From Pseudomonas phage Phipami28, in sequence record PV029746.1: a DNA stretch of 56,919 bases; one strand, written 5' to 3'. Made by a program: the position numbers and the translations under genes. Positions 1 through 56,919 of the stretch are shown here, piece after piece (position 1 is the stretch's first letter; every line of letters starts with the position of its first letter). The notes beneath the pieces were generated by a model. It was not told where the DNA came from, made no database searches, and worked only from the letters and a program-made list of their open reading frames with translations.

Positions 1-549
1 ATGGGCCGCAAGTCCAGCATCGACAAGCTGCCACCGGATGTGCGTTCGTTCATCGAGCGCTCCCTGCGCGAGAACCGCCTGACCCTGGACGAGCTGATCG
101 AGCAGCTGCAGGAGCGCTTCCCAGGCAAGGAAAAGCCCAGCCGCTCAGCAATCGGCCGATACAAGGTCAGCTTCGACGAGATGACCCGGCGCCTGCGCGA
201 GCAGCAAGCGATGGCCAGCCTGCTGGTTGAGGAATTGGGTGAGAACCCCGACGAGCGTGCAGGCGCGCTCCTGGTGCAGTCAATCACCACCTTGACGACC
301 CATGCGGCCTTCGCTGCGCAGACCGAGGACGAGGTCGACATCGAGGACGTCCGCAAGCTGGCTCGGGCAGCCAAGGATGTCCTGCAGGCCCGCAAAGCCA
401 GTATGGAGGAGCGCCGCCAGATCGAGCGCGAAGCCCGCGAGAAGCTGCTCCAGGAGCAGGAGCAGCGCTTGGAAGAGCAGCGTGGCAGCGACGGGATGAG
501 CGAGCAGCTCGAAAACCGAATCCGCGGCATCCTCCTGGGGAAAGCCTGA
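1..549 (+). CDS. Mu gp27-like DUF3486 protein (putative small terminase / packaging protein)
   Basis: 182 aa, charged coiled-coil C-terminus, immediately upstream of the large terminase. This is the position and size of Mu gp27 (DUF3486). Confidence 0.55.
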   Translation: MGRKSSIDKLPPDVRSFIERSLRENRLTLDELIEQLQERFPGKEKPSRSAIGRYKVSFDEMTRRLREQQAMASLLVEELGENPDERAGALLVQSITTLTTHAAFAAQTEDEVDIEDVRKLARAAKDVLQARKASMEERRQIEREAREKLLQEQEQRLEEQRGSDGMSEQLENRIRGILLGKA

Positions 550-550
550 C

Positions 551-2224
551 ATGGCCATGCGCGCAACCACTGCCGAGCTGGGTAAGAGGCTTACTGCGAC
601 CAGTGCCCCGCGTAAGATCGACCTGGCCGAGGAGATGGAGCTGCTCGGCGTCGACGTGCCGCAGGAAATCTCCGAAGCCCAGCCGGCCAATGAGCCCGTC
701 TTCCTGCCGTACCAGCAGCGCTGGTTCGAGGACGAGAGCCAGATCATGATCGCGGAGAAGTCCCGCCGTACCGGCCTGACCTGGGCCGAGGCCGGGCGCA
801 ACGTGATCAATGCCGCCAAGCCGCGGCGCCGAGGTGGCTGCAACACCTTCTACGTCGGCAGCAAGCAGGAGATGGCGTTGGAGTACATCGCCGCCTGTGC
901 TCTGTTCGCCCGTGCTTTCAACGAGCTGGCAGAGGCCGACGTCTACGAGCAGACCTTCTGGGACGAAGGGAAGAAGGAAGAGATCCTGACCTACATGATC
1001 CGCTTCCCGAAAACGGGGCGGAAAATCCAGGCCCTGAGCAGCCGGCCGAGTAACCTGCGCGGCCTGCAGGGCGACGTGGTGATCGATGAAGCAGCGTTCC
1101 ATGAGTCCCTGGAGGAGCTGCTGAAGGCCGCCCTGGCATTGACGATGTGGGGCAACAAGGTGCGCCTGATCAGCACTCACAACGGCGTCGACAACCCCTT
1201 CAACACCTACATCCAGGATGCCCGAGAGGGCCGGAAAGACTACAGCATCCACCGCATCACCCTCGATGACGCGATTGCTGAGGGACTGTACAAGCGCATC
1301 TGCTACGTCACGGGCCAGGCTTGGTCACCCGAGTCCGAGAAAGCCTGGCGTGATGGTCTGTACAAGAACGCCCCCAACATCGAGTCGGCCGAGGAAGAGT
1401 ACGGCTGCGTCCCGAAAAAGTCCGGCGGCGCCTACCTGTCGCGGGTGCTCATCGAGCAGGCGATGGTCGCCGACCACTCGATCCGCATTCACCGCTACGA
1501 GGCGCCGGCCGGCTTCGAGAGCTGGACGCCAGAGCTGCGAGAGGCGGAGGTTCGCACCTGGTGCGAAGAGAACCTCCTGCCAGAGTTGGCCCGCCTTAGC
1601 GACCAGGACCGCCACACCTTCGGCGAGGACTTCGCGCGCCGCGGCGACCTGACCGTCTTCACGCCTTTGGCGATCTCGCCGACCCTGCGCAAGCGCGTCC
1701 CCTTCCAGGTCGAGCTACGGAACCTCACCTACGAAGCTCAGCGCGACATCATGCGCTTCATCTGCGATCGCCTGCCGCGACTCAGTGGACTGGCCTTCGA
1801 CGCCACCGGCAACGGCGGCTACCTGGCCGAGCAGGCTGCGCTGAAGTACGGCGCCGGGATGGTCGACCAGGTGCAGCTCAACCTGGCCTGGTACGCCACC
1901 TGGATGCCGAAGCTCAAGGGCGAATTCGAGGCATTCAACCTGGAGATTCCGCGGCACCAGACCGAGCTGGATGACCTGCTCTCGATCAAGGTCGAGAAAG
2001 GCATCCCTGTCATCGACAAAGGCCGCACCAAGGACTTGGAGTCAGCCAGCGGCAAGGGCAAGCGTCACGGGGACGCCGCCATTTCCTTGGTCATGGCCGT
2101 CCGAGCCAGCTACATGGAGGGTGGCGAGATCGCCTTCACGGCGCTGCCACGCCATAGCCGCGGCTTCGACAACGTCCAGGACCACAACAACGATATCGAG
2201 CTACCGGAGCCTTCAGCATGGTGA
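551..2224 (+). CDS. Phage terminase large subunit (Mu gp28-like)
   Basis: 557 aa. Walker B-like VVIDEAAF motif and C-terminal nuclease-like region. Sits between the DUF3486 gene and the portal gene. Confidence 0.8.
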   Translation: MAMRATTAELGKRLTATSAPRKIDLAEEMELLGVDVPQEISEAQPANEPVFLPYQQRWFEDESQIMIAEKSRRTGLTWAEAGRNVINAAKPRRRGGCNTFYVGSKQEMALEYIAACALFARAFNELAEADVYEQTFWDEGKKEEILTYMIRFPKTGRKIQALSSRPSNLRGLQGDVVIDEAAFHESLEELLKAALALTMWGNKVRLISTHNGVDNPFNTYIQDAREGRKDYSIHRITLDDAIAEGLYKRICYVTGQAWSPESEKAWRDGLYKNAPNIESAEEEYGCVPKKSGGAYLSRVLIEQAMVADHSIRIHRYEAPAGFESWTPELREAEVRTWCEENLLPELARLSDQDRHTFGEDFARRGDLTVFTPLAISPTLRKRVPFQVELRNLTYEAQRDIMRFICDRLPRLSGLAFDATGNGGYLAEQAALKYGAGMVDQVQLNLAWYATWMPKLKGEFEAFNLEIPRHQTELDDLLSIKVEKGIPVIDKGRTKDLESASGKGKRHGDAAISLVMAVRASYMEGGEIAFTALPRHSRGFDNVQDHNNDIELPEPSAW

Positions 2225-3792
2225 CTATGACCCGGATTCTCGGCCCCGACGGCCAGCCGCTGCGCCTGAACGAGATCCGTGAGCCCCAGACCGCCCAACT
2301 GACCAGCCTGCACCATGAGGTCGCTGGTCACCCATCTCGTGGACTCACGCCTTCAAGGCTTGCCTCGCTCCTCGACTCCGCCGAGCAAGGTGACATCGTC
2401 GCCCAATATGAGCTGTTCGAAGATATGGAGGAGAAGGATGGCCATATCCACGCCGAGATGTCCAAGCGGCGCCGCGCGGTGGCTCAGTTGGACTGGGACA
2501 TCGTTCCACCCGACAACGCAACAGCTAAGGAGAAGGAAGCTGCGGCGGCCTTGTACAACCTCATGCAAGGTCTGGACGACTTTGAAGAGGTAATCTTCGA
2601 TACCACCGACGCCATCGGCAAGGGCTTCGCCTGCCAGGAGTTCGACGGCTGGCAACGCGTTGATGGTAACTGGCTCCCCAAGGCGATCATCCATCGCCCC
2701 CAGTCATGGTTCCAACTACCGCGAGGCGTTCGGCAAGAGATCCGGTTGCGTGGTCCGTCGGGAGGGACGCCGTTGCAACCCTTCGGTTGGATCACGCACG
2801 TTCACAAGTCCAAGAGCGGTTATCTGGAGCGCTCGGCTCTGTTCCGTGTCCTGGTCTGGCCCTACCTGTTCAAGAACTACTCGGTAGGCGACCTGGCCGA
2901 GTTTCTGGAGATCTACGGCATCCCCATGCGGGTCGGTAAATACCCGACCGGTGCCACCGAGAAAGAGAAGCTCACACTGCTGCGCGCCCTGGCCGCACTT
3001 GGGCACAACGCTGCCGGGATCATCCCTCTTGGCATGGAGCTGGATTTTCTGAACGCAGCCCAGGGCGATCCGGCCGCGTTCCAGTTGATGATCGAGTGGT
3101 GCGAACGAACTCAGTCAAAAGCCATCCTCGGTGGCACGTTGACCAGCCAAGCAGATGGAAAGACCTCCACCAACGCCCTGGGCAATGTCCACAACGAGGT
3201 ACGCAAGGACTTGCGGGACGCCGACGCGAAACTGTTGGCGAAAACACTCAGTCGTGACCTGGTCTACCCGATTGCCGTCCTGAATGGCCTTGTCGACAGT
3301 TGGGCACGCTGTCCCCGGCTGGTCTTCGACGTCCAGGAGGCCGAAGACCTCAGCGCCTACGCCACAGCTCTTCCACCATTGGTGAAGCTCGGGATGCAGA
3401 TCCCTCGCAGTTGGGCGCAACAGCGCCTGGCAATCCCGGAGCCAGCCGAGGGCGAGGAAGTGCTCGCGACCGTGACCGAGCCGGTCGTACCGCCGGCGCA
3501 GGTACCCACACGTGCCTTGGGAAAAGCGGTGGCCACCGCTGAGACACCTCCACCGAAGACCGCCGACCAGCAGTTGGATGACGCGCTCCGCCCGACCACC
3601 GACCGATGGATCGACCAAGTCCGTGCGCTGGTGCAGAGTGCATCCAGCCTGGATGAAATCCGTGATGGCCTGGAGCAACTGCTTCCGGACATGACCCTGG
3701 AACAGTACGCGGATGCGATGGCGCAGGCCCTGGCCGCTGCGGCGCTACAGGGGCGAGTCGAGATCCTGCAGGAGGTGGCCGGTGGCGCTTAG
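2218..3792 (+). CDS. Portal protein (Mu gp29-like, DUF935)
   Basis: 524 aa, follows TerL with a 7-nt overlap. Typical DUF935 portal size and position. Confidence 0.75.
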   Translation: MVTMTRILGPDGQPLRLNEIREPQTAQLTSLHHEVAGHPSRGLTPSRLASLLDSAEQGDIVAQYELFEDMEEKDGHIHAEMSKRRRAVAQLDWDIVPPDNATAKEKEAAAALYNLMQGLDDFEEVIFDTTDAIGKGFACQEFDGWQRVDGNWLPKAIIHRPQSWFQLPRGVRQEIRLRGPSGGTPLQPFGWITHVHKSKSGYLERSALFRVLVWPYLFKNYSVGDLAEFLEIYGIPMRVGKYPTGATEKEKLTLLRALAALGHNAAGIIPLGMELDFLNAAQGDPAAFQLMIEWCERTQSKAILGGTLTSQADGKTSTNALGNVHNEVRKDLRDADAKLLAKTLSRDLVYPIAVLNGLVDSWARCPRLVFDVQEAEDLSAYATALPPLVKLGMQIPRSWAQQRLAIPEPAEGEEVLATVTEPVVPPAQVPTRALGKAVATAETPPPKTADQQLDDALRPTTDRWIDQVRALVQSASSLDEIRDGLEQLLPDMTLEQYADAMAQALAAAALQGRVEILQEVAGGA

Positions 3793-5020
3793 AGCAACCT
3801 CACTGCCTTTCGCCGAGCAGAACCAGTTCTTCCGGCGCAAGCTCAATCTGCCGACCAACGCCTGGACGGACATCTACACCCGCGAGCATGACTATGCCTT
3901 CGTCGTCGCCGGCGCCAACCGCGACGACCTGGTGCAGGACTTCCGTCAGGCAGTGGAGAAGGCAATAGCCGATGGCACTACGCTGGAGGAGTTCCGCCGT
4001 GACTTCGACCGTATCGTCGCCAAGTACGGCTGGAGCTACCGGGGCGGGCGCAACTGGCGCAGTCGAGTGATCTACGAGACCAACATGCGCAGCAGCTACA
4101 TGGCCGGTCGCCTGGAGCAGCTCATGGCTGTGCGCGAGGAACGTCCTTACTGGCAATACCTGCACAGCGATGCGGTTGAGCATCCGAGACCGAAGCATGA
4201 GTCCTGGAATGGCCTGGTCCTGCGTTGGGACGATCCTTGGTGGCAATACCATTTCCCGATCAATGCCTGGGGATGCCAGTGCAGCGTGCGCGCGCTCAGC
4301 GAGGATGACCTACGCCGTATGGGCAAGGATGGCCCGGACGAGGCACCACCGATTGTGTGGCAGGCCCGGACCATCGGCCAGAACAGCCCAGACGGGCCGC
4401 GAGTGGTCGAAGTACCAGAAGGCATCGATCCCGGCTTCGAGTACATGCCGGGCCAAGCCAGACTGGACACTGCGGTGCCTCAGCCTCGCAATGGCGGGCC
4501 TACGCCTCCGGCCGGTCTACCAAGCACTCCGGCTTCTGACCCGCTGCCTGCGCCTCGTCCTGTTCCGACCAACCAGTTGCTGGACCAGGACATGCTCGAT
4601 GCCGACGCGATCAAACGCTTCCTGCGGCCGTTCGGCGCGACCCTGGATAGGCCGGCCGTCTTCCAGGATGTAGTCGGCCAGCGCGTAGTGGTGGGGCGCG
4701 AGATGTTTGCCAGCCGAGTCGGCGGTGATCTGCTAGTAGCGGAATCCGGCATGTCGAAGAAGTGGTTGATGCTGGCGGCTGAAGCACTGCGGCGTCCGGC
4801 AGAGATATGGGTACGGCTGGATTGGGTCGAATCTCTGAAAAAGGCTGTGGTCCGTCGACGTTACCTGGCCAGCCTGCAGGTAAGCGGCGAAGCGGCTCCC
4901 GTCCAGGTTGTTGTCGAGCTGGACGCCAACGGCTGGGCAGCGAGCGCCGCGGTCGTCCAGCCAGGGCAGCAACCGCTGGCACCATATCGCCAAGGTGTTC
5001 GGCTGTACCAGGAGGCGTGA
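3713..5020 (+). CDS. Head morphogenesis protein (Mu F / SPP1 gp7 family)
   Basis: Contains the NWRSRVIYETNMRSSYMAGR core typical of Mu F-like proteins. Start is ambiguous: the listed ATG overlaps the portal gene by 80 nt, and an in-frame GTG at 3776 lies just after AGGAGG. Confidence 0.7.
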   Translation: MRWRRPWPLRRYRGESRSCRRWPVALRATSLPFAEQNQFFRRKLNLPTNAWTDIYTREHDYAFVVAGANRDDLVQDFRQAVEKAIADGTTLEEFRRDFDRIVAKYGWSYRGGRNWRSRVIYETNMRSSYMAGRLEQLMAVREERPYWQYLHSDAVEHPRPKHESWNGLVLRWDDPWWQYHFPINAWGCQCSVRALSEDDLRRMGKDGPDEAPPIVWQARTIGQNSPDGPRVVEVPEGIDPGFEYMPGQARLDTAVPQPRNGGPTPPAGLPSTPASDPLPAPRPVPTNQLLDQDMLDADAIKRFLRPFGATLDRPAVFQDVVGQRVVVGREMFASRVGGDLLVAESGMSKKWLMLAAEALRRPAEIWVRLDWVESLKKAVVRRRYLASLQVSGEAAPVQVVVELDANGWAASAAVVQPGQQPLAPYRQGVRLYQEA

Positions 5021-5021
5021 C

Positions 5022-5597
5022 GTGGCTGGAGTAACCCTTGAATACAGCAGTGAGAAGGTACTTGAGGCGCTGAGGGCAGCCGCTGATCTCATGCGCTCCC
5101 CGGCCCCGATATTCCGTGATATGGGCGAGTACATGCTCATCGCCCTGGACGAACGCTTCGAGAGCCAGAGCGCACCTGACGGTACGCCTTGGCAGGCGTT
5201 GTCCCCGACCTATCAGCGGCGAAAGCGGAAGAACCAGGACAAGATCCTGGTGCTCGATGGCTATCTGAAAAACACCATCCGATATCAGGCCAGCGACGAC
5301 GAACTGGCGGTCGGGTCCAACCGTGCCTATGCAGCGATTCATCAATTCGGTGGTGAAATACAGATTGCGGCTCGCAGCCAGCAAGCGTATTTCCGGCATG
5401 ACGCCAAGACCAACGAGGTCAGCCCCCAGTTCGTGAACAGACGTCGGGCGAACTTCTCTCAGTGGGTGTCCCTCGGTCCCTACACTATCAAGATCCCGGC
5501 TCGGCCGTGGCTAGGCACCAGCAACCGCGACGATGACGAGTTGCTAGCGATCGCACAGAAGCACCTCGATCGAGCGCTTTCCGGGAAAAGCTCCTGA
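5022..5597 (+). CDS. Virion morphogenesis protein (Mu G-like)
   Basis: Conserved position after the F-like gene. GTG start at 5022 preceded by cAGGAGG (5009-5015). The ORF track's earlier start at 4908 overlaps the F-like gene. Confidence 0.55.
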   Translation: MAGVTLEYSSEKVLEALRAAADLMRSPAPIFRDMGEYMLIALDERFESQSAPDGTPWQALSPTYQRRKRKNQDKILVLDGYLKNTIRYQASDDELAVGSNRAYAAIHQFGGEIQIAARSQQAYFRHDAKTNEVSPQFVNRRRANFSQWVSLGPYTIKIPARPWLGTSNRDDDELLAIAQKHLDRALSGKSS

Positions 5598-5807
5598 GCG
5601 CGCCAAGAAGGCCTTTCATGGTTCATTTGGCTGCCGTGGTTCCACTCCAATGCGGATCGGCGCAGCAACGGCGTTTATAAATCGATTTGAAGAGGGTTCC
5701 TCTTAGTGGCTCAGGTAGAAATTGCCTGAGCCACCAGAATTTCCGCTTCGCACGATTTTCGCCCCTTCCAAAAGACAGCTTAAGTGTCTGGCGCACAGAG
5801 TGGCGCC

Positions 5808-6917
5808 ATGAAAACGAAGCCCCTTCTCGCCGCCATAGCTCTCGCCGCCTGCAGCTTCGATATACAGGCGCCGACCGAGGGCAATCTCATCACCCTGCAG
5901 GTAACCCCGGCCGGGCAGTTCAAGCCGCGCGACAACCGGGAAATGAAAGTCCCCGCCTGGAATATTGACGCTGCGTTGGCAGCGGCTGTCGTGCAGCGGT
6001 TCGCGGCAAAGAAAACGCCTCCGGTGCTCGACTACGAGCACCAGACCCTGTGGAAAGAGGAAAACGGGCAGCCGGCACCCGCTGCTGGCTTCTTCCGCGC
6101 CCTGGAGTGGCGTGAGGGCCAGGGCTTGTTCGCCCAAGTCGAGCTAACCGCCCGTGCAAAGCAGTACATCACCGATGGCGAGTATCGCTATTTCAGCCCT
6201 GTCTTCCTGTTCGACCCCGTGACGGGTGACGTCCTGGACCTTCAGATGGGAGCGCTCACCAACAACCCGGCTATCGACGGCATGCAAGCCCTAAGCGAGC
6301 GCGCTGCAGCCACTTTCCAACTGACCATCGATCCATCCAACGAGGAACCGCTCGTGAATCCACTGCTGAAAGCGGTGCTTGCCGCACTCGGCCTGGCCGA
6401 GAACACCACCGAGGAGCAGGCCATCGCCGCGCTCTCCGCCCATACCACTGACCTGGCCTCGATGCGCAAGCAGCTGGGCCTCGACGACACTGCTGCCTGC
6501 AGCGCCATGCTTGCAGCCTGCACTGGGCTGAAAGCCAAGGCAGCGACCGCAGTAGATCCGGCCAAGCATGTTCCCGTTACCGTCGTCGATGAGCTGAAGA
6601 GCGAGATCGCGGCGCTGACCATCCGACTCGGCCAACGCGACGAGAAGGAACTGGATGCCGAGATCGCGACTGCACTGGAAGACGGCCGGCTGCACAAGAG
6701 CATGGAAAAGTGGGCTCGGGAGTTGGGCAAGGAAAACCGTGCCTCTCTTACTGCGTACCTTTCCGCTGCACAGCCGATCGCTGCACTGTCCGGCTCGCAG
6801 ACTCGGGGCCAGCCTCCGGTACCGGACGAGAAAACCGGGCTGACGGCCGACGAACTGGCCGTATGCACGGCCATGGGTATCACCATTGAGGCCTTCAAGG
6901 CCGCGAAGGAGGCCTGA
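5808..6917 (+). CDS. Prohead protease/scaffold protein (Mu I-like)
   Basis: N-terminal region with LDYEHQ and YRYFSPVF motifs typical of Mu I protease, and an Ala/Glu-rich scaffold-like C-terminus. Alternative GTG start at 5784. Confidence 0.65.
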   Translation: MKTKPLLAAIALAACSFDIQAPTEGNLITLQVTPAGQFKPRDNREMKVPAWNIDAALAAAVVQRFAAKKTPPVLDYEHQTLWKEENGQPAPAAGFFRALEWREGQGLFAQVELTARAKQYITDGEYRYFSPVFLFDPVTGDVLDLQMGALTNNPAIDGMQALSERAAATFQLTIDPSNEEPLVNPLLKAVLAALGLAENTTEEQAIAALSAHTTDLASMRKQLGLDDTAACSAMLAACTGLKAKAATAVDPAKHVPVTVVDELKSEIAALTIRLGQRDEKELDAEIATALEDGRLHKSMEKWARELGKENRASLTAYLSAAQPIAALSGSQTRGQPPVPDEKTGLTADELAVCTAMGITIEAFKAAKEA

Positions 6918-6922
6918 GCATC

Positions 6923-7327
6923 ATGGCCCTGACCAAAGACCGCAACACCCCACGCCGCGACGGCATGCAGTTCAACGACCCGGTGGCGGCCAACGCCAAG
7001 ATCTTTGCCGGCAGCCTGGTGTGTCTCGACGCTTCGGGCAACGCCGTACCAGGAGCGCTGTCGACCACCATTGCGGCGCGCGGTATCGCCCAGGAGCAGG
7101 TCGACAACACCGGTGGCGCCGCCGGCGCCAAGCGTATCGAAACCCGCCGGGGTGTATTCCAGCTCGCCAACAGTGCCTCGGCCGACCAGATCACCCGCGC
7201 CGACATCGGCAAGGAGTGCTTCATCGTCGACGATCAGACGGTCGCCAAGACCTCTGCCACTGACACCCGCTCGGTTGCCGGCGTCGTCCGCGATGTGGAT
7301 GACGGCGGTGTCTGGGTAGAGATCTAA
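6923..7327 (+). CDS. Conserved phage head-region protein (function unknown; possible decoration/scaffold)
   Basis: 134 aa ORF tightly packed between the I-like and T-like genes, with an RBS-like AGGAGG-type context. Confidence 0.4.
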   Translation: MALTKDRNTPRRDGMQFNDPVAANAKIFAGSLVCLDASGNAVPGALSTTIAARGIAQEQVDNTGGAAGAKRIETRRGVFQLANSASADQITRADIGKECFIVDDQTVAKTSATDTRSVAGVVRDVDDGGVWVEI

Positions 7328-7341
7328 GGAGCAGCATTCAG

Positions 7342-8238
7342 ATGATTATCAACCAGCAAAACCTGCGGAACCTCTTCATCGGTTACCGCGCGGCGTTCCA
7401 GAATGCCTTCGCAGGTGTTCAGCCTGACTTCAACCAGTTCGTGCTGACCGTGACGTCCGGTAATGCCTCCGAGCAGTATGGGTGGCTCGGTAACTCGACC
7501 GCGTTCCGGGAATGGCTCGGCGACCGAGTGATCCAGAACTTGGGCGTGCACGACTACACCATCAAGAACAAGACCTTCGAGAACACCGTAGGTGTTCCTC
7601 GCGAGAGCATCGAAGACGACAGCTACGGGCTGTTCACCCCCTTGATGGGGCAATTGGGCCAGGACTCCGCGATGCACCCGGCGGAACTCGTCTACGCGCT
7701 GCTCAGTGGTGGTTTCACTCAAACCTGCTACGACGGCCAGTACTTCTTCGACACCGACCACCCGGTAACTAGCGCGGCTGGCAACGAGGTTTCCGTCAGC
7801 AACTTCCAGGGCGGCAGCGGCACACCGTGGTTCCTGCTCGACACCACGCGAATCATGAAGCCGCTGATCCTACAGAAGCGGAAGGACTACAACTTCGTGA
7901 CCATGGACGCCGAGAAAGACGAAAACGTCTTCATGCGTAAGGAGTACGTATACGGCGTTGACGCGCGCTTGAATGCCGGTTTCGGGTTGTGGCAGCTCGC
8001 CTACTCCTCCAGGGAAGCGCTGGATGCGAGCAGCTTCAACGATGTCTACGCGGCGATGCAGAGTTTGCGTGGAGATAAGGGCAAACGACTCGGTATCCGA
8101 CCGAAGCTCCTGGTCGTTCCGCCATCGCTGCGCAGCCAGGCGTTGGAAGTGGTCAAGGCCGAACGCAATGCGGCTGGAGCCACCAATATCAACCGCGACG
8201 TGGTGGACGTGCTTGTCACCCCGTGGCTGGCGGCCTGA
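7342..8238 (+). CDS. Major head subunit (Mu T-like)
   Basis: 298 aa. AGGAGCAGCATTCAGATG start context. Position after protease/scaffold. Size matches Mu gpT. Confidence 0.75.
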   Translation: MIINQQNLRNLFIGYRAAFQNAFAGVQPDFNQFVLTVTSGNASEQYGWLGNSTAFREWLGDRVIQNLGVHDYTIKNKTFENTVGVPRESIEDDSYGLFTPLMGQLGQDSAMHPAELVYALLSGGFTQTCYDGQYFFDTDHPVTSAAGNEVSVSNFQGGSGTPWFLLDTTRIMKPLILQKRKDYNFVTMDAEKDENVFMRKEYVYGVDARLNAGFGLWQLAYSSREALDASSFNDVYAAMQSLRGDKGKRLGIRPKLLVVPPSLRSQALEVVKAERNAAGATNINRDVVDVLVTPWLAA

Positions 8239-8250
8239 CGGAGGTGTGCA

Positions 8251-8685
8251 ATGGCAGGTAAGAAAAGAACTGCAGATCAACCCGAGGAGCGGTCCGGCGT
8301 AGCAGTAAGCGCGGACACAGGCCTGTCTACTGGTGATTTCACTTCTCCGCCTGGGGTTTCCGCCGGTCCCCAGGTTGTGGAGCAGCCAGGGGAGACCATT
8401 GCTCAGGATGCCCAGCTCGGCCAGCAGAGCGGAGACGCTGCTCCGTCGCCTGACGCGGCTCTGCAGCCAATGGCCAGCGCCAAGGGAGCGGCAGGTGAGG
8501 ACGAGGTAGAAGCACTGTTCGTCCGTTCCGTACCGGATAGCTTCCGGCGCTGTGGCCATCGCTTCACGCGAGAAGGCCACGGCATTGCACTCTCGCTGTT
8601 GAGCGACGCCCAGGTCGATGCACTGCTCAATGATCCGAATCTGGTCGTCGAGCACTGCTCGTTTGCACTGAAGGATGTGAGCTGA
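8251..8685 (+). CDS. Hypothetical phage head-region protein
   Basis: 144 aa. Disordered Ala/Pro/Gln-rich N-terminal half, structured C-terminal ~60 aa. Confidence 0.35.
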   Translation: MAGKKRTADQPEERSGVAVSADTGLSTGDFTSPPGVSAGPQVVEQPGETIAQDAQLGQQSGDAAPSPDAALQPMASAKGAAGEDEVEALFVRSVPDSFRRCGHRFTREGHGIALSLLSDAQVDALLNDPNLVVEHCSFALKDVS

Positions 8686-8687
8686 CC

Positions 8688-9203
8688 ATGGACTACATCA
8701 CTCTCGTCCACCTCGCTGAACGTCCTGGTGCAAAGGAGCTGGCTCAAGTCGCCACCGCCCAGCACCTGAAGATCGTCGATTCCGCGCTCCTCGATGCCGC
8801 GTTGCGTGGTGGAGATCTGAGTGCCTGGACGCCGGAGCAGGTGGCGGGGGTTGATCTCGTCCTGGAGCGAATCACCGAGGCCATGACCGAGGCCGAAAGC
8901 ATCGTCAATGGTTACCTGGCCAAGCGAGGCTACGGCCTGCCGCTGAGTCCGGTGCCTGGCCTGGTTACCGGCTGGGTGCGCGACATCGGTCGCTACCTGC
9001 TGCACAAGGACCGAATCTCAGACGACAAGGACGCCATCCTGCGCAACTACAAGGATGCCTTGAAGTTCCTGCAGATGGTCGCCGACGGCACGTTCAGTCT
9101 CGGCGCCGAGGATCCGATCGCCAACAATCCCATGTTGGCCGATGTTCGCTTCGATGCCGACGAGAACGTATTCAATCGCCAGCAGCTGAGGAGCTTCCGG
9201 TGA
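8688..9203 (+). CDS. Mu gp36-like protein (DUF1320, head-tail joining region)
   Basis: 171 aa, conserved position between the major head and tail genes. Assignment from memory of DUF1320. Confidence 0.45.
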   Translation: MDYITLVHLAERPGAKELAQVATAQHLKIVDSALLDAALRGGDLSAWTPEQVAGVDLVLERITEAMTEAESIVNGYLAKRGYGLPLSPVPGLVTGWVRDIGRYLLHKDRISDDKDAILRNYKDALKFLQMVADGTFSLGAEDPIANNPMLADVRFDADENVFNRQQLRSFR

Positions 9204-9652
9204 GCAACGCTCCTTTCGATCACCGTCTGGTCATCGAGCGCCTCACCGCTACGGTGCCGGCGTTGCGACTGATCGGCACGGCAGCGGACTTCGGAGCAGT
9301 TAAGGCGCTGCGGGACTATCCAACGCCGGCCGCCTATGTGCTGCTCGCCGAGGAAAGCGGTGAGCCGCGACCAACCGGCAATAGCGGTGGGCCCGCCCGG
9401 CAGCGCGTCGGCGCGCTGTTCGGCGTTGTGCTGGCCGTCCGCAGCTACCGATACGACCAGTTGGCCGATGCGGCCGACGATCTCCAGTCGATTCTCGACC
9501 AGGTTCGCGGCGCGATGGTGGGCTGGGTACCCAGTTTGCCCTTGGCCAGGGGAACCCAGTTCGTTACCGGCAAGGTGCTGGACTCTGACGACACCACGCT
9601 CCTCTGGGGCGAGATCTATTCCACTCAACACGCCATCGGGAGAGACCCATGA
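9200..9652 (+). CDS. Mu gp37-like virion protein (DUF1834-like)
   Basis: 150 aa, 4-nt overlap with the upstream gene. Confidence 0.4.
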   Translation: MSNAPFDHRLVIERLTATVPALRLIGTAADFGAVKALRDYPTPAAYVLLAEESGEPRPTGNSGGPARQRVGALFGVVLAVRSYRYDQLADAADDLQSILDQVRGAMVGWVPSLPLARGTQFVTGKVLDSDDTTLLWGEIYSTQHAIGRDP

Positions 9653-9852
9653 GCACCAAGCAAGTCGCCGATACCGCTGAAGTGAAGCGGGAGAAGGTCA
9701 TTCTGATCGCTGATCACACCCATGGTGAACAGAAGTGCAAGACGGGTGATGAGATCAGTGTCACCAGCATCGAGAAAGAATGGTTGATTCGCCACAAGCG
9801 CATTGCTGCGCCGGCCGATCAGGCCGCTGCCGCCGGCAAGGCAAAGGAGTAA
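9649..9852 (+). CDS. Small hypothetical phage protein
   Basis: 67 aa ORF, translationally coupled (ATGA overlap) to the upstream gene. Confidence 0.3.
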   Translation: MSTKQVADTAEVKREKVILIADHTHGEQKCKTGDEISVTSIEKEWLIRHKRIAAPADQAAAAGKAKE

Positions 9853-9858
9853 CCCCTC

Positions 9859-10599
9859 ATGTCTCTGATTTCTCTCCAAGGCAAGATCTGGATGGCTGAG
9901 CGCAGTGCTCAAGGCAAGGCGTTGAAGCAGACCTGGGTGGGCAATGCCCCGACCTGTGAACTGCAGTTGGCCACCGAAACCACCAACGTGACCGAGAGCT
10001 TCAGCGGTAATCGCCTGCAGTACGGCCAGCTCGACCGCGGAAAGACCGCGACGATTAACCTGACGCTCGACGAATGGCTACTGCCCAACCTGATCTTGGG
10101 GCTGTACGCGCAGCAGGTCGCCATTCCCGGCGTGACGGTAACTGGCGAGGCGCTTCCCACGCCGATTGCGGTTGGTGATGTGTTCCGCCTGGCAAAACCC
10201 TTCATCAGCGATCTGGTGCTCACCCAGTCGAGCACTCCGCTCGTCGCAGGAACCGACTACAAGATCGAATCTGCCACGGCCGGTCTGATCGAGTTCCTGA
10301 CTGCCCAAGCATCTGCGGTAAGCGCCGCCTATGAGTCCGAGGAAGCTGTGGCGCTGACGATGTTCACCCAACGGCCTCCGGAGCGCTGGCTATTCCTGGA
10401 CGGCATCGACACCGAAACCGGCAAGCCGGTCTTGGTCGACTTGTTCCGCTGCAAGTTCAACCCGGTCGGAACTCTGGCAATGATCCATGAGGAATACGGC
10501 AATCTGCCGTTGACCGGCAGTGTCCTGTATGACCCGCTGAATGCCGGTGATCCGATGCTCGGTGGATATGGCCGATACATCGAGAAGAAGGCGGCCTGA
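9859..10599 (+). CDS. Putative major tail (tube) protein, siphovirus type
   Basis: 246 aa, immediately upstream of the G/GT chaperone pair and the tape measure. Confidence 0.45.
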   Translation: MSLISLQGKIWMAERSAQGKALKQTWVGNAPTCELQLATETTNVTESFSGNRLQYGQLDRGKTATINLTLDEWLLPNLILGLYAQQVAIPGVTVTGEALPTPIAVGDVFRLAKPFISDLVLTQSSTPLVAGTDYKIESATAGLIEFLTAQASAVSAAYESEEAVALTMFTQRPPERWLFLDGIDTETGKPVLVDLFRCKFNPVGTLAMIHEEYGNLPLTGSVLYDPLNAGDPMLGGYGRYIEKKAA

Positions 10600-10601
10600 C
10601 C

Positions 10602-11084
10602 ATGGCGCGGAAGGTAACCAGGAAGAAATCTGCCACTGGTGCAGAGGACCTGTCTGTCATCCACCCCGACCGCACGATAATCATTGCAGGCCGGGACGTG
10701 GTGATGCGCGAGTATGGGTTCTTCGAGTCGCTGGAGCTGCTCCCTCTGTTGGAACCGATCCTGGTCGACCTTGAGGAGCAAGCGAAAGCGAACGCGCCCT
10801 GGCCGGGCATCGAGGCGGTTCCTTCTTTCCTGGGCAATCATTTCTCGGTCCTGGTACATCTGATTGCCAAGGCGGCTTCGGTCGATATGGAGTGGATGCG
10901 CGGGCTTGGTGCAGACGACGGCTATGAACTGGTCTGGTGGTGGTGGATCGTCAATGGCCCTTTCTGCAAGCGCTGCGCCGAGAAACGTCTGCTGACGGCG
11001 CAGGCCATCGCCAAGCAGGCCAGGAAGCGGGACGCTGGTCAGACGCCATCGACTACCTCGTCGCCGCCGGTTACGGCTCCGTAG
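10602..11084 (+). CDS. Tail assembly chaperone (lambda G-like)
   Basis: 160 aa ORF directly upstream of the tape measure. A -1 frame ORF overlaps its 3' end. Confidence 0.55.
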   Translation: MARKVTRKKSATGAEDLSVIHPDRTIIIAGRDVVMREYGFFESLELLPLLEPILVDLEEQAKANAPWPGIEAVPSFLGNHFSVLVHLIAKAASVDMEWMRGLGADDGYELVWWWWIVNGPFCKRCAEKRLLTAQAIAKQARKRDAGQTPSTTSSPPVTAP

Positions 11085-11242
11085 CCGACATTGGCAAGAT
11101 GACTCGTCGGCAGATCCTGCAGCAGCTCGACGCGGTGGAGCGACGACATCGGCGCGAACGCGCTGAACGGGTGATCGACGTCAACTTCGCTTTTGCGGGC
11201 GGTCAGGACGCTGAACGTCACCTGCAGAAGCTTCTAAAATAG
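10937..11242 (+). CDS. Tail assembly chaperone frameshift extension (lambda GT-like)
   Basis: -1 frame ORF overlapping the G-like ORF by ~150 nt. Candidate X XXY YYZ slippery heptamer CCCTTTC at 10958-10964. Followed by a terminator and the tape measure. Confidence 0.45.
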   Translation: MVVDRQWPFLQALRRETSADGAGHRQAGQEAGRWSDAIDYLVAAGYGSVADIGKMTRRQILQQLDAVERRHRRERAERVIDVNFAFAGGQDAERHLQKLLK

Positions 11243-11266
11243 AAAGCGGCCTCCGGGCCGCTTTTT
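11243..11266 (+). terminator. Rho-independent terminator-like hairpin after the GT ORF
   Basis: AAAGCGGCC tccg GGCCGCTTTTT. Confidence 0.45.
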
Positions 11267-11337
11267 AGCGTCTTCCAAAAGACCTCACTGCTTGCGCGCG
11301 CGACCATTCGGGTACTTCCTCCGAATGTGATTCGCAA

Positions 11338-14300
11338 ATGGCAAATCGAGATCTCGAAATCGCCCTTCGGCTGCGTGCCGACATGAAAGACGGCCAGGCT
11401 GCCGTCGAAGCTTTGGCGGCCGCGATCAGGGATGTCGGTAGCAAGGCGTCCGAGGCCGGCACGGGCCTGCAGAAAGTCGGTGCTACCGGCGCCGTCGACC
11501 AGGCCCAAGGGGCCATCGACAAGCTCGGCCACTCGCTGGATGGTGTGAGTGCCAAGGCGTCCGAGGCCGGCAAGGGCCTACAGAAGGTCGGGACTACCGG
11601 GGGCGTTGATCAGGCCCAGGCGCCCATCGACAAGCTCGGCCACTCACTGGATGGCGTGAGTGACAAAGCGTCCGAGGCCAGCAAGGATCTGCAGAAGGTC
11701 GGGGCCACCGGGGCCGTCGATCAGGCCCAGGCCTCCGTCGACAGGCTTGGCCAATCCCTGGACTCCACAGGTAAACGCGCAGGCGACGCATCCCGTCAGA
11801 TCACCCAAGTCGGCGAATCCGCAGAGCAACAAGCTGCTCGAATCAAGGCAATGGTCGCGGCATCGCTGCAGCAAAAGTCTGCGCAAGATGAGGCGGCAGA
11901 TAGCACCCAGCGACTGAATACCGCTGTCCAGGCAGGAAACACCGCTTGGAGGGATAGCGCTCAGGCGCAGTCCAACGCCATGAACACCTTCCACAACGCC
12001 GAGCGCGCCCGTGTCCAGCAGGTCGCTGCGGAAAAGCGCGCGGCGGAAGCTGCAGCCGCCGCCGCTGCTGAGACCTCTCGGCAGGAAGCGGCAGCCCGCA
12101 AGCTTCTCGGGGCTATTGATCCAACTTACCGCTCTCTCGCTCAATTGGCGGACCAGGAACGACAGCTCACCGAGCACTTTCGTGCTGGTCGTATTGAGGC
12201 TACGGCGTACGCAAGCGCCTTGGACAGAATCCGAGCGCGGCGTGATGTCCTCAATGGCATTGGCAACGATGCCAGGACCTCTACCGTGGCTCTCAACAGC
12301 ATGGGAGCGGCTATCCGTCGAGTGCAGGGCCTGTTGGTGGCAGGCGTAGCTGGGTACGGCGTAGCGTCCTTCTCCAAGGAAGTCGTCAACACCAACCTGC
12401 AGTGGCAGCAGGCGTTGTACACCATGGAGGCAGCTACGGGGTCGGCGGCGAAGGCGAGGCAGGAGTTGGAGTACGTCCGCGAGGTCTCCGAACGCCTCGG
12501 CTTGGAGCTGCTCAATACCAGCCAGGCCTATTCCCGCCTGGTGGCGGCCGCGAAAGAAACCCCAGAGCTGGGCAGTTCCCTGCGCACGATCTTCGAAGGC
12601 GTCGCCTCGGCAACCACTGCGCTACACCTCACCCGCCAGGAAACCAACGGCATCCTGCTCGCCCTGGAGCAGATGGTCAGCAAGGGCAAGGTCCAGACCC
12701 AGGAGCTAGTTCTGCAGCTCGGTCAGCGCGTTCCCGGCGCGTTCTCGCTTGCCGCCAAGGCCCTGGGCACCAACACAAAGCAGCTCAGCGAGTGGCTGGA
12801 AAAGGGCATGATCCCGGCGGCCGAGTTTCTGCCGCGGTTCGGCGCTGCCCTGCAGGAAGCTTATGGGCCAGCCTCACAGAAAGCGGCCACCGGCTTGCAG
12901 GCCGAACTCAACCGTCTGGAGAACGCATTCACTGACTTGAAGATCCAGGCCGGCGAGTCGGGGTTCATCGACACCTTCACTCAGGCCGTGCGAGACCTGC
13001 GTGATGTGCTGAAAGATCCGGCGGTGGTGGAGGGCCTGAATCTCCTGATCAAGGGCCTGGGTACTGCAATCGGTTATGCGGCCAAGGGGGCTGCGGGCGT
13101 CGTCAACGTCACCAAGTTCGTCGCGGAGGAGATTGCGGCGCGCGTGAACGGTCCCGCCGGTGATGACGTACCCCGCTTGGACGATGCCATCGCTCGGGAA
13201 ACCGAGTACATGGCGCGGGTCCAGTCCGCGCTCGACGAGGCCTACGAGAAGAACGACCAGAAGCGCATCCAGCGATACGAAGATGCACTCAGCAAGGCAC
13301 AAGCGCAGATCCAGCAATGGCAGGACCAGCGTGACGCGGTGCTGAATGGTGCCGGCCAGGTCGCGGCGCTACCCGCGACTACGGTCACCGGTACAGGCCC
13401 CGCCACCAAGACACCCTTCACGCCATCAGGCGGCGAAGACAAGGCCGCTGCGCGCCTGGCCAAGCAGAACGAAGACTGGGTCAAGCAGTTGGAGAAGGAA
13501 GCGGCGACCTACGGCAAGGGTCGGGCTGCGTTGCGTGAGTACGAGCTGGACCAACGCAATCTGACAGGAGCCCTGGAAGCCCGCGCTCGCGCCGCCTGGG
13601 CGACCCTGGACGCGGCAGAAAAGCAGAAGAAGGCCGACGAGCAGGCAAAGAAAGACGCCACAACCCTAAAGCAACTCAACCTGGACTACCTTCGGGCCAC
13701 CGGCCAAACCGTCGAGGCGGCCGGCGCCGAGATCGAGAAGAAGTACGGCGACCTGCAGAAGCGTCTGCTCGCCACGGGTGACACCGAAGGCGCCGGCCTG
13801 GTCAGCAAGCTGATGGGAATCGAGAAGGCCAAGGCTGAGCTGCAGCAGCTCCAGGACCAGGTCGACCGGATCTTCGGCGAGCAGTCTCGGCAGGAGTCGA
13901 GTATCCAGGCCGCCCAGCAGGCCGGTCTCGTCAGCGAACTGGCCGCGCGGCAGCAACTGCTAGACCTGCATCGGTCCACCGCCGACGAGGTAGAGCAACT
14001 TGTGCCTCGCATGGAGGAGTTGGCCAAGGCAACTGGCGATCCGGCAGCGATCGAGCGCGTGAAGGATCTCCGCCAGCAGCTCGAAAACACCCGGCTGGCC
14101 GCCGACCAGCTCACTTTGGCTCTGCGATCCGGTATCGAGAATGGCATGCAGAATGCGCTGCGCGGTCTCGCCGATGGCACGCTGTCGCTGCAGGAGGCCG
14201 CGGTTTCGTTCCTGCAGTCGGTCAGCCGATCGCTGGCCGACGTTGCCGCGCAGCAGCTGGCCCAGAAGGCTACCGCAGGACTCATGAGTCTGTTCGGCCA

Positions 14301-14970
14301 AGGTGAGCAAGACACCAGCATGGTAACGGGAGCCGCGGCCGTGACATCGGCTGCGGGGGCTCTGGCTGCGGCCGGAGGAACGCTGGTTACTGGCGCAGCT
14401 GCTCTACAGAGTGCCGCCGGGAGTCTGGCTCTGGCGAATGGGGTAAAGGGGGCAGGTGCCGCTGCCAGTGGTGCCGGTGCGGCCGGTGCGGCTGCCGGTG
14501 GTAGCGGGTGGTGGTCCTCGATCACAAGCATGTTCGGGTTCGCCGATGGCGGGCAGGTGCGCGGCCCTGGGACTCCAACAAGCGACAGCATCCCTGCCTG
14601 GCTTTCGGATCAGGAGGTCGTCATCAGGGCCGCGGCCGCAACCCAGCCTGGCATGACCCCGCTGCTCCTGGACATCAACAAGCGCGGTTGGGCGGCACTA
14701 CATGACTGGTCCGGTGCTGTGCGCCACGCGACGGGCGGAATAGCCAGCATTCCCGCGCCCGCAATGCCTGCTCCGGGCCTTTCTGCATCGCGCCTGCAGG
14801 AGCCCGCAAAGAACCTCAGCGCGACGCTGAAGAACAACCAGAACTTCTACCTGGTCGACGACCCCAGCCGCATCGGTGATGTGATGGCAGGTCGTTACGG
14901 CGACGAGGCAATGGTTCTGCACATCAGCCGCGACCCGCAGAAATTCCGTCAACTACTGGGAATCAACTGA
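11338..14970 (+). CDS. Tail tape measure protein
   Basis: 1210 aa, Ala/Gln-rich coiled coil. Three in-frame ~40-aa tandem repeats near the N-terminus. Located after the G/GT pair. Confidence 0.85.
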   Translation: MANRDLEIALRLRADMKDGQAAVEALAAAIRDVGSKASEAGTGLQKVGATGAVDQAQGAIDKLGHSLDGVSAKASEAGKGLQKVGTTGGVDQAQAPIDKLGHSLDGVSDKASEASKDLQKVGATGAVDQAQASVDRLGQSLDSTGKRAGDASRQITQVGESAEQQAARIKAMVAASLQQKSAQDEAADSTQRLNTAVQAGNTAWRDSAQAQSNAMNTFHNAERARVQQVAAEKRAAEAAAAAAAETSRQEAAARKLLGAIDPTYRSLAQLADQERQLTEHFRAGRIEATAYASALDRIRARRDVLNGIGNDARTSTVALNSMGAAIRRVQGLLVAGVAGYGVASFSKEVVNTNLQWQQALYTMEAATGSAAKARQELEYVREVSERLGLELLNTSQAYSRLVAAAKETPELGSSLRTIFEGVASATTALHLTRQETNGILLALEQMVSKGKVQTQELVLQLGQRVPGAFSLAAKALGTNTKQLSEWLEKGMIPAAEFLPRFGAALQEAYGPASQKAATGLQAELNRLENAFTDLKIQAGESGFIDTFTQAVRDLRDVLKDPAVVEGLNLLIKGLGTAIGYAAKGAAGVVNVTKFVAEEIAARVNGPAGDDVPRLDDAIARETEYMARVQSALDEAYEKNDQKRIQRYEDALSKAQAQIQQWQDQRDAVLNGAGQVAALPATTVTGTGPATKTPFTPSGGEDKAAARLAKQNEDWVKQLEKEAATYGKGRAALREYELDQRNLTGALEARARAAWATLDAAEKQKKADEQAKKDATTLKQLNLDYLRATGQTVEAAGAEIEKKYGDLQKRLLATGDTEGAGLVSKLMGIEKAKAELQQLQDQVDRIFGEQSRQESSIQAAQQAGLVSELAARQQLLDLHRSTADEVEQLVPRMEELAKATGDPAAIERVKDLRQQLENTRLAADQLTLALRSGIENGMQNALRGLADGTLSLQEAAVSFLQSVSRSLADVAAQQLAQKATAGLMSLFGQGEQDTSMVTGAAAVTSAAGALAAAGGTLVTGAAALQSAAGSLALANGVKGAGAAASGAGAAGAAAGGSGWWSSITSMFGFADGGQVRGPGTPTSDSIPAWLSDQEVVIRAAAATQPGMTPLLLDINKRGWAALHDWSGAVRHATGGIASIPAPAMPAPGLSASRLQEPAKNLSATLKNNQNFYLVDDPSRIGDVMAGRYGDEAMVLHISRDPQKFRQLLGIN

Positions 14971-15926
14971 TGGCCACCGAATTCGGCACAGCCGCGAACC
15001 ACGCCGACCTGGTCGAACGACTCGTCCAGTTCCTCACCGCCAACCCGACGCTCGTCGCGGCGGGCCAGGCCTACGAGAAAGTTTTCGACAACACCATTCC
15101 AGCATCTGGGACGGCGATCGCGATTCGCCAGGTGACCCTGCGGGCGCCTGGCCTCGGCGGTGAAGACAGCATCTTCATGGGAGTCCAGTCCTACGGCGAC
15201 ACCGCGCTCGACTACTACAACGTCCGGCTGATGGGCGGTACCGCGTTCAATCCTGGCGCGCTGCCGCCGGGTGGTGACTTCTGGACGGCGTTCGTCAACT
15301 ACAGCCCGCGAGTACAGCTGCTTGCCTGGAACCAGCCGATGCCCTACTGGTTCTTCGCCAACGGCCGACGCTTCTGGGTCGTCGTGAAAGTCTCGACGAT
15401 CTACGAGTCTGCCGGCGCCGGCTTCATCCTGCCACCCTGTCCGCCGTCGCAGTTCCCGTATCCGCTGGCTGTCGTGGGGTCGTATCGCGGGGACGTCGCT
15501 GTGCGCTGGTCCGACGTCACCGACCGGCACAGGGGCATCAGCAGCCCCTACGAGCGCAGCTGCTATCTCCGCGATCCCGCCGGGCGCTGGCTCGGTTTCA
15601 CTGTCGAAGGAGGGGCTGCCAACGAGTCCGACTACAGCAATCGGACGCTCCTCCCGCTGGGCTGCGGCCGTTATGCGGGCAGCAGTGACACCGTGGTCAA
15701 ACAACTGCGGGATTCATTCGGAAAGTTCCCGCTGAAAGCTTTGCAGTTCGTCACCCGCGAAACCGAGGGACGCCGGTACCTCGGTGACTTCGACGGCGCT
15801 TTCTACGTGCCAACGCTCAACTCCGGCGCCGAGGACCTGATTGTCGAGGACGGAGTGGACCACGTCGTTTTCCAAACCGCTTGGCGTAGCGGTAACCCTT
15901 GGCTCTACGCGATCAGGAAGGACTGA
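14970..15926 (+). CDS. Minor tail protein (distal tail)
   Basis: 318 aa. ATGA overlap with the tape-measure stop. Confidence 0.45.
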   Translation: MATEFGTAANHADLVERLVQFLTANPTLVAAGQAYEKVFDNTIPASGTAIAIRQVTLRAPGLGGEDSIFMGVQSYGDTALDYYNVRLMGGTAFNPGALPPGGDFWTAFVNYSPRVQLLAWNQPMPYWFFANGRRFWVVVKVSTIYESAGAGFILPPCPPSQFPYPLAVVGSYRGDVAVRWSDVTDRHRGISSPYERSCYLRDPAGRWLGFTVEGGAANESDYSNRTLLPLGCGRYAGSSDTVVKQLRDSFGKFPLKALQFVTRETEGRRYLGDFDGAFYVPTLNSGAEDLIVEDGVDHVVFQTAWRSGNPWLYAIRKD

Positions 15927-15927
15927 C

Positions 15928-16851
15928 ATGGCCTATTTCACAGGAACAGCGAACAACCCGGCCGACTTGCTCGCCAAGGTGCGCGTCCACGCCGAGTCGC
16001 TCGGCTGGGTCACCGACCGCGCGTCGGCATCGGAATGGATCTGTCACAACGCTGATGGGTACTGGTCATTCAATGCCGGAGCCAATCAGTTTCAGATCGC
16101 GGGCAATACGGGGTTCGACAACGGGCTGGCGTGGAACGCGCAGCCCGGTAACTCGGTGCAGAACAACCCGTATTCGTCGAAAGAAGCAACCATAGCGCAG
16201 CTCAGCGCCGGGCCATTCACGCGCTATCACCTGTTCGCCACCGCTGCCTATCTGCACCTGCACGTCGAAATCGCTGCCGGTCAGTTTCGTCCAGTGATGA
16301 TCGGCTCCCTCAACAAGCGTGGCGTCGGCTATACGGGCGGCCAGTATGTTTGCGGCTCGTTCCTCTACAGCTCTGGCCAGGCGCTCACAAACAACTGGTC
16401 ATCGCATCCATTCGATGGTTACCACATTCGATACAGCGGCGGCGGCAGCATGCTGCGGCTAGACAGCCTCGACGGTAGCCCATCGCCGGACTGGTTGCCG
16501 TTCGACTACACAACGAACGTCTCCCGGCGCGTCGTCGGCCCCGGTCGCGGAAACTACAGCAGTCAGTACCATCCCGACGTGGGGCTGATCGACGCGAGCG
16601 CCAACGAGCTGAACAGCTCGACCAACGTGGTGCCGTGCGCCATCTATGCGTTCGGCGCTCAGCAGCGTTCGAGGTACATCGGCGAAGCGCCCGATTTCGG
16701 TCTGTGCCGGATGGACTTCCTCGCGCCTGGGGACTCGATCACCATCGGAACCGACACATGGCGCGTCTTCCCTTTGCTGCAGCGCGGAACAGCCAACGAT
16801 TTCGGCAACACCAGCGCGCTGGTCGGCTATGCATTCCGGGTGGTCGAGTAG
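15928..16851 (+). CDS. Tail protein
   Basis: ATG at 15928 preceded by AGGAAGGA. The ORF track's earlier start overlaps the upstream gene. Confidence 0.45.
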   Translation: MAYFTGTANNPADLLAKVRVHAESLGWVTDRASASEWICHNADGYWSFNAGANQFQIAGNTGFDNGLAWNAQPGNSVQNNPYSSKEATIAQLSAGPFTRYHLFATAAYLHLHVEIAAGQFRPVMIGSLNKRGVGYTGGQYVCGSFLYSSGQALTNNWSSHPFDGYHIRYSGGGSMLRLDSLDGSPSPDWLPFDYTTNVSRRVVGPGRGNYSSQYHPDVGLIDASANELNSSTNVVPCAIYAFGAQQRSRYIGEAPDFGLCRMDFLAPGDSITIGTDTWRVFPLLQRGTANDFGNTSALVGYAFRVVE

Positions 16852-16853
16852 AA

Positions 16854-18560
16854 ATGGCGACCTTCCCCGGATTTCAGGTACCTCGGCCGGTCGAAGCGGT
16901 CGTTGCCGGCATCACCCCGAACATCTCCGCTCTGGGCTTGAACCAGGACATCACCCTGGGCTCGGCCAGCGCCTCGACCTGGGCCGGCGCCTACGCGGCG
17001 CATCAGCCGGTAGAGGTGATCCATTCGACGTACCAGGCTGTCCACCAAAGCGCTCTGGAAGAGAACTACTACAACCGCCTGTGGCTGATCCCTGGCCGAT
17101 TGGATCTGGGGAACGTCGTGAGCGTGCAGGAACGTCCCGTCTCAGTTTGGAACGCCCACTTCACGCCCCGCACCCTGTCGCAGATCGATCGCGAGGACGC
17201 CGATGGCATCAGCCTGGCCGGCCAGCCGTCGCCGCCGTTGCCGTTCGCGGCGCTGCAGGAGCGCATCTGGACTGTGGCCGTGTCGACCGATGGACCGCCG
17301 GTAGTGGACGCGCGCATCGTCTGGCAACTGCAGGACGAACAGCCGTTGATCCTGGTCATTACCGGAAACCGGATCACCGCGTGGCCGTTTGCGCCGGACT
17401 GGGCTGATGGCGTGCAGGAGTCACTGGAGTGGTTGACCGAGCTGCTGACCAGCACGTCGGGAGTCGAGCAACGGCGATCGCTGCGTTTGTCACCCCGGCG
17501 TTCATTCGAAGCTGAGTTCTACGCGGAGGGGCGCGAGCGCGTGCTCCTCGATCTCAGCTTGGCCGGCTGGGGCGGGCGAATCTGGGCGCTGCCGGTGTGG
17601 CCGGACATCCAGTTGCTGGCAAGCGTCACCGCGGCCGGCGCGCAGACGGTCGAGTGCGATACGCGCTGGCGGGACTTCCGTGCCGGCGGCCTTGCGCTGC
17701 TGCGCGGTGAGTCAGCATTCGAGTACGAGGTCGTGGAGATCCAGGCTCTGGCGGCGTCGGCCATTCAGCTTGCGCGCCCGGTTCAGCGGCGCTGGCCGGC
17801 CGGCTCCCGCTTGTACCCCATTCGCACCGCACAGCTGACGGAGCAACCGGCGCTGACCCGGCTGACCGACACCCTCTACAGCGCACAAGCGCGGTTCCTG
17901 GTGATGGACAGCAGCGACTGGCCGGAGGTCATGCCCTCGACAACGTACCGGGGCTGGCCTGTGCTCGAGCAGCGGCCCGAGGAGTCCGAAGACTTGTCCG
18001 TGTCGTACCAGCGCCTGATTGATGTCCTGGACAACGAGACAGGGCTGCCGCAGTTCAGTGACCAGGCTGGAATAGGGTTCCCGGTGCATGGCTTCCGCTG
18101 GCAGACCGAGGGCCGCGAGGAGCACGCGGCGCTGCGCAGCCTGCTGTATACCCTGCGCGGTAGGCAGAAAGCGATCTGGATTCCGACCCATGCCGCCGAC
18201 CTGGTGCTGGTCGACACGGTGGCTGCGACCAGTTCCGTCCTCGATGTCGAGCTGGTTGGCCTGGCGAGGTTCTTCAGGGCTGATGCGCCCGGCCGGCGTG
18301 ATATCCGCATCGAGCTGTACGGCGGGCAGGTCTTCCATCGGCGCATCCTCGACGTCAGCGAGCTGAACGTCGACGTCGAGCGCATGGCGATCGACAGCGC
18401 GCTCGGCACAGTTGTCCGGCCGAGCGACGTTGCGCGCATCTCGTTCATGACCCTCTGCCGGCAAGACAGCGACAGCGTGCAGATCACCCACGAAACCGAC
18501 ACCGACGGCATCAGCACAGCCAGCACGGTGTTCCGAGGAGTACGCGATGAGCTTCAGTGA
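16854..18560 (+). CDS. Tail protein (large)
   Basis: ATG at 16854, 3 nt after the upstream stop. The track start at 16635 would overlap the previous gene by 216 nt. Confidence 0.45.
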   Translation: MATFPGFQVPRPVEAVVAGITPNISALGLNQDITLGSASASTWAGAYAAHQPVEVIHSTYQAVHQSALEENYYNRLWLIPGRLDLGNVVSVQERPVSVWNAHFTPRTLSQIDREDADGISLAGQPSPPLPFAALQERIWTVAVSTDGPPVVDARIVWQLQDEQPLILVITGNRITAWPFAPDWADGVQESLEWLTELLTSTSGVEQRRSLRLSPRRSFEAEFYAEGRERVLLDLSLAGWGGRIWALPVWPDIQLLASVTAAGAQTVECDTRWRDFRAGGLALLRGESAFEYEVVEIQALAASAIQLARPVQRRWPAGSRLYPIRTAQLTEQPALTRLTDTLYSAQARFLVMDSSDWPEVMPSTTYRGWPVLEQRPEESEDLSVSYQRLIDVLDNETGLPQFSDQAGIGFPVHGFRWQTEGREEHAALRSLLYTLRGRQKAIWIPTHAADLVLVDTVAATSSVLDVELVGLARFFRADAPGRRDIRIELYGGQVFHRRILDVSELNVDVERMAIDSALGTVVRPSDVARISFMTLCRQDSDSVQITHETDTDGISTASTVFRGVRDELQ

Positions 18561-19365
18561 TCGCGAGCGGTCGCTCGCCGATGGCCAGGCGATCAGCTTG
18601 TACGACTTCCGCCTCGGCCCGATCCGTTGGACCTACACAACAGCGAATCGAGACATCGAGTTAAACAACATGACCTTTCGGGCGCGGCCTGTGAGCGACG
18701 ATGGACGGCGCATGACCGGCCAGGTCAGCGCCGACATCATGACGGTTACTGGCCCGAGCGACTTGGAAGTCGCGCAGCTGTACCGGGGCGCTCGGCCATC
18801 GAAGGCTCCAACACTGACCGTCTGGGACATCCACTGGAACGAACCGCAGGGGCTTGTGGTGTGGATGGGCAGGATCGACGAGGTGAACTGGCCGGCCGAC
18901 AGCCGGGTGCAGATCAAGTGCCGGCTGCTCGGAACAGAACCGCGTACATCGATCAGCCTCGCATGGGGACGTGAGTGCCCTTACACGGTGTTCGATCACA
19001 ACTGCCGGGCAGACCGCGAGCAATACCGCGTGCCGTTCACCGTCGAGTTGCGTGATGGCAACAGCGTGACGGGGGCCGGCAACGCGATCGGCGGCTACCC
19101 CGATGCTTGGTTCCGCGGAGGCTACGTCGAGTGGGACAGCGGCCAGGGAGTGATCGAGCAGCGTGGTATCCAGCAGCACACCGGCAACCGCCTGGTCCTG
19201 GTGGGTGGCACCTCGCTGTTGGCTCCTGGTACTCGGGCTGTCGCGTTCCCTGGCTGTGACCAGCTCATTCAGACCTGCAACGATAAGTTCGACAACACGC
19301 CGAACTGCGGTGCAGTGCCGTTTCTTCCGGGCAAGTCGCCGTTCGACGGCGATCCCTGGTGGTAA
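18547..19365 (+). CDS. Tail hub-like protein (possibly DUF2163/BR0599-like)
   Basis: 272 aa. Family assignment is from memory only. Confidence 0.35.
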   Translation: MSFSDRERSLADGQAISLYDFRLGPIRWTYTTANRDIELNNMTFRARPVSDDGRRMTGQVSADIMTVTGPSDLEVAQLYRGARPSKAPTLTVWDIHWNEPQGLVVWMGRIDEVNWPADSRVQIKCRLLGTEPRTSISLAWGRECPYTVFDHNCRADREQYRVPFTVELRDGNSVTGAGNAIGGYPDAWFRGGYVEWDSGQGVIEQRGIQQHTGNRLVLVGGTSLLAPGTRAVAFPGCDQLIQTCNDKFDNTPNCGAVPFLPGKSPFDGDPWW

Positions 19366-19387
19366 TCCCTGGTGGTAGGAGTCATCC

Positions 19388-19618
19388 ATGTGGGTGCAAA
19401 TCGCGATTCTGGTCGCATCGTATCTGATCAGCAGCGCTACTTCTGCGAAAGCGCCGAAGCCGAAACCGGAGGCGCTGACTTCCGAAGATCTTCCGCAGAC
19501 CGAGGACGGCACCGGCCACTACGTGATCTTCGGCGATGTGTGGATCGAGGACTGGATCGTCCTCGGTACCGGTAACGAGCGGACGAAGGCAGTCAAATCG
19601 AAAGGGTCGAAGAAGTGA
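19388..19618 (+). CDS. Small membrane-anchored tail-region protein
   Basis: 76 aa with an N-terminal hydrophobic helix. Confidence 0.3.
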   Translation: MWVQIAILVASYLISSATSAKAPKPKPEALTSEDLPQTEDGTGHYVIFGDVWIEDWIVLGTGNERTKAVKSKGSKK

Positions 19619-19845
19619 CGGATCTGATCATCACAACAGCGCATCTGCGCAGTGTGCCAGGGCTGACCAGCCGACCGGGCTACTGCGTATCCGGCGCACG
19701 TGCCTGGTTCAACGCCCATGGCTTGGACTGGCACCGGTTCGTTGCGGAGGGAGTGCCGGCATCGGTGCTTGAGGCTACCGGAGACGAGTTGGCCGTGCGC
19801 CTGGTCAACCACGCACGTGCGGAGGCGGGATATGGGCGGCCGTAG
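19615..19845 (+). CDS. Hypothetical tail-region protein
   Basis: 76 aa. 4-nt overlap with the upstream gene. Confidence 0.3.
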   Translation: MTDLIITTAHLRSVPGLTSRPGYCVSGARAWFNAHGLDWHRFVAEGVPASVLEATGDELAVRLVNHARAEAGYGRP

Positions 19846-22042
19846 CAAAGCGCAAACGATGGGCTACCGCTACTACATGGGTATTCTCATGGGGTTTGCG
19901 AGAGGTCCGCTGGACGAAATGGTCGAGATCAAGGCCGGTGACCGTACCGCTTGGAAGGGTTCGGTGATGAGTAACCAGACCATCCAGATCCAGGCCGGTG
20001 AGTTGTTCGGGGGGGATAAGGCCGAGGGTGGCATCGCCGGGCCACTGGACGTCATGTTCGGCGCCCCGGGGCAGCCGGTGAATCCTCGCCTGGCGGCGAT
20101 GGTGGGTGGCTTGGTGCCTGCGTTCCGCGGCGTCACCACTGCTTTCTTCGACGGGCAACTCTGCGCGATGAACAGGTACCCGAAGGCCTGGATGAGCCGG
20201 TGGCGACGAGCGCTCAACGGATGGGACGGTGGAACCTGGTATCCCGAGAAAGCAGTGATCAGCCTGGCCGGCGACCAGGTGAAGGCGATGAACCCCGCTC
20301 ACATCTTGTTCGAGTGCCAGACCAACCGCGACTGGGGCCGGGGCAAGGATCGCGGCCTGCTGGACCAGGCGTCGTATCGCACGGCCGCAGATACGTTGTT
20401 CGCCGAGGGCTTTGGTCTGTGCCTCAAGTTTCGCGTGGCAGACGAGCTGGACAACTTCGAGCAGACCGTCCTGGATCACATCGGTGCCACCCAGTTCCTT
20501 TCTCGATCGACCGGACTCTGGACGCTGCGGCTGATCCGTGACGACTACGACGTCGCGACGCTGCCCGTATTCGATGAGGACAGCGGGCTGCTCGGGATCG
20601 ACGACGACAGCATCACATCGCTCGACGGCACGGCGAACCAGTTCGTCGTCGTCTGGCATGACCCCATCACAAACACCGACCGGCGTGCCCGTGCGAAGAA
20701 TGCCGGCGCGATCCGCGCGGCCGGCGGCGTGATAACGACGACGAAGGAGTATCCGGGCCTACCGACCGGCGAGTTGGCCGGCAGGGTGGCGGCGCGCGAC
20801 TGCAACGTGTCGACGTCGGCTATCCGCAAGCTCCAGGTGCGGCTCGATCGGCGCGCATATGCGCTGAACCCTGGCGACGTGTTCTGCGTTCGCAGCCGGA
20901 AGCGCGGGATCGAACTGATCGTCCTGAGGGCCGGCAAGATCGACTATGGCACCCTCACGAAGGGCACCATCGCCATCACCGCGCTGGAAGACGTGTTCGG
21001 ACTGCCGGCAGCCGGGACGTCCGCAGTCCAGCCGCCGAACTGGACCCCGCCCGACCGCACCCCGCGGGTCATTGCGACCCGCCGGCTCATCGAGGCGCCG
21101 TACCGCGACCTCGCGGCGGCACTGAGCGATGCGGATCTCGCCCAACTGCAGCCCGAGACGGGTGTCCTCGCCGTGGTGGGCATGCGGCCGTCCGGCCTGC
21201 AGATGAACTACGCGCTGCTCAGCCGCGTGGGGTCTGCACCATTCGACGAGCGGACGTCCGGCGACTTCTGCCCGGTCGCGACGATCTCAGCAGATATCGG
21301 CCGGGGCCTGACCAGCGTCAGCGTCACGCTTGTCCAAGGGGTTGATCTTGACCTCGTCGAGGTGGGCTCGGCCGCGATGATCGATGACGAGATCTTCCGC
21401 GTCGACGCGATCAACGCCGCGGCCGGCACCGCGGTGCTCGCGCGGGGATGTGTCGATACGCTGCCAGCGCCGCATGAGGCCGGCGCGCTGATCTGGTTCT
21501 ATGAAGACTGGACGGCTGAGGACACGCGTGAGTACGTGACCGGCGAGACGGTGCAAGTAAAGCTGCTGAGCCGTACCAGCTCGGCGACGCTCGCAGAGAA
21601 CCTGGCACCGGTCGACTCACTGCGAATGAACCAGCGCCAGGCGCGGCCCTATGCGCCAGGCCGCGTGCTTGTGTGCGGTGTTGCGTATCCGACTAAGACC
21701 TACGGTGTGCTGACCGTGTCTTGGGCGCACCGCAACCGGCTGCTGCAGGCCGACCAACTGGTTGACTCGTCTGCGAGCAGCATTTCGCTGGAGGCTGGCA
21801 CGACATACACGCTGAGCATCTACAGCGGCACAAGCCTGAAGAAGTCGTACACCGGCCTCACCGGCACGACCTGGACTTACCCGGTCGAGGACGACATAGC
21901 GCACGGGCTGCTGCCGGTGCTGCGCATCGTGCTGTTCATCGTTCGCGACGGTCTGCAGAGCTGGCAGCAGCACGACATCACAATCGAACGACACGGCCTT
22001 GGCTTCCGCCTCGGCGAGGAACTTGGAGGCGTAGCACAATGA
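19832..22042 (+). CDS. Central tail fiber / host specificity protein
   Basis: 736 aa. ATG at 19832 in frame with the track ORF that starts at 19700. Largest distal tail gene. Confidence 0.5.
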   Translation: MGGRSKAQTMGYRYYMGILMGFARGPLDEMVEIKAGDRTAWKGSVMSNQTIQIQAGELFGGDKAEGGIAGPLDVMFGAPGQPVNPRLAAMVGGLVPAFRGVTTAFFDGQLCAMNRYPKAWMSRWRRALNGWDGGTWYPEKAVISLAGDQVKAMNPAHILFECQTNRDWGRGKDRGLLDQASYRTAADTLFAEGFGLCLKFRVADELDNFEQTVLDHIGATQFLSRSTGLWTLRLIRDDYDVATLPVFDEDSGLLGIDDDSITSLDGTANQFVVVWHDPITNTDRRARAKNAGAIRAAGGVITTTKEYPGLPTGELAGRVAARDCNVSTSAIRKLQVRLDRRAYALNPGDVFCVRSRKRGIELIVLRAGKIDYGTLTKGTIAITALEDVFGLPAAGTSAVQPPNWTPPDRTPRVIATRRLIEAPYRDLAAALSDADLAQLQPETGVLAVVGMRPSGLQMNYALLSRVGSAPFDERTSGDFCPVATISADIGRGLTSVSVTLVQGVDLDLVEVGSAAMIDDEIFRVDAINAAAGTAVLARGCVDTLPAPHEAGALIWFYEDWTAEDTREYVTGETVQVKLLSRTSSATLAENLAPVDSLRMNQRQARPYAPGRVLVCGVAYPTKTYGVLTVSWAHRNRLLQADQLVDSSASSISLEAGTTYTLSIYSGTSLKKSYTGLTGTTWTYPVEDDIAHGLLPVLRIVLFIVRDGLQSWQQHDITIERHGLGFRLGEELGGVAQ

Positions 22043-23187
22043 CTCTTTATATGGGACCGAATACCGGCCTGCTGATCAATGGCTTGCCGGGAGAAGGGCA
22101 TTACAGCGATCTGATTCGGATGTGGCGCTGGGACGACTTCCTCCGCCAGCCGGTCGTCAAGGGGCGCGTCGCCTCGTTGCCCACAAGCGGCCAGGCCGAG
22201 GGCGACACTTACATTTTCACCGGCAGCGGCGCGAACCAGAACCGAATTGCACGCTGGTGGGCAACGGGTGCGACGACGCCCATTTGGGAGTACATGCCGC
22301 CACGACTGGGCTGGCGGGTGCAGGTTGCGAACGAGACGACGCCGAGCGGCCAGGTCAAGACCTACGAGTATTCCGGCAGCGCCTGGACTGAGCTGGTGGG
22401 CGGTATGTCGGACGCGCCTAGCGACGGAAAGGCATATGCCCGCGAAAGCGGCGCCTGGACTGAGCTGGGATCTGCCGCGAAGTCGGCACTCAACGTTCTG
22501 CCGTTCATGAACCTGATGCCCGACATGGGGCGCTTCGCGGGAACCGCAGCCAATCCGCTGAATACGATGTTCACAACGTCATGGACTCCAAGCACCTTCA
22601 TCAATGGCTGGAACGGCGCGGCCCTCGCAGATGGGGGCAAGTTCTCGTTCGACAACAGCACGAACGGCGGGGCGGGGCCGGCGCTCAATGCGAGGGTACA
22701 GGCACTTCTCACGGCAATGGGCCGCACCTGGACATCGGTTTCAAGGTACGGCGTCGAGTTCTTCACCACCGTTCTGACGGCGGGATCGCAGACAACAACC
22801 GGCTCGGCCGGCGCGGATGGGGTTACGCGCTATCTGTGCTGCTCCAACGGCAGTAAGACAGTTTTCAACGCGGGCGCGTGGGCGACGGTGGTCATGTGGC
22901 TGCGAGTCGAAAGCGGCTCAGCTCATATCTCGTCGGCGCCTTATACGACCCATCGCCTTTGGATCAATGGCGCTGTTGCTGCTCCAGGGGTTGTGCTGCC
23001 GGCAGGCCAATGGGTGCATCTGCGATTCTCGATGCAGTCATATAACGGCTATGACAACGCGTGTCCGTACATCTACGCATCCGCAGGGGCTCAGATCGCG
23101 TTTGCATGCCCGGCGTGGTTCGGTGGCCTCGTCGATCCGGGTATCCACGTTGCACCCATCCTGACAATCAACGGAGCAAGCGCATGA
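22039..23187 (+). CDS. Tail fiber-like / receptor-binding protein
   Basis: 382 aa, Gly/Ala/Thr-rich. Translationally coupled to the upstream gene. Confidence 0.4.
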   Translation: MTLYMGPNTGLLINGLPGEGHYSDLIRMWRWDDFLRQPVVKGRVASLPTSGQAEGDTYIFTGSGANQNRIARWWATGATTPIWEYMPPRLGWRVQVANETTPSGQVKTYEYSGSAWTELVGGMSDAPSDGKAYARESGAWTELGSAAKSALNVLPFMNLMPDMGRFAGTAANPLNTMFTTSWTPSTFINGWNGAALADGGKFSFDNSTNGGAGPALNARVQALLTAMGRTWTSVSRYGVEFFTTVLTAGSQTTTGSAGADGVTRYLCCSNGSKTVFNAGAWATVVMWLRVESGSAHISSAPYTTHRLWINGAVAAPGVVLPAGQWVHLRFSMQSYNGYDNACPYIYASAGAQIAFACPAWFGGLVDPGIHVAPILTINGASA

Positions 23188-23474
23188 CCATGAAACGAGT
23201 TCTACTGAAAGGCGAGTTCTTCGCGGAATGGGATGGCACGCTGGACGAGGCCGCAGCACTCGCTGGCGTCCCGGTCGGCGACCTGGCGTTCCACCCGGAT
23301 GATGTGCTCGCCGAGGTCAAGGAGCTACGCCGCCAGGCCTATCGCACCGAGTCTGACCCGCTGCGCCTGGAGGCCGAGTTTGACGCCATCGCCGCTGGCT
23401 CCGAGCCGGATCTGGCGGCATGGGTCGCGGCCGTGCAGGCGATCAAGGCGCGGTATCCACTTCCCTCGGAGTAA
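23184..23474 (+). CDS. Small tail-region protein
   Basis: 96 aa. ATGA overlap with the upstream stop. The track start at 23061 lies inside the previous gene. Confidence 0.35.
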   Translation: MTMKRVLLKGEFFAEWDGTLDEAAALAGVPVGDLAFHPDDVLAEVKELRRQAYRTESDPLRLEAEFDAIAAGSEPDLAAWVAAVQAIKARYPLPSE

Positions 23475-23478
23475 AGAG

Positions 23479-23520
23479 AGGGCGCCTCGTAGGGGAGCGG
23501 CAACTCCCGTCCGAGGCGTC
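23479..23520 (+). terminator. Long imperfect hairpin between the tail module and the com/dam module
   Basis: GGCGCCTCG...CGAGGCGTC outer arms with an inner GGGGAG/CTCCCG pair. Confidence 0.3.
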
Positions 23521-23603
23521 GACCAGCAGAGACAGCCTGCAAGCCAACCGAGGCCCTCCCACTCTCGCGAGAGCTGGGCGAGCCTAGCAAAACTGAAAAG
23601 GCT

Positions 23604-23804
23604 TTGCAGAGGATGAAAGACATACGTTGTGGCGGCTGCAACCGCCTGCTGGCCCGCGCCGGCCAATTCGATCAAATCCAAATCAAGTGTCCCCGGTGCG
23701 GGACCTTGAATCACCTGAAGGCCGAGAGCCTCCTGATAGCGCCGCTGAGCGCCCCATGCCGTCAGGAGGCATCATGTCCGCCCAACCCATCATTCCCTGG
23801 ATAG
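23604..23804 (+). CDS. com: Com-like zinc-finger translational regulator (Mu com homolog)
   Basis: MKDIRCGGCNRLL...FDQIQIKCPRCG aligns with Mu Com (MKSIRCKNCNKLL...FDHIEIRCPRCK). Overlaps the start of the downstream methylase as com overlaps mom in Mu. Confidence 0.6.
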   Translation: MQRMKDIRCGGCNRLLARAGQFDQIQIKCPRCGTLNHLKAESLLIAPLSAPCRQEASCPPNPSFPG

Positions 23805-24568
23805 GGGGTAAACGTCGGCTCGCCGATCGGATCTTTCAGTTGTTCCCACGCCACTCCTGCTATGTGGAGCCGTTCGCAGGAGGAGCTGCTCTGTTTTTCC
23901 TCCGCCCGGTGCCGGCAGAGGTTGAGGTTCTCAACGACGTCAACGGCGACTTGGTCAATCTGTACCGGGTCGTTCAGCACCACCTGGAGGAGTTCGTCCG
24001 TCAATTCAAATGGGCACTCAGTTCTCGCCAGGTATTCAAGTGGCTGCAGGAGACGCGCGTGGAGACCCTGACCGACATCCAACGCGCGGCCAGGTTCTAC
24101 TACCTGCAGCAGAGCGCCTTCGGCGGGCGTGTGGATTGCCAAAGTTACGGAACGGCCACCACGCAGCCGCCAGGTCTCAACCTGCTGCGGATCGAGGAGG
24201 CGCTCTCTGCCGCTCATCTGCGCCTGAGCAACACATACATCGAGCATCTGACCTGGCAGGACTGCCTGAAGCGCTACGACCGCGAGCACACGCTCTTCTA
24301 CATGGACCCACCATACTGGGAGACAGAGGGCTACGGCGTGCCGTTCGGCTTCGAGCAATACCTGGAGATGGCTGAGATGCTGAAGCGGTTGAAGGGGAAG
24401 GCAATCATCAGCCTGAACGACCATCCAGATATCCGGCGCTGCTTTGCCGACTATCACATCGAGACGACGGACATCCGGTACACGGTCGGAGGTGGCAAGG
24501 GGAGTGACGCACGGGAGGTTCTGATCTTCAGCTGGGATATCCAGGCGGAACCCGCCGGGCTATTCTGA
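23774..24568 (+). CDS. dam: DNA adenine methyltransferase (Dam / D12-class N6-A MTase)
   Basis: ATG at 23774 preceded by AGGAGG. MDPPYW (DPPY) catalytic motif and FxGG motif. The ORF track's earlier start at 23627 is probably not used. Confidence 0.8.
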   Translation: MSAQPIIPWIGGKRRLADRIFQLFPRHSCYVEPFAGGAALFFLRPVPAEVEVLNDVNGDLVNLYRVVQHHLEEFVRQFKWALSSRQVFKWLQETRVETLTDIQRAARFYYLQQSAFGGRVDCQSYGTATTQPPGLNLLRIEEALSAAHLRLSNTYIEHLTWQDCLKRYDREHTLFYMDPPYWETEGYGVPFGFEQYLEMAEMLKRLKGKAIISLNDHPDIRRCFADYHIETTDIRYTVGGGKGSDAREVLIFSWDIQAEPAGLF

Positions 24569-26725
24569 GGCGGCCAGACACGCAGCTTCGCCTACGACCT
24601 CAACGACAATCCGGTCGGCGAAACCAACCCGCGCCAGTTCGCCCACAGCCAGGCCTTCGACGCCCTCGACCGGCTGGTCGGCCAGAGCGATCCCCTCGGC
24701 GGCAAGACCCAACTCGCCTACGACGCCCAGGACAACCTCACCGAGGTCAAGGACCCGCGCGGCGTCACCGCCCGCTACGAATACGACGGGCTCGGCAACC
24801 TGACCCGACTGGTCAGCCCGGACAGCGGCACCACCACCTTCGAGCACGACGCCGCCGGTAACGTCATCCGCCGCACCGACGCTCGCGGTACGGTCACCGA
24901 GTATCGCTACGACGCCCTCAATCGCCTGATCGAGCGCCGCTCGCCGAGCGACCCGAGCCTCGACGTACAGTACCGCTACGACCTCACCGCCGACGGCAAC
25001 CAGGGCATCGGCCGCCTGGGCTCCATCGAAGGCGCTCGCGACAGCCTGGTGTACCGCTACGACGAGCGCGGCAACCTGGTCGAGCAGGTGCGCAGCATCC
25101 GCCTCGACCAGCAGACCCTGCTCGACCGCGTGACCTACCGCTACGACGCGGCCAACCAACTGCTGGAGATCGGCTACCCCTCCGGCCTCGCCATCGGCTA
25201 CCCGCGCAACGCCGGCGGCCAGGTCGCCAGCGTGACCCTGGCAGTAGGCGACAAGGCGCCGAGCACCCTGGTCGGGCAGATCGCCTACCTGCCCTTCGGC
25301 CCGCTGCTGCGCCTGACCTGGGGCAACGGCATCGCCCTCAGCCGCGAGTATGACCAGGACTACCAACTGCTGCGGCAGAAGGTCGGCCCCTGGCAGAGCG
25401 ACTATCAGCACGATGCCAATGGCAATATCCAGCAGCACCGCCACAGCCTCTGGGGCACCCTGGACTACCAGTACGACCCGCTGGACCGCCTGACCGAGGA
25501 ACGCGGCGTCCAGGGCGGGCGCAGCTATGCCTACGACGCGGTCGGCAACCGCACCCAACGCAGCGACAACCCCGCCTCAGGCGGCACCTCCAGCAGCCAG
25601 GACTACCAGTACGCGCCCGACAGTAACCGATTGACCGCCATCGGCGCGCAAGCGGTGACGAGCGACGCCGCCGGCAACCTCACCCAGGACCGCGCCGCGC
25701 GCAAACTGGCCTACGACGCCCAGGGCCGCCTGCAAAGCGTCAGCCGCGACGGCCAGCAGGTCGCCGAATACCGCTACAACGCCCTCGGCCAACGCATCGT
25801 CAAGCTCACCGCCGAGAGCGTCACCACCTACCTCTACGGTCCCGACGGCCAGTTGCTCGGCGAAGCCGAACACGACGGCAGCGGCCGGAAACTGCGAGCC
25901 CAGTATTACCTGTGGCTGGACAGCCTGCCGCTGGCCACCATCGACGCCGACTACGACGCCCAGGGCAAGGTCGGCAACCCGACCCTGCTCTACCTCCATG
26001 GCGACCACCTCGACACCCCGCGCCTGGCCACCGACGCCAGCGGCCAGATCGCCTGGCAGTGGCAGTCCGACGCCTTCGGCCGCGGCGAAGCGCTGAGCCA
26101 GGGCAGCACCCAGGTCAACCTGCGCTTCCCCGGGCAGTACTACGATGCGGAGAGCGGGCTGCATTACAACTACTTCCGCGACTATGATCCAGAGACTGGG
26201 CGGTATGTGGAGAGTGATCCGATTGGGTTGGTAGGAGGATTAAATACATATGGATATGTAGAGGGAAATCCACTCGGACTTTCAGATCCACTAGGACTGG
26301 CTCCAGGGGATATGTTTGCAACAGAGGCTGCGGCACGAGCAGATGCTCTTGCTTATCAGGAATCTGTGAACAGTAGCATTGATAGATGGCTATGGGGGAA
26401 TATGGTCTATGGCTTCCGTGTGTTTAAAGCCTCCGATTGCCTTTGGACCTACGAAGTACAGACCCCAGTCTTGGGAATTGCGCCTCCACTTGGCCCCAAA
26501 GGTCCTTGGAAAGTCAACAAGCCAGGAGTTTCAGGAAAGGCAGGAGCTAAAGACGTTCCAAGCTGGGCAAAAGGGGATAGGCCATATCAAGGCGAATCAG
26601 GGAAAGACTTTGCCAAACGCATCATGGATCAAAAATATGGCAAAGGTAACTGGAAAGACGGACCAGGCTCTGAATACAACCAGATCAAAAAGTGGGGTGA
26701 CAGATCGTTCATAGACCCCAAGTAA
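24569..26725 (+). pseudogene. rhs: N-terminally truncated Rhs/YD-repeat protein 3' fragment with C-terminal toxin domain
   Basis: Open frame begins at the Dam stop codon with no start codon for 480 nt. Repeated YRYD/YxYDxxGN YD repeats. Rhs core-terminating motif DPIGL...NPLGLSDPLGL at ~26200-26300, then a ~147-aa low-GC tail. Confidence 0.6.
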
Positions 26726-26741
26726 TCAAACTCCTGAAGAA

Positions 26742-26990
26742 ATGGAGGCACTGATGGATAACGTATTCATACTCCACCATACATACGGAGACTCTGAAAG
26801 TGAAAGCTATAAGCTTCTAGGAGTATTCAGCACAGAGGATAGGGCAAACTCAGAGATCCCCAAATACCTAAAGCTCCCAGGGTTCAAAGAGTTCCCTGAC
26901 GGATTTACTGTAACCAAATACTCCCTTGATGAACCACATTGGTTAAGCGGCTTCGAAGGAGCACAGTCTAGCGCTATAGAAGATAAGTAA
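26742..26990 (+). CDS. Putative Rhs-toxin immunity protein
   Basis: 82 aa ORF 16 nt downstream of the rhs stop, in the same low-GC block. Confidence 0.4.
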   Translation: MEALMDNVFILHHTYGDSESESYKLLGVFSTEDRANSEIPKYLKLPGFKEFPDGFTVTKYSLDEPHWLSGFEGAQSSAIEDK

Positions 26991-27127
26991 TAGAATAGAT
27001 CCGGGAAGCCTTGGTCGATCTGTTGAAATACAGTTCTCGCTGAATCTGAGCCTTGCCGCATAACCCAGATGAGTTTTCCAATGCCGGGTACGACCAGCTT
27101 GCAAGCATGCTGGTCGGCTCGGCTCAG

Positions 27128-27409
27128 TCAAACCTCGATATCGAACTGGGGTAGCTGCGGCGCCGGCCCGGTCACCAGGCCATCGCTGATGAACGCCATC
27201 TGCCCGGCCGGCACTGCCGTGCCCCGGGCCGCGATCACGACGTTGTTTCGCAGGCGGACGCGGCAGGTGCCGGCGCCCTCGTCGACGTCGATCACCTCCC
27301 CCACCGTGCGCGCGCCGCCCGGTAAGAGCCCGATGAACCGACGCCAGGGGTTGACCGTCGCCATCAGGAACCTCCCGGATAGTGGCGCTCGATGCGCAGG
27401 GTCTGCCAC
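27128..27409 (-). pseudogene. Phage baseplate spike gpV-like N-terminal fragment (remnant)
   Basis: VIDVDEGAGTCRVRLRNN resembles the P2 gpV N-terminus (IVETDLNAGRCRVQTGG). Only 93 aa, with no continuation downstream. Confidence 0.3.
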
Positions 27410-27645
27410 ACGCGGCTAGCCCCTACCCCCTCGGCCGAGATATCGGTGGCCAGGCAGAGACCGCGCCACGTCGCCTGTTCGTCCCTCACCTCGACCAGCA
27501 TTCCAGGCTGCACCAGGCCCGGTACCCCATCATCCTTCTGGAACAGCGGGATACGGCGCGTCTCGATCGCCTGGTTGCCTCCCTTCGACAACTCGCAGAT
27601 CCCGCGCGAGCGCGCCACCTCGGTGCCGGTCATCCAGTCCTCCAT
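27364..27645 (-). pseudogene. Phage tail-gene remnant
   Basis: 93 aa ORF overlapping the gpV-like fragment. No intact phage module around it. Confidence 0.2.
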
Positions 27646-28109
27646 GACGTCGGGCGCCGACTCCTCGCCGGCGGTAGTGGTTCATGGTGGTCGGCGAGGC
27701 CTGGCGCAAGGTGGGCAACTATCCGGCCCTTACGCTCTCCGGCCTGGTCGCTGTGCTGCCCGAGGTGATCGCCCGGCTGACGGCTGATCCGGCAGCCTCG
27801 AAGGTGGTCGACTGGACCAGATGCTGGAGTGGCAACTGCGGGCTGTCGGCCAAGCGCAAGGCCTCAGCCAAGTCGATGACCCGGCCCAGCCGAGGCATTG
27901 CCTGTCACTCTGTGACAGGTCCGTGACGGATCACCATCACGCCCACATCGGGAGCGACCAGCTCGCCAGAGGCCGGGCAATTCTGCGGGCTCAGCATGGC
28001 CTCAAAATTGAGGACATGATTATTACGAAAGTTTCGTAATACCCAAATCTGGAGGACTTGAGCGCGCGGGGACAAGCGTACGTGCGGCGTCCGACTGGTG
28101 CGCAGGTCC

Positions 28110-28131
28110 AAACCGGCGATTTGCCGGTTTT
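28110..28131 (+). terminator. Rho-independent terminator-like hairpin
   Basis: AAACCGGC gattt GCCGGTTTT. Confidence 0.35.
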
Positions 28132-28343
28132 ACTGGGGTAGCGTTCTTCGACCCCAAGGGCATAGCGAGACGCGACCCCCTTTTGCTGTTGCTGGACAAT
28201 CCGGCATCAAACCGCCGTGGACTCGGTTCGAGACTTCAGCAAGCGGTGCAGTATCGTCCACCGTCGTTGGTTCGGCCCCTGCGAGGTAAAACCGGCTGGG
28301 AGCAGGTTTGAATGGGTGATGACGGAGAGGGGCGGCTGCGAGC

Positions 28344-28892
28344 ATGCTTGCCCAACAGCCTCCAGGGCATATGGGGAATCTACTGATGGACCGGAGTTAC
28401 ACCACTTACTACTTGGAAATGACCTCGGCTGCCGCGCTGAGAGCAAAGCCACAGCCGCACGATCTTCAGATCATCGAATGTGAAGTGCCTCAGGCAGCAT
28501 TGAATCGGTTTCTCTACGAACTGGTTGGAACGCCCTGGGAATGGGGAGATCTGGATGCCTGGAGCGATACCGATTGGCAGGCACTTGTCGAGCAGGACTG
28601 CCATCGGACCTGGGTCGCCTATCACCGCGGGGCAATCGCTGGCTACTACGAACTGTACCGGCCTGACGGCTGCAACACCGAAATCCGTTACTTCGGGCTG
28701 GCATCTCAGTTTCTAGGGCACGGCTTCGGCGGTGCGCTGTTGAGCCATGCCATCGAATCAGCATGGCAATGGCCTGGTACAACGCGGGTATGGGTGCATA
28801 CCTGTACATTTGACCATCCGGCTGCACTTGGAAACTATCAGGCGCGCGGCTTTCGCATTTTCAAGCAGGAGGAAACGGAGCTAAGCCAATGA
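28344..28892 (+). CDS. GNAT family N-acetyltransferase
   Basis: GHGFGGALL acetyl-CoA-binding motif. ~180 aa. Confidence 0.7.
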   Translation: MLAQQPPGHMGNLLMDRSYTTYYLEMTSAAALRAKPQPHDLQIIECEVPQAALNRFLYELVGTPWEWGDLDAWSDTDWQALVEQDCHRTWVAYHRGAIAGYYELYRPDGCNTEIRYFGLASQFLGHGFGGALLSHAIESAWQWPGTTRVWVHTCTFDHPAALGNYQARGFRIFKQEETELSQ

Positions 28893-29478
28893 CCTATCTC
28901 GCCGTTCTCTGCTGGTTATGGCCACGCAGTGTGATGGTCTGATCCGATGCAAATGATGGGGCAAGTCGAATGCAATCAGGTGGTCAAGTATGTGCCATTG
29001 CACACCTTGTTCAAACCAACCGGCTGCAAGTCAGGGCTTCAGCCAATGGCGAGTGCATCCGGAACTGGAGGGATCATCTCTGTTGGAACATCTCCGGATA
29101 GCCGGGTATGTAACTGCGGAGCGGCCCGCTCGCGCTCTTCAAAGGACCCTAGCCGTCCAGTTCGTACGGATAACTTGAGGTCTACATGAGAGGTTTCTCG
29201 GCAACTGCCAGTTCCGGTTTCTCCTGAAAGCATGGCTGCTAGCGAGAACCGGAAGCGCCTACCCCTTGGTTGTTGTATTGAATCGACGAAAGCCAGCAAC
29301 GACGTGGGTTACAGCGCTACGACTAAACAACAACCAACCCCCGAAAAATTTCATATGTAGAGCGAGACCGAGGTTCGAATTACCCTCTCCAAGGACCACG
29401 CTTCAGGGGCCCCCGGTGCTTTTCGGGTAGCACGTCACTCGCCCGCTTGGTTCCAGTCCATGGGCTTGCCCTTACGGG

Positions 29479-29778
29479 TTAGCCATCTGTGTCTTCATCC
29501 TCATTTTCGTAATAGTCCTCAAGCTCCTTGGCCAAGTCGTGGCCTTTCCAGGTCAAATGGAACACCTGCTTACCGTCTGGTGCGGCTTCCGTGGAGCGAA
29601 TGAAGCCCTCTCCCTCGAGTAGTTTGAGATAGTGCTCGAACTCGTCGTCCGGCATTTTCCCCAGCAACTCCTCCTTCGAGTAGCTACCCTTGAGCCCGCG
29701 GAGATCGACAGGTTTGTAGAACTCGTAGGCGCGGAGCCCCTCGAGGATGACGAACGCTTTCTGTTTGTCACGGATCAT
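29479..29778 (-). CDS. Hypothetical protein with winged-helix-like core and acidic tail
   Basis: 99 aa. C-terminal EDYYENEDEDTDG. Confidence 0.3.
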   Translation of the reverse strand: MIRDKQKAFVILEGLRAYEFYKPVDLRGLKGSYSKEELLGKMPDDEFEHYLKLLEGEGFIRSTEAAPDGKQVFHLTWKGHDLAKELEDYYENEDEDTDG

Positions 29779-29882
29779 CTCTTTTCCTTATGGTTCGGTG
29801 TTGGTTTCAGTTCGCATGGTGCCGCAGATAAGGTGATCGAAGAAGCCCCCGCCGGGAAGGTGCCGGCGGGGTACGGCGTCAG

Positions 29883-30701
29883 TCAGGTAGACAGATCCGC
29901 CAGGGTTATCGCCTGGGTGTCAGGCGCAAACGTCGGCAGCTTCAGGCCTCCCAGGTGATCTCGCATGCCTTGCGCCACGAGTTGGGCACCGATCTTGGCC
30001 AAGGCGGCAGCAGCGCGGTCCCATTCAGCACCCAGGCGAATACATGTCGCGTCCCTGTGCTCCACCTGTGCCGCTTGTTCTGCTTGGTGCGCCTCGGCCA
30101 GTTGTTCGGCCAGACCCGCAGCCTCCTCCTCTAGAGCTGCAACCAGTGGGGCATTGGCCTCTGCTGATGCGCGCGCCGCCTTTGCCGCAGTGCCGGCCGC
30201 GTCTATCTTCGCCTGGGCGGCTTTGGCGGCCTTCTTGTCACCGCTCGCCGTGGCCCTGGCCATTTCCTGGGCTGCCGCTACCTCGACGTCCTTGGCCTGC
30301 TGGAGCGACTGCTCGGTGTTGCCCTGTATCTGCTCCAGATGGCCGCGCACCCGCTCCAGGCTTTCGGTGATGCTGGCGATACGTACCGCAGCAGCCTTCT
30401 CTTGCTCTGTCGCCAGGGCGATCCGCTCATCAGCGCCAGCTAACTTTTTGGCGTAGGCAATGCGGATGTCGAGTTGACGGAGGTTATGGTCAATCGAGTC
30501 AATGCTAGCCCTGGTGTTGGACAGGGCGTCGCGAGCCGCTTGCTTCTCTTCACTGCCTACCATGTTGCCCAGGTGCCAGCCAGTGGGAGCTTGCTCAAGG
30601 GCGTTTTCCAGGCGGGGTAGGTCTGCCTCCAGACGCTCCCGCTCCTCAATGAGATCCTGGCGCTGTTGTTGCAGTTGGTTCAGTTCGTTGTTGCCGCTCA
30701 T
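29883..30701 (-). CDS. Coiled-coil protein of unknown function
   Basis: ATG at 30701 with a GGAGAA RBS. 272 aa, Ala/Gln/Glu-rich heptad repeats. Confidence 0.4.
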   Translation of the reverse strand: MSGNNELNQLQQQRQDLIEERERLEADLPRLENALEQAPTGWHLGNMVGSEEKQAARDALSNTRASIDSIDHNLRQLDIRIAYAKKLAGADERIALATEQEKAAAVRIASITESLERVRGHLEQIQGNTEQSLQQAKDVEVAAAQEMARATASGDKKAAKAAQAKIDAAGTAAKAARASAEANAPLVAALEEEAAGLAEQLAEAHQAEQAAQVEHRDATCIRLGAEWDRAAAALAKIGAQLVAQGMRDHLGGLKLPTFAPDTQAITLADLST

Positions 30702-30957
30702 GCTGGGTTCTCCAGTGTTCAAAGGTTGTGGTGAATGCTGGCGCGCTAGGCCCGGTTCGCGGTGTTCCTCCATCGGTAATAGCGGTTCAGAGGGGCGGAA
30801 GCTCCGTATCAGCCCTGTAGCTACCCCATGCGGTCTGGTTGTCGGCGATTAGGACGGTGCGTATCCCTGCAACTCGGCGGCGACTCCGGTATCAGTCCGT
30901 CCAGCAGGGGCGCCATGCCCAAGTACTCAAGGTGAGCGCGAATCTCATCGTCGATGC

Positions 30958-31257
30958 TCATGGTCCTACCTCGGCGTCAGGCCATATCCCCTGCGCGTGC
31001 GCCAGCGCTTCGGCATGAGTGCAGGGCTCGCCAACCATGACGAAGGGACGGCAATCAGGGAGGCATACCCGCCAGTGCGCCCGACGCTCGATGCCATCGT
31101 TGGCGGCCAGTTCGGCGAGCAGTTCGAGGCGGTGTGCTTTGACGTACTTACGCACGTCATCGGTGAGCTTTGATGCAGGGGAGACGATGATGCGCTTCCC
31201 CTGTGCCTTGGCGGTCAAGCCACGTTCGCGGAGGAAGTCGATAGCAGCGCCCATCAC
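30958..31257 (-). CDS. Hypothetical protein
   Basis: 99 aa. 4-nt overlap with the upstream DUF3631 gene. Confidence 0.35.
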   Translation of the reverse strand: MMGAAIDFLRERGLTAKAQGKRIIVSPASKLTDDVRKYVKAHRLELLAELAANDGIERRAHWRVCLPDCRPFVMVGEPCTHAEALAHAQGIWPDAEVGP

Positions 31258-32804
31258 AGTGCCTCCGCATCGCTCTCGTCCCAGATCGGTTCCGGCCTCT
31301 CGACCTCTTTCCTGGGAGGGGGTGTTTTATCCGCGACACCGTGACAGCCTGCGTCGTTACTGGGCTGCGAGGTTTTTTTATCCGCGACAGAGAGGGGTGG
31401 TGTCGCGGATTTAAAATCTCTGGAGGTCGCGTGGGAGTAGGCGTGTCGCGCTGTCGCGGATGGAAGGGAGGGTTCGGGGGAAAGGTAGCGTCCGAAGGCG
31501 TCGGAGAAGTCGGCACGGTCGTACCCTTTCTTGTTGGTGGAGCCGATGCGGATGTCCTTCGACTTGATGCCGAACTCCGCCAGCTTGGCCGACAGTTGCC
31601 GGGGTGACATCGGCTTGCCTCGGTTCCAGGTCGCCCAGGGCGCCTCCTCATCGGCAACCAGTGCCTCGAGCAGATCGGCACTGAATACCTTGCTGGCGCT
31701 CTTCGCCTCGAACACCGCCTTTACGTCTGCCAGCAGCTCGGCACCGATGCTAGGAGATTCACCTTCCAGCCCGTGCAGGGCGATGGCAGCGTTGCGGGCC
31801 GACTTCGGCCAGTGGTCGCCGGCTAGGTCGGCAATGGCCAGCAGAGGCTCCCAAGCGTCGTTGGCGCGGTCGTTCAGGCCAGGGATGGGGGCCGGCCTTG
31901 CCTTGCCGATGGCCTCGGCGCTATCGAGCGCGAAGCGGGCCAGGCGCGAACGCAGCGACTCCCACAAGGCGGGGTCGGAGTGGCGCAGGCTCTCCACGTT
32001 TTCACCAGCGGTACGTCGCCGCAGACGCAATGGCACGCTGCGGTCGGCCAGGGTGTCGGCGATCTTGCCGATACCGCACAGCGCCTTGGCGCCCCACACG
32101 TTGAATGCGGTGGGCATGTGATCGTCTCCGACGCAGCGAATGACGATGGCGCTGTCTCGCGTGAAGCCGGCATTGAGGATGCCGCGGGCGTCTTCGTGGG
32201 CGGCCAGGAAGGCGTCTACCTCGTCTATCAGTAGTGTCGGTGCCCACAGCTCGATGGAGCGATACAGCGCAGCGGGGGCAATGTTCGACACCTGCAAGGG
32301 ACGGTTGGCCAACTTGCCCAGGGCGGTGAGCAAGATAGACTTGCCACAGCGCTTTTCCGGCGCAGTGATGTTGGCGATGGGCGCCACCTGCACCACGTCC
32401 ACCAGCCAGGTGAAGGCAGCCCACAACGCGGCAGCCCGCAGCGTTTCCTTGTCCGCGATCACGTGCCGGGCCAGGGCATGGGTCACGTCATCGAGCAGGT
32501 CTGCACCATCCACCGGCTCCGGCCACGGCTCCACCTCTTCGAAGATGCTGGCGTTAGCGGGCCCGGCGTCGTCGTCCACGCAGGCGGTTAAGCGATCGAA
32601 CTCGGCCATGCTTAGCACCTTGGCGTCCTTGACCTGGGCGCGCAGCCGGGCAAAGGCAGCGGGGTCCTTGGCGCGCATCTTCTTGAGCTGGCCGAGGATG
32701 GTGGTCTCGTACAGGGCGCCAGCATCCTCCTCCAGTCTCTTGAGCGCATCAGCCACTTGGTCAACGGTGGCCCATTGGTCTGCAAAGCGGTCTTGAGCTG
32801 TCAT
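31254..32804 (-). CDS. DUF3631 / P4-alpha-like primase-helicase C-terminal domain protein
   Basis: Walker A-like CGKSILLTALGKL and Walker B-like LLIDEVD. 516 aa. Downstream of and coupled to the CHC2 zinc-finger gene. Confidence 0.65.
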   Translation of the reverse strand: MTAQDRFADQWATVDQVADALKRLEEDAGALYETTILGQLKKMRAKDPAAFARLRAQVKDAKVLSMAEFDRLTACVDDDAGPANASIFEEVEPWPEPVDGADLLDDVTHALARHVIADKETLRAAALWAAFTWLVDVVQVAPIANITAPEKRCGKSILLTALGKLANRPLQVSNIAPAALYRSIELWAPTLLIDEVDAFLAAHEDARGILNAGFTRDSAIVIRCVGDDHMPTAFNVWGAKALCGIGKIADTLADRSVPLRLRRRTAGENVESLRHSDPALWESLRSRLARFALDSAEAIGKARPAPIPGLNDRANDAWEPLLAIADLAGDHWPKSARNAAIALHGLEGESPSIGAELLADVKAVFEAKSASKVFSADLLEALVADEEAPWATWNRGKPMSPRQLSAKLAEFGIKSKDIRIGSTNKKGYDRADFSDAFGRYLSPEPSLPSATARHAYSHATSRDFKSATPPLSVADKKTSQPSNDAGCHGVADKTPPPRKEVERPEPIWDESDAEAL

Positions 32805-33175
32805 TTGACCCCCAACCGCTGCTTTGCCAGGTGGAAGCGCGCCAGGTCTTCGGCGGCTATTTCCTTGCCTTGCTCGAGTAGGTTCTTGCCGATCAGGTAC
32901 ACCGCTCGCTCATGCTGGATGGCTTCACGGCTGGGGCCGGTGCGTTGGCGCTTCTCGCCCGGGAACAGGTCAGCCATCTGCAAGCCGACCGCCGCCACGA
33001 TCTCGGCAGCCGTGCAGCCAACCCAGCACTTGAGCAGGACCGTACCGTCCTCGGTCTCGGTGACGCGCAGGCTGGGTGACTTGTCGTCGTGGGCCGGACA
33101 GCAGGCTTTCCAGCGGCTTTTGCCGTCCGCCTTCACCTTGTCCAGGCGTGGCAGCAGCTTATCGATGGGGGTCAT
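32801..33175 (-). CDS. CHC2 zinc-finger primase N-terminal domain protein
   Basis: KACCPAHDDKSPSL DnaG-type CHC2 zinc finger. 124 aa. Confidence 0.6.
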   Translation of the reverse strand: MTPIDKLLPRLDKVKADGKSRWKACCPAHDDKSPSLRVTETEDGTVLLKCWVGCTAAEIVAAVGLQMADLFPGEKRQRTGPSREAIQHERAVYLIGKNLLEQGKEIAAEDLARFHLAKQRLGVK

Positions 33176-33462
33176 TGACCACCCCCTTGCCTCTGGCAGA
33201 AGGTGCGGCAGACCTCACCGTTGTTCCATGCATGCCAGCGAGTGGACTCGCTCACCTCATCGACCAGCGCGGACCTGACAACCGCGCCAGCGCTGCGCAT
33301 CAGGTGCCGACCACACTCGGCATCAGCGTGGGAGAGGAACGGGCCGAGGAGCGCACGGCTGACCTCGGGGTAATGGACGTAGAACAGTTCGACCGGCTGG
33401 GCGGCGTTCTCCGGGCAAGCCGATCCCGTCAGCGCCTCGCGGCGCTGCTGGACAGTGGTCAT
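33172..33462 (-). CDS. Hypothetical protein
   Basis: 96 aa, overlapping-coupled ORF chain. Confidence 0.3.
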   Translation of the reverse strand: MTTVQQRREALTGSACPENAAQPVELFYVHYPEVSRALLGPFLSHADAECGRHLMRSAGAVVRSALVDEVSESTRWHAWNNGEVCRTFCQRQGGGQ

Positions 33463-33464
33463 GG

Positions 33465-33770
33465 TTAGGCCTCCTGGGCGGTGCTGGTCAGGCCGGGGAA
33501 GAGGGCGAGAGTCTGAACCGCCGCCCTAGATGCGCGCCTGGGCGCTGGGGCTTTGCGCTTACCTCGCTTGGGGGCGAATCGCTCGTCCCACTCCAACTCG
33601 CCCACGCCGAGGAACCAGACGCACTCGTAGATTTCCAGCGCCTGGCCGGGGTGCTCGCGCCGCAGCATGCGCAGGGCCCGGCTTGCCTCAACCAGGGTGC
33701 GGATCGGGCCGGCCTTGCCGTAGGGGAATGCTGTCTTGTCGCGGGCCTGGATGCAGTAGTACCGAATCAC
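33465..33770 (-). CDS. Hypothetical protein
   Basis: 101 aa. Confidence 0.3.
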   Translation of the reverse strand: MIRYYCIQARDKTAFPYGKAGPIRTLVEASRALRMLRREHPGQALEIYECVWFLGVGELEWDERFAPKRGKRKAPAPRRASRAAVQTLALFPGLTSTAQEA

Positions 33771-34036
33771 TGGGCACCTCCCGCAGCGTCGAGCTGAGCC
33801 TGCAGATCAGAGACCCGAACGTCGGAGTAGTTGTGCAAGTCGAAGGCCAGGTAGCTGGCCAAGCTGGCCAGGTCCTGAGCCCGGGAGATCCTCACTCCCA
33901 CATCAGCCCGGCCACCCTCCAGCACGTCGTGAATCGACTTGACCACCGCATCCAGCCAGCGGGCCTGCTCCCGGCTATAGCGGACCTGCTCGATGGCTTC
34001 CTCGGCAACCATGGCCAACTTGTCATGAGCGCTCAT
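33767..34036 (-). CDS. Hypothetical protein
   Basis: 89 aa. Confidence 0.3.
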   Translation of the reverse strand: MSAHDKLAMVAEEAIEQVRYSREQARWLDAVVKSIHDVLEGGRADVGVRISRAQDLASLASYLAFDLHNYSDVRVSDLQAQLDAAGGAQ

Positions 34037-34266
34037 TGGGCACCCCCTTCCTGGGCAATCTCGGCTGCCTCACACAGGCTGTAACCAGCGTCTTTGACGT
34101 AGACCGAGATCGTCAGGACCGCATGGACCAGACCGTTGATGTGGTCCTTGTTGAGGAAGTGCTCGGAACCGTCGGCACCAAGCAGGTTGGCGATGGTTTC
34201 CAGGGCGAAGCCCGCGCCGGTCAGGTTGCCGCCGATGGAGTCGGAGAGCGTCACCAGGTTACGCAT
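34033..34266 (-). CDS. Hypothetical protein
   Basis: 77 aa. Confidence 0.3.
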   Translation of the reverse strand: MRNLVTLSDSIGGNLTGAGFALETIANLLGADGSEHFLNKDHINGLVHAVLTISVYVKDAGYSLCEAAEIAQEGGAQ

Positions 34267-34507
34267 GGGACACCTCCTTGGTCTTCAGAGCAGCAGCGAT
34301 CTCTTCGCAGGCATCGGCCCAGGCATCGCCCTCTAGGTTCTCCAGCCAGGCGCAGGCGTTGGACTGGGCTTCGAGGGAGCGCTGGATAGCGCGGTGGTGG
34401 TTGTAGCGGTTGAGTCGAACGGCAAGGGAGGAATTGCTGCGCAGGGCAGCAAGGGCCATTGCCCGGTGGGCGGCGACGCGTGCTTTGGACGGATTACGGG
34501 TGGTCAT
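34259..34507 (-). CDS. Hypothetical protein
   Basis: ATG at 34507 with a GGAG RBS. 82 aa. Confidence 0.3.
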   Translation of the reverse strand: MTTRNPSKARVAAHRAMALAALRSNSSLAVRLNRYNHHRAIQRSLEAQSNACAWLENLEGDAWADACEEIAAALKTKEVSHA

Positions 34508-34782
34508 GGGGTTAGCTCCAAGGCTGAAATGGAGCTGCCTCGACCCGTCGCCAAACGAGTAATGGAGGCAGCTGTGCGCAGGTTGGCGAACCGGGGCCTT
34601 GGTACCCGGCAGACCCGAAGGTCTCCCACGCACAGCCGCCATGACACGGAGCGGCAGGCACAAAAAAAGCGCCTGCTGTCGGTTGGGGCGCTTATGCGCC
34701 AAGGACATCGGGTCGCCAAACCCGGCCACGGGATTTACCGTGACGGGCAAACCATAGCGCCAGCATGGAGGGATTGCAAGCG

Positions 34783-35007
34783 TCATGCGACCTCCCCTCG
34801 GCTTTCAGCTACGCGAGCGTCACACCAGTCCATAACTTCGGACTCGATCCAAACAACGGACTTCGGACCAAGGATGACTTGTGCGGGGAAAGTCCCGGCT
34901 GCGATACGGCGATATATCTCGGAGCACGAAAGGCCGGTGATCTCTTCCACGGCCTGGCGCTTGATAAAGCGGCGGATGGGTTGGGTACTGCTGGTGGTGC
35001 TTGCCAT
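34783..35007 (-). CDS. alpA: AlpA-family phage transcriptional regulator (excisionase-like DNA-binding protein)
   Basis: RFIKRQAVEEITGLSCSEIYRRIAAGTFP AlpA-type HTH. ATG at 35007 with an AAGGAGG RBS. Confidence 0.65.
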   Translation of the reverse strand: MASTTSSTQPIRRFIKRQAVEEITGLSCSEIYRRIAAGTFPAQVILGPKSVVWIESEVMDWCDARVAESRGEVA

Positions 35008-35118
35008 CGTCTGCGCCTCCTTGGGCGTGATTGGAAACGATGGCTGCACGGTAAAGGTGAGGGTGGGGGTGACAGCTATGGGCGACATAGTGTCATCTCA
35101 CACTGTCACCCATTAGGG

Positions 35119-36021
35119 TCAATCGCCCGATATCGAGTCGGGCTTGATAGCTGATGCCAATACTATTGCTTTACGCGCCGGCTCATTATTTGACTGAAGC
35201 GAAAGATCTAATAACTCTCCAATTTCAATCCCGATCTCCTTCTGGGTCGGCTGCCTCTTATCTGGCGTATAGTCTGCCCAGTACTTCATAGCAGCAGCGT
35301 GCATGGCCTTGAGCTCTCTGGTGGCATAGGGAAAGGCAATTCCTGGTTCAGAAGAACTGCCAGCTAAGGGGACGTCCTCTCCGCCCGTTACAGGAGAGTC
35401 CACTGGACCAGTGACCACAAGCTCCTCACCCACCACCCTCAACTTTAAAAGTTCAAGCAATCTCCCAATTAGAGCTATATCATTTCCGTATCTTCCATAC
35501 AGTACAGGCGCATCCACACCAACTACACGAGCAATAGTATTTAGGCCAACTGACTCAACACGACTTCTAATTAGATCCTCGGATGACCGGGCCACTGGGT
35601 GGTTCGACATGAGGGGAAGCGAAGCGTTCATCTTACGCGCCAACGTCTCGATGTCTGCGGGCCTAACCTCGGGCCCTCTCGATTCATCGTACTCTTCCAA
35701 GCACCAGCGACACCCATGAAGAGTTCTAACACAAGACAAATCAGAAATATCGCCAATCAACTCGACCGAACTGTCATTATAAAGCTGAGACGGATTGCAC
35801 ACGCGAGAATACCCCACCCCAGCAACACTTATGGAATCACTCTCCTCATAGTTTATTAAAGTTCCGCGCCAACCTTCACAATTGAGGTAGACAGGACACT
35901 CCCCAAACTCACAAAGCTGAAGAGTCTCAAATATATCCAACTCAGTTCCTGTTAACTGCCTTAGCCACCTAGAAGCTTGCTCAATCGACAACCACGGGAA
36001 AAATCGATATGCCTTTTCCAA
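35119..36021 (-). CDS. Low-GC cargo protein of unknown function occupying the integrase position of the island
   Basis: 300 aa. TTG start at 36021 preceded by GGGGGAGG. GC content clearly below the surroundings. No recombinase R..HxxR..Y motifs. No recognisable domain. Confidence 0.45.
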   Translation of the reverse strand: MEKAYRFFPWLSIEQASRWLRQLTGTELDIFETLQLCEFGECPVYLNCEGWRGTLINYEESDSISVAGVGYSRVCNPSQLYNDSSVELIGDISDLSCVRTLHGCRWCLEEYDESRGPEVRPADIETLARKMNASLPLMSNHPVARSSEDLIRSRVESVGLNTIARVVGVDAPVLYGRYGNDIALIGRLLELLKLRVVGEELVVTGPVDSPVTGGEDVPLAGSSSEPGIAFPYATRELKAMHAAAMKYWADYTPDKRQPTQKEIGIEIGELLDLSLQSNNEPARKAIVLASAIKPDSISGD

Positions 36022-36175
36022 TTACATGCCTCCCCCAAGTGCTCCCCATCGAACGGATCGGCCAGCCTGGCAGGTGGGGGACCTGCTCTTCGCCCCGTCG
36101 GGCTAGGCTGGCCAAACGCTCTGCCGGCACTGGTTATCCGAACAGTAATAGCCAGATATTAACCACGGATGCTCC

Positions 36176-36210
36176 GGGAACAAAGGGGAATTGTCGGGAA
36201 CAAAGGGGAG
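36176..36210 (+). repeat. Direct repeats CGGGAACAAAGGGGA x2 (iteron / arm-site-like)
   Basis: Exact 14-15 bp repeat at 36176-36189 and 36197-36210, followed by a TTTGGGGG x2 repeat. Confidence 0.4.
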
Positions 36211-36315
36211 TAAATCGATGCAGAACCTCGGGGTACTTTTCGTTTTGGGGGTATATTTGGGGGAGTAGCCTAAAACACAAACCAGGGAAACCCCGTAAAT
36301 ACACGGACTGTAGCC

Positions 36316-36343
36316 CACAGTTCGATTCCGTCCCTGGGCACCA
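36316..36343 (+). other. tRNA 3'-end-like fragment (T-loop GTTCGATTCC ... CCTGGGCACCA); putative att core
   Basis: T-loop, 3' acceptor strand, discriminator A and CCA are present, but no matching 5' acceptor strand or D/anticodon arms lie upstream. Confidence 0.35.
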
Positions 36344-36354
36344 TGAATACGACG

Positions 36355-36383
36355 AAAAGGCTCACCTCCGGGTGGGCCTTTTT
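36355..36383 (-). terminator. Bidirectional terminator-like hairpin downstream of the SDR gene
   Basis: AAAAGGCTCACC tccg GGTGGGCCTTTTT. Confidence 0.4.
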
Positions 36384-36399
36384 GCTTTCCGCCGTTCGC

Positions 36400-37137
36400 C
36401 TAGACGTGCTGCCCGCCGTTGACGTGGATTTCCGCGCCATTCACGTAGGATGCGCCGCTGGTGCAGAGGAAGTAGATCAGCGAAGCGATCTCCTCCGGCC
36501 GGCCGAGGCGGTGCAGCGGGATGCTGCGCTCGACGATCTCCTCGGTGCCCGGCGACAGGATCGAGGTGTCGATCTCCCCCGGCGCGATGGCGTTCACCCG
36601 CACCCCATGCGGGCCGAAGTCGTGGGCCATCTCGCGGGTCAGCGCGGACAACGCCGCCTTGGAAGTGGCGTAGGCCACCCCGGCGAATGGATGCACCTTC
36701 GAGCCGGCGATGGAGGTCACGTTGATCACCGTTCCCTGCGCCGCCTTCAGCTCGGCGAACAGGCCGCGCGCCAGCAGCGCGGTGGAGAACAGGTTGACGT
36801 TGAACACCCGCAGCCAGGTGGCGTAGTCGGTTTCCAGCACACCGAGGCGCTCGCCGCCTTCGCCCTTGGGCGAGATGCCGGCATTGTCCACCAGCGCGTG
36901 GAGCCGGCCGTCGCCGAGCTTCTCGCGGATCAGTTCCAGGCTGGCCTCGACGCCGGGAATGTCCTCCAGATCCAGGTGGATGTGGTTTTCCTCGCCGTCC
37001 GCCCAGGGACATTCGCTGGCCCAGCTCTGCCGCGACGCGGTGAACACCCGCCAACCCGCGGCATTGAAGTACTTCACCGTGGCATGCCCGATACCGCGGC
37101 TCGCCCCGGTCAGCAACAGGGTCTTTCTCTCCGCCAT
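36400..37137 (-). CDS. SDR family oxidoreductase (short-chain dehydrogenase/reductase)
   Basis: TGASRGIG Rossmann motif, NNAG and YxxxK catalytic motifs. Start taken at MAERKTLLLTG. Confidence 0.8.
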   Translation of the reverse strand: MAERKTLLLTGASRGIGHATVKYFNAAGWRVFTASRQSWASECPWADGEENHIHLDLEDIPGVEASLELIREKLGDGRLHALVDNAGISPKGEGGERLGVLETDYATWLRVFNVNLFSTALLARGLFAELKAAQGTVINVTSIAGSKVHPFAGVAYATSKAALSALTREMAHDFGPHGVRVNAIAPGEIDTSILSPGTEEIVERSIPLHRLGRPEEIASLIYFLCTSGASYVNGAEIHVNGGQHV

Positions 37138-37295
37138 ACGCCCTCCGTGAAGGCCTGCTGGAATGAACGCGACTCGCACAGCCTACAAGGAATGACGAAT
37201 CGCCGCGGCGGATCTTTCGCCCATCCCGGCGAACGGCCGAGCGTGAGCCAGGCAGTGCCGATAGACTAGGCGGACCTTGTCCGGACCCCCGATCG

Positions 37296-37985
37296 ATGCT
37301 GAAGAAAAGCTTCAACTCCCTGCTCACCACCTGGCTCGCCGGCCTGCTGGTGATGCTGCCGCTGGTACTCACCCTGGCCTTGCTGGCCTGGGTGGTCAGC
37401 TTGCTGAACCGCTTCGTCGGTCCATCCAGCCTGATCGGTCGCGGCTTCGCCGCCATCGGCCAGCCGCTCGCCGGCGATTCGCCACTGGCCTACCTGCTCG
37501 GTACCGCGCTACTGCTGGTAGCCATCTACCTGCTTGGCCTCGGCGTACAGCTAGGCCTGAAGCGGCCGCTGGCCAACCTGTTCGACCTGACCCTGCGGCG
37601 CACCCCGCTGATCGGCAACCTGTACAACCTGGCCGACCGTTTCGTCGGCCTGCTGGACAAGAAGCAGGACGCCGACATCGCCGCGATGAGTCCGGTGTGG
37701 TGTTTCTTCGGCGGCGACGGCGCCGCCGTGCTGGCGCTGATGCCCAACCCCGAAGCGGTGGAACTGGACGGCCGCGCGCACTACGCGATCCTGGTGCCGA
37801 CCGCGCCGATCCCGGTGGGCGGCGGCCTGCTCTACGTTCCGGTGGAATGGGTGAAACCGGCACAGATCGGCATGGACACCTTCACCAGCATCTATGTGTC
37901 GATGGGCATCACCCCACCGCCGCCGCTGGCCGCCGCCAAGGTGCTGGCGGAGCCGTGCGCGGAGCAGCCGCCGGCGGCTCCATAG
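37296..37985 (+). CDS. DUF502 family membrane protein
   Basis: 229 aa. Two N-terminal TM helices. Family recalled from memory. Confidence 0.5.
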   Translation: MLKKSFNSLLTTWLAGLLVMLPLVLTLALLAWVVSLLNRFVGPSSLIGRGFAAIGQPLAGDSPLAYLLGTALLLVAIYLLGLGVQLGLKRPLANLFDLTLRRTPLIGNLYNLADRFVGLLDKKQDADIAAMSPVWCFFGGDGAAVLALMPNPEAVELDGRAHYAILVPTAPIPVGGGLLYVPVEWVKPAQIGMDTFTSIYVSMGITPPPPLAAAKVLAEPCAEQPPAAP

Positions 37986-38233
37986 GCGGTCCTGCGTGCT
38001 CAGGAACGGGGCGCGCACCGACCTCCAGGCTCTGCCTCAGGTCAGGGTTCGCCAGGAGTTTTCTTCGAAAGCCGACAGTTTTGTTCCTACGCGACAGCGC
38101 ACTGCAGCGATGCGACAAGATGCCGCCAACCCCGCTCCAGAGGCACGCAGCCTGCTTGGCTCCGGTTGAAGCGCTGTGCTAGCTTGCCTTCGCCAGGAAG
38201 GCCCTTCCAATCCGAATAACAAGAGGAAAATCC

Positions 38234-39007
38234 ATGGCCGAGGCCACCCCCGCACTGGAAATCCGTAACCTGCACAAGCGCTACGGCGACCTCGAAGTGC
38301 TCAAGGGCATCTCCCTCACCGCCCGCGACGGCGACGTGATCTCCATCCTCGGATCGTCCGGCTCGGGCAAATCCACCTTCCTGCGCTGCATCAACCTGCT
38401 GGAGAACCCGCACCAGGGCCAGATCCTGGTCTCCGGCGAAGAGCTGCGCCTGAAGAAGAGCAAGAACGGCGACCTGGTCGCCGCCGACAGCCAGCAGATC
38501 AACCGGCTGCGCAGCGAACTCGGTTTCGTCTTCCAGAATTTCAACCTGTGGCCGCACATGAGCATCCTCGACAACGTGATCGAGGCGCCACGTCGCGTAC
38601 TGGGCAAGAGCAAGGCCGAAGCGATCGAGATCGCCGAGGGCCTACTGGCCAAGGTCGGCATCGCCGACAAGCGCCACAGCTATCCCGCGCAACTTTCCGG
38701 CGGCCAGCAGCAGCGCGCGGCCATCGCCCGGACCCTGGCCATGCAACCCAAGGTGATCCTGTTCGACGAGCCCACCTCGGCGCTCGACCCGGAAATGGTA
38801 CAGGAAGTGCTTAACGTGATCCGTGCGCTCGCCGAAGAGGGCCGGACCATGCTGCTGGTCACCCACGAAATGAGCTTCGCCCGCCAGGTTTCCAGCGAGG
38901 TGGTATTCCTCCACCAGGGCCTGGTAGAAGAGCAGGGAACGCCGCAACAGGTTTTCGAAAACCCCCAGTCGGCGCGCTGCAAACAGTTCATGTCCAGCCA
39001 CCGCTAA
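38234..39007 (+). CDS. Polar amino acid ABC transporter ATP-binding protein (HisP/AotP-like)
   Basis: Walker A GSSGSGKST, ABC signature LSGGQQQR, Walker B ILFDEPTSALD. Confidence 0.85.
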   Translation: MAEATPALEIRNLHKRYGDLEVLKGISLTARDGDVISILGSSGSGKSTFLRCINLLENPHQGQILVSGEELRLKKSKNGDLVAADSQQINRLRSELGFVFQNFNLWPHMSILDNVIEAPRRVLGKSKAEAIEIAEGLLAKVGIADKRHSYPAQLSGGQQQRAAIARTLAMQPKVILFDEPTSALDPEMVQEVLNVIRALAEEGRTMLLVTHEMSFARQVSSEVVFLHQGLVEEQGTPQQVFENPQSARCKQFMSSHR

Positions 39008-39021
39008 CGGAGCAACACCGC

Positions 39022-39774
39022 ATGAAGAACTATAAGAAGATCCTGCTGGCCGCCGCTGCAACCCTGGCCTTCGCCCTCGACGCCAGCGCCGCCGACAAGC
39101 TGCGCATCGGCACCGAAGGCGCCTACCCGCCCTTCAACGGCATCGATGCCAGCGGCCAGGCGGTCGGCTTCGACCTCGACATCGGCAAGGCGCTGTGCGC
39201 CAAGATGAAGACCGAGTGCGAGGTGGTGACCTCCGACTGGGACGGCATCATCCCGGCGTTGAACGCCAAGAAGTTCGACTTCATCGTCGCGTCCATGTCG
39301 ATCACCGACGAGCGCAAGCAGGCGGTCGACTTCACCGATCCCTACTACACCAACAAGCTGCAGTTCGTCGCGCCGAAGAGCGTCGACTTCAAGACCGACA
39401 AGGACTCCCTGAAGGGCAAGGTGATCGGCGCCCAGCGCGCCACCATCGCCGGCACCTGGCTGGAAGACAACATGGCCGACGTGGTCACCATCAAGCTCTA
39501 CGACACCCAGGAGAACGCCTACCTCGACCTCTCCTCGGGGCGCCTGGACGGCGTGCTGGCCGACAAGTTCGTGCAGTACGACTGGCTGAAGAGCGACGCC
39601 GGCAAGGAGTTCGAGTTCAAGGGCGAACCGGTGTTCGACAACGACAAGATCGGTATCGCCGTGCGCAAGGGCGACCCGCTGCGCGAGAAGCTCAACGCCG
39701 CGCTGAAGGAAATCGTCGCCGACGGTACCTACAAGAAGATCAACGACAAGTACTTCCCCTTCAGCATCTATTGA
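39022..39774 (+). CDS. Periplasmic substrate-binding protein (lysine/arginine/ornithine/histidine-binding family)
   Basis: Signal peptide. Family-3 SBP fold hallmarks. Confidence 0.8.
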   Translation: MKNYKKILLAAAATLAFALDASAADKLRIGTEGAYPPFNGIDASGQAVGFDLDIGKALCAKMKTECEVVTSDWDGIIPALNAKKFDFIVASMSITDERKQAVDFTDPYYTNKLQFVAPKSVDFKTDKDSLKGKVIGAQRATIAGTWLEDNMADVVTIKLYDTQENAYLDLSSGRLDGVLADKFVQYDWLKSDAGKEFEFKGEPVFDNDKIGIAVRKGDPLREKLNAALKEIVADGTYKKINDKYFPFSIY

Positions 39775-39835
39775 TGCCAAGCCAGGCTACCGCCGGGCGC
39801 GTCCCGGCGGTGGCCGCCTTCAGGCCTGACTTCTC

Positions 39836-40531
39836 ATGATTCTCGACCTGCATGGGTTCGGCGAGCAACTGCTCGCCGGTACCTGGATGACCCTCAAGCT
39901 GTCGCTGGCGGCGGTCTGCGTGGGGCTGTTGCTCGGCCTCCTCGGCGCCATCGCGAAGACTTCGAAGTACGCGGCCCTGCGCTTCCTCGGCGGCACCTAC
40001 ACCACCATCGTCCGTGGCGTGCCGGAAACGCTCTGGGTACTGATGATCTATTTCGGCACGGTGAGCGGCCTGAACGCCCTCGGCGACCTTTTCGGCAAGC
40101 CGGACCTAGCGCTCTCGCCGTTCGCCGCCGGCACCCTGGCCCTCGGCCTGTGCTTCGGCGCCTACGCCACCGAGGTGTTCCGCGGCGCGCTGTTGTCCTT
40201 TCCGCGCGGCCATCGCGAGGCCGGCCAGGCGCTCGGCCTGTCGCCCGGACGGATCTTCTGGCGCATCGTCCTGCCGCAGATCTGGCGGGTCGCCCTGCCC
40301 GGCCTCGGCAACCTGTACCTGATCCTGCTGAAGGACACCGCGCTGGTGTCGCTGATCACCCTCGACGAGATCATGCGCAAGGCGCAGGTCGCCTCCAACG
40401 CGACCAAGGAACCCTTCACCTTCTACATGACCGCGGCCGCCATCTACCTGAGCCTCACGGTCGTCATCATGGTCGCCCTGCACTTCCTCGAACGTCGCGC
40501 CGGCCGTGGTTTCGTGAGGAACGAGCTATGA
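39836..40531 (+). CDS. ABC transporter permease (HisQ-like)
   Basis: 231 aa polytopic protein with an EAA-loop-like segment. Confidence 0.75.
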   Translation: MILDLHGFGEQLLAGTWMTLKLSLAAVCVGLLLGLLGAIAKTSKYAALRFLGGTYTTIVRGVPETLWVLMIYFGTVSGLNALGDLFGKPDLALSPFAAGTLALGLCFGAYATEVFRGALLSFPRGHREAGQALGLSPGRIFWRIVLPQIWRVALPGLGNLYLILLKDTALVSLITLDEIMRKAQVASNATKEPFTFYMTAAAIYLSLTVVIMVALHFLERRAGRGFVRNEL

Positions 40532-41220
40532 GCGAGTGGGAGCTGATCCTCAAGTGGATGCCGAAGATGCTCCAGGGCGCGGCGCTGACCCTGGAGCTGC
40601 TGGCGATCGCGGTGGTCGCCGGGCTCGCCCTGGCCCTGCCGCTGGGCATCGCCCGCGCCTCGCGGCACTGGTACGTGCGCGCGGTGCCGTACGCCTACAT
40701 CTTCTTCTTCCGCGGCACGCCGCTGCTGCTGCAACTGTTCATCGTCTACTACGGCCTGGCGCAGTTCGAGGAAGTGCGCAAGAGCGCCTTCTGGCCCTAC
40801 CTGCGCGATCCGTACTGGTGCGCGCTGCTGACCATGACCCTGCACACCGCCGCCTATATCGCCGAGATCCTCCGCGGCGCGATCCACTCGGTGCCGGTCG
40901 GCGAGGTGGAGGCCGCCCGCGCCCTCGGCATGTCGCGGCGCCAGGCGCTCTGGCACATCATCCTGCCGCGCGCGGTGCGCATCGGCCTGCCGGCCTACAG
41001 CAACGAAGTGATCCTGATGCTCAAGGCCAGCGCGGTGGTCTACACCGTGACCCTGTTCGACATCATGGGCATGGCCCGGACCATCATCGCCCGCACCTAC
41101 GAATCGATGCTGTTCTTCTGCCTGGCCGGCGCGCTGTACCTGGTGATCACCATCGTGCTGACGCGGATCTTCCGCCTGATCGAACGCTGGTTGCGGGTCG
41201 ACGCCACCCAGGGCCGCTGA
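40528..41220 (+). CDS. ABC transporter permease (HisM-like)
   Basis: ATG at 40528 overlaps the upstream stop (ATGA). The ORF track's longer start at 40150 overlaps the previous gene. Confidence 0.75.
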   Translation: MSEWELILKWMPKMLQGAALTLELLAIAVVAGLALALPLGIARASRHWYVRAVPYAYIFFFRGTPLLLQLFIVYYGLAQFEEVRKSAFWPYLRDPYWCALLTMTLHTAAYIAEILRGAIHSVPVGEVEAARALGMSRRQALWHIILPRAVRIGLPAYSNEVILMLKASAVVYTVTLFDIMGMARTIIARTYESMLFFCLAGALYLVITIVLTRIFRLIERWLRVDATQGR

Positions 41221-41288
41221 GCGGGCGCTTTCCGATGCCTGCGGGGCGGCTATAATCGCCTCCCCGTTTTCCCGCTGCCGCTTGCATC

Positions 41289-41855
41289 GTGTCCGAAACC
41301 TTCCCGTTCCTCACTGGCGACGCCCTGTCGCAGCGCTTCCTCGCGCTGGACGCGTTCCTCCTCGAACACCAGCGGCTCTGGCGACCCCGCCCGTTCAGCG
41401 AACCGACCCTGGCGTGGGAAGCCGAACACGCCGAGCTGGCGTCCTGGCTGCGCGGGCGCAGCCTCGAACAGGCCGACGCGGAGCACAACCAGCCCACCCG
41501 CCTGGCCGCGCCCGCGCCTTATCCACAGCTCGCCGCCCAGGCCGCGGCGCTGGGCGCGGTCGGCGAACTGCCATTGGCGGAACGCCCGCAGGCACCGAAC
41601 CGCTTCAATGTCGACGTACCGGGACGCAAGTGGCAGCAGATCAGCCTGTTCGCCGGGCGCCTGCAGTTCGCCCGGCCGGTCGTCCACTGGCTCGACTGGT
41701 GCTCCGGCAAGGGCCATCTGGGCCGCCTGCTGGCCCATGCGGGGCAACCGCTGACCTGCCTCGAACACGATCCCGCGCTGGTCGCCGACGGACAGCGCCT
41801 GAGCGACCGCCTGGAGCTCTCCGCCCACCACCTCCGCCAGGATGAGAGAGAGTGA
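41289..41855 (+). pseudogene. 5' fragment of a SAM-dependent methyltransferase-like gene truncated by prophage insertion
   Basis: MTase motif I-like LDWCSGKGHLG sits only ~50 aa before the stop. The stop lies at the first bases of the prophage-2 left end. Confidence 0.45.
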
Positions 41856-41966
41856 GATAAACCAGGAGGGTAAAGCGAGAAAATTGTGGGATATAGAGGA
41901 AGGGAAAGGGATTTAGTGGGATAGGCTTTGAAAAAGAGTTTCCAAGGATGAAAAGGCGGCGGCCGG
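41856..41966 (+). promoter_or_regulatory. Prophage left-end region with direct repeats GTGGGATA (41886-41893, 41916-41923); candidate transposase binding sites
   Basis: Purine-rich 110-bp non-coding segment between the truncated host gene and mor. 8-bp repeat spaced 30 bp apart. Confidence 0.3.
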
Positions 41967-42335
41967 TCAGGCCAGGCCGTCGCCGAGGTCCAGTTTGCCC
42001 TGGTCACGTTCGAACTTACGATCCTGAATACGCTTTAACAGCTTATATATAGAACTGGGCGTCAGTCCGTACTTCCGGGCCAGGGCGTGATGGTTTCGTC
42101 CGTTGAACTCGGAGAGAATCTGGAGATCACGCTTGGTAACCTGGTGGCGATAGTCGGAGGGGATGTACAGCGTGGCGCCACGCCACTGGTTCGCCAGATG
42201 GTCAGCTACCGCATGGCCGGCCTGTTCAGCCAGGCCAGCGTCAATACCATGTTCAGACAGTACTGTTGCTGTATGTGCCGCAATGTCGTCCAGCAGCTCA
42301 TGGCGAGTTTCCGCCAGAATCGAACTCTGCTTCAT
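41967..42335 (-). CDS. mor: Mor/C-family transcriptional activator (Mu middle operon regulator-like)
   Basis: 122 aa. C-terminal HTH ALARKYGLTPSSIYKLLKR typical of the Mor/C family. Confidence 0.6.
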   Translation of the reverse strand: MKQSSILAETRHELLDDIAAHTATVLSEHGIDAGLAEQAGHAVADHLANQWRGATLYIPSDYRHQVTKRDLQILSEFNGRNHHALARKYGLTPSSIYKLLKRIQDRKFERDQGKLDLGDGLA

Positions 42336-42880
42336 GCTCCCCCCTTCAGCGCCGCGATCTGGCGCTCTCCATCCTCTTTAGTAATCAGCCCCAACACGAT
42401 ATCGGACTGAATTCGACCGACTTGGTCTTGGAGCAATTGCTGGGTGCTGGGTCCACCGGCCTGCGGCCGCTTTGAGGAAGCGGCCAGAGCCTGCGCTGGA
42501 TCACTGGCCAGGCCCCACACCACCGCGCGCAGGTAGTTGTGGTTCTCAAGCGGCAGTTGCAGGCGCTCGCGGCCGGTGATCATCTGTTCGATACCGGTGG
42601 TCCATAGACGCGGCGAAGCCGGCTTGGTGTCGTTGGAGCGGGCATCCTTTTGCACTGTGCCTGTATTGACCAGGTTGAGCAGTTCCTCCACAAGCTTTAT
42701 GGCGCGCGTCATGCGCAGGCCTCGTTTGGCTGGACTGAACAGGCGTAGGTAATTGAGTATTGCGCGGCCCAGTTTCGGATCGAGGCCGGCAAACAGCGCC
42801 GCCAGCCTCTTGCCGTCGGTATCTGCGAACCCGGCCTCTACCGGAAACTGCTCACCGCAGCAGGGGCACTGCAATTGCAT
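42332..42880 (-). CDS. Hypothetical protein with N-terminal CPCC zinc-ribbon
   Basis: 182 aa. MQLQCPCCGEQF. Confidence 0.35.
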   Translation of the reverse strand: MQLQCPCCGEQFPVEAGFADTDGKRLAALFAGLDPKLGRAILNYLRLFSPAKRGLRMTRAIKLVEELLNLVNTGTVQKDARSNDTKPASPRLWTTGIEQMITGRERLQLPLENHNYLRAVVWGLASDPAQALAASSKRPQAGGPSTQQLLQDQVGRIQSDIVLGLITKEDGERQIAALKGGA

Positions 42881-43446
42881 TACAAGAGCCCCCGAGCAGA
42901 CGCTGCTGCACGCAGTGTTTCGACCAGGCTCTTGAGAATTGGACGTCGCCGCTCCCAGCCTTTGGGCAGGTGTTCCAGATCCACCCTCCAGTTTGGATCA
43001 TGCTCGCCGAGCAGCTTGAGCAGTTCCTCCACGTTACCCAAAAGCCCGCGCTTCTCCTGCTCAACATGCAGGGCAGCCAACACCGCTTTGAGCTGTTCAG
43101 GCTTCTTCAGCCAGGCCACTTTGGCTACGCCAAACTGGCGTTTGGCGATCGCATCGGCGTAGCTCCAAGGCAGCCCCATGTTGGTAAGTTGAGCCTCGAT
43201 CACCTCGACCTCCGCTGGCAGTTGCCGCCAATTGTGCGGCTTGCCGGCTGCTCGCTTGCTGGGCTGTGGCTGCCAGCCCAGGCGCTTGAACTCGGTCAGC
43301 AACTGCTCAGCCTGGCGCAGGTTGAGATCCCGCGCCGACCCCTTGCCGAACATCACCTGCAGCTTCTGCCGATAGACATCGTCCTGCAGGCCGAGCTGCT
43401 GACGAGCGATGTGGATCTTGCTGAGCAGCCCCCTAGCGAGTGCCAT
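42880..43446 (-). CDS. GemA-like regulatory protein (Mu gp16 family, DUF1018)
   Basis: Position immediately upstream of mor as in Mu. Start taken at MALARGLLSKIHIARQQLGL. Family assignment from memory. Confidence 0.5.
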   Translation of the reverse strand: MALARGLLSKIHIARQQLGLQDDVYRQKLQVMFGKGSARDLNLRQAEQLLTEFKRLGWQPQPSKRAAGKPHNWRQLPAEVEVIEAQLTNMGLPWSYADAIAKRQFGVAKVAWLKKPEQLKAVLAALHVEQEKRGLLGNVEELLKLLGEHDPNWRVDLEHLPKGWERRRPILKSLVETLRAAASARGLL

Positions 43447-43900
43447 GGAACACCTCCATGCCATGCCGACGCCCCAGCCGGCGCAGCTCAGCATCGCTGA
43501 CGCCCAATTCGCGAGCGAGCCTGGCCGTCTGCGCAGCCAGCAGCGCCTGGGCTTTGATCATCCGGCTCAACCAGACCTTCGGGTTCACGCCAGGAGCCGG
43601 CTGTAAAGCCGGCAAGGGCGCTGGGGAGCGCTGGGGCTCGGTCTTGGCTTGCGTACGTGGCGCGGCAGGCTTCGCTTTGAGCGACGAATTCTCGGCCAGG
43701 GCTCCGTTGTATACCGGCGTCTTCATGGGATTGATGACGAAAGTGTCCGGCAGCTCGCGCATCTTGTACCCGACTTTCTCGATCTGCCCGCCGCCGGCCA
43801 GGAACTGCTGAACCAGTTCGTCCAGCTCCTGGGCCTCCTGCCGCTTTACGTCAGCATCACGCCGAGGTGGATCGCCGGCCGTTGAGTGGTAGCGCTCCAT
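43433..43900 (-). CDS. Hypothetical early protein
   Basis: ATG at 43900 with an AAGGAGG RBS. 155 aa. Confidence 0.4.
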   Translation of the reverse strand: MERYHSTAGDPPRRDADVKRQEAQELDELVQQFLAGGGQIEKVGYKMRELPDTFVINPMKTPVYNGALAENSSLKAKPAAPRTQAKTEPQRSPAPLPALQPAPGVNPKVWLSRMIKAQALLAAQTARLARELGVSDAELRRLGRRHGMEVFHGTR

Positions 43901-44094
43901 CACCTGGCCTCCTTGTTGAGCTGTCGAATGCGGCTGTGCAGCTTCTTCTCGACGGTCTTCTGCAGACCGGGTACCGAGAGCGCAGCACGGCATTGCTCTA
44001 GATCGAAGCTTTCCAGAGCGCGCAGCCGATCATCAGCACTCACTGCACCGTAGTCCTTGTCAGGACGGATGAACGGATTGGATTGCGACATCTC
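43900..44094 (-). CDS. Small hypothetical early protein
   Basis: 64 aa. Confidence 0.3.
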   Translation of the reverse strand, partial: EMSQSNPFIRPDKDYGAVSADDRLRALESFDLEQCRAALSVPGLQKTVEKKLHSRIRQLNKEAR

Positions 44095-44782
44095 ATACCC
44101 CCTGAGTAAGCCGAGCCACGGCCTGGTGCCCGATCCCCTGGTGCAGCCGCGCGCACTTGCCCGCGGCATACCCCGCTTCACTGGCCACTTCGTCACGTGC
44201 CTTGAGCTTGCGGCGCTTCATCTCGAACTTGCCGACGTCAGCGTGGTGCTTCGCCATGTACGCCTGGATCGCGTCGGCGATGTTGTCGTCGACGCCCGCG
44301 AACTGGTCGACCTTGGCGTACACGGCCTCGATCCATCCATGCGCGAAGGCATCTCCACGGGCTACTTTGGTGGACCGCTTGCAGCGTTTCTGCGTGCTCA
44401 GGAAGTCCTTGCGCGCCTTCTGCAGCTGTCGCTCCAGCACCTGGTAGGCATAGCCGGTCAGCTCCGGCGCCGCCGCGCAGCCGACGAACAAGAACGAAGC
44501 GCTTTCGAAATAGGAGGTGCAGATGATCAGGTGCGTGCCGAAGGCATGGCAGCACACTTGAGCGAGGCGCACCCGCCAGGCCGGCGGTTTTCCATCTGAG
44601 CCGGCGGGAACCCTGGCCTCGCCAGCCATGCTGGCCAGCACGTCGCCCATCTCCAGGTTGTAGGCTTCCATCAGTTTGTGGGCATGACGCAGCGCGATCT
44701 CGGCCTCGTTCGGGTTGGAACCCCGCCCCTTGGCCATTTCCAGGCACTTCTTGATCTTGTCGAGGATACGGTCCTGGTCCAT
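44093..44782 (-). CDS. DUF2786-like early protein
   Basis: Start at MDQDRILDKIKKCLEMAKGRGSNPNEAEIALRHAHKLMEAYN (N-terminal DUF2786-like helical motif). Confidence 0.4.
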   Translation of the reverse strand: MDQDRILDKIKKCLEMAKGRGSNPNEAEIALRHAHKLMEAYNLEMGDVLASMAGEARVPAGSDGKPPAWRVRLAQVCCHAFGTHLIICTSYFESASFLFVGCAAAPELTGYAYQVLERQLQKARKDFLSTQKRCKRSTKVARGDAFAHGWIEAVYAKVDQFAGVDDNIADAIQAYMAKHHADVGKFEMKRRKLKARDEVASEAGYAAGKCARLHQGIGHQAVARLTQGV

Positions 44783-44783
44783 G

Positions 44784-45407
44784 TCACACCCCCGCGATAT
44801 CAAGAGGAATGGAGCGGTACTGGTCGGTGTCCCCGACCCGCTCCTGGATACGCACATACGCCTTGGTGCTCACGACCTGGACAGCCTCGCCGATGGCCTG
44901 CATTGCACGTTGCCAGCGCTCGTCGTCGATCTGTAGGCGGCGCAGAGCGAGCACGCTGCCGGTACGGATGTTTCCCGCCTGGTCAACGCGGAACGCATCG
45001 TTGATCAGCGTGATGACCTCCGCGCGAGCACCTTCCGTCCATTCATGGAGGCACTCGTCGATCAGCGCCTTGGCTGCCTGCAGGCGCTCGTCGAAGGCGA
45101 TGTTGTCGGCCATGGCCCGAATGACCTTGTAGCGACCGTCGAAGCTGACCAGGGAGGCGTTGCCCTTCTTGCCACCTACCTTCGCCTGGTACTGCTCGGC
45201 CGACAGGGTGATGAAGGCTTCGATATCGCCGAATGTCGCCAGTTTGAAATCCAGCAACGCCTTGTTCAGAGCCTTCCCCTTGGCAACGATCTCCTGCACA
45301 AGGCGGTCGCGCTCCAGGTCAATGGGCTTGATCATTTCTTCAGGTACCAGGCGCCCCTTGGCGTCCATGCGGTACCCGGCGGGAACATGCACTGTTTGTT
45401 CAGCCAT
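44784..45407 (-). CDS. DUF3164 family protein (conserved in transposable phages)
   Basis: 207 aa from MAEQTVHVPAGYRMDAKGRLVPEEM. Family from memory. Confidence 0.45.
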   Translation of the reverse strand: MAEQTVHVPAGYRMDAKGRLVPEEMIKPIDLERDRLVQEIVAKGKALNKALLDFKLATFGDIEAFITLSAEQYQAKVGGKKGNASLVSFDGRYKVIRAMADNIAFDERLQAAKALIDECLHEWTEGARAEVITLINDAFRVDQAGNIRTGSVLALRRLQIDDERWQRAMQAIGEAVQVVSTKAYVRIQERVGDTDQYRSIPLDIAGV

Positions 45408-45600
45408 GGGAGGGTTCCTCTTCGGGATTCGGTACAACGCTCATCTCAGCCAGGGAGACGAACGCATTCAGGATGTGTCCGCAGTTGTTGCAGGTGATCA
45501 CCAGTTCGATCAGGCTCGGGTCATGAGCTGCAGAGCCTGCGGTGATTTCGGGGTATGGCGTGCTGCACGCGGGGCAGTCGATTTCCAGAACATCAGCCAT
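45400..45600 (-). CDS. Small Cys-pair zinc-finger-like protein
   Basis: 66 aa. CPAC...CNNC. Confidence 0.3.
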   Translation of the reverse strand: MADVLEIDCPACSTPYPEITAGSAAHDPSLIELVITCNNCGHILNAFVSLAEMSVVPNPEEEPSHG

Positions 45601-46126
45601 GCAAGCGTTCCTCCGCTTGACGTTGATCCCGTTTCGCCTTGAGTTGGCGTTCACGGTGGTTGATCACTCCTCGACGCTCAGCCCGCTTCCAGGGATGACT
45701 CTCTGGCTTACGCTTCAAGCCAGAAAGATGGTCAGAGCGAGGCGTCGTAAGCGCCTGCTCGATGGACATGCCCTTGGCCAAGCGCTTCTGCACAGTGCTT
45801 TTGGCGACACAACCGAAGCGCTTCACCAGGTTGCTCAAACTGTCGGTGACGCCGAAGACGGTGTACTCATGCCGTCTCGCCTGGTTGACAGCCCGCAAGG
45901 CCGCCACCGACCGGCGGCGTCCTTCGCTATCCCGGAACCGGTACCCCTTCAGGTTCTTGGCATGCCTGCGGCGGTCAAAGGACTTGTAGGGATAGCCCCA
46001 CTCGATATCTGGCATGCGTTCGAGCAGGTCCATGAACTTGACCCAGTGCATCCCGAGTGCCGCTGCGGTGGCCGAGCGGCTAAATCCACGGGCCGCCATG
46101 CCGCGGATGTACGCTTCAACGCTCAT
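45593..46126 (-). CDS. Hypothetical early protein with HTH-like N-terminus
   Basis: 177 aa from MSVEAYIRGMAARGFSRSATAAALGM. Confidence 0.35.
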   Translation of the reverse strand: MSVEAYIRGMAARGFSRSATAAALGMHWVKFMDLLERMPDIEWGYPYKSFDRRRHAKNLKGYRFRDSEGRRRSVAALRAVNQARRHEYTVFGVTDSLSNLVKRFGCVAKSTVQKRLAKGMSIEQALTTPRSDHLSGLKRKPESHPWKRAERRGVINHRERQLKAKRDQRQAEERLHG

Positions 46127-46796
46127 CGTCAGCGCTCCTCTTCGAGGGCGCTGGCGCGGCAGCGAGCATGCCGTGATAGACACATGCCAGGAAGTCGCGA
46201 ACCGCACCTCGATCCGGGAAGTAGTACTCGGTATCCTCAACGAGATACCCGTCCATTCCGTCCTCGCAGTCGCGGCGTGCGTCCAGCATTTCCGGGGTCG
46301 GCTCAATCGGCACCAGCTTCCACCCCGCCGGCACACTGTGCTGAGCCCGGCAGGTATCCTCGGGCGCTTTCACGCACGACTTGATCGATGTCAGCAGGTA
46401 GGACCATGCGAAACCGCGCTCTTGGTTCGGACGCAACCCCAGCGCACGCGCCACGTCGTCGCGGCATTGCTTATCCAGAACGCGTTGAGGCAGCCCATCG
46501 ATCATCGCGATGATGTGATCGGGCATGGTCAGAGCCTCGTAGCGGACCATCAGGTCCGAGGCCTCTTGGCCGTTCAGCAGTGGGTTCTTGAGCGCGACAG
46601 CAATGCGGCGAAGTTCCGAGTGATCGCCGGGTTGAACCTCGATGGCTGGAGCGGTGCTGCCATCACTGATCAATTCCTGCAGGTGATCCAGGACCACCGC
46701 GACGTGCCCCATGGTCTCCTGCCAAAACATCGCCGGATGTGGGCTCTTTACGACCTTGCGCAGCGCCGCCATGGAAGCGGAAAGTTTGCTGTCCAT
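46116..46796 (-). CDS. Hypothetical early protein
   Basis: 226 aa. Confidence 0.35.
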   Translation of the reverse strand: MDSKLSASMAALRKVVKSPHPAMFWQETMGHVAVVLDHLQELISDGSTAPAIEVQPGDHSELRRIAVALKNPLLNGQEASDLMVRYEALTMPDHIIAMIDGLPQRVLDKQCRDDVARALGLRPNQERGFAWSYLLTSIKSCVKAPEDTCRAQHSVPAGWKLVPIEPTPEMLDARRDCEDGMDGYLVEDTEYYFPDRGAVRDFLACVYHGMLAAAPAPSKRSADDER

Positions 46797-47080
46797 CAGT
46801 GCACCTTCCTTGCCGACTTCTGGGCGGCACGCTGCTCCTGGAGGTAGGCCGCCATGCTCTGCAGCTCCGCATGCAGCTTGGAGAAGTCCCCGGCGATGAA
46901 GAGGTCGATGAGCTTGACCAGCATCCTGTCCAGCTTGTGGATGCCAGTCTTCAGCTCAACCAGTTGCTGGTCCTTCGCGAAGCCATCCTGCAGAACATCC
47001 TTCAGGGCCAGACGGCAGTCCTCTTCGCTCATGGAATCAACGTCCATCAGCGGGGTGTAGGCATGGGTGATGACAGTCAT
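46796..47080 (-). CDS. Hypothetical early protein
   Basis: 94 aa. Confidence 0.3.
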   Translation of the reverse strand: MTVITHAYTPLMDVDSMSEEDCRLALKDVLQDGFAKDQQLVELKTGIHKLDRMLVKLIDLFIAGDFSKLHAELQSMAAYLQEQRAAQKSARKVH

Positions 47081-47418
47081 TGGTCTTGCTCCTTCACCGG
47101 GGTCGTCCAGGCCACGTCAACACCGCGCAGGCTGACGACATGGACGGTGACCATCCCGTGAGTGGTCTGGCGAATACCGCGGATGGCGTTGCGGAAGCGG
47201 CGGTGCAGCCGCAGCGAATCCTCTTCGCGGATGAACAGGCGGCGATCAAGCACCGACGTCTGCTCAATCGGAATGCCGGCCTGGCGCAAGGCGCGGGTGG
47301 CGCTGTTGACGGCCTCCAGGCAGCGGGCCAGCTCTGGCGTCAGTACTGTGCAGAGCGGCAGATGGGTAGCTTTCGGCTGCTCTTCAGGGAGGCGGCCAGT
47401 GATCGGTACGACGTTCAT
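47077..47418 (-). CDS. Hypothetical early protein
   Basis: 113 aa, start overlapping the B stop. Confidence 0.3.
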   Translation of the reverse strand: MNVVPITGRLPEEQPKATHLPLCTVLTPELARCLEAVNSATRALRQAGIPIEQTSVLDRRLFIREEDSLRLHRRFRNAIRGIRQTTHGMVTVHVVSLRGVDVAWTTPVKEQDQ

Positions 47419-47419
47419 G

Positions 47420-48586
47420 TCAGGCCTCCCGAACCACGTCAGCAGTGACGCGCGGCTCGCCGACGAGCGCGGCATAGTTCATAGCGGCCTTCACCAGGTT
47501 GCCGATGGCCAGCGGATAGAGCAGGCTGGGCTTGTTTTCCTTGACGCCCCCCAGCCTCTCGATGACGGCCTGCAGGCCGGATGCATCGATCACATCGCTC
47601 AGTGCCTTGCCAACCCGCTCGAAACGAAACGCCAGGTGCTGTTCCAGCCCGCCGACCGTGAGCGGCGGCAACTCGACGATCTCGATGCGCTGGGCCACCT
47701 CTCGGACTTCGCCGTTGCGCGGCGACAACTTGATGAGCAGTTCGGGCTGACCGATCAGGATGATCGACACCAGCTTGGTGTAGCCCAGTTCGAGTTCGCG
47801 GTAGCGCTTGAGGTGCTTGATCGTCGGGGTCGATAGGCTGTGTGCCTCCTCGATGATCAGCAGGTGGCGCGAGCCTGCGGTGTGGCTGGCCTTCAGAGCC
47901 TTGTGCAGTTGCGCCCAGCGGGCCTGCGAGCTGTTCCGCGGCGTTTGGTCTGGCGCGATCTCCGCCAGGATGGCCTCGGCGATATGCTCGCTCTTGAGGG
48001 GCTTGCCCTTGGTGTCGTTGTCTTCCATCCCCAGCACGTATGGCTGAATGACCGTCACCGGGCTGCCTTCCAGTCGATGCTCCAGATCTCGGCGCAAGGT
48101 GGACTTGCCCGCCCCTGACTCGCCGATCACTGCCAGGAAACCATCGTGCATAGCGACCTGGTGCATCGCCTCGCGTACATAGCGGATATCAGCGTTGATG
48201 AAGATGTCGTCGGCGCTGTGCAGTTCGTCGAAGGGGTCGCGACGGATGTCGAAAGCCTTCTTCGTGGCTGGCAGCAATACCTGTTTGCGCATTAGCATGG
48301 GTTCGCACTCCTCGTTTTCTTGAGCGTCTTCGGGGGTTGCAGGGGCCCCGACGTTGCTGCGTCGGGGCCCCACTTCGTCGAAGGCCTGGCGCACGGTGTC
48401 GAACTGCGCGCCCTGAGCCATCAGGTATTCGGTGATCCGCCAGGCCAGTTGCTGCTGGTCCAGCGATTTCGGCCACTGGCTGTGGTTGATCAGTTGAGCG
48501 ATCGCCGCCGGACTGAGATCGACCGCACGGGCCAGATCGGTCTGCGGCTTGCCGAGGCTGGCCAGGACTTCCTTGAGCTTCAGCAT
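47420..48586 (-). CDS. DNA transposition protein B (AAA+ ATPase, Mu B-like)
   Basis: Walker A GESGAGKST, Walker B LLIIEEAH. Directly downstream of the transposase. Confidence 0.8.
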   Translation of the reverse strand: MLKLKEVLASLGKPQTDLARAVDLSPAAIAQLINHSQWPKSLDQQQLAWRITEYLMAQGAQFDTVRQAFDEVGPRRSNVGAPATPEDAQENEECEPMLMRKQVLLPATKKAFDIRRDPFDELHSADDIFINADIRYVREAMHQVAMHDGFLAVIGESGAGKSTLRRDLEHRLEGSPVTVIQPYVLGMEDNDTKGKPLKSEHIAEAILAEIAPDQTPRNSSQARWAQLHKALKASHTAGSRHLLIIEEAHSLSTPTIKHLKRYRELELGYTKLVSIILIGQPELLIKLSPRNGEVREVAQRIEIVELPPLTVGGLEQHLAFRFERVGKALSDVIDASGLQAVIERLGGVKENKPSLLYPLAIGNLVKAAMNYAALVGEPRVTADVVREA

Positions 48587-50370
48587 TACGAGTTACCTCC
48601 CACAACGCGCAGCGCGGGCCGGCTGGACGCCGCCTGCAACTGCTCAACGATGCTGTCGAGCTGGTCCTCCAGTACTCCGTCGGGGTAGTTGGACTTGAGC
48701 CAGAGCATCGACTCGGGACTCCAGACGCAATCCAGCCGCGCTCGGAGGATCTTGGCGGCTGCCGGGTGGCTCAGTGGCTTGCTCTCGACGGTGGGCAACG
48801 TCACGTCGAGCTGCAGCTCGCTGCCCTTGCGTGGCATGAAGGTCGGCAACTGAGCGTCTTCGATGTGCTGGTAGGGCTTGAGCCTCCCGCCGAACGGAAT
48901 GGCCTTGGCCTTGCGTGCGGCCTGCTCTTCGGCATCGGTATCGACGCCCATGGCTAGGCGGGCCGCTTCCTTGCGAGCCTTCTGTGCAGGCGTCTCCGCA
49001 TGCGGCCGGAACTCCTCGCCGATCATGGGGGCGCGCACGTCGAAGCCGAAGTTGTCCTTCTCGATCCTCGGAATGACGTGGAAGACTTCATGGCCGTCCT
49101 GGTCGAAAGTGATCGCCTGGGCGGCATCGCTTTGCCAGGGGTTGCGGGTGATCATCAGCTTCTCGCCGTTCATCACGCCAGGTACGACCGAGACGTCGTA
49201 TTCGGTTCCCTGGAAGCTGACGCGCAGCTTGCTAGTGACCTTGCGGCTCTCCGGCTCGGCGATTGCCAACTGGCGGCATACTTCGACGCTGGGCGCTTTC
49301 ACCAACTGGTGCTCACGGATGCGCATCCAGGCCTCCGAGCGGGTCATCCCATGGCGGGAGTGCTTCTTCGCGGCGTTGAACCACGCGCGCCAGGTCTTGG
49401 CGGCAGCGTTCAGTTCGTCCAGATCGGCGACAGGCTGGAAGCGCAGTCCCGCCTCGAACTTGCGCTCGATGAGGTTCCGGGCGTTCTCCACCTGGCCAGT
49501 CACCCGCGCGGCACCGGGCTTGTGAACGATGACGCGGATGCGCAGCGCACGGCAAAGGTTCCTGGCCATGGCCGAGGTGTTGGCAGAACCTGGGTCCATC
49601 ATCAGAATCTTCGGCACGCCGTGCAGAATGTCGTTGCCACCGCGCTCCTGCATGGCGTCGATCAGCACATCACACAGGTTCTCGCCGCTCTCGGCCCCCA
49701 TGACGTACTTCAGGTAAATCCAGCCACTGGCGTGCTCGGTGATCTCGTACGACCAGACCCGGTTGGAGGCGATGCGGGCCACGTTCTTCGGCTTGTTCTT
49801 GTAGAACTGGTCATGCTCCATGACGCGCAGGCCGTTACCGTGCTCGTCGGCGCCGGGCTTGAGGTAATAAAGAACACACAGCGAGGCATCGATCTGCCAA
49901 ACGTGGTTGGGGTGGCAACTGCCCAGCTCCGTTACCGGAGCAGGCTGCAGCAATTGCTGGGGATGAACCCCGAAGCTGTAGAGAGCCCTGGATATCGCAC
50001 TGATGGACAGCGGCCGAATCTCGCCCGTGTCCTCGTCAACGACGTCCGCCCGGATCATCTTGCTGGCCCGTAGCGCTTCCACCGCATCCTCCAGGCTATA
50101 CAGGCGCTTTTCGTTGCGGCGCGCACTCTCCATCAGCGCGCTACTGATGGTCAGGGCATCTTCCCGGCTCAGGGCACTGGTGCCGGCGTCACTCCGGCGT
50201 TTGCGGGGCTTGCTGTCTGCGGTGACCTCCCTCAGCTTGCGGTAAAGCGTGGCGAGTGACATGTCGAGCCGCTGGGCCGTCGACTGGGCAATCTCTACGC
50301 GCTGCCCGCGTGGGGCGGCGCGAAGGGCGCGCTCCAGATCGACCAGGGCTTGAGTAATGACGGCGCTCAT
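48586..50370 (-). CDS. Mu-like DDE transposase A
   Basis: 594 aa. rve-like DDE core (HVWQIDAS...MMDPGSANTS). Followed by B. Typical size for B3/D3112 A proteins. Confidence 0.85.
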   Translation of the reverse strand: MSAVITQALVDLERALRAAPRGQRVEIAQSTAQRLDMSLATLYRKLREVTADSKPRKRRSDAGTSALSREDALTISSALMESARRNEKRLYSLEDAVEALRASKMIRADVVDEDTGEIRPLSISAISRALYSFGVHPQQLLQPAPVTELGSCHPNHVWQIDASLCVLYYLKPGADEHGNGLRVMEHDQFYKNKPKNVARIASNRVWSYEITEHASGWIYLKYVMGAESGENLCDVLIDAMQERGGNDILHGVPKILMMDPGSANTSAMARNLCRALRIRVIVHKPGAARVTGQVENARNLIERKFEAGLRFQPVADLDELNAAAKTWRAWFNAAKKHSRHGMTRSEAWMRIREHQLVKAPSVEVCRQLAIAEPESRKVTSKLRVSFQGTEYDVSVVPGVMNGEKLMITRNPWQSDAAQAITFDQDGHEVFHVIPRIEKDNFGFDVRAPMIGEEFRPHAETPAQKARKEAARLAMGVDTDAEEQAARKAKAIPFGGRLKPYQHIEDAQLPTFMPRKGSELQLDVTLPTVESKPLSHPAAAKILRARLDCVWSPESMLWLKSNYPDGVLEDQLDSIVEQLQAASSRPALRVVGGNS

Positions 50371-50373
50371 GGC

Positions 50374-51348
50374 TCAGTCCTCAGCCACGCCTGCAGGCTG
50401 GGACTTGCCCATTTGCTCGATCCAGCCGAATTCGCTGATGTCATCGGGGGCTTCGCCGTCGGGCAACTGGAACTCTTCGCGAATCTGCAGGAGCAGTTTT
50501 TCGAGGTGGCGCACCAGACCGGCCTGGAAGGTGCGGGGGTCGGTACCGGTCTTTTCGGCGTGGTCGAGCATGACGGAGAAGGCTTCGCGCAGCTTGCCGC
50601 TGATGTCGGCCTCGGCTTCGAAAGCGATCGCCGTTGCCTCCTGGCGAAGCTCTTTCTCGGCCTCATCCGCCTTCATGGTTTGGATGCGCCGCTTGGTCTT
50701 TTCCAGTTCGTGGACGGTTTCGTCCAGCTCGCGGGACTTGCGTGCCATGCGCTCGCCCAGGGCTTCGTTGTCCGCCCGTAGATCCTCGACCTGCTTCTCC
50801 AGGGCAGCCTTTTCCTTGGTGTGGGTGGCGATCAGTTCCTCGGCCAGGTACTCGACGGCGTCCTTGTTGCCCTGCTTGGCCGCTTCGATCAGGGCGCTAC
50901 GGGCGTCATCGGGCAGCTTTCGCCACTGGCGCAGCTCGCGGTAGCCGATGCCCATGCGGGACATGGATTCCAGGGCTTCTTCGCCGAAAGTGCGGAGGTT
51001 GGCGATATCCATGTTTGCCTTGTCGACAGAGATGCCGAGCAACGAGCAGAACTCGTCCCAAGTGCCAGAAAACTCCGAACCGTTCGGACTTTTCTTCCCG
51101 GCAATGGCACGGTAGAGCTTGTTTTCCTTGACGTAAGCGAGCTTGGAAGTCCGAACCGTTCGGGAAAATTCCTCGAACGCCCCTGCCATCTGCGCTTGGC
51201 CGAGCAGTTGGTTGACCAGGTCGCGCTCCTCATGCATGCCCTGGGCAATGTCGCCCAGCATGGTCAGCGCGCCTGCCTCGGCCTGGTACGCCTGCTGGTT
51301 GACTTCAGGTATGGGTTCCACTTTCACGGGGGATGCTTTACGGGCCAT
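50374..51348 (-). CDS. Hypothetical coiled-coil early protein
   Basis: 324 aa. Confidence 0.4.
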   Translation of the reverse strand: MARKASPVKVEPIPEVNQQAYQAEAGALTMLGDIAQGMHEERDLVNQLLGQAQMAGAFEEFSRTVRTSKLAYVKENKLYRAIAGKKSPNGSEFSGTWDEFCSLLGISVDKANMDIANLRTFGEEALESMSRMGIGYRELRQWRKLPDDARSALIEAAKQGNKDAVEYLAEELIATHTKEKAALEKQVEDLRADNEALGERMARKSRELDETVHELEKTKRRIQTMKADEAEKELRQEATAIAFEAEADISGKLREAFSVMLDHAEKTGTDPRTFQAGLVRHLEKLLLQIREEFQLPDGEAPDDISEFGWIEQMGKSQPAGVAED

Positions 51349-51357
51349 GGGATTTCC

Positions 51358-51672
51358 TTAGTTCGGGAGACGGGTGTAGCGTTGGCGACGCTCGTTGAGT
51401 TCGTCCTGGCCGCGGCGCAGGGCTTCGTCGAATCCAAAGGCCACCTGGACCAGGCGCGGTCCGAGCAGCCAGCGCTTGTCGTCATGCGGGCTGCGGTCGG
51501 CCAAGCCGGCGATGCGCAGGTTTTCCAGGGCGCGCAGGGCGGCGCTGGCGTCGCACTCGGCGGCGACCGCCACCTCCTTCAGCAGCAGCCCCCGGAATTC
51601 GTTGGCGGCGAGGGCCAGCATGACCCGTAGGGTTCGCTGGACCTGCTCGGAGCGGTATTTTTCGGTGCTCAT
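51358..51672 (-). CDS. Small putative DNA-binding early protein
   Basis: 104 aa from MSTEKYRSEQ. Confidence 0.3.
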   Translation of the reverse strand: MSTEKYRSEQVQRTLRVMLALAANEFRGLLLKEVAVAAECDASAALRALENLRIAGLADRSPHDDKRWLLGPRLVQVAFGFDEALRRGQDELNERRQRYTRLPN

Positions 51673-51944
51673 GCGCAGCGCTCCATCGGGATGACGACCA
51701 AGGCGCCGGACTGGGTGATAGCGGCTTGGCCACCGGTGGCCTCCGCCAGTTGCTGGTGGAGATGCTGGGCCTCGTTGCACCACCCTTCGGCACATTCCTC
51801 CATGCGGGTCAGTTCGGTGCGCAGGTACTCGTTCTCTTCGGCAAGGCGCGCAGCTTCGATGCAGAGCTGCTCATAGGCTTGCTCGTCCAGGCGCTGCAGC
51901 AGCGCCTGCAGGTTGATGGACTCACTCATCGTCAGCCACTCCAA
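51669..51944 (-). CDS. Hypothetical early protein
   Basis: 91 aa, coiled-coil. Confidence 0.3.
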   Translation of the reverse strand: MEWLTMSESINLQALLQRLDEQAYEQLCIEAARLAEENEYLRTELTRMEECAEGWCNEAQHLHQQLAEATGGQAAITQSGALVVIPMERCA

Positions 51945-52410
51945 AGTCCAGTTGCGGGGTTTCTGCCTGGGCGACGTTGCCGTGGTGCCAAGCGAGGGAT
52001 TCGAGGCCGGCGCGGATGGCGTCCAGGGTCTGTTCGGCGGTTTGCTTGCCGTCGTAGAAGGCCATCAGCGCGCCGGTGGCGTTGTGCAGCACGCCCTGCA
52101 GTTGCTGCAGGTCGTTGGCGTTGCAGGCCTTGCCAACCGGGATGTCGACCAGGAGCTTGCCGTGAGCGGCGGCCAGGTAGCGGGTGATCAGCGGCAGGCC
52201 GCAGGCTTTCTCCAATGACAGCACCATGGTCAACGGCAGGCGGCCATTGCCCATCCATTTGTAGAGGGTGCTGGCGTTGTTCTGGCACAGATGGTCTGTG
52301 GCAAGCCGCTCGATCCCGCGGTTGTAGCGCTGCATGGCCAACTGCGCACAGCCGTCCAGCGCTTCGGCCGGCGAGCGCGGCACCCAGTGCTTCCAATTCC
52401 GGCGCTTCAT
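51922..52410 (-). CDS. HTH regulatory protein (CII-like?)
   Basis: 162 aa from MKRRNWKHW. HTH-like segment TLYKWMGNGRLPLTMVLSLEKACGLP. Confidence 0.35.
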   Translation of the reverse strand: MKRRNWKHWVPRSPAEALDGCAQLAMQRYNRGIERLATDHLCQNNASTLYKWMGNGRLPLTMVLSLEKACGLPLITRYLAAAHGKLLVDIPVGKACNANDLQQLQGVLHNATGALMAFYDGKQTAEQTLDAIRAGLESLAWHHGNVAQAETPQLDFGVADDE

Positions 52411-52537
52411 TGGATGGTGCTCCAGAAGCCCCAGTAGTCGTCGTCCAAACAAATAGCTGTTTTCACCATTGGCAAAGCCATTGCGACAACGCCAGCCTGA
52501 TGGGGTACATTCACCCTCGTCGGAGAGACAGACATGA

Positions 52538-53029
52538 CTACCCCCGATCACCTGGTTCTTGATGCGTCGATGCGCTCGGCGTTTGTTGCCCTGGCACGTC
52601 GTCTGGCAATTGATCACGGCCTTGACCTGCAAGGTCTTGCCTGTGACCTGGAGACGCTGGCTGACGCGCAGTCGGGCGAGACATGGCAGATGCCGCATCG
52701 GGATCTGGCTGGTGTGCTGCGGTATGTTGCCGAGCGTGCTCAAGCAGGCGGAAGCTGATCTGGTGGGCCTCTTCGCGGCTCATGCGATGGTTGAGCAGCC
52801 GACCTGCGCTGATGAGCATCAGGCGATCGATCAGGCGCTCGGCGCCTGGCGATGCTACGGTCCGGTCCACCAACAGGAGGCTGCTCTGGTGAGCATCGGC
52901 CAGGTGCCAGGCGATGTCCGAAGTATCACCAGGGGCGCAGGCGATCAGAGCATCGAGCGCGGCGCGCCAGGTGTCCATCGGAGCGGGAGTCAGGTCGATG
53001 TGCTCGACCGGCGGCTGAAAGCGAGGCAT
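52538..53029 (-). CDS. Hypothetical early protein with low-complexity C-terminus
   Basis: 163 aa. First ~95 aa look globular. The remainder is Pro/Ala/Gln-rich, and a possibly spurious antisense ORF lies at 52534-52758. Confidence 0.3.
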   Translation of the reverse strand: MPRFQPPVEHIDLTPAPMDTWRAALDALIACAPGDTSDIAWHLADAHQSSLLLVDRTVASPGAERLIDRLMLISAGRLLNHRMSREEAHQISFRLLEHARQHTAAHQPDPDAASAMSRPTARQPASPGHRQDLAGQGRDQLPDDVPGQQTPSASTHQEPGDRG

Positions 53030-53042
53030 GGCTGTACTCCTC

Positions 53043-53270
53043 TCAGGCGGCGAGTTGCTCGACGGAGAGCTTCATGCCGAGCTTCAGGGCGATTTCATGG
53101 GAGGTGCCGCGGCGGCCTTTGAACTGGCCGTTGATGACCATGTACACCTGGTGACGGGGATAGCCGTTGGCCTCGGCCCAGGCCGAGATCGTTATACCGG
53201 CGGCGCGGAAGAGTTCCTTAACGCGCTCGCCGGTGTACGGCGTGCGAGTGGGGAGCGGATACGGGACGTT
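53043..53270 (-). CDS. ner: Ner-like DNA-binding protein (Mu Ner / Nlp family)
   Basis: 76 aa from MNVPYPL. GRRGTSHEIALKLGM resembles the Ner/Nlp HTH region. Divergent from the repressor gene, first gene of the early operon. Confidence 0.55.
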   Translation of the reverse strand, partial: NVPYPLPTRTPYTGERVKELFRAAGITISAWAEANGYPRHQVYMVINGQFKGRRGTSHEIALKLGMKLSVEQLAA

Positions 53271-53346
53271 CATGACGGGGTTCCTATCTGCTGAAAGATT
53301 GCTAATAAACCAATGCATGTGCAGTGCTTTGGTGTGAATTGATATT

Positions 53347-53378
53347 GGGACATCAAAGTCCCATAGTCAAGGGACTTT
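53347..53378 (+). promoter_or_regulatory. Overlapping palindromic operator candidates in the repressor/ner divergent region
   Basis: GGGACatcaaaGTCCC and AAAGTCCCatagtcaaGGGACTTT, ending 2 nt before the repressor ATG. Confidence 0.4.
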
Positions 53379-53379
53379 T

Positions 53380-53718
53380 ATGCCTCAAAACATCGGGGAT
53401 CGGATCCGACAAATACGCGGTGGACTAGGTGTGGGGGAGTTTGCGGAGCGCCTTGGGGTGAATCGCAAAACTGTTGCGCGCTGGGAAAGCAATGAGGCGC
53501 TGCCTGACGGAGCATCACTTCTAACGTTGCATAGCTGTTTCGGGGCTGATCCTGGCTGGATTCTGACCGGAGGAGGAGCGCAGCCTAGTCCCGCTGAGCT
53601 AGCACCTGACGAGCGCATCCTGCTGGACAACTACCGGCATAGCCCGCCCGACGCTCAGGCCGCACTCAAGGCGACGAGCGATGCGTTCGCGCGTCGCACT
53701 GGTAAGAAAGCAGGATGA
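53380..53718 (+). CDS. XRE-family HTH repressor (phage c repressor-like)
   Basis: IRQIRGGLGVGEFAERLGVNRKTVARWESNEALPDGASLLTL, a Cro/C1-type HTH. Divergent from the early operon. Confidence 0.6.
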   Translation: MPQNIGDRIRQIRGGLGVGEFAERLGVNRKTVARWESNEALPDGASLLTLHSCFGADPGWILTGGGAQPSPAELAPDERILLDNYRHSPPDAQAALKATSDAFARRTGKKAG

Positions 53719-53734
53719 TGAATAAGGGGGAGGA

Positions 53735-54238
53735 ATGGATTTCAAAGTACTGCTTGGGGCAGTGATGTTGGTCAGCCTATCGGTGGCCGGATGCTCCACG
53801 AAAAACTATGGCCGACAGCCGGAACTGACTGACTTCGAACGGCAGACCATGAGCTGCCGCGAGATTGACCTGGAACAGGCCAAGGTTCAGGGCTTCCTGA
53901 CCCACGTGCGTGAGGAGAGCGAGTTCGACGGACGCTCGGTGCTGTCTTTCCTGGGCGACTTCGGGATCGGCAACCTGATGGAGAAGGACGCAGCAGTCGA
54001 CAGTGCCAATCAGCGCCTGACCCAGTTGGCAGGTGCCAAGATGCAGCGCGGCTGCACCTATGCCTATGAGGCTGAGGCCCCAGCTCAGCAGCCGTACGCG
54101 CCACCACGCGCCTATGCCCCAGACGGGCCCGCATCAGCTTCTGCGCGTTCTGTCGACGCCCAGCTCGACGAGCTGAACCGTATGCAATTGCCCTACGAGG
54201 AGTACCAGCGGCGATACCGAGAAATTACGGGGCAATAA
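53735..54238 (+). CDS. Prophage-encoded lipoprotein (moron; superinfection-exclusion candidate)
   Basis: Signal peptide with lipobox LSVAGC. 167 aa. Directly downstream of the repressor on the same strand. Confidence 0.5.
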   Translation: MDFKVLLGAVMLVSLSVAGCSTKNYGRQPELTDFERQTMSCREIDLEQAKVQGFLTHVREESEFDGRSVLSFLGDFGIGNLMEKDAAVDSANQRLTQLAGAKMQRGCTYAYEAEAPAQQPYAPPRAYAPDGPASASARSVDAQLDELNRMQLPYEEYQRRYREITGQ

Positions 54239-54389
54239 AAACGGAACGCCAAGGCGGCGAATTTCCCTCGGATTGGTTTTCGCTCCTTCCAAAATACACT
54301 CTGCTCCCCCGTGGGGATGATCGTCACACCTGCTTGCAGGTAGGACCTTCAGTCAGGCCAAGGATGGCCGCCCCATCGGGAGCATCGTT

Positions 54390-54686
54390 ATGTCATCGCC
54401 GCAACCCCGGCGCCGCCGCGCGCCGCGTATGACCAGCTGGACGCTGGTCACCCTCGTCCTGCTGATCATCCTCGCCGCGATTCGCCCGGAGCAGCTCCAG
54501 GTCGTCGCCTACAAACTTGTCCTAGTGACCCTGGGCGCGGTGGCCGGTTACTGGATCGATCGCAGCCTGTTTCCCTACGTGGCTCGCCCGCATGAGTGCT
54601 CAGCCAATCTGGTTGTCGTGGGCGCCTGGCTGCGCCGTGGGCTGATCGTACTGGCTTGCATCCTCGGCCTGACGCTGGGGCTCTGA
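54390..54686 (+). CDS. Holin-like membrane protein (3 predicted TM helices)
   Basis: 98 aa, Arg-rich N-terminus then three hydrophobic helices. Upstream of the endolysin. Confidence 0.4.
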   Translation: MSSPQPRRRRAPRMTSWTLVTLVLLIILAAIRPEQLQVVAYKLVLVTLGAVAGYWIDRSLFPYVARPHECSANLVVVGAWLRRGLIVLACILGLTLGL

Positions 54687-54688
54687 CC

Positions 54689-54847
54689 ATGGGCGCCCCG
54701 CAAATCATCTGGATCGTGCTGGCCGCTGTGGTCCTGGTTACGTCCTATGCGTGCGATGGCCTCACCAACGTGATCAGCTTCAAGCAGCGCGTGTTCGACG
54801 TGATCGCGATGACGGCCCTGGTGTGGTGGGGAGGCTTCTTCGGATGA
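54689..54847 (+). CDS. Small holin/antiholin-like membrane protein (2 TM)
   Basis: ATG at 54689, 52 aa. ATGA-coupled to the endolysin start. Confidence 0.35.
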   Translation: MGAPQIIWIVLAAVVLVTSYACDGLTNVISFKQRVFDVIAMTALVWWGGFFG

Positions 54848-55473
54848 AGCGCCTGCTCACCCTCGGCCTGCTGGGCCTGCTGAGCGCCTGCCAGCCGGCC
54901 TTCGCGACGGATCGCATCCCCACTGCCGCCGAGCAGTACCGGCGCACCCTGGTGCGCAGCGCCCATGCTGAATGGGGCCTGTCGGCACCGATCGCCACCT
55001 TTGCCGCACAGGTTCACCAAGAAAGCCGTTGGCGTGCTGATGCCCGCTCGCCTGTTGGTGCCCAGGGTCTGGCGCAGTTCATGCCCGGAACCGCGGAGTG
55101 GATCGCCGGCCTGTATCCGGCCGCCCTCGGCACCAATCAGCCGTTCAATCCTGGCTGGGCACTGCGCGCGCTGGTCACCTACGACCGTTGGCTCTACGAC
55201 CGAAACCAGGCCTCCAGCGAGTGTGATCGCTGGGCATTCGTACTGTCCGCTTACAACGGCGGCCAGGGGTGGGTAAATCGCGACCGTAGGCTGGCCTCGG
55301 CATCCGGCGCCGACCAGCTGGCCTGGTTCGATTCCGTCGAGCGCTTCAACGCCGGGCGCTCGGCCGCCAACTTCCGCGAGAACCGCAACTACCCGCGCCT
55401 CATCCTGCTTCGCTATGAGCGGATCTACCTGCAGTGGGGCGACGGCGTGTGCGGAGAGAGGTACACCCTGTGA
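54844..55473 (+). CDS. Lytic transglycosylase (SLT-domain endolysin) with signal/lipobox-like N-terminus
   Basis: QESRW catalytic Glu motif and GLAQFMPGTA SLT signature. N-terminus MKRLLTLGLLGLLSAC. Confidence 0.7.
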   Translation: MKRLLTLGLLGLLSACQPAFATDRIPTAAEQYRRTLVRSAHAEWGLSAPIATFAAQVHQESRWRADARSPVGAQGLAQFMPGTAEWIAGLYPAALGTNQPFNPGWALRALVTYDRWLYDRNQASSECDRWAFVLSAYNGGQGWVNRDRRLASASGADQLAWFDSVERFNAGRSAANFRENRNYPRLILLRYERIYLQWGDGVCGERYTL

Positions 55474-55674
55474 GACTGTCCTCCAGCATCACCTTGGCTC
55501 TGAACGTTACCTACCTCGACCTGGCGGTGATTCAGCGGCTGTTCGCAGGCAGTCGCGACTTCCTACCGGCACCTGAGCTGTATTGCTCGCCAGTGCCGCG
55601 CGAGCGGCATGGTAAGTCCGGTGTGGCTCGGGCAAAACGCAAGGCGCGCAAGTACCGTCGGCAAAGGGGGCTCC

Positions 55675-56298
55675 ATGGGCATCCTTAGTCTCCTGCGCTC
55701 CAACTGGTTCTGGATCGCGCTGATTGCGGTGCTGTACAGCGTAGCTGTAGTGATCCACGGCTCCGCAAGCTACGACCGTGGGTACGCCACCGCTCGCGCC
55801 GAAGGTGACGCAGCGCTGCTCAATCTGCAGCTGCAGCATTCCAACGAGCTGGCCAAGATCGCTGAGGACAACCTCCTGCAGTTCCAGCAGCAGGTCACTC
55901 GCGCGAATCAGGCGGAAGCGCGATTCCTGTCAGCCCAGGACCAGTTCACTGCCCTCCAGCAACAGCTATCGGAGCGTATCGCCCATGTCTCGACTCAATA
56001 CCGGCCGGCACCAGGTGCTTCCCCTGTGCCTGCTCCTCGCTTCGTTGTCACTTGCGGCTGGCTGCGGGACTACAACCACGCCCTCGGCGCCGATCTGCCC
56101 TCCCCAGCAGCCTGCAGAACTGCCGCCAGCCCTCAAGAAACGGCCTGGCCCGCCTCCGGCGCTGACGCCGAACTACTGGAAAGCGGTGTCAGCGCGGCTG
56201 ACATCCTGGCCCATGCCCGCGATTACGGGAAATGGTCTCTCACCAACCTGGCGCAACTGAATGCGCTGCTCGATGTAAACGACAAGGAAACTCACTGA
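55675..56298 (+). CDS. i-spanin (Rz-like)
   Basis: N-terminal TM WFWIALIAVLYSVAVVI, coiled-coil periplasmic domain. Embedded +1-frame lipoprotein ORF. Confidence 0.5.
   Translation: MGILSLLRSNWFWIALIAVLYSVAVVIHGSASYDRGYATARAEGDAALLNLQLQHSNELAKIAEDNLLQFQQQVTRANQAEARFLSAQDQFTALQQQLSERIAHVSTQYRPAPGASPVPAPRFVVTCGWLRDYNHALGADLPSPAACRTAASPQETAWPASGADAELLESGVSAADILAHARDYGKWSLTNLAQLNALLDVNDKETH
55985..56260 (+). CDS. o-spanin (Rz1-like) embedded in Rz in the +1 frame
   Basis: MSRLNTGRHQVLPLCLLLASLSLAAGC lipobox signal, then a Pro-rich mature segment. Entirely within the Rz ORF. Confidence 0.5.
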   Translation: MSRLNTGRHQVLPLCLLLASLSLAAGCGTTTTPSAPICPPQQPAELPPALKKRPGPPPALTPNYWKAVSARLTSWPMPAITGNGLSPTWRN

Positions 56299-56618
56299 TG
56301 GACTTGGACTTCGTGCTGCGCGCCGGCCAGTTCGTATTCACCGCGGCGGTGGGCCTGTACTCGCTGGCTGCTGCGCGTCGTTCCAGCTCCAAGGCCGAGG
56401 CCGAACACCTGACGAATCGGCTCTCATCCCAGGACAACCGACTTCTCACCCTGGAGCAGCAGATGCTCCACCTGCCGGACAGCCAGCAGTTGTCGGAGCT
56501 GGCCGGCGACATGAAAGCCATGCGCGCCGAGCTGTCGGGGTTGGCCAAAGCGCTGGACCCTTTGACTCGCTCGGTTGATCGCATCAATGACTACCTGCTC
56601 AGCGAGAGACGCCCATGA
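56298..56618 (+). CDS. Mu gp25-like protein (DUF2730-like)
   Basis: ATG at 56298 overlapping the Rz stop (ATGA). N-terminal TM, coiled-coil. Position before the gp26/gp27-like genes. Confidence 0.4.
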   Translation: MDLDFVLRAGQFVFTAAVGLYSLAAARRSSSKAEAEHLTNRLSSQDNRLLTLEQQMLHLPDSQQLSELAGDMKAMRAELSGLAKALDPLTRSVDRINDYLLSERRP

Positions 56619-56917
56619 CTAGCAACTACTCCGATTTCATCAGCCAGGACCGCCGCCTGGTGATCCTGCGCATCCTTGCGGAAATGCCGACCTACCAGGC
56701 CAATAGCTCGGTACTGCACGCCGTCCTGAGCCAGTGGGGGCATGACCCCAGTCGCGACCAGGTGAAGGGCGAGTTGCGCTGGCTGGAGGAGCAGCAACTG
56801 GTGAAGATCGAGGACGTCAGCAACGGCGCAGTGCTGGTCGCGAAGCTGACTGAGCGCGGCGCCGACGTGGCCGCCGGCCGCGCCCGAGTGGACGGCGTGA
56901 AGCGTCCGGGAGCCTGA
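56615..56917 (+). CDS. Mu gp26-like protein
   Basis: 100 aa. The window ends 2 nt after its stop. In Mu-like genomes the next gene is the DUF3486 gene. Confidence 0.4.
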   Translation: MTSNYSDFISQDRRLVILRILAEMPTYQANSSVLHAVLSQWGHDPSRDQVKGELRWLEEQQLVKIEDVSNGAVLVAKLTERGADVAAGRARVDGVKRPGA

Positions 56918-56919
56918 CC

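What the first reader, a model, noticed from the sequence alone, without database searches (positions are those of the whole stretch)
35119..36343. Unknown 300-aa low-GC cargo gene sits where the integrase should be in a P4/PICI-like island, flanked by iteron-like repeats and a tRNA 3' fragment
The island (AlpA, CHC2 zinc-finger primase, DUF3631, small ORFs) has the classic int-alpA-primase architecture, but no tyrosine recombinase gene is present. Between AlpA and the att-like tRNA 3' fragment (36316-36343) lies a 300-aa ORF (TTG start with GGAGG RBS). Its GC content is clearly below the ~65% background and it has no recognisable motifs. Upstream are exact direct repeats (CGGGAACAAAGGGGA x2, TTTGGGGG x2) resembling arm-type binding sites. 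Att-proximal positions of satellite-like islands are known cargo and defence hotspots. This may be an uncharacterised anti-phage or accessory gene acquired by replacement of int.
Basis: partly seen in the sequence, partly recalled or inferred. Interest (0 to 1): 0.7.

Follow-up and report, generated by a model that had tools for sequence, protein, structure and literature searches.

The report
Conserved satellite gene, integrase lost
The 300-aa gene did not replace the integrase: it is the uncharacterised gene that normally sits just downstream of the integrase in P4-like phage satellites of Pseudomonas, and this P. aeruginosa copy has lost its integrase through a rearrangement.

Summary
The 300-aa TTG-start ORF (35119-36021, minus strand), its low GC, the two direct repeats and a 24-nt tRNA-Phe 3' fragment (36320-36343) are all present. 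No integrase is detectable anywhere in the window.

The ORF belongs to an unannotated family ("ORFX", about 218 representatives). In 22 of 26 loci from other Pseudomonadales it lies immediately after a P4-type integrase, and in 23 of 26 immediately before alpA. A structured RNA leader, Rfam int-alpA, ends 21-29 nt before its start codon. So it coexists with int; it does not replace it.

In P. aeruginosa this end of the island is joined, in inverted orientation, to a genuine attR arm. The arrangement is fixed in all ten strains examined.

The island is P4-like: alpA, then a1b1 targets, then C4/CI RNA, then primase, as in P4.

ORFX has no known fold or defence-family match. It carries a weak CII-like HTH. 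It behaves as an independently recombining cassette under purifying selection.

Best guess: a DNA-binding regulatory or specificity protein of the satellite. An anti-phage role is not excluded, because P4's defence hotspot occupies the same slot. Moderate interest.

The parts
35119..36021 (-). ORF300, the 'ORFX' family member. N-terminal alpha/beta domain (aa 1-134), CII-like HTH (aa ~143-195), disordered linker (195-224), conserved 3-helix C-terminal domain (225-300).
   Evidence: - ORF and translation.
- 64 homologues. 218 representatives at E<=1e-10.
- AF2 pLDDT 81, with the N and C domains above 90.
- phrog_725 E 1.6e-5 for aa 135-210 scanned alone.
- Intact and identical in amino-acid sequence in 9 of 10 other P. 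aeruginosa genomes.
36046..36113 (-). int-alpA RNA motif (RF02996), the structured 5' leader of ORF300. It is followed by an SD-containing hairpin region (36022-36045).
   Evidence: - Rfam 54.4 bits against a gathering score of 35.8.
- The same motif ends 21-29 nt before the ORFX start in about 20 loci.
- RNAalifold gives a 3-way junction with 11 covarying pairs, plus an SD hairpin.
36175..36209 (.). Two exact 15-nt direct repeats, CGGGAACAAAGGGGA, spaced 20 nt. Role unknown.
   Evidence: Found. Present only in the P. aeruginosa copies among the 54 loci fetched.
36229..36319 (+). attR-type P arm, including the paired TTTGGGGG arm-type sites (36244-36251 and 36256-36263).
   Evidence: - 71% identical over 117 nt to the attR of the canonical S. 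stutzeri island, L028 17123-17238, in the same orientation.
- The TTTGGGGG-N5-TTGGGGG motif also occurs in attR of L028 and attL of L039.
36320..36343 (+). att core: the last 24 nt of tRNA-Phe. This is the right border of the island.
   Evidence: The empty-site loci L008, L012 and L016 match the window only from 37200 down to 36320.
34783..35088 (-). alpA (Vis/AlpA-family regulator/excisionase)
   Evidence: Pfam Phage_AlpA E 7e-18. PHROG 'excisionase and transcriptional regulator'.
34561..34757 (-). P4-type RNA immunity unit: a1b1 target sites (34705-34757) and C4/CI antisense RNA (34561-34646). It lies inside the over-called 175-aa ORF 34259-34786.
   Evidence: Rfam RF03163 53 bits and RF01695 75.8 bits. 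Same order after orf88/vis in phage P4 and in the relatives.
31254..33175 (-). Replication module: CHC2 zinc-finger protein (32801-33175) and DUF3631 primase-associated protein (31254-32804).
   Evidence: Pfam. The identical DUF3631 protein is indexed in 4054 blocks of the assembly collection. All nine places shown are P. aeruginosa loci with the same arrangement.

Best explanation
ORF300 is the P. aeruginosa member of an unannotated protein family, called ORFX here.

**Normal setting (shown).** The family belongs to the integrase-proximal regulatory module of small P4-like, tRNA-integrating satellites of Pseudomonadales. The order is tRNA, then P4-type int, then the int-alpA RNA leader, then ORFX, then alpA, then a1b1 and C4/CI RNA, then small ORFs, then primase.

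**Setting in this window (shown).** The module has no integrase. Its int-proximal end is joined in inverted orientation to a genuine attR arm of tRNA-Phe.

**How that arose (inferred).** An inversion or similar rearrangement of the island interior separated ORFX from int. This left an immobile remnant that is now nearly clonal in the species.

**Mechanism (inferred).**
- ORFX is a modular nucleic-acid-binding regulatory protein.
- Its domains are a conserved N-terminal alpha/beta domain, a swappable middle (a CII-like HTH here, a coiled coil in most relatives) and a very conserved basic 3-helix C-terminal domain.
- Its translation is gated by a structured leader that encloses the Shine-Dalgarno sequence.
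- It acts with Int and AlpA on the satellite's integration, excision or induction decision.
- It may be the element's specificity determinant, in the manner of the SaPI Stl repressor or lambda CII.

The placement and synteny part is firm (about 0.85). The regulatory function is a best guess (about 0.4).
For: **Synteny**
- int lies immediately upstream in 22 of 26 non-aeruginosa loci, and alpA immediately downstream in 23 of 26.
- These islands sit at tRNA-Leu, Thr, Phe and Pro, with a tmRNA 3' end upstream of int in L042.

**RNA leader**
- The int-alpA RNA ends 21-29 nt before the ORFX start in about 20 loci.
- It shows covariation and a conserved SD hairpin.
- It is absent from P4, CP4-57, vB_Pae_U1 and phiAH14b, all of which lack ORFX.

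**P4 likeness**
- The order alpA, a1b1, C4 RNA is the same as in P4.

**Borders and orientation**
- Similarity to island-free strains ends at 36320.
- Window 36229-36343 is homologous to a canonical attR in direct orientation.
- Window 36034-36116 matches the int-alpA region in reverse orientation.
- The same arrangement occurs in all 10 P. aeruginosa loci.

**Real, selected protein**
- AF2 pLDDT exceeds 90 in the N and C domains.
- dN/dS is about 0.2.

**DNA-binding hints**
- A CII-like HTH is detected in three members.
- Weak TetR-type HTH matches appear in PDB sequences.
- Single members hit MerR_1 and HTH_17.
- K255, R256, R283 and K284 are conserved basic residues in the C domain.

**Not defence-like**
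- No PADLOC hit and no enzymatic or membrane domain.
Against: **Function**
- hhalign against AlpA is negative.

**Slot and cassette behaviour**
- The slot after int is P4's defence hotspot (PMC9122126).
- Unrelated genes fill it in phiAH14b and vB_Pae_U1.
- ORFX alleles recombine independently of their flanks. dS is 1.6-1.9 against 0.1-0.75 for the flanks. This also fits a defence or counter-defence cassette.

**Inversion model**
- It is inferred from one junction only. The other junction lies outside the window.

**Expression**
- No sigma-70-like promoter was found upstream, so the gene may be silent here.

**Leader**
- L002, L005, L032 and L033 have ORFX without an int-alpA RNA hit at the gathering score.
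Confidence: 0.5

Rival explanations
1. ORFX is an anti-phage or phage-interference cassette carried in an integrase-adjacent hotspot. This would be the Pseudomonas counterpart of the P4 psu-int hotspot, which in P4 holds gop-beta-cII.
For: - Positional equivalence to P4 cII: P4 runs attP, int, cII.
- gop-beta-cII protects against lambda and P1, and the slot holds more than 300 gene arrangements in E. coli (PMC9122126).
- Unrelated genes occupy the slot in phiAH14b (p02) and vB_Pae_U1.
- ORFX is the lowest-GC gene in 6 of 6 islands.
- It shows cassette-like independent recombination and 4-5 times higher dN/dS than its flanks.
- Its domains are shuffled.
Against: - One family fills the slot in all 26 non-aeruginosa loci retrieved. 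Those loci were found by searching for ORFX itself, so its frequency among P4-like islands in general is not measured. It does show that the family travels with very different integrases, tRNA sites and primases. True hotspots show turnover of unrelated systems.
- It has a dedicated, covarying leader RNA.
- There is no PADLOC match, and no nuclease, ATPase, TIR or transmembrane effector domain.
- There is no partner gene.
Confidence: 0.2
2. ORFX is a maintenance or partition-type DNA-anchoring protein for the episomal form of the satellite, analogous to RacA or the single-protein pSK1 Par. The architecture would be a winged-helix N domain, a coiled coil and a C-terminal interaction domain.
For: - Most family members have an N domain, a long coiled coil and a C domain (coiled-coil matches).
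- From established P4 biology, not tested here: P4 can persist as a plasmid.
Against: - The scores are at noise level.
- The P. aeruginosa protein lacks the coiled coil.
- No centromere-like repeat array is conserved. The 15-nt repeats are P. aeruginosa-specific.
- Rapid allele turnover is unusual for a partition protein.
Confidence: 0.08
3. ORF300 is a degraded or highly diverged integrase, or a spurious ORF in a decayed island end.
For: It sits next to the att site, where many islands carry int. It is annotated with different starts (132-300 aa) in different genomes.
Against: - No similarity to six integrases by tblastn, and no Phage_integrase Pfam hit.
- Homologues coexist with a full int.
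- The fold prediction is confident, and the protein is conserved over genera at 27-40% identity with dN/dS of 0.2.
- The different lengths are start-codon choices on identical DNA.
Confidence: 0.01

Closest known systems
Satellite phage P4 (X51522): int-cII and orf88(vis)-CI RNA-epsilon-alpha
   Same: - The prophage order is the same: tRNA, int, a gene of about 260-300 aa, then Vis/AlpA, a1b1 targets, C4/CI RNA, small ORFs and primase.
- The integrases of the relatives are P4-type, with Arm-DNA-bind_3.
   Different: - ORFX shows no detectable homology to P4 cII.
- No sid, delta, psu, gop or beta genes are seen.
- The primase partner is DUF3631 or DUF927, not P4 alpha.
- P4 lacks the int-alpA RNA leader.
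- The window copy has no int.
P4-like satellite defence hotspot (Rousset et al. 2022, PMC9122126)
   Same: The slot is adjacent to int. The occupying gene is uncharacterised, low in GC, and exchanged by recombination independently of the backbone.
   Different: The E. coli hotspot holds more than 300 unrelated arrangements. Here one family recurs with a dedicated leader RNA. It has no known defence domain, and no phenotype has been tested.
SaPI master repressor Stl (PICI paradigm)
   Same: It is next to int, multi-domain with an HTH, and highly divergent between otherwise similar islands. This makes it a candidate specificity determinant. The comparison is functional only and rests on established knowledge of SaPIs.
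   Different: Stl is divergently transcribed from the island operon. ORFX is co-directional with int and alpA. No sequence or fold similarity was found. These islands already have P4-type RNA immunity.
Lambda CII-type regulators (PHROG 725)
   Same: The middle 60 aa of ORF300 match the CII-like HTH profile (E 1.6e-5). So do P0005 and P0025.
   Different: Only the HTH segment matches. It is embedded in a 300-aa protein with two other domains, and most family members replace it with a coiled coil.
Pseudomonas satellite phiAH14b (KU708005, PMC4936722), gene AH14b_p02
   Same: phiAH14b is an experimentally induced and packaged Pseudomonas satellite with int, a 318-aa unknown protein, alpA, C4 RNA, Toprim and a helicase. 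The slot and the protein size are the same, and p02 has a coiled-coil middle.
   Different: The p02 family is not detectably homologous to ORFX. There is no int-alpA RNA before it.

Membership tests
P4-like satellite (the island as a whole) | P4-type tyrosine integrase next to a tRNA/tmRNA att site | tested here: not met
   There is no integrase in the window. It is present in 22 of 26 related loci.
P4-like satellite (the island as a whole) | Vis/AlpA regulator followed by CI (C4-type) antisense RNA and its target sites | tested here: met
   Phage_AlpA E 7e-18. RF03163 and RF01695 lie directly after alpA. P4 has the same order.
P4-like satellite (the island as a whole) | Primase/replicase of its own | tested here: met
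   CHC2 zinc finger (E 3e-5, just below Pfam's cut-off) and DUF3631 (E 8e-59).
P4-like satellite (the island as a whole) | Capsid-size and helper-manipulation genes sid, delta, psu, and a cos site | tested here: not met
   None of the ten island ORFs scanned matches these in Pfam. cos was not searched.
Tyrosine recombinase (degraded integrase) | Similarity to the Phage_integrase catalytic domain or to island integrases | tested here: not met
   Homologues coexist with an intact int.
Known anti-phage defence proteins | Match to a PADLOC model, or a recognisable effector domain | tested here: not met
   PADLOC gives 0 families. No Pfam domain. No fold match.
Known anti-phage defence proteins | Confers phage resistance when expressed | not testable with these tools
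   Needs plaque assays.
Satellite defence hotspot cargo (Rousset 2022) | Slot between conserved backbone genes with turnover of unrelated genes | tested here: inconclusive
   - The slot holds unrelated genes in phiAH14b and vB_Pae_U1, and ORFX alleles recombine independently of the flanks.
- Against this, one family fills the slot in all 26 loci that were retrieved through ORFX itself, across very different backbones.
int-alpA RNA (Rfam RF02996) | Score above the family's gathering threshold, with the consensus structure | tested here: met
   54.4 bits against 35.8. Covariation is seen in the 18-sequence alignment.
Lambda CII-like regulator | CII-type HTH | tested here: inconclusive
   phrog_725 E 1.6e-5 over profile positions 11-71 of 101. 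There is no PDB sequence match to CII.
Excisionase/MerR-type winged helix (HTH_17) | Profile or fold match of the N domain | tested here: inconclusive
- One family member each hits MerR_1 and HTH_17 weakly.
- hhalign against an AlpA alignment is negative.

The most novel reading that the evidence does not exclude
The int-alpA RNA leader plus ORFX form a previously unrecognised, independently recombining specificity cassette of Pseudomonas P4-like satellites. Either it is a Stl-like sensor and regulator that decides which helper phage induces the element, or it is a new single-gene anti-phage or interference protein with a new fold. In both cases its translation would be gated by a dedicated structured RNA.
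Probability: 0.25. Interest if true: 0.6.

Novelty: new variant of a known kind. Interest (0 to 1): 0.38.

Why it matters
- It corrects a tempting misreading. A gene beside an att site in an int-less island is not necessarily cargo that displaced int.
- It defines an unannotated protein family of about 200 cluster representatives, with no Pfam family and no known fold. The family is a regular component of P4-like satellites in Pseudomonadales.
- It assigns a genomic role to the orphan Rfam motif int-alpA, as the 5' leader of this gene.
- It shows the gene behaves as a separately exchanged cassette between otherwise near-identical satellites. That is the signature expected of a helper-specificity or conflict gene.
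- The P. aeruginosa copy sits in a widespread, nearly clonal island remnant at tRNA-Phe, so material for experiments is easy to obtain.

Tried and rejected
- **Degraded integrase:** rejected.
- **Homology to E. coli CP4-57 YfjH, the gene between intA and alpA:** none, and YfjH is on the opposite strand.
- **Homology to P4 cII:** none.
- **Homology to phiAH14b p02:** tested as a single sequence and as a 22-sequence profile. Only coiled-coil noise.
- **ORFX N or C domain related to AlpA, or to each other:** hhalign probability below 1%.
- **Fold searches:**
  - Foldseek against PDB and BFVD gave nothing below E 0.06.
  - AFDB50 was unavailable.
- **Profile search against PDB sequences:** only coiled-coil matches such as stathmin.
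- **Genome-contig scan:** returned a single locus, Haliea.
- **The '80-aa site-specific integrase' annotated in vB_Pae_U1 (window 27684-27926):** no integrase similarity. It cannot be used as the second inversion junction.
- **A 14-nt match between the sequence after int in L023 and the sequence upstream of the leader in the window:** compatible with chance, E about 10.
- **The 193-, 170- and 132-aa calls in other strains as truncations:** rejected. The DNA is identical and only the chosen start differs.
- **Two island papers (jumbo-phage-transduced tmRNA islands; PIMEs):** they describe other element families.
Full report
**1. What is in the sequence**

- The minus strand of 35119-36021 holds a 300-codon ORF. 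It starts at TTG, with GGAGG 7 nt upstream.
- Its GC content is 0.49. The values for alpA, the DUF3631 gene and the neighbouring host dehydrogenase gene are 0.59, 0.65 and 0.67.
- Between the ORF and 36343 lie four features:
  - two exact 15-nt direct repeats, CGGGAACAAAGGGGA, at 36175-36189 and 36195-36209;
  - a pair of TTTGGGGG motifs at 36244-36251 and 36256-36263;
  - the last 24 nt of tRNA-Phe at 36320-36343 on the plus strand;
  - the tRNA's terminator hairpin at 36355-36382.
- ARAGORN finds no tRNA gene in the window.
- tblastn with six integrases finds no integrase remnant anywhere in the 56.9 kb.

**2. Where the window comes from, and the island border**

- The dehydrogenase protein beside the fragment is identical in very many P. 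aeruginosa assemblies.
- In island-free strains such as L008 the order is dehydrogenase, tRNA-Phe, a GFO_IDH_MocA gene, yggX, mutY.
- Similarity between those strains and the window runs from 37200 down to exactly 36320 and then stops. So 36319|36320 is the right island border, and the 24 nt are the att core.
- The left flank of the empty site is absent from the window. The island, which also contains prophage structural genes at 1-23187, therefore extends beyond the window's left end.
- ORF300 lies 298 bp inside the island.

**3. The island is P4-like in detail**

- Pfam confirms AlpA, a CHC2 zinc finger and DUF3631.
- Rfam finds, directly after alpA, the a1b1 target sites (34705-34757) and a C4/CI antisense RNA (34561-34646).
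- Phage P4 has the same order after its Vis/orf88 gene.
- The called 175-aa ORF 34259-34786 is therefore largely RNA genes.

**4. ORF300 belongs to a conserved family that normally follows int**

- A database search gave 64 homologues, all labelled hypothetical. They come mainly from Pseudomonas, Stutzerimonas and Aquipseudomonas, plus Haliea.
- An exhaustive profile search gave 218 cluster representatives at E<=1e-10.
- In five complete or large assemblies the order is tRNA, P4-type int, ORFX, alpA and so on to a primase, all on one strand, in islands of roughly 8 kb.
- The survey was extended to 26 non-aeruginosa loci from genomes, viral contigs and metagenomes:
  - int is immediately upstream on the same strand in 22;
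  - alpA or an AlpA-like gene is immediately downstream in 23;
  - where the sequence reaches far enough, tRNA-Leu, Thr, Phe or Pro precedes int. In L042 a tmRNA 3' end does.
- So the gene coexists with the integrase. It is not what replaced it.

**5. A dedicated RNA leader**

- Rfam's int-alpA motif (RF02996) lies at 36046-36113 on the minus strand, 25 nt before the TTG.
- The same motif ends 21-29 nt before the ORFX start in about 20 loci.
- An 18-sequence alignment folds into a three-way junction with 11 covarying pairs. A small conserved hairpin follows and encloses the Shine-Dalgarno sequence.
- In the window, the CCCCC loop region of the second hairpin can also pair with the GGGGG of the SD region (inverted repeat I4).
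- The motif is absent from P4, CP4-57, vB_Pae_U1 and phiAH14b, none of which has ORFX.
- A few ORFX loci (L002, L005, L032, L033) lack a hit at the gathering score.
- The orphan Rfam motif is thus best described as the 5' leader of ORFX.

**6. Why int is missing here**

- In canonical loci the tRNA and ORFX point the same way. In the window the tRNA fragment is on the plus strand and ORFX on the minus strand.
- Window 36229-36343 is 71% identical over 117 nt to the attR (P arm plus core) of the S. stutzeri tRNA-Phe island L028, in direct orientation. The match includes the paired TTTGGGGG motifs.
- Window 36034-36116 matches the int-alpA region of L028, L029 and L004 in reverse orientation.
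- The motif TTTGGGGG-N5-TTGGGGG also occurs in the attL of another tRNA-Phe island, L039. This supports its reading as an Int arm-type site.
- The 15-nt repeats are found only in the P. aeruginosa copies, and their role is unknown.
- The int-proximal end of the backbone is therefore fused, inverted, to a true attR. A deletion cannot produce this. An inversion or equivalent rearrangement of the island interior is the simplest explanation. That is an inference, because the second junction is outside the window.
- All ten other P. aeruginosa loci examined have the same arrangement at 99.6-100% identity. ORF300 is intact and identical in amino-acid sequence in nine of them.
- The 132-, 170- and 193-aa annotations in those genomes are only different start choices.
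- One strain, L023, has a full P4-type int resembling the L028 int at the far end of the locus, about 9 kb beyond the DUF3631 gene. It is on the strand expected for a canonical tRNA-then-int layout.

**7. What the protein looks like**

- AlphaFold2 with the 64-sequence alignment gives a mean pLDDT of 81. The predicted parts are:
  - an alpha/beta N domain, aa 1-134, pLDDT about 95;
  - three helices, aa 147-191, pLDDT about 75;
  - a disordered linker, aa 195-224;
  - a three-helix C domain, aa 235-292, pLDDT above 90.
- The C domain is the most conserved part, at 55-70% identity across genera. Invariant residues are F230, P231, Y232, T234, W248, P258 and Q260. K255, R256, R283 and K284 are nearly invariant basic residues.
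- The middle is variable. Most relatives have a coiled coil there.
- ORF300, P0005 and P0025 instead carry a segment matching the PHROG CII-like HTH (E 1.6e-5, 4.5e-4 and 2.9e-3). It also shows weak TetR-type HTH resemblance.
- Nothing passes threshold in Pfam, NCBIfam or PADLOC.
- Foldseek against PDB and BFVD finds nothing.
- hhalign finds no relation to AlpA, YfjH, P4 cII or the phiAH14b p02 family.

**8. How it evolves**

- ORFX is the lowest-GC gene in six of six islands. Low GC is a family trait.
- Four tRNA-Phe islands were compared. Their int, alpA and primase proteins are 91-100% identical, but their ORFX proteins are only 47-60% identical and carry different N-terminal add-on modules.
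- Synonymous divergence of ORFX is saturated (dS 1.6-1.9), against 0.1-0.75 for the flanks.
- In the pair L050/L051 the reverse holds: ORFX dS is 0.18 and int dS is 1.27.
- dN/dS is about 0.2, against 0.03-0.06 for most flanking genes.
- ORFX is thus a functional gene under purifying selection that is exchanged by recombination independently of its neighbours.

**9. Comparison with what is known**

- In P4 the gene after int is cII. It is part of the gop-beta-cII region, which is the P4-like defence hotspot and itself protects against lambda and P1 (PMC9122126).
- ORFX is positionally equivalent to that slot but not homologous to cII.
- The experimentally induced Pseudomonas satellite phiAH14b has an unrelated 318-aa protein in the same slot (PMC4936722).
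- vB_Pae_U1 shares the replication module at 98% identity. It has an integrase, an oppositely oriented 176-aa gene and a cox-like gene instead.

**10. Verdict**

- The placement is firmly established. ORF300 is a regular, int-adjacent gene of P4-like Pseudomonas satellites, here stranded in an integrase-less, rearranged remnant.
- Its function is unknown. The best-supported guess is a modular nucleic-acid-binding regulator or specificity determinant, with translation controlled by its leader RNA.
- An anti-phage or interference cassette remains a live alternative at about 0.2.
- The finding is a new variant within a known kind of element and is of moderate interest.

Noticed in passing
window 36046-36113 (-), and loci L004, L027-L029, L035, L036, L038-L046, L048-L051: The Rfam 'int-alpA' candidate sRNA (RF02996) consistently ends 21-29 nt upstream of the ORFX start codon. 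A conserved hairpin enclosing the SD follows it. The motif looks like the cis-acting 5' leader of this unannotated gene, not a free-standing sRNA between int and alpA.
   Followed up: partly
window 34259-34786 (-): The 175-aa ORF after alpA is largely occupied by RNA elements: a1b1 targets at 34705-34757, an isrK-like match at 34662-34744, and C4/CI antisense RNA at 34561-34646. Other annotations call only an 82-aa ORF (about 34260-34508) after the RNA. This is the P4-type RNA immunity unit.
   Followed up: partly
window 29321-29448: A non-coding stretch at the distal end of the P4-like module is 90-94% identical to sequences in several P. aeruginosa phage records. In vB_Pae_U6 and U8 it is mid-genome. 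In Pacha_bin_1 it is at the very start of the record. It may be an att or boundary sequence.
   Followed up: no
window 1-23187 and 23627-26725: The rest of the island in the window holds three things:
- prophage structural and tail genes on the plus strand;
- a DNA methyltransferase-like ORF at 23627-24568;
- an Rhs C-terminal toxin-type ORF at 25049-26725, with a low-GC tail (0.44-0.50) and a small downstream ORF.

In other strains a full Rhs gene lies at the corresponding side of the island (L018-L026).
   Followed up: no
window 29883-30773 (-) and 29479-29778 (-): A 296-aa coiled-coil, SMC-like protein has weak PADLOC matches to PbeC, ZorA, JetC, DndD and LmuB coiled-coil regions. A 99-aa winged-helix-like protein has a weak LmuC match. 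Both lie at the distal end of the replication module. The matches are probably coiled-coil noise, but this is a conserved pair in the P. aeruginosa island.
   Followed up: no
L023 20894-20907 versus window 36117-36130: The 14-nt sequence GTGCCGGCAGA(G/T)CG, which contains the palindrome TGCCGGCA, occurs directly after the stop codon of the far-end integrase in L023. It also occurs directly upstream of the int-alpA leader in the window. It could mark the rearrangement breakpoint or be chance (E about 10).
   Followed up: partly
window about 41845 onward versus L008: Megablast similarity between the window and the island-free strain L008 breaks at about window 41844, inside the Methyltransf_32 gene. 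The gene itself is present in both. This may be a divergent allele or a recombination tract in the core flank.
   Followed up: no
L012 and L016 (P. aeruginosa, same tRNA-Phe site): Other strains carry entirely different islands at the same attR. The genes include SEC-C, a 754-aa unknown, AAA, Peptidase_S8 and DEAD/ResIII helicase genes. The tRNA-Phe site is a general integration hotspot in this species.
   Followed up: no
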